This document shows positions 1 through 64,000 of a DNA stretch of 64,000 nucleotides, one piece after another (the first letter of the stretch is position 1; each line of letters begins with the position of its first letter). The stretch comes from Entomortierella parvispora E1425 (lineage: Eukaryota; Fungi; Mortierellomycota). Position numbers and translations under genes: made by a program. The notes under the pieces were generated by a model. That model was not told where the DNA came from, did no database searches, and saw nothing but the letters and a program-made list of their open reading frames with translations. The stretch covers positions 558,001 through 622,000 of the forward strand of contig BQFW01000002.1 of NCBI GenBank assembly GCA_020891255.1. Reading direction: 5' to 3'.

Positions 1-63
1 GTTTATGGAGGCACAAGGAAGGACAGGGGATCTGAGATTTCATATCCTTTTCTCTTCATCTAG

Positions 64-481
64 GTGACAACTCTGAGAGTATCTTTCAAGAGCTGATCAA
101 GATCCGGAAAAAACAATTGGCTCTGGCGGCGAAACATATTGGGATCGAGACCATTGCGGACGAAGACAAGTCCTTGGCTCCCGATGGCAAACTCTTGGAT
201 GCCGCTGACAAGGATGAGATTGACCCCTTGCAGTTCGCGAGGAAGGGGCAGGAATTACAGGATTTGATGGCGAGTTTAGAAGACTTGGGACGATCCATGT
301 AAGTTTGCTCTTCCCCTTCTTAGCCCTAAAGAGATGTCTTCCCAGGTCGTCGAAATTGCGATATTGACTAGATAGCACTTTCCCGTGAAACATCTGTAGG
401 TCTGATTTCCACGAGCTGTCCAATTCTCTTAACAAGCAGCCATTCTCAGCGTCATATTTGTCAGGATCTTCCAGGAAATAG
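64..481 (+). CDS. 3' end of a spliced gene, coiled-coil protein, possibly CCDC28/DUF4061-like (5' part outside window)
   Basis: Acceptor ctag ends at 63. Exon 64-298 reads DNSESIFQELIKIRKKQLALAAKHIGIE...LQDLMASLEDLGRS. Donor GTAAGT at 299, acceptor tgtag at 399. Exon 400-481 continues in frame (M)SDFHELSNSLNKQPFSASYLSGSSRK, stop TAG 479-481. Family call rests on recalled resemblance only. Confidence 0.5.
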
Positions 482-618
482 TTCTACTCTTTTCTCTACA
501 TGCCATCTATACCCGCCGTCCTTGAGTCAGTCAGCTCTAGAAATGTGCCATCAATATCCCAGGAGTCAGACGGTCTAGTAAGAAGGGATCAGCCATTGTT
601 ATTATCTAGTCTATAGCT

Positions 619-2726
619 CTATAATGACAAAGATGAAGGGACGGCCATCAATGCAAGGTTCTCGAGCGAGGTCTCCTTGTCAACATAATAGACCAATTCT
701 GCATCGAATCCGTTTTCCTTAAGGTATCGCACGCGGCCAATATCCAACAGTCGTTTGCATTGAAGACCCAGCTTTTCACGTCCTTGGAAATCCAAAGTTG
801 GGATATGAGCGCTATCGTTCATACAAAAAAAACAAAAAAAGAAGTCAATGCAAGAAACCAAAAAAAGTGCATCAGAGCGTATAAATCTATAACAATGGCA
901 CGATTTTTTACCTGAGCTCGTCCAATTCCTTATCAGCGAGAACCTCATGTTCGTCGTCTCCCGCACCGGTGCTATTGCTCGAGTTGGTCGAGGCTTCTTG
1001 GGTATCAGAGGGAGTGGCTGGTCGACTCTCTGTGCGCTCTGCCTGCTTTGTCTGATTAACGCAAACACCCCAACTGCTCATGCGGGTCAAATAAACGAAC
1101 TCCTTGGCACTGATTCCAATCTCCTTCAAATACTCTTGGTTGGGGTACATGTAATGGTGGCAGAGTTGGTGGCAGCAAAGCGCAATGAGAATTCCCTTGA
1201 CGGGTGAATAGAGCTGAGAGTGTTTACGCTCGCTAAGTAGATGTTGAAAAGAGTCAAGCTGTTAGCGATGCCCACAAAGGGGAGTATCGAGGAATGCAGA
1301 TCGAGTACATCCTTGACACTGAGCATACCTGTCTTGGTAGTTGGCTAGGCACTTCAAAGTGATGTCAGTGGCGCCTCCACAGAGATGCTTTGAGACCGCC
1401 ACAACTGGCTTTTTGGCCACATATTCCTGGTCCTTGGCTGACTCGGCTGCTTGTCCTTCGGTAATCTCTTCGGCTACGGCCTCATTCTTTGGGATCTCTC
1501 TCTGGGTCGCTGTGACATCCTGTCGAATTTCTGGTACCTGGGACAGATCTAAGTCCTTGATATCCATGGTATGTCGTTTGACCAAGGATTTGATCTCTTC
1601 CAAACCCAAAAGCGCACTGTCGAATTTGTTCCGGGGTGGGGTCCGGTCTACGAGGACAAACGTGTGCGTTCCATGATCGTCCACAGCAACCTTCAAGTAA
1701 TTTGAAAGTTCTCCTCTTCCTGCTCCAAACTCAACGAAACAAGTCGTTTTGTCGTCCAACATCTTTAGTCGCTCCATATGTCCAATAAGAGAAGCTTGCT
1801 GATGAGCATGCTTGATATTCTTGGTAACTTTCCTATCAAAAGGGAGCGGGCATTAGTAAGCGTTCCTAGTCCTTCTTGCTGATTTTTTTTTCAAAAGTAT
1901 AGGAGGGATCAAACGTACTTGCGTTCATCCAAGGCCGGATGGTCCAGAATCATGGTTTTGATCTCTGGGACATATTTGGCGTGGAGATCCTGAATCTTTT
2001 TAATAAGGGCCATAAGCTCCTCATCTGAAAGCGTGGATAAAACTTCGCTTCCTCCCTTGTAAGCCTCGTTTGCTGATGAAGTAGTCGATGCCTTTTCTGG
2101 TGCTGGAAGTGTGAGGTTAGCGTCCAACTTGAACTGCGCTGGGGCGTCTTTAGGTCTTGCGTTGCATTTGAACAGATGAGCCCTCAAGTCGTCGGCCCAA
2201 GCAGTACTAACAATGGATAAACATATGGCACACGTTATTATAAGTCCCGCTTTGTTGTCATTTGTCTAGAATTAACCGCTGTCATAGCGAAACCTACTGG
2301 CTTGGGTCGAATGGACATGGAATACGCTCCCTCAGTTGCTTGCTTTCAGCCGTCTGTCCTTCCTGTGCTTCAGTCTCGTTGACGGGATCGACTGTTTCAA
2401 ACATGGAGTGCTCGCCGCAGAACTTGTTTCCAATTTTGCACTGCAAGCTACAATACTTTCTCTTGCTGGGGAGAAGAAAGTGACATTGCCGAGGACGATC
2501 AGGAACAGGTGGTGGGGGAGCTAATGTCGAGGAAATGAATATCAATATTAGCCCTGCAGATCCGTGGCTCTTTTCTGGTCCAATCTCTCTGGCGGTCCTC
2601 GTTACCCTGAGTCTTTTGGCGCTTATTCTTATTCCTTGGGTGAAGAACAGGAGGTGTAAGGGTTCCTGCAAGAGCTTGCACCACTGGCTCTGGATCCTTG
2701 GTGATGGGCCGTTTTGAGTCGGACAT
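619..2726 (-). CDS. TRM13: tRNA:m4X methyltransferase TRM13 (multi-exon)
   Basis: N-terminal Zn knuckle CHFLLPSKRKYC...FCGEH and CHHC finger RIPCPFDP. SAM-binding FVEFGAGRGELS, VSKHLCGGATDITLKCL, C-terminal CKRLLDIGRVRYL...YYVDKETSLENLAL. ATG inferred at 2726 (MSDSKR), with first intron gtaacg...cattag restoring frame. Confidence 0.92.
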
Positions 2727-3189
2727 TGGTCGAGTGATGGGAGAATGCAGAGCAAAAAAAAAGCGATCTACTTGTTTTTTGCTGATTTTGGTGACTGTCA
2801 CTTGCATATTGGTGGCAAAACGAAAGCGCGCTGGATCCCACCCATGCTTTCGAGCATTGACATCGCCTGTGATGGTGGATGTGGATGGATGATGCATCCG
2901 GAACATTGTCACTACGAGAGGACCGCTTCTTGAGATACGCCATCGCAACCATGCACTCGTTGTAACAATGAGGGCAGTGACGATTTAAGGTGTGCCATGG
3001 ACACCGACGCGTGCTTTTTTTCCCTTTTTCCCTTTTTTTTTTTTTTTTTTTTTGAAGGTGGTCCGCCCATGAAAGCCTTTTTTTTCTTCCCACTTTCTTC
3101 TTCTTCTTCACTTTTCGCCCCCCGTTCGTTTCCACACCAAAACAATCGACCTTAAGAAGTAAGAACACATCGACTATTCTCACCCACCC

Positions 3190-4941
3190 ATGACCTTCTT
3201 CCTCTCCCCTGTCAGGGCCCTCAAGATGGCCGACATCTCACAGTCCGGAGTGGGTGCTTCCACGACTGTCGTCGCAACTTTCACCTCCGCTGCCACCGCC
3301 ACTTTCCAACACGCGAAAACAGGCAAGCTCGTGGCCCCCAGGGATTTTTACGCCGAAGCGTTTTGCTGTGGGCGGGAGCAGCGCCGGAACCAGTATCTGG
3401 CCGCAGACGACGACTTTGACTTTGACGAGCTAGTTCATAGACTTGCTTGCCGTGGGGCTGAAGTCCTCTGCAATAAAACCAAAATCGAAGAGGTTCCTGC
3501 AAAGATCCAAAGATTGGATGGTGGTGGTGGTGGTGATGATGATTTCTGTTCTGCGCGGGCCAAAATACCTAGTTTCCCCTCCACAGATCCCACTGCAACT
3601 ACCACTTTGCCTTTTGCTTTTTCTTGCTTGAACAGTACCTTCATGGCCGAAATCAACCAAACGAACGAATCCAGGGTGGGCCACACCAAATCAATCCAAG
3701 AAGATATTCGACGTTCTATAGCAGAAGTTCGTGAACTCTACCAGTTGCTCTGCGTGGGACATACATTTAACGCCGCCGTCCTTGCGTCCTGTGCATCTTC
3801 CCATCTGGCCACCATCATGTCGACGGTTATCGACATGATATCCGCGATAGTGACATCCGCGGCCATATTTTCCGCTGGACAAGATCAATTCCATACCGCC
3901 GGCCCTCTTCTTGTTTCCGGATCGGTCGCTTTCTCGACTGTAACAACCCTCATGAGAGCTCTGACGACTTGTGCGACGATCTCGAATGCAATACGGCCAT
4001 CTTTGTCGGGATATAGCCAGAGCACAGGGGCTTACTTGATGCCCTTGCACCTCTCTCAAGCAGAATCTCGGTCACCGCCACCCGGATCTCAAGCCCCGGC
4101 ATGTACTACAAGCCGCTCAAGCTCGCCCGCTACAGCTGTGAAGAAATCTCTCTCTCAAGAGATTTATGATCTTGTGGCACAATCTGTTCAGCCTCTCTCT
4201 CCAAGGAGACGCCACAATGTAAAAACTGTCCTACAACAGCTGGAAAAGACCATGCTCCATCTAACGGTTGAATTGGCAGGTGCTGATTCTCGTCTGTCGA
4301 AAACGGTTTCCGACCTCGTGCGCCTGATCCTCTCTTCAGCTATTTGGGCTGTCAGTTGGACTCATATTTCGCAGTCAAGTTCATACTTGTTTCTTCCAAA
4401 GTCTTTGGTGCCCTTTGACTTCCAATATTTCCGCCAATATGATCAATGGGGAACTCGGAATCTTGCTCATTTACTCAAAGTCGTTATGGTGGAAAGACCT
4501 AGGGCGGAGATAGTGACCTTGTTGCCACGAAGTTCAGCCTTGATTTACCATTGGATGGAGTGGTTTCGAGGAGTCTACGGTTATTGTTCGATTGAGAACA
4601 TGACACATCACTATGGCGAGTCCTGGGTTCTACCGGTCAAGGATTTGTACGATTGGAAAAAGAAATTGATCAACTCCGTGCTCTTGGAAATGTTGTTGGT
4701 TCAGGATGATCCTTCTTTTATCCAGAGAGGTCTATTCCGCGTCAACACAAGGGCGGAGAAGGCATTGGAAACAGTCCACAGACGAATCGAAATGGGCTAT
4801 GGAGGATCTATTGAGGATTATGTGAACGACCTGTACCCGTCTGGACATAGGATCCCACCCAGCTGGAATACGCCAGAGAAAGTGGCTTCTGCTCTTGCGG
4901 CCTCCATGGCTGCTAAGGACAGGAAACGAAAATCAATCTGA
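3190..4941 (+). CDS. Intronless hypothetical protein (583 aa; start may be at MADISQ), no recognised family
   Basis: Uninterrupted 1752-nt ORF that fills the gap between TRM13 and GID2. The C-terminal half is aromatic-rich and globular-looking and ends in a basic KDRKRKS tail. Confidence 0.7.
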   Translation: MTFFLSPVRALKMADISQSGVGASTTVVATFTSAATATFQHAKTGKLVAPRDFYAEAFCCGREQRRNQYLAADDDFDFDELVHRLACRGAEVLCNKTKIEEVPAKIQRLDGGGGGDDDFCSARAKIPSFPSTDPTATTTLPFAFSCLNSTFMAEINQTNESRVGHTKSIQEDIRRSIAEVRELYQLLCVGHTFNAAVLASCASSHLATIMSTVIDMISAIVTSAAIFSAGQDQFHTAGPLLVSGSVAFSTVTTLMRALTTCATISNAIRPSLSGYSQSTGAYLMPLHLSQAESRSPPPGSQAPACTTSRSSSPATAVKKSLSQEIYDLVAQSVQPLSPRRRHNVKTVLQQLEKTMLHLTVELAGADSRLSKTVSDLVRLILSSAIWAVSWTHISQSSSYLFLPKSLVPFDFQYFRQYDQWGTRNLAHLLKVVMVERPRAEIVTLLPRSSALIYHWMEWFRGVYGYCSIENMTHHYGESWVLPVKDLYDWKKKLINSVLLEMLLVQDDPSFIQRGLFRVNTRAEKALETVHRRIEMGYGGSIEDYVNDLYPSGHRIPPSWNTPEKVASALAASMAAKDRKRKSI

Positions 4942-5197
4942 AGAGGCACCTTCGTCTTTGATCTGACATAGAGTGAAGGGGCTTTGAGTTGGCGATTACT
5001 ATCTTTATGAACTGAACATCGCTGGCAATCAGCAACCATTCGCTGGAATAGAAGAAGGGGCAGAAGGTCGTCATGACACCGAGAAAGACAAAGCATTCGA
5101 TTTTTTTCATTTTTTTTTCAGTTTTTTTTTTTTTTATTGTTCAGAATATCATTGTAGTTTCTCCATATCTTCCAAGCTACAAGAGCCAATCCCTTCA

Positions 5198-7083
5198 TTA
5201 AAAGTACACATTCTTGGCATTCGATGCCGTTGATTCTGAGGGGCAATATGGGCACTTGAACCTATGACTGTTTCGGAAAAGTGTCGGCAGAGGAATGGTC
5301 AGTACACAAGTTCTCTTCATGAATGTCCACAAGATCAGCAACTTGAGCGGACAAAATGCACTGGACATACGTGGTGGAGTTTCTACTGAGCTTTTGCAAA
5401 CTCTCCTTGCAAATGACATGTCCGCAAGTCATCATCATGGGTGGATTCTCTTCAGTTGCTTGTTCTTTTGACACGGGACAAGTAAAGATTGAATGGAACT
5501 TTGTGTCGTCTGTCAAATTAATCTCAACCTACATGAACGGAACGTGGTCAGTCGACGAAAGATTGCGTTGAGTTTTGGACTGCCTGCCAATTGTCCAAAG
5601 TGAAGGCTTACCGGAAGCTCACTCTGTTGACTCCACTCTGTCTTTTTCGCCTTCATAATGGTAGCCATCTTAATCATAGTCGGCATTGCCTGGGTTCCCA
5701 CAGTAACACTACAACCATTCAAAAAACACAGGTTGTCAGTACAAAGCAAAACTCCGGCAGTATGACACAACCCAAGCCAACTATCGAGTACCTGACATAG
5801 AGTGGACTGTCGCAAGAGAGCCCGATTAGACTACAGAAGTCACGAGTGAAGGTGTGCTGGATGTCTGCGTTCGCGTTTGGAGCAAATAGGTCTGCGTAGG
5901 GGGATGTCTTGATGTGCCTCATATATATGATGCAGCACATGAGCCTCAAAATCTCTACAAAGGAGTAGCGCACACGTCAGGTGGAGTTCAGGCTGCAAAA
6001 AGAGAGGGAATGGATCGCTGTTCCAAGTAGTTACCTTGTGTGTGGCGTGTACCAAAGTAAGCAAAGTTCTGGCGTGCATAGGTGATGGCAGCCTGGGTCT
6101 CATTTGTTTCCAGAAGCTGCAAGTATCTTTGTCGATGAAGTTTGAATTCAAGAGTGCTCGATCTCTTTTCCAGTCCACTGCGATGTTTTGTTGCCCACCT
6201 AAATTTCACCAAGTAGTATGTTAGATGGTGCGTTCAAACACAGAGAAAAGTAAAAAGACAGAACTTACTTTAGCGCCGGTTCCAAGTTGTTCACTTTGAG
6301 CGCAGCTACAATGTCAAACATCTCCATGAACTGGTGGCGCATAGAATCAGGCACTGTCAGTCCTGCCTCCTATTGAACATCGTTTTGTAGATTTGAAAGA
6401 AAAAACGTCCAGTTTGAAAGATTAGTGAATAACGTTGGAACTTGTGGTCTCCAAAAAAAAAAGCGCGATGCCAGGCCGTGTAACATACTTTGGCAAACAG
6501 ATCTCCAATTTCAAAGTTTCCCTGCCTGATAAAATGGGTCGCTATCGTTGTCTTCAAGATATTCTCTTTGTTGTCAAACGCATGTGGATTGATTGCAGCC
6601 ATCATGTCTGCCGTGAATTTCTATTAAGATACAGTGCAAAAACATCATTCGCATTAGTGTCCTGGTCGATGATACCACACTGTGAATCAGCGCCACCTTA
6701 CAGTCCTTGATGACTGTCATTCATTGAGGGAAAGGATGTGATCACTTACCTTGTCAACAGCTTTGGAGTATTTTGTGATAGAACTCTGAAGATCCTTGTA
6801 TTCGTCAGATATGTCACTGGAGACGGACGCAATAGACCCAGTGAGACCCTCCAGTGATTTCGAAACTGTCGTGGGGTCTAAAATCAAAGAAAGAGGGGAC
6901 AGGAACGAAAGAATAAGTATCTGCAAGTTGGCAGCTGCGATGACATCCCTACGTTTTGTTACCTGCTCGAATCTTATCCTTGGCCTCGTTTACGATAGCA
7001 ATCAGCCGATCCAGAGGGTCATTAGTCTCCAGTTTTCGCTGCTTCTTGATGATTTTGTCATAGTCCTTTATGAATGACTCCAT
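5198..7083 (-). CDS. RMD5: GID/CTLH E3 ligase subunit Gid2/Rmd5 (RMND5), multi-exon
   Basis: LisH-like [37 protein letters not shown]...[31 protein letters not shown], degenerate [29 protein letters not shown]...FKCPYCP. ATG at 7083 (MESFIKDY). Confidence 0.93.
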
Positions 7084-7936
7084 TGCGGGGTGTAGACCAC
7101 GAGTATGGAATGGACGATTACGTGGACAGAGTTGAATGTAACAAAAAAGAGACAAGAGAGACCTGGGGCCGAATTGTGCGAGGGTAAGAGAGAGAAATGT
7201 GGAGAAAGGAATACAGCAGGTGTGAATGGAGTAGGGCAATTAAAGGGGGTGGACTGGTGCAGAGAAGGAACGAATGCTGACAAGCTTGGAGGACAAGAGA
7301 AAGGCATCGTTCTTGGGTGCATGCATTCAGAGACCAAGAATTTGGTTGAGTGGATGAATACACGTGACAAGTGCGCGTCTGCCGTGTACGTGCCTTGAAC
7401 GACTTGTTCATGGCGCTCTGTCTCTGCCCTTCTCTTGCTATCGCCGATGCAGAAGACTGACAGGAGCTCCCGTTCATGTTGTGTCCCTGGTGCTGTGGGC
7501 GTGGACACCGTCGCGTTGCTCTGTCTCCTCTGCCTCCACGCGCTCGCTGTTTGCGCGGAGTCGGAATGAAAGCTTGCAAGGCCAGTGCAAAACACTTAAA
7601 GTGGCCTCCACAACTCAGGATGGGACGCCAGCCATGGTTGGAAGCTGTAGCCAAAGAGGATCAAACCTCTTTGGTGCTGGTGAAAAAGGGTCATGGTGTC
7701 TTTATTGGAAGGAAAAAAGAAAGAAGTGCAGCTTCATTTTGAAAAAGGACTCGTTTGCCACCAATCCGGCCAGCCAGGGATTGAAGCAAACGGCATGAGC
7801 TCAGAAACTTTTTTTTTCTTCATTTCACTCAATTCAGTATTCTCTCTCTTTCATCTCTTTCAGCTTCTCTCCATCCCCTCTCTCCATCCCCCTCCCCATT
7901 CTCTACTGCCTCCATTCGCATTCGCATATCCCTGCA

Positions 7937-9559
7937 ATGTCCAGCCCAGATCCCATGGCGATCCCAGAGATCCTGGCATGCATTGCCAAATTCTTGACCC
8001 GGGGCCAGACCGCCACCTGCATGCGTGTCTGCAAGGCGTGGACACCCGAGTTTGAACGAGCCACATGGCGCTCGGTCGAATGCACCAACGATCCCCGCGC
8101 AGCATTGCCTCAACCTTCTCTCGAGCTGGTGAAGAGGAACGCCCACCAAATCCGACACCTGGTCTACAAGGTCTTCGAAGACGAATCCGTTCCAGCCTCA
8201 ATGCTACGCTGTCCCCACTTGGAGACCGTGCGCTTTGAAACCTACGATGGAGACCCGTGGGACGTCCTCGCAGAGATGATTGAAAACCTGCCGTCCCTCT
8301 ACAAGATTGTTATCCAAGACTGTGGCGCAACGTCGACCGTTTCGAAAAAGTTCCTCAGCGCTATAACGACGTGTCCAACACTTGTCGTCCTGGAAACGTC
8401 TGGAATCATGATCTACGAAGAAACTGAGCAATACCTCCGAGCCATCGCACCCCGCATGCGGCGCGTTGCCACTCAAGATGACTCGTTCCTTTTCTATCAG
8501 GCCCAATGGACAGATGATTTGTTGTTCTCAGAGCTGCGATACTTGGACCTGCGCGCCGCCATGTGTCTGGAAGGCGAGCTTGAATGGATCGTCCGGTGCC
8601 CAAATTTGATTTCGCTTGGTTGGGAGTCACCAGACATAGTGATGCCCATCAAGGAGTTTTGTAGCCGCGTCCCTGTCGCATGTCCCAATTTGACGTGTTT
8701 TGAGCTGCTCCTATCGATCTCTGATGGAGACATAGCCCTGATCCTGAATGCAATTCCACGGATTGAAAAGTTCACGGTGGCCAGGTCGAACTTTGGTCCT
8801 CAATCTATCGTCGCTCTTCGTCGCCATTTCCCAACACTCAAGGACTTCAACATCCAATACAACATGTCCGCGTCCAGCAAGATAGTTCAGGAAGTCTTAA
8901 GCTCGTGTCCGAATCTTTTGAGCCTCTGCGCTGATGAGATCGAGTACGAAGATCTCATCCAGCAGCCTTGGATTTGCCGTAGTCTTCGACTGCTGGATGT
9001 CGGATTTCGGGCGGGTGAGGCGAACGCTCATCAAAAGGAGGTCTATAGAAAGCTAGCAGAGCTTACAGAGCTGGAATGGTTGTCAATCGGGTCCCCAGAC
9101 CTTGAAATTGAGGGTGGTCAGATGGACCTGACTCTGGAAGCTGGACTAGACGCTCTAAAGACCTTGACAAAGTTGGAAAACTTTCATGGAAAGGGAGTTC
9201 TCGAAAGGGCTGTTGAAAACCAGGGCTATCAAACTGTGGGATGGATGCTGGAGAACTGGCCGCGACTCAAGACTCTGGAGGGCTACATCCCAGAATTTCA
9301 TCCGTCTTACGACCAAATCGCGAGTGCTCTGGAAGAAAGAGGGATCAAATATGTCGAGGACAATGATGATGAGGAGGAGGAAGAGTTTGATTCAGAATAC
9401 GACGAATATTTTGGCGAGGGCTTTGACGACTTTGACGAATTTGACGACTATGATAGTGATGATGGGTATATTCCTGGAAGGCCCTACAGGTTTGATTTCA
9501 GAGTCGATTTGGGCGGCCCTGATGATGATGATGATGAGGACGAATGGACAGATGAGTAG
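7937..9559 (+). CDS. F-box-like / RNI-like leucine-rich repeat protein with acidic tail, intronless
   Basis: N-terminal F-box-like IPEILACIAKFL...CMRVCKAW. Repeated CPxL..L motifs (RCPHLETV, TCPTLVVL, RCPNLISL, ACPNLTCF, SCPNLLSL). D/E-rich C-terminus. Confidence 0.85.
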   Translation: MSSPDPMAIPEILACIAKFLTRGQTATCMRVCKAWTPEFERATWRSVECTNDPRAALPQPSLELVKRNAHQIRHLVYKVFEDESVPASMLRCPHLETVRFETYDGDPWDVLAEMIENLPSLYKIVIQDCGATSTVSKKFLSAITTCPTLVVLETSGIMIYEETEQYLRAIAPRMRRVATQDDSFLFYQAQWTDDLLFSELRYLDLRAAMCLEGELEWIVRCPNLISLGWESPDIVMPIKEFCSRVPVACPNLTCFELLLSISDGDIALILNAIPRIEKFTVARSNFGPQSIVALRRHFPTLKDFNIQYNMSASSKIVQEVLSSCPNLLSLCADEIEYEDLIQQPWICRSLRLLDVGFRAGEANAHQKEVYRKLAELTELEWLSIGSPDLEIEGGQMDLTLEAGLDALKTLTKLENFHGKGVLERAVENQGYQTVGWMLENWPRLKTLEGYIPEFHPSYDQIASALEERGIKYVEDNDDEEEEEFDSEYDEYFGEGFDDFDEFDDYDSDDGYIPGRPYRFDFRVDLGGPDDDDDEDEWTDE

Positions 9560-9809
9560 TGAACAAAAATAAAAATGAAGGCTGCAAGAACACTCTCTCA
9601 GCTGTAACCTGCGATTTTGAGAGTCGATACTACAAGATCATTCTTCATTGCCCTTGCGTTTGCATTCTTATTTTGGAGGTCATATTTTAATTTATAAATG
9701 CCGTGAATGTAGGGTATTATACATGTGGTAGATGCATAGGGATATGTCATTAGGATGGGAGGCTACTGTACAAATGAAGATGTTGTGTTTTTCTGACATG
9801 GTTGTGGGA

Positions 9810-11477
9810 TTACTCCATAGGAGTAGGGCCAGCAGACTTGCGAAGCTTGTGTGCTCCGATCATCAAACTGGACAAGAGAGCCAAACCCATGAAGGGGATG
9901 CAGACATGGAAGGCGGACCGGAGAGCCATCATGTAGGCAGACAAGATCTTGGCCTCCATCTCGGCACCAAACGAAGGGGCCAAGTAAGAGTCAGAGATGA
10001 CCGTGGCCACATCAGCATTGATCGCAATCAGAGGAGCGAGGTTGTTCTTGACTCCGTTGTTGAAGACGGTGCCAGCAATGGCAACACCAAAGACAGATCC
10101 AACGGTGCGGAAGAAGGTTGCGTTGGCAGTGGCGACTGCAATATCCTTGGTAGCAACCGAAGATTGGATGGCGAGAACCGAGGTCTGCATGGAGAAACCG
10201 ATACCGAGACCAATGATGAACAAGAATCCAATTTCCATGCCACGGCCGGAATCGACATTAAGAAGAGACAAGAGACTGGTGCCGATGGTGGCCAGGGAGA
10301 GACCGATCCAGATGAAGGGGCGGTACTGACCCCACTTGGAGACCAAGAAGCCAGAGCCGATCGAGGCCATCAACAAGCCGACAATCAAAGGCAACAGCTC
10401 GAGACCGGCAGAAGTGGCGGTTTCCTGGCGGACAATCTGGAAGTACAAAGGCATGAAGAACATGATACTAAAGAAACCCATGCCCAAGAAGAAGCAGGTG
10501 GCAAAGACGGCGCAGTTGGTGCGGGTGGCAAAGAGGCGGAAGGGGATGATGGGCTCCGCAGCCTGCTTCCATTCCACGAGCAAGAACAAGCCCATGACAA
10601 CGATGCCGGCGCAGAACATGCCAATGACAATAGGAGAGTTCCAGGCGTAGGTCGAACCACCCCAGTTGAGAGGCAAGAGAATCAAGACCAGACCGCAGAT
10701 CAAAGCCAAGGCACCTAAAAAGTCAACACGGCCAATCTTTTCCTTGAACGAGCCCATGGCGTGGGGCAAGTGCAGGACTTTGATGACAGTGATCATGGTG
10801 ATGACGCCAATGGGCAGGTTGATGAAGAAGGCCCAGCGCCAAGTTGCCTTGTCGACAAAGACACCGCCAAGGAGAGGACCGATGACAGAAGAGAAACCAA
10901 AGACGGATCCAATGATACCCTGGTACTTGCCACGGTCGCGGAGGGAGACAAGATCGGTGATGATGATCATGACAGTGCTCATGATGCCGGCGGCACCCAC
11001 ACCAGCAACACCACGGGCAAGAATTATCCAGGTCATGTTTTGAGCAGCACCGCAAAGAGCAGAGCCGATCAAGAAGACAGTGATGGCAAACATGAAGGTC
11101 GCCTTGCGACCAAAGATATCACATCCCTTTCCGTACATGGGCTGGAAAGAGGTCGAGGTGAGGAGGTAGGCAGTGGTGACCCAAGGGATTTCGTCGAGGG
11201 CGTGGAAATCGTTGGCAATCTTGGTGGTGCAGACAGAGACGATGGTTTGATCCAGAGAAGACAAGAAGACTCCGAGCATGAGACCGACAAAGACGACCAT
11301 GAGTTCGCGGAAGGGGAGGGTGACGACTTCCTGATCCATGATCAGAGGAGGACCGGGGTCGAGTTGGCCATTTGTATTGGCAGTCTTGCTTGAGGCGATG
11401 GTGTCAGTGTCGAGGACGATGGCAGAGTCGTTATCGGCCTTTTCCATGACGACTGTGGTGCTGTCGGCAGAGGTCAT
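9810..11477 (-). CDS. MFS drug:H+ antiporter, 14-TMS DHA2 family, intronless
   Basis: FLSSLDQTIVS (motif D1), YGKGCDIFGRK (motif A), RGVAGVGAAG, RDRGKYQG, GPLLGGVF (motif C), WRWAFFINLPIG (motif H), DFLG, FFRTVGSVFG. The likely start is MTSADS at 11477 rather than the ORF-track start at 11579. Confidence 0.94.
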   Translation of the reverse strand: MTSADSTTVVMEKADNDSAIVLDTDTIASSKTANTNGQLDPGPPLIMDQEVVTLPFRELMVVFVGLMLGVFLSSLDQTIVSVCTTKIANDFHALDEIPWVTTAYLLTSTSFQPMYGKGCDIFGRKATFMFAITVFLIGSALCGAAQNMTWIILARGVAGVGAAGIMSTVMIIITDLVSLRDRGKYQGIIGSVFGFSSVIGPLLGGVFVDKATWRWAFFINLPIGVITMITVIKVLHLPHAMGSFKEKIGRVDFLGALALICGLVLILLPLNWGGSTYAWNSPIVIGMFCAGIVVMGLFLLVEWKQAAEPIIPFRLFATRTNCAVFATCFFLGMGFFSIMFFMPLYFQIVRQETATSAGLELLPLIVGLLMASIGSGFLVSKWGQYRPFIWIGLSLATIGTSLLSLLNVDSGRGMEIGFLFIIGLGIGFSMQTSVLAIQSSVATKDIAVATANATFFRTVGSVFGVAIAGTVFNNGVKNNLAPLIAINADVATVISDSYLAPSFGAEMEAKILSAYMMALRSAFHVCIPFMGLALLSSLMIGAHKLRKSAGPTPME

Positions 11478-12189
11478 TGTGGATGTGAGAGAGAGTTGAG
11501 GATGCAGACCGAGGTAAGAGGATGGCTGTGGAGTATGCAATTGAGTATCCAGGATAGGGTGAAGGGTCGATCTGAGCAAGAGAAGAATAAAGAGATAGAA
11601 AGAGAGAGAGAGAAAACGAGTGAAGAATGAGTGTGGAGGGAAAAAAAAAAAAAAAGTAGGGTGTGGGGGCGGTTCCTTTTATACGAATCTCGCGCGTGGA
11701 TGGAATCTCTGTTATTCCGGGGGTCAGTGGCCGTTGGACCCGCTCAGGGCAAGTTCAGACCAGATCTGACCAATGGCACATCCAAAAATGTCCGCACAGC
11801 TCATATTGAAAAAAACCTGCTGAAAAACACAGTGAAATTTCCTAATTAAAGACACGCTCGCTGCAACAGAGCCAAAAAAGGATCTCAACGTCCTCCCAAG
11901 GGCCGTGAGCAGGTGAAGAACGTATATCCGAAATAGAGTTACTGCCTGTTTTCAGCATCTCCCCTGCGCTGCTATCCTGCCCTCCACTCCTCTGATGTCA
12001 GTCTTGGCAGTAGGAATTGATTTCCGCGTCTATACTTTCTCCAAGTCTTTTCCTCAATGCACCAGGCATGTGGCCATAGATTGTCATCCTTCTCTGTCCT
12101 TGGTCGTTCGCGCAACCTGTTCCGCCTGACTCGATCTTCTCTCTCTTCTAAACCCCCTCCACATACCCTCTACACCGTTTTAAGCTTTG

Positions 12190-12900
12190 CAACTGAACCA
12201 CCCACCCTACAAAGACTTCCAAAGGAAATTTTGTGTCAGTTGGGTAGTCCAATGAGTTCCCAATCTTTTGAAGAGTTTGAGTTGAGACTTGCGCGCCTTC
12301 TATTTTCAACGTGGTGTCCTGTCTTGGAGTCTGTTTGTGCACCGCAGAATACACCCCATTGCCATCTTGTTATATGGATATGGAGACAGTGTATAGCCTC
12401 GGAAAGATCTTACTCTTACCCGTTCAGAGGTACATGCGACCTCGATTGGTATCAAGGTCGTATCGACTTACCAAGCAGACGTGCCAAGCAGGTGTTGACG
12501 CTCCAGCAAATCTCCCCATTTGCCAAAGACAAAAGGAATAGGTTTGCAAAGACTCTGAGAAAGGAAAGAGGAGGGTGCTGAGTAATGAATTGCAATGATG
12601 CCTGCGTCATCGCATCCTCTCCTCTTCAAGGTCAGAAAGAAGATCGACCCCACATCAGGCAATTTCGATTTCAAATATGGGCCAAAGTCCAAAAATCCTG
12701 GTTGATTCGCATAGGCGGTGCGGGATTGTTGTTTAGCCGGCCAATGGGACATCGGCATTTTATTCCCATACGCGGTTCAGCGATCTGACACCGGGATCTT
12801 CGGCCCTTTGAGAGCTATGGACGACAAGAAGACGATATCCAACTGGACGTCTCTCGCGTACCCTTGTACGCGTGGACGCCCGTCTATCGCCCCTGTGTGA
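12190..12900 (+). pseudogene. Possible decayed F-box-like gene
   Basis: F-box-like LQRLPKEILCQL at 12207. After a plausible acceptor (ttcaag, 12630) a protein-like frame reads VRKKIDPTSGNFDFKYGPKSKNPG*FA*AVRDCCLAGQWDIGILFPYAV...; its TGA and TAG could both derive from TGG. No intact gene model. Confidence 0.25.
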
Positions 12901-13572
12901 TCAGGCTCTGCTAAGCTCTACTACATTGTTGCTGACGCCTCTGTGGGACCATCCTTCCCTCTGTCCAAATTTTGTCACCCACCCTCTTTCAATTCTTTGT
13001 TCCCCCCTCCTCGGAGTTGAAAGTGACGAGGGAGGACGGGCCACTAAGCCCATCAAAGCTGTAAACATTGGTAAGCAATGACACGCACGGCCTCAAATGA
13101 GCTTTGTCTGCCAAGAATGGGAAGCCCGCCACTGATGCTCGATTCGAGTCTCGACATATCTAACTCCGCGGAGGAGGTTCTTGCCCTTTTCAACCGCTTG
13201 TTTACCTGTTGCTCTTGCCTATATCGCTGGCTGAATGCCGAGCACCATTCCCCAGCTTTGACGCTTATTGAGTCGTATCGTCGTATTACTCTGTTTGCAT
13301 TACTGATTATGAATTTATTTTGAATATATATTTTTTTTTCGACTGTTTGATATTTTGATGCATTGAACTACCAAAGAAAGGAAAAGCGACTTCAACTGTT
13401 CAATTGAGCTTCGTCTGTCTCCAGCTCTGGATGTTGTTGCTACGGTTGCGGCTGTTTTGTTGTTAAAGCCCCTTTCTAATCTGTCATCTTGACGCGACAT
13501 GTGAAGGGAGAAGAGAAAGAATTCAAGCCATGTATGAAAAAAAGTTTGAAGAGTCGAGATCTCCTCAGATGC

Positions 13573-15184
13573 TCAGACAACCTTGTAAGGTTGTTTCGTG
13601 GTCAGAATCGCTTCTAGCCCACGCCCATCCCTCAGGGCCTGAACTGCAGCCTGGAACTCGTGTCGAATAAACTTCATCATGTCCTCCTTCGCCCCTGCCA
13701 CATTCAGATCCAAGATGAACGGATCCTCGACTACGAATGCATGTCGGGACCAACCTGGGTTGACACTGTCTCGCGTCACGACGCCTCCACATCTAACGCT
13801 CACACAAGAGGTGGCGTATTCAAACTTGGAGCCATAAAACTCCAAAAAGCCCAAGAACAATTCGCCGAGCGACATGCTATTCCGAGGGACGATCGGCCGA
13901 ATTCTAGAGGGATCAGTGAATGCGACATTGACCAATTGGGTTCCTCCAAATGGACCCGGGTTGGGGACGTTGTGGGGAATCAGATGTGGATCCTGGAGAC
14001 AGGGCAGAACCGGTAGGAGGAGTGTCTGAAGATAAGAAATGGCCATGAGAGTGTAACAGTAACTGCTGAGGGATCCAAGTTCTGGAGAGTTGATGCCTCG
14101 TGCCTTGACAAAGGCTTTGAGGACATAAAGAAAAGTACGGACGCGTTCGTCAATTCGGACATAAGATTCAATCATTCGGGTATTATAGAGTCCAGCGTAT
14201 TGTCCATAATTCAAATCGACCTTGATGCCTGTCTTTTGATCAGAGAACTTTAGGATCGGAACGCGTGCTGCTTGTAGGACCTCCACATCCTTCATGCTGT
14301 CTGGTGATTTTGTTGGCGTTGAAGTTGTTGTTTTCGTTCATAAGCAGGTGTGGTCGTGTTGTTGTCGGTGTACCAGAAGAGGGAAGGAGGAGAAGAACAT
14401 GCGTCAGCAACGAGAGACAAAAACACACCATCTTGCTTATTCCTCGGAAAGAGAGGGGGGTTCTAGTAAAGGATCATCCTTCCCCTTGCTCCACAACACG
14501 CTCCAGCTTTGCCTAACCCCCTTCCCTCCCCTGAGAACGGCTTTGCCCGGTGATCATGGTGGGTAACCAAGGGTGGGTAACCAAGGGTGAACCATCCTTG
14601 TGCCATAGAGACTCTAACAATAGAAGTCTTACATCGTTGAAAGAGCGTCTTCAGCACGAAAAGGTCCTGGTAACGGCCAGGTGCGCTCATCTCCTGGTCC
14701 TGATCCTGCAATGCGGGGAGAATGACCAAGTCTAAATCGCTCGAATCGGTGGCCAGCCCTGATGCATATGAGCTATTTACATGCGCAATGGCGTCAGTCG
14801 TTCATGCCAATTGCCTCACATCTGTCCATTCATGAACGACAATAGACAATGGAAAGATGCATACCCGAAGCACTCGACCTTGGCCTCCTTGGGCCACTCC
14901 GTGTTCAAGATCCCCTGAACGCGCGCCACTAAGGCGTCCCTGAGTTGTTTCCCTTCTGGCGTGATTGCGAGAACCTTCGAGGTAGAAATAGACAATCGTC
15001 CTGGTATGGTATGAGCGCACCATTCCTCTGGGTATCATTCAAACAATGCACATACACTCGGAGGTACCGACAGGATGATTACCTCTGCAAGACTGGACAT
15101 ATCTTCAGTCAGCTGCTGGATGTGTGGTGGGAGAGGCGGTGGTGCGGTGCCGTTGGCCATGACTGCAGCCGAGGTTGTGATCAT
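13573..15184 (-). CDS. Cid1/GLD2/TUTase-family non-canonical ribonucleotidyltransferase (4 exons)
   Basis: Spliced reconstruction gives KVECFG|SYASGLATDSSDLDLVI (GS...DxD catalytic signature), ARVPILKF, third Asp in IKVDLNY, NTRMI...Y..IDERVR, GSLSSYCYTLMAISYLQ and PAP-associated VEDPF. ATG inferred at 15184 (MITTSAA). Confidence 0.88.
14558..14589. repeat. 14-bp tandem duplication (GGTGGGTAACCAAG x2 plus partial) inside the longest intron of the Cid1-like gene
   Basis: Read directly: 14558-14571 is identical to 14572-14585, followed by GGTG. Confidence 0.85.
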
Positions 15185-16895
15185 TGTCGCGTGTGTAACT
15201 TTCTCAAGAGACGGGGCAAGTTGGATTGTGGAGGGGCAACAAAAAGAAAAAGAACGAGCGAGGGAACAAAGGCAGGAATGAAAGAAAAGAAAAGAGAGAA
15301 GGAAGGGAAGAGAGATGCATTGATCTTCGTTCTGCTGTGCACTCAGCCCTTTTATGATGGGGTCATGCGAGCCACTGCCTCGGTCGCTCTTTCATCCTTC
15401 GATGCGGCGTACCTGTTCGTCCCCAACTGATCCTTCTCTGCCTTCCGTCGCCCGTCCTCTCTGTTGGAGACACAAAAAGTGGTGCTCAATAGATAGACAC
15501 CACAGGATGAACAGCAACTGTCATGCAAAAAAATAAAATAGAAAGGTGATCTTCCTAAAAAAAGTAGGGGGTATCGGGGGGGTTGCACAGGGGATGAGCA
15601 GAACGAATGGCGAGCCTTGCAACAAAAACACCATGCGCCTTGCATGCATCTCGATCAACCACGACCCCCCCCCCCCATATCAACAAAGGTCCTGTGTTCA
15701 TGTTCACAAATGAACTCGGTCCTTGGGAAGTAGCTCTCGGCTCGCTTGCCGTGGGCCTCCTCTCGAGTTCTCCCCGCGGTGGAAAAAAAAAGAGGTGCAG
15801 CGAGGACACGCGTGGACATCTGGGGGGAGACCTGCAGTGCCGTGCAGGTGAGGACATGCATGCTCTGCCAGGGGGGGCGCTAAATAGCGTGGCAAGAGCA
15901 AAGGCCGAAGATCGAAAACAGAGCCCAAGCCTGTGGGATGCATGTCCTTCACATTCTTTCCATCTCTCCCTCTCACGCACACACGCACATCTTCCCTTTC
16001 TATCCACAACGTGCCTTGTGTGTGTTTGTCCGTGCAGCGTTGCAGCAGAGATGAAAAAAGATGGACAGCAAGCAAGAAAGCACGGGTTCGGTGGCAACTC
16101 GTAGTTGGTGGCAACCGGCAAGTAGGCACATGCCTGGCTCCTGGGATCAGAGGGCACCTCCCGGTCACTTGATGAGCTTGCTGTGCTTTGCTGGTAACCC
16201 ACTGGCCTTGTAAAACAGCGACAAGCTCTGTTGAAGATACTCGCTGGTCCATACCCTTCTCTTCCCCCCTCCCCTTTCCCCCCTTGATTTCCACCCCCCC
16301 CCCCCCCTCGAGCCCATGAACAGCACTTGCCCAAGCAGACAGTCAGTCAGTCAAGCGCAGTCTCTTTTCGTTATTTTTTGTCAACTGTCTCTCCGTGGAC
16401 GCGTTATCCTGAGCCCTCAGCCCTGCGCAACCACCCCCTTTCAATAATATGGGTCCCGCAAAAGAGCGCTGTATAGGCTTAGGGAAAAAGAGGGACGTTT
16501 GACTATTCTCCGCGGCTAGTGGCGTGCGCCATGGTCAATGACAACACAGAGCCGAGGATGACCTTCCTGGACACAATGTTGTTCTACGTGGGAGAACAGG
16601 AGGATCCCTCCCGCCAGTTCGCCTCTTACCGAAAGGGCATGTGTCGCAAGAAAGGGATCAGGACATATTTTTTTCTTTTCAAACAAACCCCCTTGAATCC
16701 GTGAAGATTCAACAAGTGTCACACACACAGAGGAAGGCAGAAAAGGGCAAAGGGCGACCTAAATGCAATGTAACCCACCCCGTTTGTTGTTTTCTGTTGA
16801 GGGAAGGCCAGAAAAGACATCTCAAACACGGCGGATTCATCAACAGCACGGGCTGATAGACAATACAATGGATGTGAGTAACAGCACTGGCACTG

Positions 16896-16920
16896 CATGG
16901 CATGGCATGGCATGGCATGC
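16896..16920. repeat. (CATGG)n pentanucleotide microsatellite
   Basis: catgg x4 followed by catgc, in intergenic DNA. Confidence 0.9.
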
Positions 16921-17086
16921 AAGACTTGCCCCAAGTGACCTTCGGGGACTCTAATTTTTTTTTTCTTGTGCCCATGTTGCACCCCCCGTCCTCACTCTCG
17001 CGCTCCCTCATCTTGAAACGAGCACACACTTCTGTCGACATCCCTTGTTCGTTTTCTTCAACGTTTGACAAGTGTCGTTTGTCTTC

Positions 17087-17114
17087 CCTTCCTTCCTTCC
17101 TTCCTTCCTTCCTG
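17087..17114. repeat. (CCTT)n tetranucleotide microsatellite upstream of the Bni4-like gene
   Basis: About six cctt units followed by degenerate cctg. Confidence 0.85.
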
Positions 17115-17398
17115 CCTTGCCTTTCATCCTCGTCCTCTTCTCTGTCGCCACCTTCTACTTAATCCCTGTCTCGACCATCCCGAACAAACGTAAAATATAG
17201 CATTTTCTCCCTTCCTGCCTTGACACCTCCGTCCAACCCGCACGCTTTTCATTGTCTACCTCTCTCTCTCATTCACTCTCCCTCCCTCTCCCTCTTCTGT
17301 CGTTGTCCGAATCGCCCATTATTTTGATCTAGTCCTACTTTGTGCCCGTCAATTGAAAGGATCACCCATCTTTGTCGGTATTGATTCATATTTACTTA

Positions 17399-18806
17399 AT
17401 GGACGACACTTTGAGCCCAAGATCTAACCATCAAACAAACGCCACCATCATCCCCACCACCATGAGCACCGGCTCTAATAAGTCTCTCACTCACAGAGGA
17501 TCTTCGCCTGCTGACCTTTACTTGCATTCAGACTCTTCTGCTCCCTGTTCTTCCTCCTCTTCCGTCTCGCAACAGCAGCAGCAGCAGCAGCAACATCATC
17601 AGCAACAACAGCCCTCGCGGGAGCAAGCCTGTTCATCTCAATATTGTTATCAAGGCCTTCTCCCGATCATTCCAACAATTGACGACGACGAAGACGGGCT
17701 GGGGAATTTGTTGAGTTTGGGCTTTGCACAAGACACCTTGAATTCTTTCGACAAGATTACGACACCACATCAGGTCCAGCCACAGAGATCACATCTATCA
17801 ACCCAATCGCACATTGAAAGGGAACCATTGTCGTTGTCTTTAACGAAGACCTCCTCCCCTCCGCTCTTGAATCCCATCTTGGCTTCGTCCTACTCCTCTC
17901 CTATCTCTTCTTCCTGTCCTATTTTGTCTTCATCTACTTCTTCCCTTGTCTCCCTTTCTCCCTTCTCCGCCCCTTCCTCCTCCTCCTCCTCCTCTTCTTC
18001 TTCTTCTTCTTCCTCCTCCTCCTCCTCCTCCTCCTTCTTCTTCCCTTCCACCTCCTCCTCAAATATGAACATGCCTACCACATCAGCAGCCCCTGAGATC
18101 CATAAGACGGTGGTCTCAGTCCCGACCATCAGTTGTGAGAGAGAATCCGTAGCGGAGATCCACCTCCCTGCAGATTGGACCACTCTCACAAGCGCCGGGA
18201 CCACCTCCAGCAGGAAGATAAGCGTCAGGGAGGAGTTAGAAGAAAAGAAAAAAGAAGAACAAGGGGCTACGGATACAGTTGCTATAACCTCCCTGTTGGA
18301 CCCTTGTCCATCTACTCTACCGACAAATCCAACGATGGCGACTCCTACTGTGGTTCCTGTTCGCCCGCCTATGGAGTACAGCTGTTATTATAGCCTGGAT
18401 GCAGCCGCCCTGGGAGCCAGCACGGCGGGTCAGAGTGGCAATCTTGTTAACGAGAACCACAACGTCCAGCTGGATCCGATCATAGTCGGTACCACCGCTG
18501 CCGCCAACACGACCTCCTCCATGGTCGCTGGCGGGGTCGCGCCAGTTCACTCACTCCAGCCATTACTCCAGGAGGAGGTGGAGGTGGAGGAGAACGGGGG
18601 CGTCTCTCCGACAACATCCATGACGCTCTTGTCCTTTGACTCCAGACAACGACCCATATCTTCTATGGAGTACGCTGAAGGTAAATTATGAGCATTCTAT
18701 CTATCCGGTCCATTCATCCAAAGAAAAAATTACGCGACGCGTTTTTCGTGATCCCCATGCTCTTTTTTTTTTAGATCGTGTGTTTGCAGTTGTGGCGACT
18801 TTTTAT

Positions 18807-18842
<36 letters not shown>

Positions 18843-21800
18843 GTCACTGTCCACTTGCCTAACTTCCTCTTGGTATTTATCTTTCTTCTCCTCTAGCCTG
18901 GGTTACAGCTTCTACTCTCACTCCTCCTTCACTGAACTCCAACGCCGGTAGTCGTCGTCCATCTGCAGACTCCAACACTGGTCCTGAACATCCTTCTCCC
19001 TCTCCTCCACCACAAAAGCAGCAACAAAACAACATGCACTCAATGACTCTCTCACTCGTCAATGCCCGTCTCTCTGCCGATCAACAAAAAGTCCATCCTC
19101 TTCAACTCGCGCCTCCCAATGACTGTCCTCGACCTTCGTTTAATATCTACCGCAATGGCTCCGACTGCTCACTGTCCTCTCAAGTAGGAGCCTATCACGA
19201 GTCCCCTGCCAACCCTCAGAGCGAGTTTCGATCCTCTTCAAGAAGACATAGTGTACATTATCAACAACCCTCAACCGCCGCTGGGTTCCCACAACCGATT
19301 ATCCGCAAAAAGACCTCATTTGCCTCCAAAATTCGAAGTGTCTTCAAGCCCACAATCTCCAAGGATAGCGAGGAGTCATTGAACGCGGAGATGCTGCAGC
19401 AGTTGCAGGTGTTGGAGCAGGTCATGTCTATGGCTACTCATGTCGATGGTACTAGCAGCGATTGTGGCTCCGCCTTTGCCGAGGATGATGTGTCGTTGCA
19501 GAACACTATGATGATGGGGAACGGAGCCAAGTTGTCATTAATGACCCCTCCTTCATCACTGCCTTCTTCCATCCGGCATTCCTTGCTGGAGGAGCAGCAC
19601 CGGGGTTCCGTCTCATCTTCAAGTTCTGGCGACACTGCCTTGTCAGCAGACAGCCCAAGTAGTAGCAGCAGCGCTGCGGGAGGGGACCAGAGCCCTCTTT
19701 CGCCTTTGAGCTCACCCGAGGTGTCACCCACAGGATCCCCAAAGCTCAACTCTATCCAACCCAACCCTTACCCCGAACAACAACAGCAGCACGCAAGCAC
19801 ACAAGCATATATCTCTTCTGAATCTATTGGACCTCTAGAGGGGCCACAGCATCCATTGGATCATCCCCTCCTTTTGTCGCCTGCTGCAAAGGCCCAGCTG
19901 GCCCAACGATCCTTGGCACAAGGCCGTGGCCAAATGATGCCCGGCTCAGAGCCTTTCCAACCCAACTCTGGCAAGATCCTGCCTTCCATTTCCTTTTCAG
20001 AGAAACGCCGTAGTCTTGAGCCCACACCCACACGGACGGTCAAAAAGAGACTCTCCTTTGCCTCCATCACGTCCTTTTTCAATCCTCGCGGAGGTGAAAG
20101 TGCAGCTGCAGCCGCTGCCGAGGCCATCAGGAAAAAGCAACAACGGTCCTCCTCCGTCCCGAATGTGGAGCATCCGCTCGTGACAGTCGGTCGCCAGATC
20201 GCAGGGTTCCAGCGTCGGCATTCATTGAATGACTTTCAAGAGAGTCACGACGCGGCTGCAGCGGCCACTGCTGCCGCTGCTTCTGCTGCTCTCGCGGCGG
20301 CGGCAGCAGCAAGAAGGGCCAACAGTGGCAATGGCTTGATTGCCCCACCATGGGACAAGGATCTGGTGTCAGCTAAGGCGGCCAAAGCTGCAGCTGAGGC
20401 TATGGCCACGTCTAGGAGATCGTCAATGCCCACAATGTCTTGTATTTCCATCCAGTCCAACGCAACAGGGAAGAGCGGAAAGGGAGGCCGACGACTGGGA
20501 CTGTTCAGAAGGAGAACCAACAAAAAAAAGAAGGTCGAGTCTATTCATGGCGACTATGGTACAGTCTCGTCAGTGTCTGCGGTTGCTGCCAGCAAGCCCT
20601 TGAAATCAGCTATGGTGCACCGCCCTGTTCATCGCTCCACGTCCTGCAAGAGGTCCAACTCGACTGGTAACAGGTCCAGTGTCTACAGCTTGAATGGAAA
20701 GCTGCAGCCTGTGGGAATGATGGGTCATTACCCTATTCCTCTTCAGCAACATCATCACCACCACCCGCATCAGCCCCTGCTGAGCTTCGCGAACGAGACC
20801 AACACTTGCTCCAAACGTACCTCGGAGGAAAGTCTTCAGAACCGTGCGTCCAGCGTAGGAGGACCAACGCGCCGTCGCCGTCAGAGCAGTCTTGCGGGCC
20901 GTCAAGCGAGTCAGCAAGGCCATTACCCAAACCTGGAGCGAAAGCAGCACCGTTTGTCCGCTCGGTATTCCGCCTCGGATTTTCACGACTTTGAGACTCT
21001 GTTCACCCCCATTACCCCAAGAGTAGCACCTGTCACGACCCAGGAAACCTTTGAGCATCAACAGGACGAGGATGATTACCCTTCAATGAACCCCATGTGC
21101 AATATGTCCCGCCGAAGCTCGTACTGCTCCTCACATGGTGATGGTGGAATTGTGTTTACCCCCGCAGGTTCGGGTGACCATTCTTACCTCGCCGGTTCGC
21201 CCTCCCGAGATATGTCTCCGTCCTCAGTTGGTCCCAACCCATATGCGAACAACCAACACCCGGCCGCGTATCATCCCCAGCACCATATGAGCCGCAGAAA
21301 CTCGATCCACCAATGTGAAGTTGGAAATGTCGGTGGAAACGGTATGGTGCTCCCAGTCCTGCCTCTGTCAAATGCACCGCGTTTGTCAGTGGATCGCACC
21401 GCAATGTTAGAGACGACGCCTGTGGCCATTGTCCCTGCAGCTGTGGTTGGATCTGTGGTGGGTCCCCCTGCGCCTCTGCCTGGAATGATGGTGAACCCCC
21501 AGCAACGGTTTTTGCTCCAGCAGCAACAGCAGCAGATGCAACATCAGCTTCAGTTGCAGCAACAGCAGATGCGCATCCAACAACAGCTTCAGATGCAACA
21601 ACATCACCAGCAGCAGTTCCACCAACGGCAGTTTCAATTGCCTCTCCACCACCCGTATGCTCAGCAACAGCAACAGCAGCAACAACAGCAACAACAACAG
21701 CAGCAGTTTATGAACTCGATGGCTAATCAGGCAGCATCTCTTCAGGAATCGACGTATGGTCAACAATATTCGCCGTACCCTGCATACACTTATCAGCATC

Positions 21801-22270
21801 ACTCTCAAGCCATGCCCAGCCACATTTATTACCCTTCCGCTCATCCTCAACAACAACAACAACAACAGCAACAACAACAGTACACGACCCATTCAACGAC
21901 TCCTCTTCCAAAGTCACTCCCCATGCCTTCCAACATCTCGGCCCACATGACATCCTCGTCTTTGAACCCCACCACCTCCAACACTTCCACCACCTCCAAC
22001 TCTTCGGGATGCAATACTGCATCGGCTCAATCGTCTTCAGCCTCGGCTTCGAGACCTCCACGCCAGTTGCACTTTTCGTCCGCAAGCCCTCAGATCCACT
22101 GGACTTGGACCCCAGATCAATACGATCGCTCGAGCGACCCTCATATCACGGCTCACCGCCTTACACCCGCTGTCGCTCAAAAGATCAAGCTGGAGTTGAA
22201 CCATTTCAAGAGTCAAGAAATGGCCGTCCATGAGAGCAGCCGTGTCCACACTCATTTCTTTGTAAATTAA
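17399..22270 (+). CDS. Large low-complexity protein (~1551 aa) with C-terminal Bni4/Phactr-type PP1-binding module
   Basis: Two ORFs are joined in frame by intron 18681-18896 (GTAAAT...cctaac...ctctag). The C-terminus RQLHFSS...YDR...RLTPAVAQKIKLELNHFKSQEMAVHESSRVHTHFF matches the Phactr/Bni4 pattern (RVxF...YDR...LT...I..ELN.FK..EM.VHE.S...T.F). Confidence 0.8.
17974..18058 (+). repeat. (TCC/TCT)n trinucleotide tract encoding poly-Ser
   Basis: tcctcc...tcttct...tcctcc run within exon 1 of the Bni4-like gene. Confidence 0.9.
21500..21880 (+). repeat. (CAG/CAA)n-rich region encoding several poly-Gln tracts
   Basis: Multiple cagcaacag/caacaacaa runs within exon 2 of the Bni4-like gene. Confidence 0.9.
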
Positions 22271-22497
22271 ATAAACATTCTCCTTAGTATGAAACAAGTC
22301 CACCTTGTGGTTGTTTATGGCCATCACCAAAAAGTGAAGTGGGTGGACATGAGAGAAGAGAAAAAAAAGTGGGCAAGCGATGATTATTATTATGAGATGG
22401 GTTGTCGGTTCACATAAATAACTAGGTCTTTTTTGCTGGGGTTTTTTTTGTTCAAAATATGAGGTATCTCTGGGAGAAAAGAGGGAGGCGGGACGAC

Positions 22498-25400
22498 CTA
22501 CGGATGGTGAGGCAAAGCCGGAGGGCGTTTCCAGACCTTGATATGGCCTCTCCGATCGCTTGTCATGATAGCGTCCTCCCTGAAAGTAATTCCCGCCAAC
22601 GGTTCGTGATGAATTCCCTTGGCCATCAATGGCTGCAGCATGGCCACATGTGATCGGGGCTCAGGAGGTCTCACGGTCTGAACACCCCCAGCCTGGTTCT
22701 GACCACCATGGCCATGTCTGAACAAGGATGAGAATCCATGATGACCATGACCGTTATGTTGCGATTGGTGTTGTTGACTAACGTTGCTGCTGCTACCACT
22801 GCTGTTCTGTCCATTGCTCTGGTCACTTCCGGCAGAGTGAAGCTTGTGAAGATGTAGATGAGGTAAAGTCCGCGAATAGTTGGATTTCTTGTATGGTTGA
22901 CTGTTGTTCGATGAGCCAGCATCAGCAGTCGTTGCACTAGTTCCTGTCACGGATTCAGCAACCAGCGTTGAAGAACGAACGGATGAAGCCGAAGAGGATC
23001 CATCACCAGCACCACCAATACTCTCCATACCAAGGTGTCCACCTGATTCGTGGAAAGCACTGCTCCTGGATGACGAGTGAACTGATGAAGATTCTTCTCC
23101 TCCCAATCCTTGTTGTTGACGCTGGTGTGGTGGCTGCTCTTGTCCACTTGGTTCCTCGGCAATAATAGGAGGTGTTTGATTCGAGTGAAGATGATGGTGA
23201 ATGTTGGTGGATGGCCCGGTGGACGAAGACTTGTTGCTGGTATGATGGCCTGAGAATAAACTGTGGCCACCAATACCTCTCAAACTGCTGATGCTTCCTT
23301 TACTGCCATGGCCAGGTCTGCCACCAGCTCCGCCTGTGCCTCCTACTCCTCCTGTCCCTGAAGCCGTCATTCCGAGAACCGTTGCATTGCTGCCACGTCT
23401 CTGCATTACGGCCTAAAGGCAAAACACACTGATGATGAGTTACAAGGAAACAGTGATAATGCAAGACGACTGGATTACATACCGCTTTAGGCTTATGGAG
23501 AGCCCCCACGCTAAAGTCCCAGAGGAGCAACTTTGCATCTTCTCCAACACTTCCGAATCGATAGTTGCGCTCATCACATCGCCAAGGATCAAATGCTACT
23601 CCTGTCACATACGATTGATGACCCTGGCAACGGGCAATAATCCTTTGATCCTTAAACGACCAGATCGTCACCAAGTCATCTTGACCTCCAGTCTAGAGAA
23701 ACCCAGCAAGAGACAAGAAAGATGATGTTAGAAGCTGATTGGATAAATACGTCTAACAGAGTGAACGTTAGCATGAAGAGCGATATCGTACCAAGACATA
23801 TTTGCCATCTGGACTCCAACAGACACAACTGAGGGCTCCAAAGTAGGCAGAGAAGGTGTCCAGTAATCTCTCCTGGTTAAAATCAATGATTCGCAAGCAA
23901 CCGTCATTGCTCACTACCGCCACATGCTGCAAATCTGGCGAGAATGCAAATGCTAAGAGGAAAGACCAAACTGGTAGTGTTAACACTGTTGTCTTTTTGG
24001 TCCGCAGTTAGTTCATCCATAGAAAATGGCGCCTGCTCGCATTACCTGTAATGGGCTTCTTCGACACTTGCCAATGCGAAATAGGGTTGTGCTTTCCATG
24101 CTTTGGACGAGTGACATGGAAGGTGTTGTCACTGGAAGGTGCTGGGGCCGAGAAGGTGTTGTCGTCGCGTTCTTTATCCATGATCAAGATACTTCCATCC
24201 TGGAAAGAAGCCATGAACTGGCTCTCTGACCCTGGGATCCACTTAATCATAGTCACAGCACTGTCCTTAATAATGGCCTATTTGGTCCAGAAAAAAAAGG
24301 AAACATGTTTGTTAGCGATCGACTCTTCGTTTGCTGCTTCAAGTAGTAAAGATCATAGCATGATCTCATAGCCCACCTGCTTATTGAGTCGATAATACTT
24401 GTTGCACAATGGGTCGAACCAGATAATATCTCCAGTCGAGAATCCAATGATCACATCCAGATGGTCGCAACTACGCGTCACCACATTCACGTCGTGTGAA
24501 GTTGGGAATGCCTTGCTGAACGATATGTGGGACAATGGTTCCTATGAGTGTTGAAGCAGGCAAGATGTCAACATACGCGATCAGAGAGAAAAAACAACTT
24601 GTGATTTCCTTCGTCGAGACAGAACTTCAGTTGCTCCTCCATACATTTGGTTTCTGACCCAAGTCGCTCCAGGTAAAGGTTCTGCCTGTGTTCCAGAACA
24701 AATAGACATCCTCATGGACTCTGTTGGCCAAAATCTTGGCCAGATTTTCATGCGTCGTAATCTTGGCCACGAATGTCGAGTTGGTCTTTGCAATGTTGTT
24801 CTTTGGCTTTTTTCTCTTGCCTCCAAAGAAGGCCGAGAACCCGGCGGAAGAGCCCGTCATGGATGATGAAAGGTTGCTCTCATCCTGACCCTGTTGTGAC
24901 GATTGCTGTTGATAATGGCTACTCGCTCTGCTGAGGCTCTTGAAGCTGGGGAGACCGCTCGATTGCTGTTGTTGTGGCTGCTGTTGTTGAGACGGAGGTG
25001 GACCAAACTGAGAGTACGGATCAGCGAGTCGGCTGGAGGAGGTAGAGTCTTTGAGTGGAGGCGGTCCTGGCGTCATGACCTGTGGCACTCCAGGCGACAT
25101 CATACCACTCCTTGGACTCTTGTATCCGCTGTTGCTATTGCTCTCATCGTTGTACGGCGGAAGGTCCACGAGGTTTCCGTGAAAGTTGCGTGAGAGAGTG
25201 CCACTGCCACTCAAAAGTCGACCATTCCCATCCTCATTGTTCTCGTCTCCATTGCGCTCGTCCGTCAATTTGAAGTCCCGCAGCCGCTCTTCTAGACGGT
25301 CGATGTTGGAGGCTGACAAGGTGCTGTCGGCGCTGGTCTGTTTCCCATGGGCTCTTGACTGCCCTGAAGCTGAAGCGGACCCGTTGCTGTTGCCAAGGTA

Positions 25401-25553
25401 ATCCTTGTACTTGACCGAGACGGACGAGACGTGGGTGGGGATGACTGGGTGAGGCAGGACTTGGTCCAAGTAGATGTCCTGGAGCAGCTCATAGCGGCCC
25501 TCTGCCGCCACAAACTCGGTGCAGTCGAGGACCGGGGACAAGGGCGTGGCCAT
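22498..25553 (-). CDS. creC: WD40 protein CreC/WDR20/DMWD (deubiquitinase cofactor in carbon catabolite repression), multi-exon
   Basis: [135 protein letters not shown]. Confidence 0.9.
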
Positions 25554-26210
25554 TCAGGCAGAGTAGAGGTTGCGCAGGTTGGGGAAGGAAAGACGGAACG
25601 AAAAACTATACGGAGTGAGAGCGATGCATGCGTTAGTCCTGGGAAACCGCACTTTGTTGGAAGTTGCGCCTCTCCTGTCTGCCTGTCCGTCTGTCTGTCT
25701 GCCTGCTGAATTGTTTGCTCAGTTATACCGATGGAATCGCTCTCTGTCCATGCCATTTATCCGACCATGCTTGCATTATGCGCATCATGCGACATTGAGC
25801 GCACCCTTGTTGGATGGTAGTTTACCAAAAAAAAAAAAAAAAAAGAGTCGACAGCAGAGAAGAGGGAGAGAGCCTGAAAGAGTTGAGCAGTAATGAAGAC
25901 GGGGCAGTGGTAAGAGGACGAGAGGAGTAAAAGGGAAGAGTAGAGTCGACTGAGGGTGCGGGACTTGAGAAAGAAAGTGAAAGAGGACCAACAGTCGAGA
26001 GGAAGGGAAAGAAAAGCAGCGATGGTGCAAAGGCTGCTTGCTGGAAGTGGAAGTGGAGAGATGGCGTTCTTTTTTTTTTTTTTTTTTTTTTACTCTCTCT
26101 CTCTCTCTTTCTCATGCCTTGTTTTATTAATCGGGAATAAAATGTTGGATTACTCTAGTCTCATTTTTATTTCATGCTTTTTATCATGAATTTTGTTTGT
26201 TCGGACCTTT

Positions 26211-28112
26211 CTACAATTTGGCCTTGACTGGCTGAGGATCCCTCTGTAACACCGCCCGCAGGTCTTTGCGCAGGATCTTGCCTGCTGCCGACTTTGGGAT
26301 TGCATCAATGAACCTGACGCCGCCCCTCAGCTTCTTGTGCGGAGCCACCTTGGAACTCACAAACGAGACCACTTGCTCCGCTGTCAAACCAGAGTCGGCG
26401 CTCTTCACCACAAACGCCAACGGCACCTCGATGGCCTGTTCAGGATCATCCACTCCAATGACGGCCGTGTCCAGGATTTCCGCATGCGTAAGCAAGATCG
26501 CCTCCAATTCTGCAGGCGCGACCTGGAACCCCTTGTACTTGATCAATTCCTTCATCCGATCCACGATAAAGAAGTTTTCTTCCGCATCCACGACACCAAT
26601 GTCGCCCGTGTGCAACCATCCTTCTGGATCAATGGTCGCCCGTGTCGCCTCGGGGTTGTTGCGATAGCCCAGCATCACATTCGGTCCACGCACCCAGATC
26701 TCACCTCGCTCCCCTGGAGCAGCATCACGACCGGTTTCGGGATCGACCAGTCGAACTTCCTGGTTGGGCAGGACAAGGCCCGCCGATCCATGGACCATTT
26801 TATCGTATCGACCCAAATGAGACCCAGGAGAGAGCTCACTCATCCCATATGCCTGCCTGATCGCAAGGGAATACTTGGCCAAGATGGCCTCGATAAGTTC
26901 CTTGGAAATGGGCGCCGCTCCCACGTTCATCTGGATCACTGACGAGAGATCGTATTGGTCCACGAGGGGCGACTTGACCATTAAGAGCACCTGTGGTGGC
27001 ACCAAGTTGAGCGTTTTGACTACAGGAGGGACAGAAAAAGAAATGAGGGTCCTTTCATAAGCATCCGGCTCGGGTAACAAAGGTCTGGAACGGATTTCTT
27101 TCCGCTTACTCTTAAATTCTTGAATGGCCCGAAGGAACTCTTCAAAGTTGAACTTTTGAAGGACAATGCTTTGAGTGCCCTGCATGATATGAAGGAGTCA
27201 CAAGAATGAGGATGGTCAGTAAAGCAATTGGGCGATCATCCCTATCGTCATCCCCTTGAGGATCCCCCTTCAACCCTTTCAGTCCCCCTGACGCTTGCAG
27301 CTACGAGAGCAAAAAAAAAAAAAAAAAAAAAAGTTCGGCTCACTTACGGTGTAAATTCCGCAAACCAAATGGAGCTGGAGACTGTAAAGATGATACATGG
27401 GCAACACGCTCAGGACCACATTATCATGAGGGTGCACTGGTCCATCAAAGGAAACAACCTGTACCGCGTTTACGGCGACATTTGTATGAGAGAGCTCCAC
27501 CCCTTTGCTCTTGCCCGTCGTCCCGCTCGAGTAGCAGATCAACGCCGTCGTCGTCTTGGCTGTCTGCTCGTCCATCTCCAACACTTCCACCAGTTGACCC
27601 TCCCGAGACTGGTCAAGGCTAGGCATCAGGGTTGAATAAGGCAAGAATCCATCCTTGGCTTCGGTACCAAACAAAAAGATCCTCTCCCGAGGCATGCCCA
27701 CCATGCTGGCACCTTCGATGGCGACACTCAGCAGCTCAGGATGGGCCACCATGGTACTCGCACCTGCGTCCTTCAATTGGTAGGCCAATTCCTGAGCCGT
27801 ATAGGCAGAGTTGACCGTGGTCGTGATCGCGCCGAGGATCAAGGGTGCAAAGAGAGCGACGGAATAATCCACCTGATTGAACGAGAACAAGGCCAAGACG
27901 TCCCCTCGCTTGAAACCGAGCTTTCGCTGGAGACCCGTCGCCAACCGACGAGTGTCTCGTTTCCATTCTCCGTAGGTAATGATCTGCTTCGTCTGGGCAT
28001 CAACGATAACCGGGTAGGAATCTGGGGTCTTGTTTGGATTCGAGACCGCAAACGTGTAGGCGTTCGTCTTGGGAACAGGTTGGTCAGGAACACGAGATCG
28101 ATAAATTGTCAT
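26211..28112 (-). CDS. 4-coumarate:CoA ligase-like / luciferase-like acyl-CoA synthetase, peroxisomal (PTS1 AKL)
   Basis: YSSGTTGKSKG, QAYGMSE, GWLHTGD, DRMKELIKYKGFQVAPAELE, IPKSAAGKILR. One intron at 27180-27347. Ends ...PVKAKL*. Confidence 0.92.
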
Positions 28113-28826
28113 AGCTGATAAGGCGAGCTTTCGAAAATGGCAAGAGTGCAAGTGAGTGGGGAAGGGGAAGGCAGTGTGAGCGAAAAGAAGAGAGGAGAAT
28201 GGGCGTCGAGCTGTGGAGCAATTGGGTTTTTTTCTTGGTCACTCGGGCAACGAGGAAGTGGCGTGTGAGAAAAATAAAGAGAGGAAAAAAACAATTGTGA
28301 AGGAGTGAGGAAGGAAAGGAAGGAAGGAAGCGAGGGTGAAAGCCCACAGAATAAAAACAGAAGACGCACCAAACCAACGGTTATTGTAGAGGACCAGAGA
28401 GGCGATCGAACCCTCTTCCCTGTTGTGTAACCCAAGGTGGCCATCTCTTCACCGTGATCATCCTTGCCTCGCAGAAGGAACAAAAACGCGTCAGATCGGA
28501 AAGAACACCCAAGCGGCCCAGGCCTTCTTCCTCTTCCCAAGGGTGCAAGGGTGCGGAATGCACGTACAATATGGCTTGCTGGCTTGTTGGCCCTTACTTG
28601 ATAAACTTAGAAAACTCGTTTTATTCTTGCCCACCCTCTTTACAAGAGTGAAGAAAATCAGAAAATCAGCAAAGGTGCTCGATTAGAGGGGTAGCTAACT
28701 AATGGTATGTAAAATGGCGCGACCATGGGAACCAACTCCACAGACTTTTCGCGCTAGATGCGATATGACATGTGGACAAGAGGACGGGGTAAATAATGGT
28801 GACAAGGGATGAAAGATCTAGAAGAA

Positions 28827-29767
28827 TTATTCTGATCTGTGGTCTGCAAACATGACGCCAACTGTTAAAAAGACGACCAGTCCCAAAAGACTCGAACCAC
28901 CGACTGATGTAGCCCAGTAAGGAGACATCCTGCTCGAGCTAGCCGCACTTCCAAAGATACTGGGAGGAAGGCCGGTACCTGACGGGAAATTGCCCGTAGA
29001 GGTGGGTGTCGCCAAGGCAGTGGGCAAAGTCTGATTGTACTTCTTGGGGAACTCGGCGGTGCAATTGCGTTGCTTGCAAACTGAATAGCAGCCATTGTCA
29101 GACTGGGGGCATCGACCGATGCAGTTCTGAACATCGGTCACGCACTCAAAGTATGGGATCGTGAGCGTGTACTCTAGAAAAGTGGTTCCAAGGACAAGTT
29201 TTTTTTTTTTACTTGGACGTTCTTTTTCCCGAGTCGAAACTCGCTTGAGAGAAAACAAATGTAGAGTCAGCACTTACCAGTGACGTTGGGCACCACGTTG
29301 CCTTCACAGATGCAGTCGTAAGCAAGACTCTCAGTGTTGCAGTCGTTCAGCTGGTACTGAGCGCCGTTGGTCAGCTCCTGACAGACGTTTGTGCTATTGA
29401 GCAGAAAATAAAAGGCTGAGGTGTAAGTACACGTAGAATTCGAGTCTTTGAACTCCGTCTCATAGAGATGTCAGAGTAGGAGCCTGACGTACCAGAATCC
29501 AACTTGCATCTCACACCATGTCAGTCGTGTAATGTTGTTCACCGATTGGGCTGCAGGGTGAAGGGAGGAAACAGCAAATAAGTAAAGTCGGGGAGAAAGA
29601 TTCGAAAGTACTGTCAGTGATCATGTCCAAAGTGTGTCCAGTATATCAGCTCATGTTGTTGAAGGACAGTCGAGTATCGTACGATCAAAGGCTGCAACGC
29701 ACGCGGCCGAGGCAAAAATTGCAATGGCAAGCACTCTCAAAGTGCGGGAAGTGACGGTGCCAATCAT
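28827..29767 (-). CDS. Small secreted Cys-rich, probably GPI/TM-anchored protein (DUF7707-like fungal family), 4 exons
   Basis: Signal peptide MIGTV...ACVAA. Spliced mature region FDPQSVNNITRLTWCEMQVGFCTNVC...NDCNTESLAYDCICEGNVVPNVTEYTLTIPYFEC...NCIGRC...GCYSVC...NC (10 Cys), then an S/T/P stalk and hydrophobic C-terminus. All three introns are GT-AG and frame-preserving. Confidence 0.8.
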
Positions 29768-30584
29768 GATGATATATAGTAGTGTCGTAAATTGGAGCGA
29801 GCAAAAAGTGGCGGATGTTTTTCCAAGTGTGGAGTAGAAAGGAAAAAAAAAAAAAAAAAAAAAAAAGAGGAAGGCTGGGTTGCCCATAATATGGCAGTTT
29901 TTGCCGCGTCCAACATTCAGTATGAACCCCTTCCGTCAGGGTGCCAGGATCCAAGGAGCGAGTGAAAACCGCGTCTGAGGTTTCTTTCGGACAAGATTCC
30001 AAGGGTGAGGAGGTTGAGGTACCGATGGTTAGGAGCAACAAAGAAAAAATAAGGAGGTACCTTGCTCCCCTTTAATGGCCAAGATCAAGCGGCCCTCGCT
30101 CACCTTCTGTATTTGCCAGGGCGGTAATAGGCCAGGAGAGTGCAGGAGGCTGTCAGGTAACTCTCAAAGGGAGCAAGGCCGATACAAGAGAGGAGGAAAG
30201 CATGCGAAGGGTGGTCTTACAGACCAATGCATGGACTGCTGGGATCTCCTGCCGAACACGCTGTTTCCTAAGGAAATACACCACGTGTGAGCTATGGACT
30301 GACGACAGTCGGAACAGCGCCTTGTTTTTATTTTATTTTTGTAGTTTTCGATCATTTACAGAACCTCGGTCGCAGTTCGAGCAGTGGAATCAGTCTGCCG
30401 CCACCACTTCGTTGTCCTCGTCGCCTTCATCTTCTTGGCCCTCCCTCTCGGATCCTAATTCTTGCACTACATATTCCTCAGGTCTGGATCTGTCACTTCG
30501 TGCTCGTGGTCCTTTCCGTCGCTGTCGCTTTGTAGTACTAGACGAAGCTTTCTAAAGATAATGTATGGCACAACGTAGTGAGAA

Positions 30585-32672
30585 TCAAGCAAAGGTACCT
30601 ATTCGGCCCCCAGCATTCATTTGAATAAAAAGACAATGATCAAACCTTCGTCGACATAGTTCTCATATCCCATTTGCATGCCGTAGTCCGATTCGTCCAT
30701 GGGATATCCACCAAAATCAGGCATGGGTCCATGACGCCCCTAAGATCCAAAGAGATCAGGTTAGCGTCAAAATGACAGAGAGGTCTATCAATTCATCAAT
30801 AATACTGTACGACATAGAATTGACAGCCAGTTACCTTGCTGAAAAATTCTGGCATGGTCGAAATCTTTTGATCCATGGCTGTAAGTTTGGCTGTAATTTC
30901 GGTTGCACTTTGAATCTGTGCGCTGATTGTATCCATCGTGGCCGTATTGTTATGTTGGTTGGGGTCATCCAGGAAGGACACCATTCCGCCTGCATGTTCA
31001 TGACTGATCCTGGCAAAGATGTCACCCGACTCGATCATTTGTACGATGATACCTTCAACATATTGTTGACCTGCTGGGTCCGAACCAAGGCCAATGGCAG
31101 AAGCAATATTCTCAATTGACAGTGTAAGGTAGGTGCGAGTCAAATCCTGAATGTTGCGGCGATGAAGCGCCTCCATGCACTGCTTGGCCAGCCCAAAATT
31201 CTTGTCCCTGATCAACTGTGGTTTGATCTTCTCCAACTCGCTCTTGATCGCACCGTTGGATTTCTTCTCATATGCTCCCGCAAAATCGATATATGCCGCG
31301 GAATGCATCTTCAGTGCTTTAAGAACCAGCTGTGCAGTGTACTTGGGGAGTGGAGGAACCTGATGAGAATATGTGAAGGCGATATGTGTTAATTGGTTTT
31401 CTACCTTCCGTTTGCAAATGTGCCTGGTGATTACCTTGCCAAGGTGTAGGAGACTCGTTAAGACGTATTTCTTGTGTGCTTCAATCTGGATTGCACTAGT
31501 TACATCTGCGGGAGCAGAAACGGCCTGTCGTATAGGTTTGGTTAATCAAAACTTGCTTTGAGGTCAAGACCCATATTGATATCACAGCAAGTGCATCCTT
31601 ACCAATCTGAAAAAATCGATCGCACGTTCAAACCTCTTGAGATAGGCGTAAATCATTCCTCCGTAATAATTGTAAAGCAAAATGTCCCTATAATCAATGC
31701 TTGTTTGCTAATGAACGTCCGAAGAGGGGGAGGTTGTTGTTCAGTCAATGTGCGAGTCAAAGCGCCATGTCTCCCTAAATCGTTCAATCTTCCATCATAC
31801 CGAAGGATCAACGTCTGTGATGTCGTTGTCGAGAATTGGGATAATGTCCTTGAATGACTGCGCCAACAGGCAGGTCTGAGTGAAAAAGAACAAGAAATAT
31901 TAGGAAATTGGTTCATCCTTACTTTGCCTTGGAGGTTGCTTGCCAACAGGTTGCCCATAGTCAGTTACCTTTGCCAACAATGGATGGATCATGGTGAGCT
32001 GTCCTGCATTTGACTGAATCCTCTGAATAAAAGTGGCCAGAGGACGAATGGCGATGATGGGCTACAAATGCTAGAGAGTTAAAGAACTATCGCCACTGAC
32101 CTGTCCTCAGAGCTGGAAATATGGAGTCAGCGAGCCGCAGTGCTTACCTGCTGAGATTCGGAGGCCATCTTGACCAGTGCCTCCGCAAAGCTCATGGCTA
32201 GAAAGAAAGACATTGAGCGTCAGCGTCTCTAAGAAAACATGCACCTGCCGCAGCCTCTAGGTCCTCAAATAAATATTCCCGCGGCATACCTTTGTCTGAT
32301 GCCAAACGAATCTGTGCTCCATCGCAAGTCGAAACAAAGGCCCACAGCTTTTCCATTAGAGCTGGGTGGAATCCATGCGAAGCCTTGCATCGGTAAAGTC
32401 TACAGCAAGAGACAAGTCAATGGTGGCGTAAGTGACCATTCTCGAGGTTTTCTCTCGAGCGAGTTACATGAGGAGACCACTTACAGGAAATAGAGGTACG
32501 CCAGCGAGTTTTCTGCGGGAGAGATGGCATCAAGGGGATCTTCAGAGGTGAAAGCCTTGGCAGTGAAGACATGCTCTGGGAGGTCATTGAGCAGGGTCTT
32601 CTGTGCAGTCAAGTCCGAGGCGGCCAAGATTTTGGCCATGACAGAGTCCAGGGCAGGATCAGTTGGGGCCAT
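30585..32672 (-). CDS. CSN3: COP9 signalosome subunit 3 (PCI domain), multi-exon
   Basis: N-terminal LDAISPAENSLAYLYFL. PCI region DKNFGLAKQCMEALHRRNIQDLTRTYLTLSIENIA...IIVQMIESGDIFARI...GMVSFLDDP. The last small exons are less certain. Confidence 0.88.
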
Positions 32673-33129
32673 GGTGTATGTTTTCAGAGACGGGACGCGT
32701 GTCGATGTGCTTGCGGTGACCGAGGAATCGAGAGCGAGGAGGGAGAAGGTAGAGACAGGAAAGAGAGGAGGAGAGGAGAAAGAAGAGACGGGTGCATGCA
32801 TCCCCGCTACGCGTGCAACATGCGCCCCCAAGACAGGTCATTGCCACGCAAGGGACGAGCGAGCAAGTCACGGTCACAGTCGAGGTCAAGGCAAAGTTGC
32901 ACTGCACTGCACACCACACCTCACATCTTGCACTCCTTTTTGCGCGTGTCATTTTTTTTTTCTTTTTTTCTTTTTTTCTGTGCTCTTCTGGCTCGTGGCA
33001 CGTTCGCCATTCTTCTTCCCCCATTCATCTTTTTATTCCTTCGTCTGTCTTTTGTTTGCCCCATCCATCCTCCGCTTCCTCGAATACCCTTCCCTTCTCT
33101 ACAACCTCGCATCACAATACAGCACAGCC

Positions 33130-34116
33130 ATGTCAACCGCAACCTCTTCCTCTTCAGAAACAGTCGCCACTCTCAAACTGCTCCTCATTGGTAGCAGCGG
33201 CACTGGCAAGAGTAGTTTGCTCATGCGATTCGTCGATGGCGTCTTCCTCGCCCCAGACGAGATTTCTGCCACCATCGGAGTCGACTTCAAAGTCAAGGTC
33301 ATTGATGTCGAGGGCAAAAAGTACAAGCTAACCATCTGGGTAAGTTTTTGTCGTCTGTTGGCTGTGCGCTCCGACAAAGCGGGATCACATCCTGTTGCCA
33401 CGTTTCCGTTTCTGACAACCCTCTTTCCTCCCCCAAACAGGACACGGCTGGTCAGGAAAGATTCCGTACGCTCACATCCTCCTACTACAGAGGCGCACAA
33501 GGTGTTATTCTCGGTATGGGCACAGTCTGTTTTTTTGGATGTTGATACTGGGATATTCTACAAGCCATATTGACGGATCCACCTCAACTTTATAGTGTAT
33601 GATGTCAGCAACCGGGACTCATTTAATGACCTCCAGACTTGGTTCAATGAGCTTGACACATATTGTTCCAGCAAGGAAGTTGTTCGTATGATTGTTGGAA
33701 ACAAAGTCGACAAGGTAAGATGCCTTTCAGTCCGAGTTCCTCGGGAAAGATACCCAAATGACGTGGTCGAGCCGTCAGGCTGATTATATATATTTTCTTT
33801 TAAAAAAAAACTTACATGACTTGTCTTTTCTTATTCGACACCCTCACAATTTGATCTGGATGTCGATATCTACCCACCACTACAGGAGTCGAGCAGGGAG
33901 GTTAGCAAGCAGGAGGGCCAAGAGTTTGCGCGAAAGTTGCAGACGTTGTTTGTCGAATGCAGTGCCAAAACAAAGCTGGGTGTCCAACAGGCGTTTGATG
34001 AACTTGTGCAGCAGATCATCGATACGCCCAGTCTGTGGCAGAAGCAAGCCGCGCCGAATGTCCGTCTTCAGAACAACGCGGAGACATCTCAAGAAAACTC
34101 GGGCTGTGCGTGTTGA
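33130..34116 (+). CDS. RAB18: Rab18 small GTPase (4 exons)
   Basis: [32 protein letters not shown]|[49 protein letters not shown]-terminal CAC prenylation motif. Confidence 0.93.
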
Positions 34117-35380
34117 AGAGCTCGAGTCCAATTAAAAATATCGGATAAATAAAATGTCGAATATAATAATATCCAATGTCACGTGTGCTGGACTGGCGGA
34201 CCCAGCGGCAACCACCAGAGGAGTGGGCTTTCGCCGCGGAGGCGAGGTTGCGCAACTGGAGGGGGCAAAGCCTTGCCTTGGCGGCTGTGTTGCCACCGTA
34301 ATGGTAGACTGTCTTAGTACCGACTGAGTGCTGGCAACTTGTATGAAGTGATTCGCTGTGCAACGTCCAATAACCGATAATGACGTTTCTGTGCTCCCAC
34401 CAGCTACACAACAGCCTTCGACTTTGGTTACGGTGGCGAGGTCAGACGAAGAAGGAGACAAGATTGATATAGTTCATCTAGGAGTGCGTGCGCTCCATTC
34501 GGTTGTCGTTCCGAAGAACAGGACACAATAATAACCTTTGTATTCTAGATTTGCTCAAAGGAACAAGGAGACACTCGATTTCGGCCTGGACGGCGATTGC
34601 ATTCCAGATTCTCTTGCATAGGCCGTGGTGTGCAGATAGGCAAGGACGCGAGCGTGAATTTGGTGTCGCTTTTGACCACCCACTTTTACGAATTGGATTG
34701 TGGACGCGTGTTTTGATTCGATGGCAGGGAGTAGCAGCAGCACAATCGAACGGCTGATCAGGGGTCCTTTGGGATAAGCCAAAAGGGCAGTAGACGAGCA
34801 ACGCGGGACTGGTCAGGATGGACTGCAGGTGGACATCAGCAAGACCATCCTTGCTTCGGCCAGAGTTGTGTCGTTTTCGGGAACCATGCAAGACGCTTTG
34901 TCTAGCGCGCAAGCGAGCACGAGCAAGTGTGTGTGTGTGTCGTTGTGAGGTGTCGGCCGTGCATCAATGGATCGAGATGGGAGCTGTCCTATCTTTGCCG
35001 AAAGTGTAAGGGGGATTGGATCCCAAATCGGTGAAAATGCAAAACTGCCCAGTAGAATCTGGGTGCTCTCGCCGACTATTTAACGCAACAGCCGCCCCAG
35101 GCCTCTTTTCTCTTCTTTTCTTTTCTTTTCTCATCATCTCCTCTCATCCTTACCCTCCACCCCATCCAAAACTAATCATCAAAGTATGGACACGTTCTCG
35201 CCGCCTGATGCCCATTGTGCCTTCACTTGCTCCTCTGGCCACGTTGTCCGTGGAACCAATCTCGTGGGAACACCTCCGCTAACAAATAACGTCCTCTTTT
35301 TCTCTCATCCTCACTCAATCTTTCGCCTGTGTCCTTTTGACCATCTGTTACCCACTTGACCTACTTCACCGCCTCACAGA

Positions 35381-36921
<1,541 letters not shown>

Positions 36922-38048
36922 GTATTCTGCCAGGGCGATACACAGCAACAACCGATATAACACCCACCACGATGAGCAACAGCAGCGGCCTGGAGGAGCA
37001 AAGGTGCTGGCAGTTGAAAGGGGAGCACACATCTTGTATTTTTTTTTCCTCTACCTATTTTCTTTCCAGATGCCCCGTGTCTCTTCTTGTCCAAAGAATA
37101 AAACCCCCATATATCACGATGGATTATACTGCTCTACTGCTGAAGTCTGCTGCAATTGAAGGAGGAGCTCTTGAACTGTTTGGTGGATACGTGTCGTGTT
37201 GGAGAAGACCAGGCGGATCAGGCCAGAGTTGGGTCCATTAAGGGGCGCAGGTGGTCAGAGAGAGAGACGCGGTGGCTTTGATCAAGAATGAAGAAATCGG
37301 GCGCCTTTCAGCCTGTGTGTGGTCCCTTGCAGAAGCAGCAAGCAAACCAGCTGGACCAGCCACACATCGAGCCCAGGCCGCTCTTCTCCTTCCTCACCAC
37401 CCCATCCCGCCGTGCCCTTCTTCCCTTCTTACCTCTGACTCTGTCTCCTCTCTCTTCTTCTCCTCTCTCCCCTTTTCTCCGACTGGACGTCATTTCCGCA
37501 CTGGGTAATTAGCCAGCACCAGCAACCACTCATCCACAGCAATCAATCGAACTCTGGTCAACTAATTTTAAGCCTCATTGTCCAATTAGCAAAAGGCGCA
37601 TCGTTTCTCGCAAGGAGTCAATCACACAGCGACAGCACATCTACACTGCAGAGGACAGGAATAGACAGAGCAGGTATGCATTGGAGGTCACTAGGCAGCC
37701 ACAAAAAAAGAGCGCGATCGGCGTCTGTGTGTACGCGCCATTTGGTGCATTGAAATAATTTTTGGACATGAGCCAGGGGCGGGAAGGTTGCCTCCTCTTT
37801 GTTCTGTCGCACTGTTGTCCGCCGCCTGCTGGCCTGTGCTTGACTGGATGATGTCTTTGGGCGCACTGCTGGAGTCAAAAAGGGGAAACTTGCACTTGAA
37901 ACTTGCACAGAGTACATCTTTCTCATACCTATCCGTTTCTCTTGCAGACGTAGAAACACGCCACCAACAGGATATAGAACTGCAAACACAACCCTTTATT
38001 TAACGGGATCAGCGTCAAAACATAACCTCAACAGAGTCACTAGCGTAC

Positions 38049-41000
38049 ATGTCGTCCAGAATTCGCCGTGGACCTGGTTCACCCCAACAATCATCTTCAA
38101 GGGGTACGCTCTCGCGCCAATCTTCTAAATCTGTTGTTGATTCGGAGGTTGCTCCATCCTCTCCTTCGAGATCCCGAAGAAGCAACAACAGAGGCAGGGA
38201 CTCGTCTGTGAAGGAGGAAGCTCCAGAAAAAGACTTTGGAGACGATGAAGAGGAGACTGATTCTTCTCCAGCTTCAAGATCCTCGCGATCGAGGCGCCCT
38301 ACCAGAAACGGATCTACGTTAGCCAAGAATGCCGATCCGGAACCCATGGATGTTGATGAGGATGAAGAGATGGTGGACGTGGAAGTCACTGGAAATGCAG
38401 ATGCAGCTGAGGAGGTAGACAGTGATTTGGAGGAAATCGAGGGCGAGATCGAAGAAGCCGGTGAAGCCAAAATTACCAAGGATGGCGAACTTTTAGGAGG
38501 TATAATTTGAAGGTTTTAAAGGTCTTCTGTGTCAAGGTAGTCTACAGTGGGTCCTAACCATTCTTGGTGATTTGTTGCTCCACTGAATTTTCTAGGCCGA
38601 GAATACAAGTGCAGGAACTTCAAAATGCCAACGAGAGGCAACCGCGTCTACATGATGTCGATGGACCCAGCGCGTGTTCTCGGATTCAGAGACAGTTACC
38701 TATTCTTCTTGAGGAACCCACAAATTGTCCGCGTCAACACTACGATTGAGGAAAGAGTGTGGATGATCGAAAACGGTATGCTAATGGCCAACTTCAAGAA
38801 CAAACTCATTGCAGTGGTCACGGCGCGTTCGATGTTCAAGATTTTCGGACACAGGATCGTAAAGAGGGGCAAGTCTCGTATCGACGACTACTATGAGTCT
38901 CGTGCTGCAGAGGAAACACCTGTTGCCGAATCCGAGGATGACGGTGCTGGAACATCGGAGGATGCCAGTGCATCCATGGACGCTGCCCACTCAGAGGATA
39001 CACCTGCACCAACTTCGACAGGAAAGCGGAAGCATACCTTGGCTCAAGCAGAAGAACCTGCTCGTCAGGTCACGGATCTGAACTGGCTGCATGAGAGCGC
39101 GATGGCTGTCCGAGGTCTCAACTCACAGCTTAGGGATTTGCGGAAAGAGAACCCAAGGTTTTTGGACCCCCACACCAACATTGAGCAGGTTCCTGTGCTT
39201 ACGCAGCCTAGCCGTTGCGAAATCACGGTCGCGCCAGCTCCCACCCCGGTCGACACCAAAAATCTATCGCTTTATCCAGTTGTACAGACGGTTGTGTCGA
39301 TTCCTCGTTCTATCGGACCACACGTGGACTCCAAAGTCAAGGTGGAGATTCGAGGCGCCACTCCTGCGCCACCCACTATTCAGGACCCTAATGTCTGGGC
39401 TGTCATTCCTGATGATATTAAGCAAGCATTGGAAACCGCCGCAGCGTCCAAAGCAAAGATGGAAGAAGACGACGACCAATCAAAGTTCCCATTATCATTG
39501 CTGGATGGCCAATACCAGGCTACATTCCCAGTGTAAGTAGGCATGCACGGGCTGTTTCCCCCCCCCCCCCCTTTTTTTTTCTTTCTTAAAATTCATAGAA
39601 TGTCCGCGTTAACTAGATGTATACGCTTTTTTCTAGCCATCAAGCTCGTTTCCAACAACCTTACCGCGTCGTACTGCCGCAGAGTATGACAGGACATGCG
39701 CAATATCTTCATTATCTTAACTCATTGCAGCCTCGAGAGCCTGGTCCAATTATGGAACAAACGACATTGCCTGGCCATGTATCTGCGGAGGATGCTAGGT
39801 TGCTCCAGCTTCAGATGCAACAACAACAGGAACAACAGCTTCAGCAACAGCTTCAGCAACAGCAGGCCAAAATCCAACAGCAGCAGGCTCTATTGGATCA
39901 GCAAGCAGCGGCCAACAAAAAGGCTGAAACACCTCAAGTATGCACTACATCTGTCATTCGATGATATCTTGAACAGATTGGATTATGTAGAGTGGATCGA
40001 CTCTAACAACTGCTCCTTTTCTAAAATTAGCCTCAAAGTCATGGAATTGTTTGCAATGCGCCTCTGAAGACTGGGCTTGGATACTGTCAACGACTTGTTA
40101 GCACGCAAGGCGAGCACTGTCCTCTTCATCGTGTTCCTTACACGATCGCAGGAGCCCCCAATGGCAAAATGGGAGGCCCTCCTACCTGTGGAACCTGCCA
40201 CCAGCAGTCGGCACCGGAGAGTACAATGGACACTCGAAAGCCCATTCCTTGCGCCCCAACTCATCTTAACAAATGCAAAACGTGCAGTAAGGACTTCCAT
40301 CCTCTGTGCCTACAGCTGGATACGCCAAGACTTGTTGCTGGAATCGCATCCTATCCATGGCAATGCAGCGACTGTAAGCTTTGCGTGGTTTGCTTGGACT
40401 CTGGAGACGAAGCTACGCTGCTGATTTGCGATGCCTGCGATCGAGGATGGCACATGGATTGTTGCGACCCTGCCATCAAAGAAGTTCCTCAAGGTAAGAA
40501 TTGACGGACTCTATGTGAGGATGATATCAATGAAGGAACATTTCTGATTTTGGATCCCGTTTGATCTGGCTACTATTTTAGGTGAATGGCTCTGTACTTT
40601 CTGCGCCATGTGCCACTCTTGCCGCGGGAACGAGATTCCAACGACAAAATATAAGCACGCAGATGCTCCTGCTACTGCCAAAGGAAAGTACCCAACGTTT
40701 GTGTGCACATACTGGTAAGACATCATCTCTTGCTGTTGTAGGTGGAGTACTGTGGTTTTTTTCGATGCCCCGTTATATTTACTGATTCTGTCCTTTTTAC
40801 TCTCTGATCACTCTACGAACAGTGTTGTTTGTAGCGACAATTTTGCAAAGGGTCGATTCTGCCCTGTGTGCTTGAAGACTTACCGGAGCGACAGTGGCGA
40901 GGATGGCAGTCAATCGGATGCAGTGGGCGATGATGACAACAATATGGTCTGCTGTGACGAGTGTAACCGTTGGGTGCATATGGATTGCGACGGCCAATTG

Positions 41001-41423
41001 ACAGAAGAGAAGGTGGAGGAGATGGGCGAGGATGAAAGCGTAAAGTACACATGCCCACTCTGTGCAGGAAAGGTGGCGCCTATTAAGGCCGGTCCCGCCA
41101 ACGTCTCAAGTGCAGCCCCGGAGGTTGTTCAGCAGAGCCTGACGGCACAGGCGCCTCCTCAGGGTAAAGCATGCGGTGTGTTGGGAGGAAAGATGCGTGT
41201 CCGTGGTCTAGTCGAGTTCCAGGGCAAGAAGTTGGGCGTGCCCGAGATCATTGGAGCAGGGGTGGAATATGACCGGAAGTTAGTCTCGGAACTTGCCGCT
41301 CTCAAGATCAAGAGCGCAAAGAGGAAGAGGGGACGCCAAACCAAGAGTCCTGTTCGTCGATCATCGATTGCATCCTCAACCTCTTCATCCCTGTCTTCGC
41401 TGACCGGGTCTGTTGATAGTTAG
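38049..41423 (+). CDS. SWI/SNF-RSC subunit-like protein: Rsc7/Swp82 (CRC) domain plus triple PHD finger, multi-exon
   Basis: GEAKITKDGELLGG|REYKCRNF...YMMSMDPARVLGFRDSYLFFLRN...VVTARSMFKIFGHRIVKRG...DDYYE (CRC domain). Later CKTCSKDFHPLCL...WQCSDCKLCVVC...LLICDACDRGWHMDC..P....P.G|EWLC..C and FAKGRFCPVC...MVCCDECNRWVHMDC...YTCPLC. Confidence 0.85.
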
Positions 41424-42428
41424 TCTTTTGTTTTGGCTCGTTATTCGTCCGCCCAGCGTGGACTGTTTGGCTGTGGTGTGTCTACCTACTTCTTTCTTTG
41501 TTTCTCTCTCTCATCTCTTGTTTGTTTTTATTGTAATACATTCTCTCGATCTTTTCGAGAGGCCCTTATTTTTTTTTTTTTTGTTCAACTCCCTCTGCCT
41601 CCCCCTGAGGATCTCGCGTGCCTCTTTGTTTCCTTTTTACGTATGAGAGCGACCGTCCCTTAGGATCTCTTCGTGGTATTGGTGGATCAGTTGAACTAGG
41701 GCAAGGGATGAATGCATGCGTCGTCCCCCAATCAAGGCTGTTCGGACGGACAGACACAGACAGGGACTGGTGGATCCGAGACAAAAATATGACGAGCAAC
41801 GAGAAAAAGAGCAACCATGGCCGCAAAGTAGTAACCCGAAGGTAGGCGTCGCTTGTTGTTTGCTGTTTGTTATTTTTTGCGGGTTTATTGATTGTTGAAT
41901 GGTGCTCTTGCTTTGGACATTCCCAGATCCGCCAGAGGGATGCACAAGCCTGGCGCGCGCGCGCGCTAAGGATGGGCAGGACAGGACAAAAGGACTGGCT
42001 GAATCGGATGGACAGCATCGAGGCACAGACAGCATTGAGGCACAGACAGGACATGCCCAGCATCATCATCTCACCCCTTTGCTCCGCGTTTTTGTCCCTT
42101 TTTTAAAAATATGAGGGAACAGCAGGACCCATCCATCCGTCCCATGGGGTTTGCTTCTCTCTCTCTTTCTCTTACTTCTTTTTTTCATTATTGTATTGCT
42201 CTCCCTTTGCTTCGACCTTTGGCTCATTCCTCCTGTCCTCTCCTCATTCCTTTCTGGCATTCGACATTCAGACCTTGTCCAGGGAAACTGAATAAAAATA
42301 AACACAGACACGCACAGTCCACCGACAAGGATCTCCTCTTCTTCATCCTCATTCTCAACTCTAAAAAACGAGGATTCCCGCCTTATCTCTCTTCTCCAGG
42401 AACAAAAAGGCATCCGACATAGCGAACG

Positions 42429-44615
42429 ATGGAGTCCATGCACTCACAGCCCTGTCCCCAGAATCCTCCTCAGACCTTCCTGGACAAGAAGCCGCCGCTC
42501 CTGCCGCGTCAATCCACCAGTGATGTCCTTTCCTTTACCCACATTATCGCCAACCGCTTGAGTCCTGGCCAGAACGTCTGGGACTTCTTCTCGCCTGCAC
42601 CAGATCCCGATGCACGATTGTCAGAGAGCAGCAATGGCCAGCTTCTCTCGCCCATATCCCCAACCTTTGCCAACTCAATCACTCCCTCGAGTCCTCAACA
42701 ACACCAACAACACCAACAGCAGATCCAGCATGCCACAAGTGCTCCAGCAACCCGGTCCCCGTCTCCTTCGGCCCAGCTTCCTCCGTTGATGTTGGGCGGA
42801 GTTGCTGGTCGGAGGCAGAGTACGATCCTTGGATGTGAAACGATCCAAGAGAAGAGCATCCTGACAACGGCCACCATGGACCGCTGCATCTCCCAACCAC
42901 TGACAACCGCAGAATATCGACCACCACCACCGCCGCCACCACCACAGCCTTCGTCGCCTCAGCCTGCAGCGACAGCAACAGGGGCAGTAACGGGAGCAGA
43001 GACAGGAATAGGCGTCTTATCTGCCGCGGCTGCTACATCCCAAGCGCTGTCTGTCATACCCGATGCTTCTCCGTTGACTACGCCCAGGCTCAAAAAACGT
43101 CGTTCTTTTGCGCAATCGCTCAAGAGTGGAATGCTCAGCCTCACACAAATGCTCTCACCCACCTCGGCCTCGTTTAATTTAAACAGCAATGGCAGCAGCA
43201 CAGCCGTCTCGTCATGTTTACCGAGTCCGACCAGAATAGCGGGACCACCCCATTACAACATCTTGGTGCTGGGCTCAGATTCGGCGCCGCTGGCGAGCAC
43301 GCTTTACAAGATGTCTAGTCTTTTGCCGGCCGCAAGCAAGATCCGACATTACCAAGAGATCTCCGGGTTCTTTGTTGCGTATTTTCGTTCCAATGGCTCG
43401 TTCTCCTGTTCACCCAAAACATCCACGGAAGTGAGTGAACGTGGGACGGGCTCGGCCAAGAAACGTGGCTCTACGTCTAGCCAGGGATCAGGGAGGACGC
43501 GAGCAACAGAACCGCCGGTGGCAGCGTTGCTGGAGAGAAAACTGAGTGGGTTGTTTGAGGACGAAGTCAAACCCCGCCGAAGGTCTATCCAGGATTCAGA
43601 CAACGAAGATGCCACGCCTGAAGAAGATCAGGACCAGGAGAACAGAAGTCATGAAGAAAGAGGAGACAATGAGTCCTTGAAGTCGTTCAAGATGCAGAGT
43701 CGATCGAGCGAAGAGACCTTGCACCAGCTCAAGACATCATCAATGAACTGCGTTACCGTAGGAGGCAGTACTGCCGCCACGAATAGCAAAGGAAGCAGCC
43801 CTTCTCCTCGCAGCGATGATGGGTCCTTCAGCAGCGCAAGCACTACGGGTGGTGTTCTCGAAAATGAGAAAGAGGAGGTCCTTGTTCTGGAAGAGAACGG
43901 CGAGCTCAAGGATACCAGCGATGGAACGGCCTCTATTGCCGATACAGTCGAAACCATGACCGAGGACGATATCACCAACGCTCCTCCAACTGAGATCTCT
44001 GAAACAGGTTTGGCCGATGGAAAAGACGAAGACGAAGAAGAGAAGGAGGAAACACCAGCCGAGGTGAACCCATCCGCCAACGCAACGCTATCTGTGCACG
44101 CTTTCTCATTGGACACGACCTGGCCTGTGCCTCGGATCTTGGCTCAGACGTTTTGGTTTCCGTTTGCTCATGGCATCATCTACATTGTGGACGCGACTCG
44201 CAAGAACGATCCACGAGGCATTGATCACTTGTTGAACGCACGGCAATTCTTGGCCTCGCTGATTGCGGACCCATTTTTTAAACGCAAGGATATCCCTGTG
44301 GTCGTGTTTGCTAATAAGGCCGGACTGGACCCCGAGACCTGCTATCGAGTGGATGAGATTGCAGAGATCCTGGGATGCGAAGACTGGGATGTCGTCTCGG
44401 CAGGGTCTGACGATGGAGATCAAACACCCACATCTGGTGGGGGAATGATGGCGATGATGATGCGGAAGACCAAGAGCGAAGAAGAGTCGCCAGCATCGAA
44501 GCATCGAACGCGACCTTGGTGTGTAAAGAGCACACGATCCGATGGAGCAGGCGATGGGCTGAGAGAGTCTGTCGAGTGGCTCAAGAGTCGTATGGGCGAA
44601 GTTTGGAGGACATGA
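42429..44615 (+). CDS. Arf/Arl-fold pseudo-GTPase with long disordered N-terminus and interswitch insertion, intronless (728 aa)
   Basis: NILVLGSDSAPLASTLYKM aligns with Arf RILMVGLDAAGKTTILYKL. Also HGIIYIVDAT, DIPVVVFANK, EIAEILG, RPWCVKST..G.GDGLRESVEWL, all Arf-like in order. Confidence 0.75.
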   Translation: MESMHSQPCPQNPPQTFLDKKPPLLPRQSTSDVLSFTHIIANRLSPGQNVWDFFSPAPDPDARLSESSNGQLLSPISPTFANSITPSSPQQHQQHQQQIQHATSAPATRSPSPSAQLPPLMLGGVAGRRQSTILGCETIQEKSILTTATMDRCISQPLTTAEYRPPPPPPPPQPSSPQPAATATGAVTGAETGIGVLSAAAATSQALSVIPDASPLTTPRLKKRRSFAQSLKSGMLSLTQMLSPTSASFNLNSNGSSTAVSSCLPSPTRIAGPPHYNILVLGSDSAPLASTLYKMSSLLPAASKIRHYQEISGFFVAYFRSNGSFSCSPKTSTEVSERGTGSAKKRGSTSSQGSGRTRATEPPVAALLERKLSGLFEDEVKPRRRSIQDSDNEDATPEEDQDQENRSHEERGDNESLKSFKMQSRSSEETLHQLKTSSMNCVTVGGSTAATNSKGSSPSPRSDDGSFSSASTTGGVLENEKEEVLVLEENGELKDTSDGTASIADTVETMTEDDITNAPPTEISETGLADGKDEDEEEKEETPAEVNPSANATLSVHAFSLDTTWPVPRILAQTFWFPFAHGIIYIVDATRKNDPRGIDHLLNARQFLASLIADPFFKRKDIPVVVFANKAGLDPETCYRVDEIAEILGCEDWDVVSAGSDDGDQTPTSGGGMMAMMMRKTKSEEESPASKHRTRPWCVKSTRSDGAGDGLRESVEWLKSRMGEVWRT

Positions 44616-45034
44616 GAAGGATCCTTTGGGCAGAAACTGTTTATCTATTCCCTATGCATGCCACATGCTACTTGTAATTAAAAAAAAGACCTTGCTCAAG
44701 GACCCATCACTCGAAAATACAAAACACGCGCTGTACTCTTGAACAGTTGGATGAAGAAGCCCGCCTGGAAAGAGCCAGTTGGATTATCGACCACCTTTCT
44801 GTTTTTTTTATCGAACCCATCATACTCCATCATCATCATCGGCTGCTGCTACGGCATGGCCGAGGATCCCGCTTCTTGTTTATCTCTTCTTTTCTTCATA
44901 CTGCACTCGCTTCCTTTCACCCCTCCTCACCATTTTCAACAGTGCCGTTCCTAAAACACTTTACCAAAACCAAAGCTCCCGACCCATACCCTATCATCCC
45001 TCATCGCCTCTTGCCCGCCACTCGCAGACTCAGC

Positions 45035-45724
45035 ATGTCCGCCGCATCCTCCAGCCGTCAGGCCACCCAAGAAATTGCCGAGGACATGGGCAACAAGATG
45101 ACCGAGAACACTCGACAGGTCGTCAACACGGTCCGACAGCTCTCGATCGTTCAAAAGTACATCACCCCCGCCTTTCAATACGTTCAGCAAAAGTACCGCC
45201 AATGCCCGGCCGTTCTCCGCTTCTCCCTCTTGACCTTTGCCGCCTTGAGCGCGGTCCCAGTCGCGTGCTTCACGGGCTTTATGGCGATGGTCACGATCGG
45301 TTGCTTGATCGTTGCCGGAATCGCCTTCACTATCGTCGAGGTAAGGGAATGCTGTCGCCTTTTTTTTAAAGTTATCCTCCCATTTCACATGAGGGGTTGT
45401 TTGATCATCATTTCCCTCTGATCTTTTTTTTTTTTTTTTTTGTTGACCTTGGTTCATCACCACAGGAATCCTAACCGCTTTGATGTTGTCGTCAAATCCA
45501 AACAATAGGGAGGCTTTGCCGCGTTCGCATCATTGTTCCTGTTGCCGGCCATGGGCGTGGTCCTTTTGTTGACTTGCGGATTGGGAGCAGTGGGACTGAT
45601 CGCGTACGCCTGCTACAGGACTCTTCTCTACGTCCTTGCCATTTTCAACCCCCCGGCCGCTCGAGAAACTCAGCGCAAGGTCGATCAGGGAGTTGAACGT
45701 GCCCAGCAGCGAGCAGCTCATTAA
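45035..45724 (+). CDS. Promethin/LDAF1-like lipid-droplet membrane protein (2 exons)
   Basis: Long hydrophobic hairpins FSLLTFAALSAVPVACFTGFMAMVTIGCLIVAGIAFTIVE|GGFAAFASLFLLPAMGVVLLLTCGLGAVGLIAY. Intron from GTAAGG at 45341 to caatag near 45508. Confidence 0.72.
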
Positions 45725-46033
45725 AACGTACATGGAGACGGAGGACGAGTCTTTCTCAATGGAAATACACCCAATGAAAAGTTGCTTTCTAGTTATCTGT
45801 CTTTAGTTCTTGACCAGCATCCAAATAATCCAGGCAGCGCCAACCCCCCTCCATGTACTTTTCTCCCTTTTTCACAATGAAAACAAGCCCAGAAAAAATT
45901 TGAAGAGCTTTAATGAGAACGATTAGAGATATGGATGAGAGGAGAGAAAACTTCGTTTTGCTATGCCTTTTTCTAAGGGCAGAAACGGATTAATAAAATG
46001 CAAGTAAATGGGGTGGGTTTTTTTTCTATCTCT

Positions 46034-49000
46034 TCAGAGTCCAGCCAAAGCACGGAGATGAGCCGTGTTCTTGGCGCCGGTTTCGGCGACCATGTGGGAA
46101 AAGACGGAATCAGGGTTGCTGAGCAAATTGCGAGGGGTATCGTACTCGGCGACCTGTCCTTGGTGCATGACCAGGATGCGATCGTAATCGATGATGGTGT
46201 TGATTCTGTGAGCGACTGTCACTACCGTCGATTGAGCAAAGTCAATGCGAATGGCCTTTTGGATCAACGCGTCAGTTGCCATGTCAACACTAGCCGTGGC
46301 TATAGAAAACAGAATAAAGTAGTTGAAGGGGGTTACAATGCAAGTCCACCGACAATGAAACCAGCTTTTTTTATCGGTTGAAAAAATTGCGCCTTCCATA
46401 CCTTCATCCAGAACGACAATCTTGGATTTAGCGAGCAAGGCACGGGACAGACAAATGAGTTGACGCTGACCTGCACTCAAGTTCTCACCGAGGGCCGAAA
46501 CCATGGCGTCCAAACCGCCTTCCTGTGCTTGAACATAGGTTTTCAGATCCGACGTTTCCAAAACCTGCCAGAGCTCTTGCTCAGTGTGGCGAGACAATGG
46601 GTCGAGATTGTAGCGAATCGTGCCCTGGAACAAGACAGGATCTTGAGGAATGATACCAATTTTGGGTCTCAAGTCTGCAGTTCCTAGAGTCGTGGTATCA
46701 ATTCCATCCAGCAAGATCTGTCCTCCATCAAGTTCACTCAGCAAGAACAGTGCCTGGATCAAAGATGATTTACCGGCACCTGTGCGGCCCACCACGCCAA
46801 CTGAAAGAAGAAGAAAAAAAGAAAGAAAAATGTCAATGTCAATGTCAGCAAGTACAAGACAACCATGACTGTAATAGAACCGTTCTTACCTTTGTGGCCT
46901 GGTGCAATTTCAAACGAGATATCACGCAAAACTCTTGGAAGTTCGGGACGGTATCGCATTGACACATTCTTGAAGGAAATCGCTCCCTTGCTGGGCCACG
47001 ACGGATCTGGCTTGTTGTCGGGCCTCTCTGCATCGCGCTCCAAGTCCAGATTCTCCACATAGTGAACCAAACGCTCAGCAGAGTTCATATTGTTCTCCAG
47101 AGTGGATAACCGTTGCACACCCCAGTTCAGATCACCAGAGATTCTAGCCAGATAACTCAGAACCAAGCCGGCCGAACTAGGGTTGATCTTGAAACGAGTA
47201 GCAGTTACCATCACTACCGTTGAGAAGGTCAACAAGGCTCCCAGAACGTTCACACGCATAGAGACCCAACGTGCCCCCAACTGGAAGAGATAGTAAGGAC
47301 GGTTGTTGAGATCGATTCGGTATTCGTTCTTGAGGATAGCCTTGTCAACCACATTGTAGGCCTTGAGGGTACCAAGACCTGTCAGGGATTCGGAAAAGTA
47401 GGCGTAGAGATAGGATCGCATGTTGGAATCAAGACGCTTGACTTCACGGGAGGTGGTTCGGTAGTAGATGGAGAGCGCGTAGTAGAGTCCGAGAAGAGGG
47501 ACGATGGCAATCATGAGGAGAGGGAAAGTCACAATGACCAGTGCGATGGTACCGAGAATAGTCACGAGCGTGATAGTTAACTCATACAGAGTGCTCCACA
47601 GGATATTGTCAAGGGTGTCCACATCACGACTGAATCTATATTCGGAAATATCAAGAGAAATAACATACAAAGGTGCTCTGTTAGTTACCCGATAGTCATG
47701 GCAATGCGACAGAAAGCGGATGCCATGGCGCCGATTACTCACCTGTTGATGATTCGGCCCAAGGGCGTTGTATCAAAGAAGGACAGAGGAGAGCGCAAAA
47801 CACGCTTGAACGCTTTGTCATGCATACTGTTTGCAGTCTTAACAATTGTGTAGGACAAAGACAAAGCTGCGCCGAAAACGAGAACCATCTGAGTCAGGGC
47901 CCATCCTACGTAGATACCAATGTACTGGCGAGTTGACAATGGGAACTGCTCGTTAGACCACCAGGTCATCCATTGATTGCCCCTGTCAAATAATTGAAAG
48001 TAAGGTGTTAGTTGTTGAAGGAAGAGGGGGCTCTAGAATTTTATCCGCCCTTCATCAGAGTATCATCAACTTACAAGACGTTGGCAACTTGTTGCGCGAT
48101 GAAGAGACCAAATGTGAGTGCCCACAGATGCCATCCAGAGGCTTTAAGGTACCCTCCATAGACGTTCTTTTTCACGGCTCCAGACTCTCGCTCTTCATCC
48201 GTCATGAGTTTCTGAGGCTTGGTCTCTGCCATCTCCACGGATCTACGATGGTCACCTTCAACTTCATCCTTGAACCGACTGTCCTTCTTCTCATCCATTC
48301 CATCTTCACTCAATTCAGCCTTTCCAATCGCCTTGGTTTCTGGCTGAATATCATCAAACGTAATATCCAGCTCCTCCTTGTCGCCTTTAGATTGGACACC
48401 TCCGTATTGAGCCATGAGAGCGCAAAAATCGCCATCTTTGGCAATCAAATCCTTGTAGGTGCCCTCCTCTGCAATCTTGCCGTCCTTCATGCAGAGCACA
48501 TAGTCTACATCTGGCAGAACGTGCAATTGATGGGTCGCAATCACACGTGTCCGTCCAGCCAACTCCTTCATCAAGCAATCCTCCCAAAGACTCTTGCCCA
48601 CATGGGCATCCACGGCCGACAATGGATCGTCCATGATCACCAATCCAGATCGGAAGTAGACGCTGCGAGCCAAAGACAAACGGGCCTTCTGTCCACCAGA
48701 CAAGTTCACACCTCTCTCTCCAATTTCGGTTTGGTCTCCAAAGGGGAACAACTTGAGATCCTGCTCCAACGAACAAGCCCTGATCACGCCCCAGTACCGT
48801 TCCTCGTCAAAGGGAGTATCAAACAGAATGTTGTCTCGAATCGTGGCGTTCTGGATCCATGCTGTCTGAGCCGCGTAACTGATGTTGGTTCCCCGGGTGA
48901 CTTTGCCTTGAGAGATGGTCATGTTGCCAATCATGGCTTGCAACAGAGATGATTTGCCACTGCCCACGGGTCCTACTACTGCGACAAGGGATCCTCGCGC

Positions 49001-50945
49001 GAGTCGGATGTTGATCTTTGACAGATATGGCAAAAGATCGCCTTGACTCTCGCTGTTTTGGCTGGTGGTATCAGAGTCCGCGACTTCCTCCTTGTCGTTG
49101 TTGGTAGTTTCAATCACTTCATCGCTGGGGACAACCAATGTATCCGAACTGGAGTTGGGGAGAGCCTCCCAAATGAAGCTGGCGTTTTCCATGCTGAGGG
49201 CATACTCGTGGTTGGGGTCGGGTGGGGGGATAGGATCAGCATCCTCCGAGAGCAAGAAGGTCTCAATACGCTTCATGGCGACGTAGGCATCGATGGTGGC
49301 GGTGTAGGCGGAAGGAAGGACCATGAGGGGGGTGCGAAGAAGGGTGAAGTAAGCAAGGGCAGGGAAGACGATTCCGGGATTAAGATCGTGCCCCGTTGCA
49401 CCATAGAGGACGAACGAAAGCGCCGATGCAGACACAGGAAGAGACTATTTTGAAGGAGGCAATGATGTCAGACGAGTGATTCGATGGGTATTCTGACTTT
49501 TTTTTTTTTTTTTTGTTTCCTGCAGTCGCACTTACAGCTGATGCAGCAGCCACTGCACCACGGATGTAAAGAAGTCGAGCAACATTGCCCAACTCTGACT
49601 GACGAATTTCAGTGAGTTTTTGAAGGAATCTGGATAGGATGGAAAGAGAACCGTAACGTGTTAATTGGCATTCAGGGATATGATCCCGCACAAACAAATA
49701 AGGACCTACTCTGACTCCCAGCTGAAAAACTTGATAACCTTGATACCCTGAAGGATCTCAGAAGTCAAACGGATTCTTTGATCCGTGAACTCTGACGCCC
49801 GTCGACGGATCGGTCCCAGCTTGGACATTGCCCAGGCCTGAATAGGGTTGACCAAGATCAACATTGCAGCACCGAGCAAAGCCGAAGGTCCCATCAAACG
49901 GATCAAAAGACCGATCACCACGGAGGTGTAGATGGGCACCGAGACCACGAGCAACATGGACAACATGGAGGTGTCAATACGAGAAGCATCCGTCGACATC
50001 AAGTTGACGATCCTTCCATCCGGGTAAGTCAGGTGGGCTCTTGAGGAGATTTTGGTGGCTTTTCTGAAGACGAGGTCGATGAGAGAGGCACGGATGTAGA
50101 TTCCCATGGTCACAGATCCCAAATTCCAACGTTGGTACAACAAGTTCTGGGTAAGAGCCAAGGCGACCATTGCACATGCAAGTCCATATCCGTGCCAGGC
50201 CGGCGGTGTTGGAACCGTCGGGTCATTCGATGCGTCCAGGAAGTCAATAACCTATTTGACGGGTCAAAAGGTAAGAGAGGGGAGGTCAGCGAAATGAGCC
50301 AATGGATCGGAGGGCGAAATAAAGCCCAAATTGCGCCCAAATGTCATCGGCGCTTTCTTACCAACTGCATCACTAAGGGATTAGACACTTGGCAGGCGTC
50401 TATTCGGACAGATCCACAATCGCGTGATGGGTAACGGCCACGGGCGAGAGAAGGGGTGTTGTTAGGGTCGGCAAATAGCACGCTCAAGTCTTGCTTCTCC
50501 AGGTTATTGTTTACTTACCACCAGACTCCATGCCAATGATGCAAGTGTAGTACCGTCTCCAAAAGGCCATAATTGTGGCCCGGATCAACGATGGTCGCTT
50601 GCCCTTGAGGGCCGCTCGCTTCTTCTCGCGCTCCCATTTGTCACTCAGTTGTCCGGCCAAGGTGGCAGACTTGTTACGGTCCAACATCTCGTAGAGATCA
50701 TCCTCTTGGATCCGCTTCTTGTAACCCTTCCAGAAGAATCCGTTCAACCACCAAAGGACAAGACGGGATGGCATCCAAGCAAAGTTTTCAGGAGAGACTG
50801 GGCCCTTGGGGAAGAGTCTCTTGATGAAACCATGCTCTTCATCTACATCGTCCACATTTGTGCTGGTGGAGGAGACAGGGTGCACCTTTTCATCCAGGAT
50901 GACCACATCGATGTGTTTGTCTTTGAGCTCTGATTTTTCGCTCAT
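46034..50945 (-). CDS. ABCC/MRP-family transporter lacking TMD0 (YOR1-like), multi-exon
   Basis: Lasso motif PENFAWMPSRLVLWWLNGFFWKGYKKRIQEDDLY. NBD1: GPVGSGKSS, LSGGQ, LVIMDD. NBD2: GRTGAGKSS, LSAGQ, IVVLDE, AHR. Also FFDTTPLGRIINRF and TTSREVKRLDS. Confidence 0.95.
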
Positions 50946-53900
50946 CGGAGGGAAAGGTTGAAGGGTGGCAACGTGGGTTTAGTTAAGAATGGGAATGTCG
51001 GAAAGATTTGCAATCGGGAAGGAGAAAAGAAGATTGAGATTCCCAGATCGCAAGCAATAGCAGTGCAGTGGGGTGGGAGGGAAGACGGAGAGGCAGGAGC
51101 CAAAGAGGATGAGAAGGGTAGCACCGGCAGAGTTGAACAGGGATGGGTCGGGGCAGGGAGGGGGGTAAATGAATGAGGCCGGATATACCTTTTGCAGGGG
51201 ATGTATTTATATGTTTGTGGGCTTGTTCTGCCAACGTCGATATGGTGTGCTTGCGTGCGAACCCAACCGACCTCTTCCCCCCCAAAATCCAACGAGGGTG
51301 AACAGGGCAAAGGAAGAAGCAAAAGGAAAACAAAGGTGGCCGCTTAAATTCAAGGTCGCACTTCAGATCGGTGCATGTTTGCCCTATTTGGGTGCACAAC
51401 CTTCGCTCTTTCGAACGGACTTTTCTTTTGGCACCTGGCCCTGGCGGAATAGGGTTTGGTCTGGACCACACGCTGCAGGTCCAAATTGCTCCTTCATCTT
51501 TCTTTTTGTGAAGATGGATGATCAGTCGTCCACCCTGGTCTCCCTCTCTCTTGCTCCATCTCCTCTCCTTTATCCCCCGTCAGGAAGACACCTCTGGCAT
51601 GAACCATTTGTCAAAGGAATGCGCCCATCTTTCTGGCGAGGACTGAGTTGGCCCAGTTTGACGGCTCTCCTGCTGCTCGCCTGTTGCGCCCTGCTCCCTC
51701 GGGAATGACGAAATGTGATTGGCCCGGCTAATCCCTTGGGGAATACCCTGGCCACTGCCGTTGCCCTCCTCGTTCTCTGGACTGTGCCCCCCCCCCCCCT
51801 GTTCCCACAGGATGACTCCCTCCTCAACTGCTGAACTCCTCCATTGCAGCACCTCGCGGGTACGTATCTAAAGACACGTCCGTCATTGTATGCACTGTGC
51901 CACATCGGAAGGCCTCTTTTCGCAAGTGACTCTGTCCTAAATTGGCACCCTTCTCAATTTTTTTTCTTTTTTTTTCCCTATCAAGCGCAGCAGGAAGGAA
52001 CTTGTTCTTGATACTGATAGACATTGTTGTGCGGACGAGCCACAACAGGATGAGCTTGTTCAGGCAAAATATTGACCCTGCTTGATAGTTGCGAAGACGC
52101 GATGACCCTTGGACAACCCCACCCCGTCCCCTGCACACACACAAACACACGAAAACACGCGTTCGAGTCTTTCACAGTCAGATCACGACGGAGAGTCCTC
52201 TCTTTTTTCTTTAGTGCTGACTGATGATTAGATCTACTTGCCGCCCTTTATCTCAAGAAGAGTAATGGCAGTCCAGACGAGGTTGAGGAGGGTATCGATG
52301 ACCATGTAGGTTTTTTCAAAGGCTGTGGTCGACATTTACCGAGCGATCAAGAATAGGGTCAACTAGCTTGGAAAACCGAGGCAGCCGTATTCACCGACCA
52401 GCTGACTGTCACACCCTCGGTGCTGATGTAGATTTCAAAGGTAAAATTAGCTGACCTTCCTGACTATGATCGCGTCGCTCTTCTCACTACACCATTCATT
52501 TCAAAGCATGCAGGTCTGGTGAAGTCACTTGGAACGAGTACCCAACGCTGCATCGGACGAAAGGTGAATAAGATACTGAGATGACCAACACCAATCGACT
52601 TTTCACATATCTCTGCGATGGTTGTTGCGTTTCTTGGTCTTGAGGAAAGGCTAGTCTCTAACATAATAGATCAGCAAAGCGGACGGGTGGTCTGTGCATT
52701 CAACAACAGCTGGACTTGAAGCACTTTGTCTCCTCGCTCAAGAGAAGGAGAGGCCGTTGAACCCCCCGTTCCTCTGAAGTCTCTTTTAGTTTGTCAAGAC
52801 AGAAAAGGGGGAAATATGGAACGACCAAAGCTCAGATACTGTGTCATATCAGCCAGGCAACCGAGACAGGAGAGCCTGGGTACCTCTTTCACGATATTGA
52901 CATACCTCTTCCTTTTCCTATCCTGACTTTGATGTGGAAGGCGCGTGTAGAAATGGACCCCTCTTCAGAGCGTGAAGACCTCGCGAATTATACTTTTTTT
53001 TCTTTTGTTTTGGCACAGCACCATGCTTCAATTTGACAAAATCTTGGACCCGAGACACGTCGCAATGGCTGCCGGTGACCCCTTCGCATTTCCCCCATAC
53101 TCAATATTCAACCCCTTTTGCCGCACCCCGAGATTCGCCATGCGGAGGTAGCAATGGCGAACCTTTTTTTTTTTTTTTGTTCAGACGAGTACATGTCGTC
53201 TTGCTCAAGTCTCCTCTCCATTCACGACGAGCAGAGGCAGGAGGCAATTCAATCAGCAATCCAAGGGGATATGAGGGCCCCAATGACAATAAAAGAATAA
53301 AACCACCAGGATAACAAACTGAGCTTCCTCATGAGGCGAGGGATTGCTTTTGTAGGGACTTGGAGAAGGCAAGGGGAGAATGAGTTTGGAAATTAGGTGG
53401 CTGGAGGAGCACGAGGGGTTGAGAGAGAGCAAAGACGCGAGGGGGAGCAAAGAGGGGGTGCAGAAGGGAGAGCCGAGTGCATGGTTGCTTCTTTCGTTGA
53501 TTGGAATGGACCTTGTGGGCGTGGGGGGGACCGCGGCACAGGAAGCCAAAAGACGCTGCAGCGATCTGTTCTTTTCTCCAGCTGTCGTTTTCCGTTCGTG
53601 GTTGTCCTCACGAGAACGAAATAAGGCAAGGATGAAAAGGAAGGATCGTGCTTGCACCTGTTTCTGTCTATCATCTGCACACTTGCATACTCCTAACGAC
53701 ATGGAAGATAACAAGGGGCCTTCCTTGTTCTGTGAAGCGAATCCACTTGGGCATGTGCCTGCTCAGGAGCTTTCCTGTCCAAGCCAGTACAAAGGATGTC
53801 CAGGAGGCATGCACCTCCTTTGCATCGTAGCATGCTCTTCATTATCAAACGTCTAAAGGGCTTCCACCAGTAACAACGAACAGACCAAGAACGCGTTGGA

Positions 53901-54151
53901 GTCGCTGCCTCTTCTCACTGATGCACAGGCGCTGTTCTATTGACCCAGCATGGCAGTGAGGCCAGTCCCGAAGAAGGAGCCGGAGACCGCGATCTCCGAG
54001 AGGCCCAGCTCTTTAAAAGGACGCCGAGGGATCGACCACTCTGTTTCTTCCTCACAACAACTCTTACCTTCCTTTCCATTCCTTGCACCCCCATCGCGTT
54101 TTACATCCCTAATACCTATTCATTTCTTCCTATCAACCTCTTGAATCCACC

Positions 54152-55173
54152 ATGAAGTTTACATCTGCCCTCATCGCCCTCTCTACCGTCTTGGCATTGG
54201 CCCAGGCTGGTGTCGGGGAGGTTGTTACTGGCGCACCTGTTGTTGGACCAGTCGTCGCAGGTGTGGCTCCAAGTGCTGCTCCAGCTACCCAACTTTTGAC
54301 TTCTACTCCCGTTGTTGGAGATGTCGCCAAGGCTGCCCTTCGTCGCCGAGATGGGCCCCTTGGCGGTGTGTCTGCAGCAGAAGGTTTGGTCGATACTGCC
54401 ACCAAAACTGCTACCGGAACTTTGAGCGGTGCTCCTGTTCTTGGAGGTCTCACAAAGCTCGGCCAGAAGCGTTCCAACCTTGAACGTCGTGGCCACAAGT
54501 CGCACGCCAAGGCTGTTGTCCGCGCCGACGTTCATCTCGAGGCTACCATCAACCTCCTTGTCAAGCTCGTGAACGACGTCGTTGCTAACTTGGACGTGAA
54601 GGTCCACGCCGATCTCATTGCCAAGATCGTGGCCAAGATCAAGGCCGACAAGAGGATCAAGCTCAAGGCTGGTGTCGACATTGATGCCACAGTTAAACGT
54701 AAAGCTCTTTGCGCACAATCATGGTAGAAATCTGTATGTTTGCAAAAAGTCAATGTTGTCAGGTGCTGACTCTGTCCTCCCCTCCCTGTTTTTTTTCCCT
54801 AGTTGCGGTCGCGAAATTGTTGAAGTTGAACTTGCACGCTGAGGGACTTTTGAATGTCGATGTGCATGTTTGGATCAAGGGTATCCTCGACGACCTCCTC
54901 AAGATCAATGTCAACGTCGATATCGATGTTCTTATCGCTCACGTTAAGCTTGCCCTCGACGCCAAGATCAAGAACTTGGCCTTGAACTTGGACCTTGGAC
55001 TCTACCCCAAGGCTGTGGCCAACATTAAGGCTCAGGGTCTTGTCAACGTCAAGGCTGACATCGATGCCGATGTCAAGCTCGGATTGGACGTTGATGGTTT
55101 GCTCAAGGGAGTCAATGTCGATGTTGATCTCAAGGCCAACGTCTGCATCGATGGTTTGGTTCACCTTGGTTAA
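54152..55173 (+). CDS. Secreted 305-aa precursor with dibasic sites and V/I/L-D/K alternating repeats, unknown function (2 exons)
   Basis: Signal peptide MKFTSALIALSTVLALAQA; RRR, KR and RR sites. Intron 54699-54802 joins the frames (547+371 nt = 306 codons). Strong high-expression codon bias. Confidence 0.85.
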
Positions 55174-55551
55174 AAACAAAGTCCTTTGATCCTCTCTCTA
55201 TCAAAAACATCTGGGGTGTAGCATGACCCCCCTCCCCCCATGTACCAATAGCATCCACGAGCGTAGCATCATTTATTGGGTAAATGCTCCGCCTTTTCTC
55301 CTATCTATTCTCACTCTATAATACACGTTATCTCTGCTACCAATTGCTCGTCTCGTTGTCGACTACCGCGGAGGCCCGAACGCGTCGCGACGATCGTCCA
55401 AAGTGCCAACATTCATTTTTAGTCTTGATCCCTTAACGACTTCTGTTGCACAACTTGTTTTGTTCCAAAAGTTGACGCTGCTTCTCAATCTGTATTCTCA
55501 AAAATGAGCCTTGTTGGTGAACGAGTGGTAGATGGTACATGCGTCAAACAA

Positions 55552-55621
55552 TTATGAGTCCCCACTCATTCTTGTGGAAATGTGGTTTCTTATGAGTCCC
55601 AAGAACCAACAGAAGACTCAT
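55552..55621. promoter_or_regulatory. Cluster of ATGAGT(C) elements (AP-1/Gcn4-like core) upstream of a small secreted-protein gene
   Basis: TTATGAGTCCC at 55552 and 55590, ACTCAT at 55564 (forming ATGAGT-CCCC-ACTCAT) and GACTCAT at 55615. Function inferred only. Confidence 0.3.
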
Positions 55622-56195
55622 CAAAGTTAGCAACCCGTCTCAGACCCAACCTCCAGGGCCGTTGTTCACCTCGTTGATATCGGACGCTAGGCAAGGTGAC
55701 ACAAGGTCCCAGTTAGAAAGGAAGCATCTCCTTTTTTGAAAACATTAGTCTGCTTACACTAACTATTCGTAGAGTAGTTCTTGAATGGCTCTCTCCGTGG
55801 TCATCTTTCTTCTTCAGGCTACAATTCTTCAAGCTGACTAAAAAAAAAAAAAAAAAGGCGGTTCATAATTGAAAGCGGTTTCTGTCAAGTGCTGCAAAGA
55901 TGGCAAAGATCGAGAAAGATTAGCCAGTTCCTGTGTAAGTTCAATGACCCAGTTCGATGACCCATTCCAAGGATCTATGTTGAACAACTACGGTGCAGGG
56001 AGGCAGGCAACTCCGTGATCACGTCCTCTCCTGCTCGTTCAGTTGATCTACATGAGAAAAGGAGCCAGCCTTTTTTTTTCTGCCCCGTAAACGAGTTCTC
56101 GGCATCTCCTCGTAGTGCAAGAACTTTCTCTTTATCGTCTCATTAACTCATTTTCTCTCTCGACTCTCCACATCCACAATCACTCACTCGCCCAG

Positions 56196-56480
56196 ATGAA
56201 GCCCTCCTTTTCCTCATCCATACTGCTTCTCACATTGGTCGCTGTCCTGTCTTCTATCAGGATGACAACGGCTGAATTGCCCACTGTCGACAAAACGCAC
56301 GCCTTTGCTCGTCGTAAGATGTACCAATTTCCAGAAGGGTTTAGACCAGAGCAGTACAAGACCTATGGAGTTATTCGAGCTCCCCCAGATGTTCCAGGAG
56401 GCGGTCAGGCCGCTCCTCAAGAAATCCGTCATAGTGGCCATGGAAGCGCTCTACCTCGTCCGCCCCCAAAGGCTGAATAA
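56196..56480 (+). CDS. Small secreted protein / peptide precursor (94 aa), intronless
   Basis: Signal peptide MKPSFSSSILLLTLVAVLSSIRMTTA, short pro-like segment ending RRK, then a Pro/Gly-rich C-terminal peptide. Preceded by a CT-rich 5' leader like the other genes here. Confidence 0.6.
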   Translation: MKPSFSSSILLLTLVAVLSSIRMTTAELPTVDKTHAFARRKMYQFPEGFRPEQYKTYGVIRAPPDVPGGGQAAPQEIRHSGHGSALPRPPPKAE

Positions 56481-58316
56481 ACGCCTTTACAACATTCTCC
56501 AGATTCGGTCCCACCAAAAAACGCACAGAAAAGAAAATCTTGAAAGATACATCCCTTCTTCTTTGAAAAAAAAAGTGTGCATTGGTGGCACCGATGAAGA
56601 TGGGAACTCTGGACATTTTTTTTCTTCAGGAGACGGAGACAATAAATAAACAGCGACAGGGAGAGGTGATGAGATTGTCGCAGAATCCTCCTCACGTCTT
56701 CCCTCCTCGTTTTTCTTATTCGGATCAAAAAAGAACTTGCGTCTTTAGAGTCAACATGCTTCTGTCCAATTTCGTGCATGCCTTTGTTCAATCCGTCGCG
56801 TTTTAACGTGTCGTCGTTGTCATTGTTTTTTTTCTTTTCTTTTCTCGATTTGGCCGATAGGGCACAGCAGGCAATTGAGGATGGTCGCCTGTCTCCCATC
56901 GATCCTCCAACCACCCGTCCTAATAACGGAAAACACGGAGCTGACGGCAATGTTTGTTTACATATCCATTGTTCAAATGGAACCACTCGTTGTAAGACAA
57001 GTCAACAGACTCATTCTCTATCCTTCCGAGCCTTTCGTCCTAAACTAGCTTAGTTCGATTGCTAGAAGAGACACGGTGGAATATCCTCCCAACAGATGAG
57101 GGCGATAGGTTCTTGTCCTCTCGTTCGAGATCTTTTGGGAGTGAAAGGGGAGGTCATGCCTCCCTACCACATCGTCACCACAGCGATCAGAAGTTCTTTT
57201 GCACAGTTCATGCAGAATTATTCAGCAGTACTTTCTTCATGTATGTACTGTATTTGCTTAGCAGAAGTAATTTGGTGAAACCTCAGTGACCCTGGGCAGT
57301 GTCATTCCTGAAAAAAAAGAGGAATGATTGTGGGAACGCTCTCCCAAAATAGGTAGAACAGGGATAGAGACGGTATACTCTCAATTACTCTTAACAGAAC
57401 AAAGAAGACGGAGGGGAAGACGAAGAGATATTTTTGACTGTTTTGTTTTTTTTATATCGATATACATGAATGAATCCTAAGATGGTTTTGTAATGGCTGT
57501 TTGTCAGTCGTCCATGATCCGTGACCGATTCTAGCGAGATCTCTCCTTTTTCCCCCGTGCGCGTCTTGAGAGGAAGGAGTGAGAAGAGGTAAGCACCAAA
57601 AGGTGTGGGGAGGGGGGGAGCTGGCGGAAAGCCAGACGGGTAAAAGGTATGTTCCGTTTTCCTGAACTGTCAGCAGTGCGTAATGTGTCGGTATGTCGGT
57701 ATATGTGTGAGTGCGCTTGTTGTGTGTGTGTGTTTTAATCCCTAGGTCATTGTAAAGCAACAGCAAAGAGATGAGTAAGTTGTCTGACCATTGTCATCCT
57801 CCATTGCCTTTCACTCGCTCCCACGAGCAATCCGGGCAGAGCTCTCTCATCGACTGTTCCTGTGTCCACTCGTCCCCACAATGATCAAGAGGGCGAAGCC
57901 GCACCCCAAAACATCGACAGGGGTTTGCCGCCGTCGATTCCTTCCCATGCCGTCGTTGTGCAGAGTGCATGGGCACTGTCACCCCTGCAGCTGACAAACG
58001 GCATTTTTTTTTTGTTCATCGCCCAGTTCAAGCGGACAGAAAAAGCCAACGGAAATGCCGGCAGTCCTGTTCCGAGAAAATGTTCGTTCTTTTTGTTTCC
58101 CTTGCTCCGTTCTTTGTTTTTTTTCGATCCTATCCTGTGCCCGTCCTGTATTGCTGTCCTATCCCACGCTCCATCAGCATCTTCGCCCCCCTCTCTCTGT
58201 CCTCAGCATTTCAAAACAAAGAAGAAAAAACAAAAATAAAATAAAATAAAATAAAAACCACAAAAACCTCCTTGATGTGTGGGCGGATCTTTGTTTTTTC
58301 TTTTCATCTCTCATTA

Positions 58317-58610
58317 TTACCTGTAGTGACCATGTGGGTTGTCATTGTACACCTCACTACTCCGGACCGTCTTTGTGTCCTTTCTGGACAAGGCCCTCTT
58401 GAAGGACTTTGCTCTGTTCATGGGGCTGCTGCCTCCACTTGGGGAGGTTGATCCACCGTCGCCAATAGTGTAAATGCCATCCTTGTAATTCGAATCGTAG
58501 AATTCCTTGTCCCGTTGTTCAAACTCGGGTGTGAGCGCGGCCCGGCGTTTGGTGTATTTACCAATCTTCCAGATCTCGTAGTTGCGCATCAATTTGTCCA
58601 TAAGTCCCAT
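58317..58610 (-). CDS. Small hypothetical protein (97 aa), intronless
   Basis: MGLMDKLMRNYEIWKIGKYTKRRAALTPEFEQRDKEFYDSNYKDGIY.... Coding-like composition between a pyrimidine-rich 5' leader and an A/T-rich 3' region. Confidence 0.7.
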   Translation of the reverse strand: MGLMDKLMRNYEIWKIGKYTKRRAALTPEFEQRDKEFYDSNYKDGIYTIGDGGSTSPSGGSSPMNRAKSFKRALSRKDTKTVRSSEVYNDNPHGHYR

Positions 58611-59924
58611 GTTTGGCTAGGTTGTGAGCGGGCGGGAGGTTCTGTGTTGAATAAAGAGTGGAGTGAAGGGAGTGAAGAGAGAAGAAAACAGTAGAAAGAA
58701 CTAAGGAGTGTAGAAAAAAAACAGGGAATGAAAAAAATGAAAAAGGGTTGTGGAGGTTGTGGAGGTTGTGTGTGACAGTTGAATGGGGGTCGTGGAGAAA
58801 AGGAAAATGTCAGGGGGAAATGAGGGAAAGAATGGAGTTGTGGATGAACTTTCCGAATGAATGACAAGTCAAGGGAAAGAAAAGAAAGGAAGAAAGGAGG
58901 ATATCCTGTGAGAAAGGAGGCGTGTGGTATTTGAAAGAGTTGCCAGATGCAATGTGTGGAGGTGACTCGAGTCAAGATGAGCTGGAGCTGATGGTGAGAA
59001 GAGTAGATGGCGAATGTGCAGGAGTGAGGGCTAGGGGTCAAGACTTGAGGGGGAAGAAAGGACAAAGAAAGAAGGGAAAGAAAGAGTTCAGAGTGGGTTC
59101 AATAAGTTGACAACGTAGAAATTCATTTCGTTGGGTTCTATCCAATAGGCCGATGGTGCAGAGGAAAATGAATCTGTCCTTTTGTTGCAACCTTCTCGGA
59201 CACCAATTGAGTGGTGCGAAGCATTGGGCGTTTTTCTTCTTTATCGATCCTGCATGTCTGTCGGAAACACAACAGCCAGCAACAATGGCAGCAGCGACAC
59301 GAGGAAGAGGAGTGGACAAAGTCTCTTACCACGTTGGATCCATGCGTAGGAGGACCGAGAGCGTTGCCGTGATGGGCCGTTCTCTCGCCATTTCTTTTGT
59401 TCCTCGACCTCTCCCTTGCAGCAAGACGACGGACGGTTTGTCCATCAATCCGTCCTTGGGTTCCCCCGATCTCTCCACCTGCAGAATCCACGGCCATCCA
59501 GGCACGCCGTTCGATCCCAGCCAGCTCAGACAAACAAGAACAGACAAGAAAAGAAATCCACGCCTTTATTTTTACTCTTAAAGAGAGCACTGCTCTCGTT
59601 CTGTGCCACAGAGCAACGAAATGAAAAAAAAAGCGAAAAAAAGGATCAGATCGATCACGTGATCCACGGCAATGCGCCCCTTAACCGCTTCTGCTGTCCC
59701 TGTGTCTCTTCCCTTTGGTTCGTTGCCACGTCAAAGAGAGGCGGATGGACGTGCATCTTTTCATCTGCTCTCCATTCTCATTCCTCTTTCCTTTTTCTCA
59801 TCTCTCTCCTGCTCTCCCTCTCTTCTCCACACTCTTGAGCTCTCTTCCTCCTTGTCCTCTTTACCCTTTATTCCTCTTCCTCGTCTTCATCCACTCCACT
59901 CATCTCCCTTGAAGACACATTGCG

Positions 59925-61333
59925 ATGAGGGTCCACATCCTGCTCGGTGTCTTACTTCTTGGTCTGCTCGCCACCTTGGTCGCCGCCGGCGCTGACTACT
60001 ACAAGGTGCTCAAGATCAGCCGCAATGCCTCCGCCAAGGAAATCCGGAAACAGTACAAACTCCTCTCCAAGGAATACCATCCCGACAAGAACCCTGGCAA
60101 CAAAGAAGCCCACGAGCAGTTTGTCGAAGTCGCCGCCGGTATTTTTATTTTTCTTTTTTTGAATTTCCCCCCTCCCCCCTGGATCCAATTGGAGTTCTCC
60201 CTTTTTCCCCCTTTTCCTTAATTAGTTCATGACTGACATTGCTTGCTGCTTTAATTAATGATAGCTTACGAGGTTCTATCAGACAAGGACAAGAAGGCGA
60301 TCTATGATCGATATGGCGAGGAAGGACTGAAGCAGCAGCAAGGACAGGGCGGTGGCGGGTTCCACGATCCCTTTGATATCTTTGCTCAGTTCTTTGGCGG
60401 TGGATCCCGTCATAACCATGGCCACGAGGAGAGACGCGGACCCGAGATACGTCTGGAATTGGAGGTCACTTTGGAAGAATTGTACAATGGCAAGTCGATC
60501 GAGATCGAGGTTGCCAAGCAGATCATCTGTCCTCATTGCAGCGGATCAGGCGCAAAGTCCTCGGATGATGTCGTTACCTGCACAGAATGCCAGGGTCAGG
60601 GCGCCAAGATTGTCAAGCATATGCTCGCCCCCGGCATGTTCCAACAGTTCCGTCAGACGTAAGTGCCCTTTTTCTTTGTTTTACATCTAGGCTTTTTTGA
60701 GGATCTACCTTTTTTTGTATTATTTTTCTCAAATCTAACTGTTTTGACACGATCTACAGTTGCGACCAGTGCGGAGGCAAGGGCAAGGTCATTCGGGAAC
60801 ACTGCCCTGTCTGTCATGGACACAAGGTTCAGCGTGGATCGGAGCAATTGACCATCGTCCTTGCGCCTGGAGCCGCAGACGGATCGACCATTGTCTTTGA
60901 CAGGGAGGGAGATGAGTCACCCGAGGTCGTCGCTGGCGACATTGTCTTTGAGGTCAGGACTCGCCCCCACAACATCTTTGAGAGACGTCAGGATCACCTT
61001 TACACCTACTTGACCATCTCATTGCAGGAGGCCCTTTTGGGATTCGAACGTGAGATCAAGCATTTGGATGGCAAGATTGTCAAGTTGACCAGAACAGAGC
61101 AGGTCACGCCCTTTGGATTTGTACAAACGTTGAAGGGTCAGGGTATGCCCATCAAGGGATCCAGAGGCGACCACGGCGACTTGTTTGTAGAGTACAAGGT
61201 CGCCTTCCCCGAGTCATTGTCCAAGGATCAGCGATCATTGTTCAAGGTCGCTTTCGGTGTCGAGGCACCTTTCCAAGAGTCTGCTTTCGGCGGCGCCAAC
61301 AAGCAGCAACAAATCATGCACGACGAGATGTAG
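59925..61333 (+). CDS. SCJ1: ER-lumenal type I DnaJ co-chaperone (Scj1/ERdj3-like), 4 exons
   Basis: Signal peptide, DYYKVL...YHPDKNPG J-domain, G/F region, CxxCxGxG zinc fingers ([28 protein letters not shown]), C-terminal domain LQEALLGF...HLDG, ends HDEM*. Confidence 0.9.
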
Positions 61334-61472
61334 ATAGACCTTGTTTTTTATCCAAAAAAAATCCGCTATAGAGAATCACTCCATTTTTGTTTTGTTTGTA
61401 TGTTCTTCTTTCGTTTGTTTGTAACAGTCAGGACAAAAAGGTTGAGAACATCGCAAGGAGCAGCAATATCCT

Positions 61473-64000
61473 CTACCAGAGATCGCACTTGCTGTCGGGG
61501 TTCATGGGTGACCTCTCCACGCACTTGAAGACTTCCGCAAAGTGCGCAGAGTTTTGGACCGCACCGTTGACACGCCACTTGGCAGGGGCATGGGGGTCAG
61601 TTCTCAACTAATGTGATTTTTTTTTTAAAAAAAAGAAAGAGTTTCTGGTTGTTATTATCCCAAACGCCGAAACTGTTCCCTGTGAAAGACATGAAATACA
61701 AAAGGTCGGCGGTTCAACTTACGCCTTCTATCGCAGAGGCAGGGCGGCGGTTGGAGCACCAGACACGGGCAAAGGACATATAGTAGAGCTGTTCACGAGA
61801 GTAGTCCTCTAGACCGGAAAGAAGATGATTCTTGTATTTGTTGCCATGAGGATCCGACTTGAATCGCGCCTGCCATGCCTCGAATGCCTTTTTCAATCTA
61901 TTGCGCCATGTTTTCAGGATTAAGGTGTCCACAGGTCAGAACGTTGCTACAGTTTGGAAACAGAAAAGAAGAAAAAAAAAGAAAAATACAATGAAAGAAA
62001 ACGTACCCTCCATTATCAGCAAGGTTCTCGCCCAAGGTCAATCGTCCGTTGACGTGGTTCTCGCGTCCTTGAGGGTCCTTGACAGTAAAGTTGCCATACT
62101 GATCCACAAAGCATTGAGATTTGGCCTTGAACTCTTCCAGAGTCTGTTTCGACCACCACTATTGGAGTAAAATGGTTGCAACTTGATGTTAGACGCTGTA
62201 ATCTCTGTCTCGTCAATGGCATTTTGATCGCTCAAGCTTTGAAGACTTCTATTCATACATCCGAAAGCTTTCCGTGTGCATCATACTGTCTTCCTTCGTC
62301 ATCGAAAGCATGCTAAGACAAGGAGATAAACAAAGATGTCAGCCTTCCCAGATCACTTCAAAAACCCCCTTTTTTTTTTCTTCAAAGCACGAGAAACAGA
62401 CATACCGTAAGCTCATGACCAGCCACAACACCAATGCCTCCGTAGTTCAGGTACTCTGGGCTTTCGGAATGGAAGAATGGCTGCTGCAAGATACCGGCCG
62501 GGAACACAATCTCGTTCACGGGAGGGTTATAGTAGGCGTTCACGGTTTGAGGACTCATCAGCCACTTGGCCTTATCCACAGGCTTGTCCAGATCCTTGAA
62601 CACCCGATCGATCCTCCAACTCCTGGCTCTGACCTGGTTTCCAAAGTAATCCTGCTTGTCGACGCCCAAATCCTTGAAGTAATCCTCCAATGATTCTGGC
62701 GACCGGACATCAGGCGACTCGACCGAGTATCCAATCTTTTGAATCAACAGATTCACCTTCTCGGTGGCATTCAACAAAGTCTCGTGGTCCAGCCAATCCA
62801 AATGAGAAAGACCCTTCAAGAACGAGGACCTCAAGGAGGTGATGATACCGTCGGCCATCTCCTTGCTGTCACCCTTGAATGTCTTTTCAATGAAATAATG
62901 TCCTGCCATCGCTCCCAAGGACTTGTCTACATCGCTCACACAAGTCTCCCAGCGAGGCGTGATCTGATCTGCAGAGACTCCTTGCAGTGCAGCCTTGAGC
63001 TGCTGCAACGGCTTACGGAACTCTACTCCAAGATCCGAGGATAGCGCCTGGATCAGACGCCAGGCAAAATAGTTCTGAAGAGTCATCACGGGAGTGTCCT
63101 TGAGCAGCGCATTCAGCTTCTCAAAGTACTCTGGCGATGAAATGATAATGGGCTCAGGGACGGCAGCGCCGGCGCCAAATAGTTTTTCAATCACCACAGT
63201 CCAGTCGATGGCTGGCAGGATATCCGCGATCTCGGCCAAGGTCCTCGGATTATAAGTCAATTCCGGGTTGCTAAGATCTTCCCTGTCGGAAGAGATGGCA
63301 GCCAAGAGCTTCTCAAACTCGACCACGTTCTTGGCCACCTCGGCCCAAAGGATCGGCTTTGTGATGGTCTCTGGCTCCAGAACGCCATCGTGGTTCTTGT
63401 CCTTGCCTTTGCCCATGACAATCGTAAACATTTCCTCAACGGTCGTTTGATAGATCCCGACAATCTTTTCTTCCGTGTAGTACTCCTTGGAGGGCAATCC
63501 CAGCCCACTTTCTTCCATTCGGAAAACATTCACGTCTGGGTTCTTTGGGTCCGCATCCACATCAAATTCGACCATGGTGGTGACCTCCAGCCAAGCAAGC
63601 TGTGCGATAGCGTGCGCAAGCTCTTCGCGTTCAGCTTGGACCATCAAAGCCTCCTGCTTTTTTTGTTCCTCAACGGGGTCTGCGCGCTTATTGATCTCAT
63701 CGCCCAAGAACGTGTCCACAGGCTCTGGAATAGTGTGCAAGTGGTCTTTGAGATCCGCAGCCACAGGCACGTGGAACTGTGCCTGGGCCTTTGGTGCTCC
63801 TGGGGCCTCTTCCTTGTCCAGCTCGGCCTCTTTCTTGTTCTGCTCCTGCATCTCCAGCCTCAAGATCGATGGTGGCTTGCCTCTAGAGTTCAGCCATTTC
63901 AAATTATCCATGGCGTCCTCCAGTGTGCTTTCGGACTGGGTATCGAGGACACTGTTGGGGGCAGGGAAGGTTTTGATCATCTTTTGAACGAGATCCGCCA
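61473..64000 (-). CDS. M13 metallopeptidase (neprilysin/endothelin-converting enzyme-like); 5' end beyond window
   Basis: VNAYYNPPVNEIVFPAGILQ, GGIGVVAGHELT|HAFDDEGR (HExxH), TLGENLADNGG (ExxxD), DPHAPAKWRVNG, C...PMNP..KC.LW* with TAG at 61473-61475. Confidence 0.96.

Follow-up and report, generated by a model that had tools for sequence, protein, structure and literature searches.

A gene of Entomortierella parvispora with an Rsc7/Swp82-type CRC domain and three PHD fingers is a probable ortholog of the SMARCG subunit of SWI/SNF-class remodellers

Introduction

The locus at positions 38049-41423 of the window, a stretch of 64,000 nt from contig BQFW01000002.1 of Entomortierella parvispora E1425, raises the question whether a single protein combines the CRC domain of yeast Rsc7/Swp82 with a set of PHD fingers and, if so, in which chromatin complex it acts and whether the combination is new. 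A sequence-only reading of the locus had proposed a CRC domain fused to an MLL/KMT2-like triple-PHD cassette in an ancestral SWI/SNF subunit. The SMARCG family unites DPF/PHF10, Swp82/Rsc7 and plant TPF (Hernandez-Garcia et al. 2022, PMC9170682). The same study showed CRC and PHD domains on one protein in non-Dikarya fungi and concluded that Dikarya have lost the PHDs.

Results

Positions 38049-41423 (+ strand) were read from the sequence, with script checks, as one intact gene of six exons in a Mortierellaceae genome. The coding length is 2886 nt, corresponding to 962 codons including the stop (~961 codons without it). The five introns are 88-108 nt long each and all GT..AG; a branch site resembling CTRAY lies 18-41 nt upstream of every acceptor. 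Intron phases chain correctly (0-1-2-0-1-2-0). Introns 1, 4 and 5 interrupt the CRC, PHD2 and the knuckle ahead of PHD3, respectively.

All features lie on the + strand. Exon 1 (38049..38499) contains the start codon and an acidic/Ser/Arg-rich low-complexity N-terminus. Orthologs begin similarly, with residues 3-149 of one of them (P0157) aligning to this exon. The CRC starts in its last 12 whole codons (38463-38498, EAKITKDGELLG), and in full-length orthologs the CRC profile begins ~18 residues ahead of the exon 2 equivalent. Exon 2 (38596..39532) consists of the CRC core (38598-38903), predicted to adopt a winged-helix-like fold, an acidic spacer, an Rsc7-type scaffold segment (39069-39227) and a conserved tail. 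Exon 3 (39637..39937) is a linker colinear in orthologs; it includes a Gln-rich run (39800-39913) and matched no family in a Pfam search. Exon 4 (40031..40493) holds a C-x10-C-x10-C-x2-H knuckle (40052-40129), PHD1 (40187-40375) and most of PHD2 (from 40382), which is finished in exon 5 (40582..40714) by its last Cys pair (EWLCTFC, 40584-40604). It is followed by an inter-PHD Cys knuckle (CHSC ... VCTY, 40611-40712) that is kept from chytrids to Mortierella. Exon 6 (40823..41423) comprises the end of this knuckle (C-VV-C), the third PHD (40860-41063), a C-terminal motif conserved in the alignment with orthologs (41169-41285), a basic plus Ser-rich tail (41319-41420) and the stop codon TAG (41421-41423). 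An exon 6 acceptor at 40835 would also be in frame with a loss of four codons. It was rejected because orthologs retain YC-xx-C-xDNF, with which the acceptor at 40823 agrees. Exon-wise Pfam searches together with the sequence confirm the previously described order of CRC, Q-rich linker, DPF-type tandem PHD, Cys knuckle and third PHD, including the linker in exon 3 and the Cys knuckles.

The sequence-only reading had assigned the N-terminal domain to the CRC family, and the profile search bears this out. Exon 2 alone matches CRC_subunit (PF08624) with E 1.9e-34 and 119.4 bits versus a Pfam gathering cut-off of 25 bits, and full-length orthologs reach 146-150 bits. In a PDB search, exon 2 retrieved the Rsc7 chains of solved RSC complexes (23cp_T, 1.9e-28; 6k15_F, 1.2e-24) and Swp82 with E 6.5e-5, aligned to query residue 233. 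Residues 178-418 of 23cp_T align to query residues 1-233, residues 147-366 of 6k15_F to query residues 1-205. The Rsc7 alignment thereby runs past the CRC into the scaffold segment, the portion of Rsc7 that was built in the RSC cryo-EM models. A CRC profile gave 6e-59 for Rsc7, 8.8e-55 for ScRSC7 and 8.9e-23 for Swp82. The AF2 model of an ortholog CRC has a pLDDT of 89.9. Its top structural match in VIA-align is the SMARCB1 winged helix (6lth_M), with a middling Z of 7.7, i.e. below 8; Foldseek with the same model returned no match at E up to 0.001. Sub-threshold INI1_DNA-bd matches occur in 19 of 120 CRC domains. Both the VIA-align match and these sub-threshold matches agree with the homology of CRC and SMARCB1 winged helix described in PMC6959994, where Npl6 is placed in the arm lobe of RSC.

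PHD fingers were likewise recovered by Pfam in exon 4 (E 1.4e-9, two stretches) and exon 6 (E 6.3e-7), as expected from the sequence-only reading. Exon 4 matches DPF2/DPF3 (2.5e-18), KAT6A (8e-18), KMT2C (2e-14) and PHF10 (3e-13) in the PDB. A profile of the whole cassette yields DPF2 (1.2e-32), DPF3 (7e-32), KAT6A (1e-28), PHF10 (1e-27) and KMT2C (1e-26). Over profile positions 81-283, the KMT2D chain 9yl3_K forms a single colinear alignment that covers tandem PHD, knuckle and third PHD; we take this triple-PHD segment to be PHD4-6. The best PDB match of exon 6 is MLL1 PHD3 (2kyu_A, E 3.1e-6), aligned AKGrFCPvC to YTCplC, and the cassette profile finds the same finger with 6.8e-13. Hence the likeness of the PHD3 junction to KMT2A, noted in the sequence-only reading, is real. 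The junction strings CVVCSDNFAKGRFCPVC, MVCCDECNRWVHMDC and YTCPLC are all found in the sequence, the first C of the quoted junction being encoded by a codon split across intron 5 (tg|t). The label of an MLL/KMT2-like triple PHD stands only in part: knuckle and third PHD are KMT2A-like, whereas the tandem PHD is nearer to DPF2/DPF3 (1e-32) than to KMT2C/D (1e-26). Judged by these matches, only the knuckle and the third PHD are specifically KMT2A-like and the tandem PHD is closest to DPF2/DPF3.

The AF2 model of an ortholog cassette (pLDDT 81, pTM 0.69) has its best fold match in DPF3b bound to H3K14ac (TM 0.80-0.82, rmsd 2.4 A). The Cys/His zinc ligands as well as M236 and W245 are invariant in 38 fungal sequences; the ligands are conserved across four fungal phyla, and the window gene has all of them. 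Three of the four residues of the MLL1 cage, Tyr, Met and Trp, are retained in PHD3. Met and Trp are invariant in the 38 sequences, while one cage tyrosine of MLL1 PHD3 (the Y1581 equivalent) is Asp in the window protein. Two DPF3b positions also differ, Asp-Phe at the first Cys pair being replaced by Gly-Thr and Ile314 by Ser. We take these positions to belong to the acyl-lysine pocket, and because they differ, reading of K14ac is uncertain.

Since MLL1 PHD3 is the closest match of the third finger and KAT6A is among the matches of the tandem PHD (1e-28), the protein might be a reader subunit of a KMT2/COMPASS-like methyltransferase or of a MOZ/NuA3-type acetyltransferase, with the CRC, whose core resembles a general winged helix, acting as a generic DNA binder. 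We consider this very unlikely. Similarity to Rsc7 does not end with the winged helix but continues into the part modelled in RSC structures, and the tandem PHD finds its best match in DPF2/DPF3, a BAF subunit. The gene encodes no SET, MYST or other catalytic domain, and the CRC is reported to be confined to SMARCG subunits (PMC9170682). Pfam detected neither SET, CXXC, FYRN/FYRC nor a bromodomain in any exon, and the gene ends at 41423.

Proteins carrying both PF08624 and PF00628 are widespread. More than 40 named examples come from Mortierello-, Glomero-, Mucoro- and Chytridiomycota and from Basidiobolus, among them Mortierella, Linnemannia, Gigaspora, Rhizopus and Spizellomyces; at NCBI they are called 'PHD finger protein 10' or 'Rsc7/Swp82 subunit-domain-containing protein'. 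Identity to Mortierellaceae orthologs is 53-72% by exon across genera, and 33-37% to proteins of Glomeromycota, Mucoromycota and chytrids (query P0001). The protein of this species itself is absent from databases, the best full-length match being ~70% identical. All six exons align colinearly with a 'PHD finger protein 10' of Mortierella sp. AD031 (P0001, 927 aa). A genomic locus of Linnemannia zychae (L002) repeats the succession of exon blocks, and the gene neighbourhood is shared as well, with the gene lying between actin and an Arf-like gene. Nearly all proteins retrieved with the chytrid PHD region were fungal; the search also returned one from a choanoflagellate and one from krill. The choanoflagellate protein has the same triple-PHD cassette.

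Several Mortierellaceae have in addition a CRC-only paralog lacking PHDs, which stems from a segmental duplication. Seven such proteins (P0172-P0177 and P0181) share a common natural ...RRR end. That they are truncated models is ruled out by this common end and, for P0175, by its genomic locus, which has no PHD exons downstream. In contrast, P0170, P0003 and P0171 are truncated gene models.

With a genuine CRC-only paralog in the family, the locus might be read as two misjoined neighbours, with exons 1-3 forming an Rsc7 gene that has only the CRC and exons 4-6 a PHD-finger gene. Retention of intron 3 indeed ends the protein 10 codons past exon 3 (ORF 39617-39964), and the deposited models P0170 (641 aa) and P0003 (603 aa) stop exactly there. 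However, only 93 nt separate exons 3 and 4, bounded by GT..AG and including a CTAAC branch site, which leaves no room for a terminator and a promoter. In exon 4 the conserved knuckle is not preceded by a start codon, and the exon begins in phase 0, matching the end of exon 3. CRC and PHD stand on one protein in over 40 independent gene models, drawn from four fungal phyla and Basidiobolus, and the same architecture is reported in PMC9170682. Two separate genes are thus hardly credible. Intron size and phase, the intron-split domains, the colinearity with P0001 and the exon blocks of Linnemannia zychae jointly support that CRC and PHDs belong to one gene, as the sequence-only reading had it. 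Equally far-fetched is a reading in which the gene is decaying or silent and the PHD-less paralog, known from several Mortierellaceae of related genera, is the working subunit. The frame runs uninterrupted through six exons, the splice sites are canonical, the invariant zinc ligands are fully retained and ortholog identity across genera points to purifying selection.

Discussion

Taken together, the gene most probably (roughly 0.88) represents SMARCG, a subunit of SWI/SNF-class (Snf2/Sth1) chromatin remodellers, as the ortholog found in Mortierellaceae. Its protein joins a DPF-type tandem PHD to a lineage-specific N-terminal domain, which in fungi is the CRC, and this combination defines SMARCG (PMC9170682). 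The evolutionary part of the initial proposal, an ancestral PHD-bearing SWI/SNF subunit that links Rsc7/Swp82, PHF10/DPF and TPF and was reduced in Dikarya, is supported and was published in 2022 (PMC9170682). To call the CRC and the PHDs fused gives the wrong picture, as the PHDs are the old state. Architecture and evolutionary meaning have therefore been known since 2022 and the gene is an ordinary ortholog.

The link to KMT2/MLL is mentioned neither in the SMARCG papers PMC9170682 and PMC9561266 nor in the paper on the PHF10 DPF domain (PMC8538644). Tentatively, and with odds somewhat against it, the Cys knuckle and PHD3 of fungal and choanoflagellate SMARCG, the PHD3 of KMT2A and the third finger in the solved triple-PHD segment of KMT2D may all derive from one ancestral triple-PHD cassette. 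If so, SWI/SNF of the opisthokont ancestor bore a KMT2-type finger reading H3K4me3, the third finger was lost in animal DPF/PHF10 and the whole cassette in Dikarya, and the Mortierellaceae paralog lost the cassette again after the segmental duplication.

By analogy to RSC, the scaffold segment following the CRC would dock the protein into the nucleosome-facing arm lobe, possibly between the two Swi3/Rsc8 SWIRM domains and beside Snf5/Sfh1, a placement described for Npl6 (PMC6959994). The winged-helix-like CRC core may contact nucleosomal DNA, and the presumably flexible Q-rich linker could give the PHD cassette reach to H3 tails. There the DPF module might read the H3 N-terminus, perhaps with K14 acylation, and the third finger H3K4me2/3. 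Docking and reading together would then hold the remodeller on nucleosomes of active promoters, as was proposed for plant TPF (PMC9561266).

The main use of the analysis is correct annotation, i.e. naming the gene a SMARCG (Rsc7/Swp82-PHF10/DPF type) subunit of SWI/SNF class, and little beyond. Mortierellaceae nevertheless offer a tractable fungal case, holding reader-bearing and reader-less copies side by side. Some Mortierella species are transformable. Comparing the two copies could reveal what the PHD cassette contributes to a remodeller that budding yeast manages to run without it. The KMT2A-like third finger suggests a direct H3K4me3 link from COMPASS marks to SWI/SNF recruitment outside animals.

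In comparison with known systems, the non-Dikarya SMARCG proteins RiRsc7 of Rhizophagus irregularis and RgRsc7 of Rhizoclosmatium globosum (PMC9170682) show the same order of CRC, linker, tandem PHD, knuckle and third PHD. Rsc7/Npl6 (RSC) and Swp82 (SWI/SNF) of S. cerevisiae have the CRC and the following scaffold segment in common with the window protein, which is nearer to Rsc7 than to Swp82, but lack its Q-rich linker and PHD cassette.

Human DPF2/DPF3 (BAF45d/c) and PHF10 (BAF45a) possess an integrated double PHD finger (DPF) as found here. Instead of a Pfam-detectable CRC, however, animal DPF proteins carry Requiem and a C2H2 finger and PHF10 a SAY domain, for which Pfam has no model (PMC9170682). 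They also end after two PHDs, where the window protein has a third. Neither Requiem (PF14051) nor a C2H2 finger was matched in the six window exons at E up to 1 or in full-length orthologs at E up to 0.1; PHD1 is preceded by the C-x10-C-x10-C-x2-H knuckle and not by C2H2. Req has been reported in some fungal SMARCG proteins and a divergent Req domain was inferred (PMC9170682). As to a possible identity of the CRC with the SAY domain of PHF10, the CRC profile retrieved no PHF10 or DPF2 chain from the PDB at E up to 10. Using hhalign, it reached only 22% probability with a region of a krill protein that has a sub-threshold INI1_DNA-bd match, and an Atlas feature search gave no more than 0.78, to DNTTIP1.

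Similarity to KMT2A/MLL1 covers the third finger with the AKGxFCPxC strand ahead of it, both closest to MLL1 PHD3, whereas KMT2 methyltransferases carry SET and further domains and the window protein is devoid of SET, CXXC, FYRN/FYRC and bromodomain. Arabidopsis TPF1/TPF2 of the MAS-type SWI/SNF, compared by literature description only, belong to the same SMARCG family with three PHD fingers. They have a C-terminal Tudor-like domain and no CRC; in the window gene, Pfam finds no Tudor-clan match after PHD3 and the CRC is present. TPF1/TPF2 are signature subunits of SWI/SNF and are enriched at H3K4me3-marked 5' ends (PMC9170682, PMC9561266).

Structure of the gene and conservation of its layout

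The gene at 38049-41423 on the plus strand reads as six exons (38049-38499, 38596-39532, 39637-39937, 40031-40493, 40582-40714 and 40823-41423, the last ending in a TAG stop). A script check yields 2886 coding nt, corresponding to 962 codons including the stop, with exon phases that chain correctly. All five introns (88-108 nt) are bounded by GT..AG and carry a CTRAY-like branch site 18-41 nt upstream of the acceptor. Introns 1, 4 and 5 split the CRC domain, PHD2 and the knuckle preceding PHD3, respectively, and domain integrity thus forces the joins at these positions. An in-frame alternative acceptor at 40835 was rejected because the four residues it would drop are kept in orthologs (YC-xx-C-xDNF). 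Minus-strand ORFs in the region are short, mirror-image artefacts of low-complexity stretches.

Domain and PDB searches were run exon by exon without joining, while full-length comparisons and structure models made use of stored orthologs. Exon 2, as query of an exhaustive HMMER search, retrieved 622 family members, and the CRC is followed by the same PHD cassette in ~25 of the top 150 representatives. The best database identities of the gene are 53-72% per exon. All six exons align colinearly along P0001 (927 aa), which NCBI lists as "PHD finger protein 10 [Mortierella sp. AD031]". In Linnemannia zychae (locus L002) six exon blocks follow each other in the same order with gaps of ~100 nt, and the order actin, SMARCG, Arf-like ORF is common to this locus and the window (actin at 35923-36921, Arf-like ORF at 42429-44615). 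Colinearity, common exon order and intron-split domains argue, at the level of sequence, for CRC and PHDs on one gene, as the sequence-only reading had proposed. The matches also place the window's organism within the Mortierellaceae.

Proteins with both PF08624 and PF00628 occur in Mortierellaceae (Linnemannia, Podila, Dissophora, Gamsiella, Haplosporangium, Actinomortierella, M. alpina), Glomeromycota (Rhizophagus, Gigaspora, Ambispora, Acaulospora) and Mucoromycota (Rhizopus, Dichotomocladium, Fennellomyces, Bifiguratus), as well as in many chytrids and Basidiobolus. P0155 of Dissophora globulifera (1113 aa, PF00022+PF08624+PF00628) looks like an actin gene mis-fused to the SMARCG gene.

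Read-through of intron 3 (39938-39964) meets a stop after 9 codons (~10 with the split codon) and gives a CRC-only product. Precisely this stop terminates two deposited models, P0170 and P0003, which may reflect an error of annotation or a genuine PHD-less isoform.

Besides the long form, Mortierellaceae possess a CRC paralog that lacks PHDs (P0172-P0177, P0181); it measures 515-574 aa, and its ...RRR terminus is conserved. In L. zychae a single assembly contains both this paralog (L001:5001-6922) and the long gene. The paralog has no PHD exons downstream, and a homolog of the Arf-like ORF comes after it. The common neighbour and the lack of downstream PHD exons suggest a segmental duplication and subsequent loss of the cassette, which would parallel the loss in Dikarya. 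In a maximum-likelihood tree (32/32 rows kept; long outgroup branches; midpoint root for drawing only) the long and short Mortierellomycota copies all fall into one clade with support 97/98.

The CRC domain

The assignment of the N-terminal domain to Rsc7/Swp82 held: exon 2 matches CRC_subunit (PF08624) with E 1.9e-34 and 119 bits (cut-off 25). Exons 1 and 3 have no Pfam match. Among solved structures exon 2 matches Rsc7 of RSC (23cp_T, 1.9e-28; S. cerevisiae RSC7 6k15_F, 1.2e-24) and more weakly Swp82 (6.5e-5), whereby the alignment to Rsc7 extends beyond the CRC domain up to query residue 233. A profile of 120 CRC sequences gave 6e-59 for Rsc7, 8.8e-55 for ScRSC7 and 8.9e-23 for Swp82, and no PHF10 or DPF2 chain was found in the PDB up to an E of 10.

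The AF2 model of an ortholog CRC is confident (pLDDT 89.9, pTM 0.83). Foldseek returned no significant match for it; VIA-align ranked the N-terminal winged helix of SMARCB1/BAF47 first (6lth_M, Z 7.7, rmsd 3.5 A over 81 residues) and matched 5aj1 with Z 6.3. Sub-threshold INI1_DNA-bd matches are present in 19/120 CRC domains. Homology of the CRC to this winged helix has already been stated by Patel et al. 2019 (PMC6959994). The same work locates the scaffold domain of Npl6 in the arm lobe, which contacts the nucleosome, and there the two Rsc8 SWIRM domains flank it. Based on this position, the window protein would by analogy dock into its remodeller as the Npl6 scaffold domain does in the arm lobe.

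The PHD cassette

Pfam detects PHDs in two stretches of exon 4 (E 1.4e-9) and in exon 6 (E 6.3e-7). Exon 4 matches DPF2/DPF3 (2.5e-18), KAT6A (8e-18), KMT2C (2e-14) and PHF10 (3e-13) in the PDB. The best solved match of exon 6 is MLL1 PHD3 (3.1e-6), in an alignment that extends from AKGrFCPvC as far as YTCplC; the resemblance to KMT2A noted in the sequence-only reading is hence real. In an alignment of 38 fungal cassettes all Cys/His ligands are invariant or nearly so, and a Met and a Trp of the third finger are invariant. The profile of this alignment ranks DPF2 (1.2e-32) before DPF3 (7e-32), KAT6A (1e-28), PHF10 (1e-27) and KMT2C (1e-26). KMT2D (9yl3_K) aligns in one continuous stretch to profile positions 81-283, comprising tandem PHD, knuckle and third PHD, and MLL1 PHD3 to positions 214-279 (6.8e-13). 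The AF2 model of an ortholog cassette (P0154:515-806; pLDDT 81, pTM 0.69) finds its best fold matches in DPF3b-H3K14ac, DPF2 and the MOZ/MORF DPF modules (TM 0.72-0.82 by target). Judging from profile ranks and fold matches, the tandem PHDs form a DPF module with BAF45 proteins as nearest kin, and knuckle and PHD3 are KMT2A-like. The description as a KMT2-like triple cassette thus applies to the layout, as seen in the single-stretch KMT2D alignment, but not to the nearest kin of fingers 1 and 2, for which DPF2/DPF3 rank first.

A further knuckle (C-x10-C-x10-C-x2-H) lies before PHD1 at 40052-40129, at the place of the C2H2 finger of DPF proteins. It has no Pfam match and is kept in Mortierellomycota, Rhizopus, Bifiguratus and Spizellomyces. 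Behind the third PHD, at 41169-41285, follows the motif ...RGLVEFQGKKLGVPEIIGAG... (..GGKxRVRGLVEFQGKKLGVPEIIGAG..), which belongs to no Pfam family and is kept from chytrids and Basidiobolus to Mortierella.

For histone binding, exons 4 and 6 were aligned to DPF3b, MLL1 PHD3 and the fungal orthologs. Equivalents of DPF3b Leu296 and Trp311 are kept, Arg289 is replaced by Lys, Asp263-Phe264 by Gly-Thr and Ile314 by Ser. PHD3 keeps the equivalents of MLL1 Y1576, M1585 and W1594, with Asp in place of Y1581. From these residues it is plausible that PHD3 reads H3K4me; for the DPF module, recognition of acylated K14 is uncertain.

The cassette outside fungi

The complete, transcript-derived protein P0223 of the choanoflagellate Salpingoeca helianthica (EukProt) carries the full triple cassette at its C-terminal residues 481-691. 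Hence the three-finger state is not limited to fungi and plants. P0223 has no Pfam CRC, and its knuckle region is apparently closer still to KMT2A. A krill protein (P0224, Meganyctiphanes norvegica, 1483 aa) shows at 1219-1455 the cassette with a degenerate third finger and, upstream of it, a sub-threshold INI1_DNA-bd-like region (943-1011; 23 bits, cut-off 27). The region is a hint that N-terminal domains of the PHF10/SAYP type in animals and the CRC of fungi might both be winged helices like that of SMARCB1; hhalign of the region to the CRC profile yields a probability of only 22%.

Comparison with the known SMARCG family

DPF/PHF10, Swp82/Rsc7 and plant TPF1/2 are of one origin and were named SMARCG; PHDs are conserved in most fungal Swp82/Rsc7 homologs, and Dikarya have kept the CRC and lost the PHDs (Hernandez-Garcia et al. 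2022, PMC9170682). The plant TPFs are located at H3K4me3-marked 5' ends (Diego-Martin et al. 2022, PMC9561266). The observation on the gene is therefore confirmed, and its interpretation as an ancestral PHD-bearing SWI/SNF subunit reduced in Dikarya is supported, though not new, since it is already published. As KMT2/MLL is unmentioned in these two papers and in that on the PHF10 DPF domain (PMC8538644), recognising the third finger as KMT2A-type adds a little to the published picture.

Follow-up and report, generated by a model that had tools for sequence, protein, structure and literature searches.

A putative Arf-derived pseudoGTPase family with a disordered interswitch insertion in Mortierella-type fungi

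An intronless ORF and its annotated fusion to a neighbouring gene

The window analysed here is a stretch of 64,000 nucleotides from contig BQFW01000002.1 of Entomortierella parvispora E1425, and all nucleotide positions refer to it. At 42429..44615 of the forward strand lies a single open ORF without introns, encoding 728 aa plus a stop codon, which belongs to paralog group A of a family that we call pseudo-Arf. The re-derived ORF agrees with the fully open 2.2-kb frame described in an earlier note on this DNA. Orthologous ORFs at three further loci likewise lack introns and share the C-terminal end ...SRMGE(V/I)W... The product has 728 aa versus about 180 for Arf. Its G domain comprises residues 271-322 and 549-728, and the features recognized along the ORF are as follows.

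42468..42599 (+): conserved N-terminal motif 1, aa 14-57, PQTFLDKKPPLLPRQSTSDVLSFTHIIANRLSPGQNVWDFFSPA; at least 80% conserved in both paralog groups, with short predicted helices
42807..42821 (+): basophilic kinase-type site GRRQS, aa 127-131; [RK][RK]x[ST] retained in 59 of the 66 sequences covering this site
43080..43160 (+): conserved motif 2, aa 218-244, TPRLKKRRSFAQSLKSGMLSLTQMLSP; basic cluster, KRRS site and short helix, kept in 70 of 70 sequences covering this stretch
43239..43394 (+): G domain part 1, aa 271-322 (β1, pseudo-P-loop, α1, switch-I equivalent, β2); AlphaFold pLDDT 76-83
43272..43301 (+): pseudo-G1 GSDSAPLAST (Arf GLDAAGKTT), aa 282-291; HMMER places aa 274-295 on Arf1 residues 16-37
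43389..44084 (+): predicted disordered, acidic S/E/T-rich insertion of 232 aa, aa 321-552, at the tip of the β2-β3 hairpin; pLDDT mostly <50
43560-43586 (+): conserved island DEVKPRRRS within the interswitch insertion
43701-43721 (+): conserved island RSSEETL within the interswitch insertion
44073..44387 (+): G domain part 2, aa 549-653 (β3, switch-II equivalent/α2, β4, α3, β5, pseudo-G4, α4); pLDDT 76-92, HMMER places aa 574-650 on Arf 79-145
44109..44126 (+): pseudo-G3 LDTTWP (Arf WDVGGQ); register inferred by ungapped extension of the HMMER alignment
44313..44324 (+): pseudo-G4 NKAG (Arf NKQD), aa 629-632; aligned to Arf FANKQD
44388..44504 (+): second variable loop, predicted disordered, α4-β6, aa 654-692; pLDDT about 50
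44505..44612 (+): β6, pseudo-G5 and C-terminal helix α5, aa 693-728; HMMER places aa 689-723 on Arf residues 145-178
44526-44546 (+): pseudo-G5 KSTRSDG, aa 700-706

The protein starts with MESMHS, and β1 is reached only after 270 mostly disordered residues. A start with MES leaves no Gly2 for myristoylation, in line with the missing myristoylated helix pointed out earlier. In addition, Cys9 of the E. parvispora protein is not conserved in the orthologs, and no conserved lipidation site was found. The N-terminal region is rich in Ser (15%) and Pro (14%) and is 150-280 aa long across the family. The interswitch insertion (S 16%, E 14%, T 10%, D 7%; net charge -25) is present in every member with 86-260 aa (median 151); neither of two structure models predicts secondary structure in it, and it has no Pfam match. 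The earlier note had placed an insertion of about 230 aa between β2 and β3, and both its boundaries (nt 43389-44084) and the start of GSDSAPLAST at nt 43272 were exact. The Pro/Ser-rich N-terminus and the S/E/D-rich insertion described in the note are indeed there, but neither is purely low-complexity, and both contain conserved motifs. Besides its two motifs, the N-terminus carries conserved [RK][RK]x[ST] kinase-type sites. Motif 1 has no Pfam match, and its residues 41-60 reach pLDDT 80/73 in AlphaFold models built with the 82-sequence alignment; motif 2 contains a helix at aa 238-242 in both predicted models. The variable loop at aa 654-692, overlooked in the earlier note, ranges from 10 to 71 aa across the family.

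In GenBank the gene is annotated as EMPS_01056, a 913-aa protein whose first ~720 aa are 100% identical to the ORF product and whose remainder comes from the downstream promethin gene. Were this the real product, the pseudo-Arf domain would be followed by a C-terminal promethin/LDAF1-like membrane hairpin, and the protein would be located at the ER or at lipid droplets. Such a fusion would suit oleaginous fungi like Mortierella, since promethin acts in the assembly of lipid droplets; the joined model is present in two species, E. parvispora and Gryganskiella, and a GT..AG pair is available at about 44592/44976. However, joining the two genes would remove the C-terminus RMGE(V/I)W that is conserved throughout the family, and the stop codon is present in the genomic DNA of both species. 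Promethin has a separate ATG start codon at 45035 and an intron of 168 nt, compared with 385 nt for the joining intron, and there is no promethin in the neighbourhood of the Linnemannia elongata ortholog or at the paralog locus. Another annotated model joins the pseudo-Arf gene to actin, indicating that gene models in these annotations are often merged. The 913-aa model is thus probably a gene-model artefact, and we consider a genuine fusion protein quite unlikely. A link to lipid droplets through the promethin neighbour was also considered, and it was dropped because promethin is missing beside both the Linnemannia ortholog and the paralog.

Predicted Arf fold and replaced nucleotide motifs

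The AlphaFold model of the G domain, based on the 82-sequence alignment (core pLDDT 76-92), has the full order of elements β1-α1-β2-[insert]-β3-α2-β4-α3-β5-α4-β6-α5, with β1 at 275-282, α1 at 285-298, β2 at 314-320, β6 at 697-701 and α5 at 709-726. Superposition on Arf/Arl structures by VIA-align gave Z scores of 17-19.3 and rmsd values of 2.2-2.6 Å over 151-166 aa, the best match being ARL6 (Z 19.3, 2.2 Å, 151 aa), with Arf1 at Z 18.3-19.1 over 160-166 aa; the best 50 matches were Arf/Arl throughout. An independent wide structure search placed Arf1 first at Z 17.1, with Gα chains among its matches at Z 13-14, and each of the best 50 Foldseek matches was an Arf, Arl or Sar protein. Feature and shape searches of the ESM Atlas returned only ordinary Arf/Arl/MglA/Gα clusters. 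These comparisons bear out the view that the Arf scaffold is recognizable from end to end, and that the predicted protein adopts a small-GTPase fold. GDP-type Arf/Arl structures fit the model slightly better than GTP-type ones; the gap is only about 1 Z unit, and so the conformation is treated only as a hint.

At the sequence level, Pfam Arf scores 19.6 bits on the 728-aa protein (E 6.9e-4), below the cut-off of 22.3, and PF00025 is matched with E ≤0.01 by 23 of 25 family members (best E 3.9e-7). In the PDB, the family profile matches Arf chains (E 1.2e-4). Structural identity to Arf/Arl is 24-31% among the best matches, with 26-31% for Arf1/Arf3/Arf6 and Candida Arf1/2 and 16-24% for Arl2/3/5/6/8/13. 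Several Arf blocks are kept, namely hGIIYIVDA (Arf QGLIFVVDS), VVVFANK, RPW-V/I and GL.E.V/L.WL. On our preferred explanation, which we hold to be likely as a whole, the family derives from an Arf-type small GTPase and is closest by identity to Arf1/Arf6, where the ranking of Arf proper first is drawn from the PDB profile score and structural identity.

In contrast to the fold, all five G motifs are altered (G29→P, K30→L, T31→A, T48→I, G70→W, Q71→P, D129→G, C159→R in Arf numbering), and counts for each position over 82 family sequences agree with the earlier claim that every nucleotide motif is degenerate. The pseudo-P-loop at aa 282-291, reported before as GSDSAPLAST without GK[T/S], reads so in our analysis as well, with Pro287 in 78/78, Leu288 in 76/78 and Ala289 in 78/78 sequences. 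In switch I, Ile311 stands at the position of Thr48, with the register inferred from the HMMER alignment. The G3 motif had been given as FSLDTTW; it is altered as claimed, although that string is off by two residues and LDTTWP is the better match to WDVGGQ, the Asp being kept while Gly70 becomes Trp and Gln71 becomes Pro. Asp562, Trp565 and Pro566 are each found in 81/81 sequences. NKAG and STRS, named earlier as G4 and G5, lie at aa 629-632 (N, K and G each in 82/82) and within aa 700-706 (STRS(D)G, Arg703 in 80/81). Of the canonical G residues, the protein keeps the G3 Asp (Asp562), Asn629 and Lys630. Lys/Thr of the P-loop, Gly/Gln of G3 and Asp of NKxD are absent from all 82 family sequences, so that no ortholog with intact GKT/DxxG was found among them, and the substituting residues are themselves fixed. 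Since the replacements are fixed in essentially all 82 sequences, they are not the result of local decay. The combination of a GTPase fold, here predicted, and lost nucleotide-binding motifs is that of a class-i pseudoGTPase, and the domain very probably neither binds nor hydrolyses GTP any longer, as judged from its sequence.

The opposite reading is that the domain still binds GTP, GDP or ATP in a non-canonical way, either as a class ii/iii pseudoGTPase or as an odd GTPase with a working switch. Several atypical ARLs bind nucleotide weakly or purify in the apo form (PMC12722892), in this family neither the G3 Asp562 nor the Asn-Lys of NKxD varies, and Ser290/Thr291 after the pseudo-P-loop might conceivably contact phosphate. 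Against this, the essential residues are lost together, including the P-loop Lys (Leu), the Mg2+-binding Thr31 (Ala), the switch-I Thr (Ile), the G3 Gly (Trp) and the guanine-specifying Asp (Gly), with G5 changed as well, and the losses are fixed in 76-82 of 82 sequences. To our knowledge, no small GTPase binds nucleotide when the P-loop Lys, the Mg2+ Thr, the switch-I Thr, the G3 Gly, the G4 Asp and G5 have all been lost, and we regard residual nucleotide binding as improbable.

Distribution, paralogs and selection

When 1.84 billion representative proteins were searched exhaustively with the family HMM, only the pseudo-Arf family was returned, with 23 true hits, and all named members are Mortierellaceae; at this scale (1.84e9 proteins) HMMER needs about 50 bits, and very divergent relatives outside Mortierellomycota could be missed. 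The sole hit from outside the family (E 9e-7), a bacterial repeat protein, was rejected as spurious because its ten matches fall on a short G/D/E-rich stretch. Motif counts and the deeper AlphaFold alignment used 82 family sequences. Family members are also carried by Logan contigs, which look like genomic DNA. Group B forms a supported clade, so that the family has two groups, and the paralogous loci have neighbour genes in common. A literature search for a description of the pseudo-Arf family found no paper, and a eukaryote-wide survey of ARFs left out sequences with disrupted motifs (PMC8358228). As far as the profile search can tell, the earlier statement that no similar fungal family has been described stands. 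It appears likely, as part of the same explanation, that this is an undescribed family restricted to Mortierella-type fungi (Mortierellomycota) with two ancient paralogs.

Intact copies of the ORF occur in over 40 genomes from at least 13 genera, covering both paralog groups. Identity of the core between genera is about 90%, dN of the G core is 0.04-0.11 (0.04-0.08 for G domain part 1 between genera and paralogs) with dS >1.1 or saturated, and ω is about 0.03-0.06; dN of the interswitch insertion is 0.5-1.1. In the alignments, the invariant columns of the family are located in G domain part 2. The low dN of the G core with saturated dS gives substance to the suggestion that selection acts on the scaffold, and the values of ω, the two paralog groups and the spread over at least 13 genera together indicate selective maintenance as a functional pseudoenzyme and not a pseudogene. 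The loss of all G motifs and the sub-threshold Pfam Arf score of the 728-aa protein might be read as signs of a decaying Arf gene (a pseudogene or relic) or of a chance ORF. However, neither the open ORF across genomes, genera and paralog groups nor the ω of the core fits decay, and the residues that replaced the motifs are themselves invariant. A pseudogene or relic is thus refuted by ω, by conservation in the paralogs and by the fixed replacements, and decay or a chance ORF is hardly credible as an origin of this gene.

Possible function and comparison with known systems

We consider it likely, judging from sequence features, that the family is a phylum-specific, Arf-derived, class-i-like pseudoGTPase that serves as a nucleotide-independent interaction module. 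The bulky hydrophobic or basic residues Pro287, Leu288, Trp565 and Arg703 probably fill the former nucleotide pocket, and the frozen switch/interswitch face, the most conserved surface, would be a constitutive binding site for a partner. The flanking disordered regions may have taken over control from nucleotide exchange, with the conserved basophilic sites being phosphorylated and possibly also, going by a pLDDT value, with the N-terminal motif docking onto the G domain.

A more specific proposal is that the Arf-fold switch has been rewired from GTP to phosphorylation control, keeping the old interswitch/N-terminal-helix mechanism in a new form. The motif at aa 14-57 would sit in the pocket that holds the N-terminal helix in GDP-type Arf; phosphorylation of conserved [RK][RK]x[ST] sites near the motifs and within the insertion would then free it or lock it in place, and partner binding would be toggled without nucleotide. 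Weak hints in this direction come from the pLDDT of 73-80 at aa 41-60, although this segment lies 220 residues from the G domain, from the slightly better fit to GDP-type than to GTP-type Arf/Arl, and from the position of the insertion exactly at the moving hairpin of Arf. We think it improbable that the protein works in this way.

The domain might be a decoy, as the earlier note suggested, and tie up Arf regulators (Sec7 GEFs, ArfGAPs) or Arf effectors. In the alignments, conservation is highest, both within the protein and on its surface, at the switch/interswitch face; the hydrophobic triad of Arf (Phe51, Trp66, Tyr81) stays hydrophobic as Phe314, Leu561 and Trp576 (register extended from the HMMER alignment), and the 26-31% structural identity to true Arfs points the same way. 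However, most residues of Arf1 switch I/II that contact GEFs, GAPs and effectors are changed, and there is no N-terminal myristoylated helix for reaching the membranes where GEFs and GAPs act. Such a decoy, which we find unlikely, would in any case be a special case of the interaction module and not distinct from it.

Compared with Arf proper (Arf1/Arf6, PF00025), the pseudo-Arf proteins have the same predicted fold and order of elements (Z 17-19, rmsd 2.2-2.6 Å), but all five G motifs are replaced, both Gly2 and the myristoylated amphipathic helix are missing, and a disordered interswitch insertion of 86-260 aa and an N-terminal extension of 150-280 aa have been added. The closest precedent is ArlEM, a putative Arf-family pseudoGTPase specific to Eumicrosporea (BMC Biol 2026, PMC13393502), which was likewise proposed as class-i and is a lineage-restricted Arf-family member, conserved across its clade, with the P-loop and other G boxes disrupted; since ArlEM was described in 2026, an Arf-family pseudoGTPase is not unprecedented in kind. 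ArlEM is a small protein of highly variable sequence, in some cases with helices missing, and its N-terminus is predicted to be palmitoylated or myristoylated (PMC13393502), whereas the Mortierella family has about 90% core identity between genera, a complete predicted fold, long disordered regions and neither Gly2 nor a conserved N-terminal Cys. The analogy comes with no detectable sequence link, as the pseudo-Arf profile matched no microsporidian protein in the exhaustive search of 1.84 billion proteins.

Class-i pseudoGTPases in the scheme of Stiegler & Boggon 2020 (cited through PMC12722892, PMC12490416 and PMC5593906) include the AAGAB N-terminal domain, p190RhoGAP pG1/pG2, CENP-M and RhoBTB. 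As far as these citing accounts describe them, they also represent a GTPase fold kept under selection as an interaction module after loss of the motifs; they differ in belonging to other branches (Ras-, Rho-, Rab-like or unassigned) and in being mostly embedded in multidomain proteins, and none of those described there is Arf-type with an interswitch insertion. In the same accounts their nucleotide-free status is demonstrated, whereas that of the Mortierella family is deduced from sequence. Gα subunits offer another parallel, in that an Arf-like ancestor accepted a large insertion inside its G domain (PMC8358228). However, the Gα insertion is folded and helical, lies between α1 and β2 and leaves the G motifs intact, whereas that of pseudo-Arf is predicted to be disordered, lies between β2 and β3 and accompanies motifs that are gone.

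PseudoGTPases are a young field in which Arf-derived examples are very few. The Mortierella family is unusually clean, with a complete predicted fold, every motif swapped for a fixed alternative, two old paralogs and extreme conservation of the core throughout a fungal phylum, and these properties make it a good natural case of an Arf fold without GTP. It is also a natural case of what a long disordered region does within the element that drives the Arf conformational switch. For oleaginous, plant-associated soil fungi it represents a phylum-specific, strongly selected gene pair, and, as Mortierella-type fungi are genetically manipulable, its function is testable.

Reading frame and gene models

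The pseudo-Arf gene is one uninterrupted reading frame of 728 codons, and direct translation reproduced exactly the coordinates given for it in the earlier note, with the frame open throughout. The annotated protein EMPS_01056 (913 aa) is 100% identical to the window ORF over its first ~720 residues (word search); in this model and in the Gryganskiella model P0002, the pseudo-Arf ORF is joined to the promethin/LDAF1-like gene that follows it, across a 385-nt GT..AG gap (~44592-44976).

Features of the locus (window positions; motifs and insertion by direct translation)
42429-44615, forward: pseudo-Arf ORF
43272-43301 (aa 282-291), forward: GSDSAPLAST
aa 308-320, forward: YQEISGFFVAYFR
43389-44084 (aa 321-552), forward: insertion
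aa 561-566, forward: LDTTWP
aa 629-632, forward: NKAG
aa 700-706, forward: KSTRSDG
45035-45340 and 45509-45724, forward: promethin/LDAF1-like gene, two exons (PF16015, E 1.5e-8)
46034-46795, reverse: C-terminal part of an ABC transporter (ABC_tran-like), downstream and syntenic with the Linnemannia and Gryganskiella ortholog loci

The EMPS_01056-type fusion is probably an annotation artefact and its 385-nt intron doubtful, because the fused model loses the family-wide conserved C-terminus, yet the stop codon is in place in both genomes; because the promethin gene starts with an ATG of its own (45035) and contains a normal 168-nt GTAAG..AG intron (45341-45508); and because promethin is absent as a neighbour of the family gene in Linnemannia and at the E. 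parvispora paralog locus. Gene models round the pseudo-Arf locus are unreliable in several assemblies.

An Arf fold with replaced nucleotide motifs

With the window protein alone, the Pfam Arf model scored 19.6 bits against a cut-off of 22.3, and phmmer against PDB chains gave E 1e-3, the match being split into three collinear segments (aa 274-295, 574-650 and 689-723, matching Arf residues 16-37, 79-145 and 145-178). PF00025 was matched by 23 of 25 aligned relatives (best E 3.9e-7), and the family profile found Candida Arf1/Arf2 in the PDB at E 1.2e-4, followed by Arl6, other Arf1s, Arf6, Arl8 and Arl3. Judged by sequence, the Arf link is therefore weak from the window protein alone but solid at family level.

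AlphaFold2, run once with 25 family sequences and again with 82, predicted the full small-GTPase element order, with a core pLDDT of 76-92 in the 82-sequence run.

Elements of the fold predicted by AlphaFold2
aa 275-282: β1
aa 285-298: α1
aa 314-320: β2
aa 321-552: disordered insertion
aa 553-560: β3
aa 566-579: α2
aa 582-588: β4
aa 595-613: α3
aa 624-629: β5
aa 641-655: α4
aa 656-692: variable loop
aa 697-701: β6
aa 709-726: α5

The best 50 Foldseek matches were Arf/Arl/Sar without exception, and a Foldseek-independent search of 48,161 PDB representatives placed Arf1 at the top (Z 17.1, 162 aa, 26% identity), with Arf6 at Z 16.5 and 31% identity. For the 82-sequence model, the best 50 structural matches were all Arf/Arl (Z 17.3-19.3), and the ten best had an rmsd of 2.2-2.6 Å. 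Identity in the structural alignments was higher for true Arfs (26-31%) than for Arl2/3/5/6/8/13 (16-24%). The Arf fold claimed earlier is thus borne out by a complete predicted model whose nearest structures are Arf/Arl. There is a hint that the model fits GDP-type structures slightly better than GTP-type ones (ARL6ΔN, Z 19.3 and 2.2 Å against Z 17.8 and 3.0 Å; Arf1, Z 18.3 and 2.5 Å against Z 17.6 and 3.1 Å), the differences lying near the tool's tie limit and coming from a predicted model.

Residues at Arf1 motif positions (per-position counts, 82-sequence family alignment)
Gly29: Pro, 78/78
Lys30: Leu, 76/78 (Ile in the other two)
Thr31: Ala, 78/78
Thr48: Ile, 78/80
Asp67: Asp kept, 81/81
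Gly70: Trp, 81/81
Gln71: Pro, 81/81
Asn126 and Lys127: Asn and Lys kept, 82/82 each
Asp129: Gly, 82/82
Cys159: Arg, 80/81

The register of G1, G4 and G5 comes from HMMER alignments, and that of switch I and G3 is deduced from ungapped extension of these alignments together with the predicted strands. All the phosphate-, Mg2+- and guanine-binding and catalytic residues that are needed have been exchanged. Local decay does not account for the degenerate motifs, since the replacement residues are themselves fixed across the alignment.

We aligned codons of the window ORF with those of the orthologs from Gryganskiella, E. chlamydospora and Linnemannia elongata and of the in-genome paralog. None of the five ORFs has introns, and all end in ...SRMGE(V/I)W plus 2-5 residues. 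The proposed selection on the scaffold is supported by the 195-codon G core, where dN is 0.04-0.07 between genera and 0.11 between paralogs, with synonymous sites saturated (dS 1.1 to >2, or not computable) and ω ~0.03-0.06 where computable; in the N-terminus and insertion dN is 0.4-1.1. The pseudo-Arf is an Arf-derived G domain whose fold and surface are strongly constrained.

Regions outside the fold

Ser and Pro are abundant in the N-terminal 270 residues, which are predicted to be disordered over most of their length. Every family member carries an interswitch insertion (86-260 aa, median 151), which in the window protein has a net charge of -25 and contains two small conserved islands, DEVK(S/P)RR.S and RSSEE(T/S)L. 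Basophilic kinase-type sites, [RK][RK]x[ST], are conserved at three places. The N-terminus, insertion and α4-β6 loop gave no Pfam match.

Features outside the fold
42468-42599 (aa 14-57), forward: conserved N-terminal island 1, PQTFLDKKPPLLPRQSTSDVLSFTHIIANRLSPGQNVWDFFSPA, short predicted helices
aa 127-131: GRRQS, kept in 59/66 sequences
aa 218-244: conserved N-terminal island 2, TPRLKKRRSFAQSLKSGMLSLTQMLSP
aa 223-226: KRRS, kept in 70/70 sequences
aa 383-386: RRRS, kept in 42/70 sequences
44388-44504 (aa 654-692), forward: second variable disordered loop, α4-β6, 10-71 aa across the family

Island 1 reaches pLDDT 80/73 at aa 41-60 in the 82-sequence model, though ~220 disordered residues separate it from the fold, and two structural alignments begin within it, at residue 49-54. 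The aa 14-57 motif may bind the G domain at the site that the N-terminal helix occupies in Arf. The α4-β6 loop, absent from the earlier note, has in the window protein an odd GGGMMAMMM run, which Gryganskiella shares. Window 42700-42950 (aa ~90-175) holds species-specific low-complexity runs, QQHQQHQQQIQH and nine prolines, absent from orthologs.

Distribution, duplication and interpretation

The word search returned 79 relatives, typically two per genome, and all named ones belong to Mortierellaceae (Mortierella, Linnemannia, Podila, Entomortierella, Gryganskiella, Dissophora, Gamsiella, Lobosporangium, Modicella, Benniella, Actinomortierella, Lunasporangiospora and Haplosporangium), a family that NCBI taxonomy places wholly within the sole order of Mortierellomycota. 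In one further faulty gene model, P0009 of Mortierella sp. AD094 (1000 aa), the annotation merges a member with actin under the label 'Actin, aortic smooth muscle'. When the family profile was run exhaustively by hmmsearch against 1.84 billion cluster representatives, 24 proteins reached E <=1e-3, 23 of them family members or fragments. The bacterial repeat protein P0090, with ten matches on a short low-complexity stretch, was rejected as spurious. No link to canonical Arfs or other fungal phyla was detectable in this search, in which HMMER needs ~50 bits and very remote kin could therefore escape detection.

In a maximum-likelihood tree of 42 members, group B is well supported (SH-aLRT 97) and contains the second copy of many genera, among them that of E. 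parvispora, EMPS_08266 (P0062, 506 aa); the window protein groups with Gryganskiella within the remaining group A. The group-A order in Linnemannia and Gryganskiella is actin, an Rsc7/CRC_subunit(+PHD) gene, pseudo-Arf and ABC transporter. We compared window 38049-44615 with the group-B locus of E. parvispora (L002:4715-9521, BQFW01000011.1), and the arrangement of genes favours an ancient segmental duplication. EMPS_08266, too, is preceded by a CRC_subunit/Rsc7-type gene and has actin close by, so the Rsc7-like gene and the pseudo-Arf were apparently copied together as one block early in the history of Mortierellaceae.

From the residues exchanged, nucleotide binding would have been lost, which would place the protein in class i of the Stiegler-Boggon scheme (as summarised in PMC12722892). 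The domain may act as a constitutive interaction module, with regulation shifted to the disordered flanks. An Arf-fold switch rewired from GTP to phosphorylation control, with docking of the N-terminal motif, is allowed by the hint of a GDP-type fit and the confident N-terminal motif, and we consider it quite unlikely.

The earlier note knew of no described fungal family of this kind, and our full-text searches (Arf pseudoGTPases; interswitch insertions; Mortierella with ADP-ribosylation factor) likewise found no description of it; a eukaryote-wide ARF survey (PMC8358228), which set aside sequences whose motifs were disrupted, does not mention Mortierella. The closest counterpart in the literature is ArlEM, an Arf-family member specific to the Eumicrosporea lineage, whose G boxes are disrupted and for which class-i pseudoGTPase status has been proposed; ArlEM is small, highly variable and predicted to be lipidated (PMC13393502), and the family profile did not match it among the 1.84 billion representatives. 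The kind of protein is thus already known, while the Mortierella family appears new, as does its architecture, in which a complete Arf fold with fixed replacement motifs is interrupted by a disordered interswitch insertion and preceded by a long N-terminus that carries motifs. Overall, the original observation is confirmed and its interpretation supported by the Arf fold, the family-wide fixed replacements and the constrained G core, which point to a new, phylum-restricted family of Arf-derived pseudoGTPases that, as far as sequence can indicate, would be nucleotide-free.
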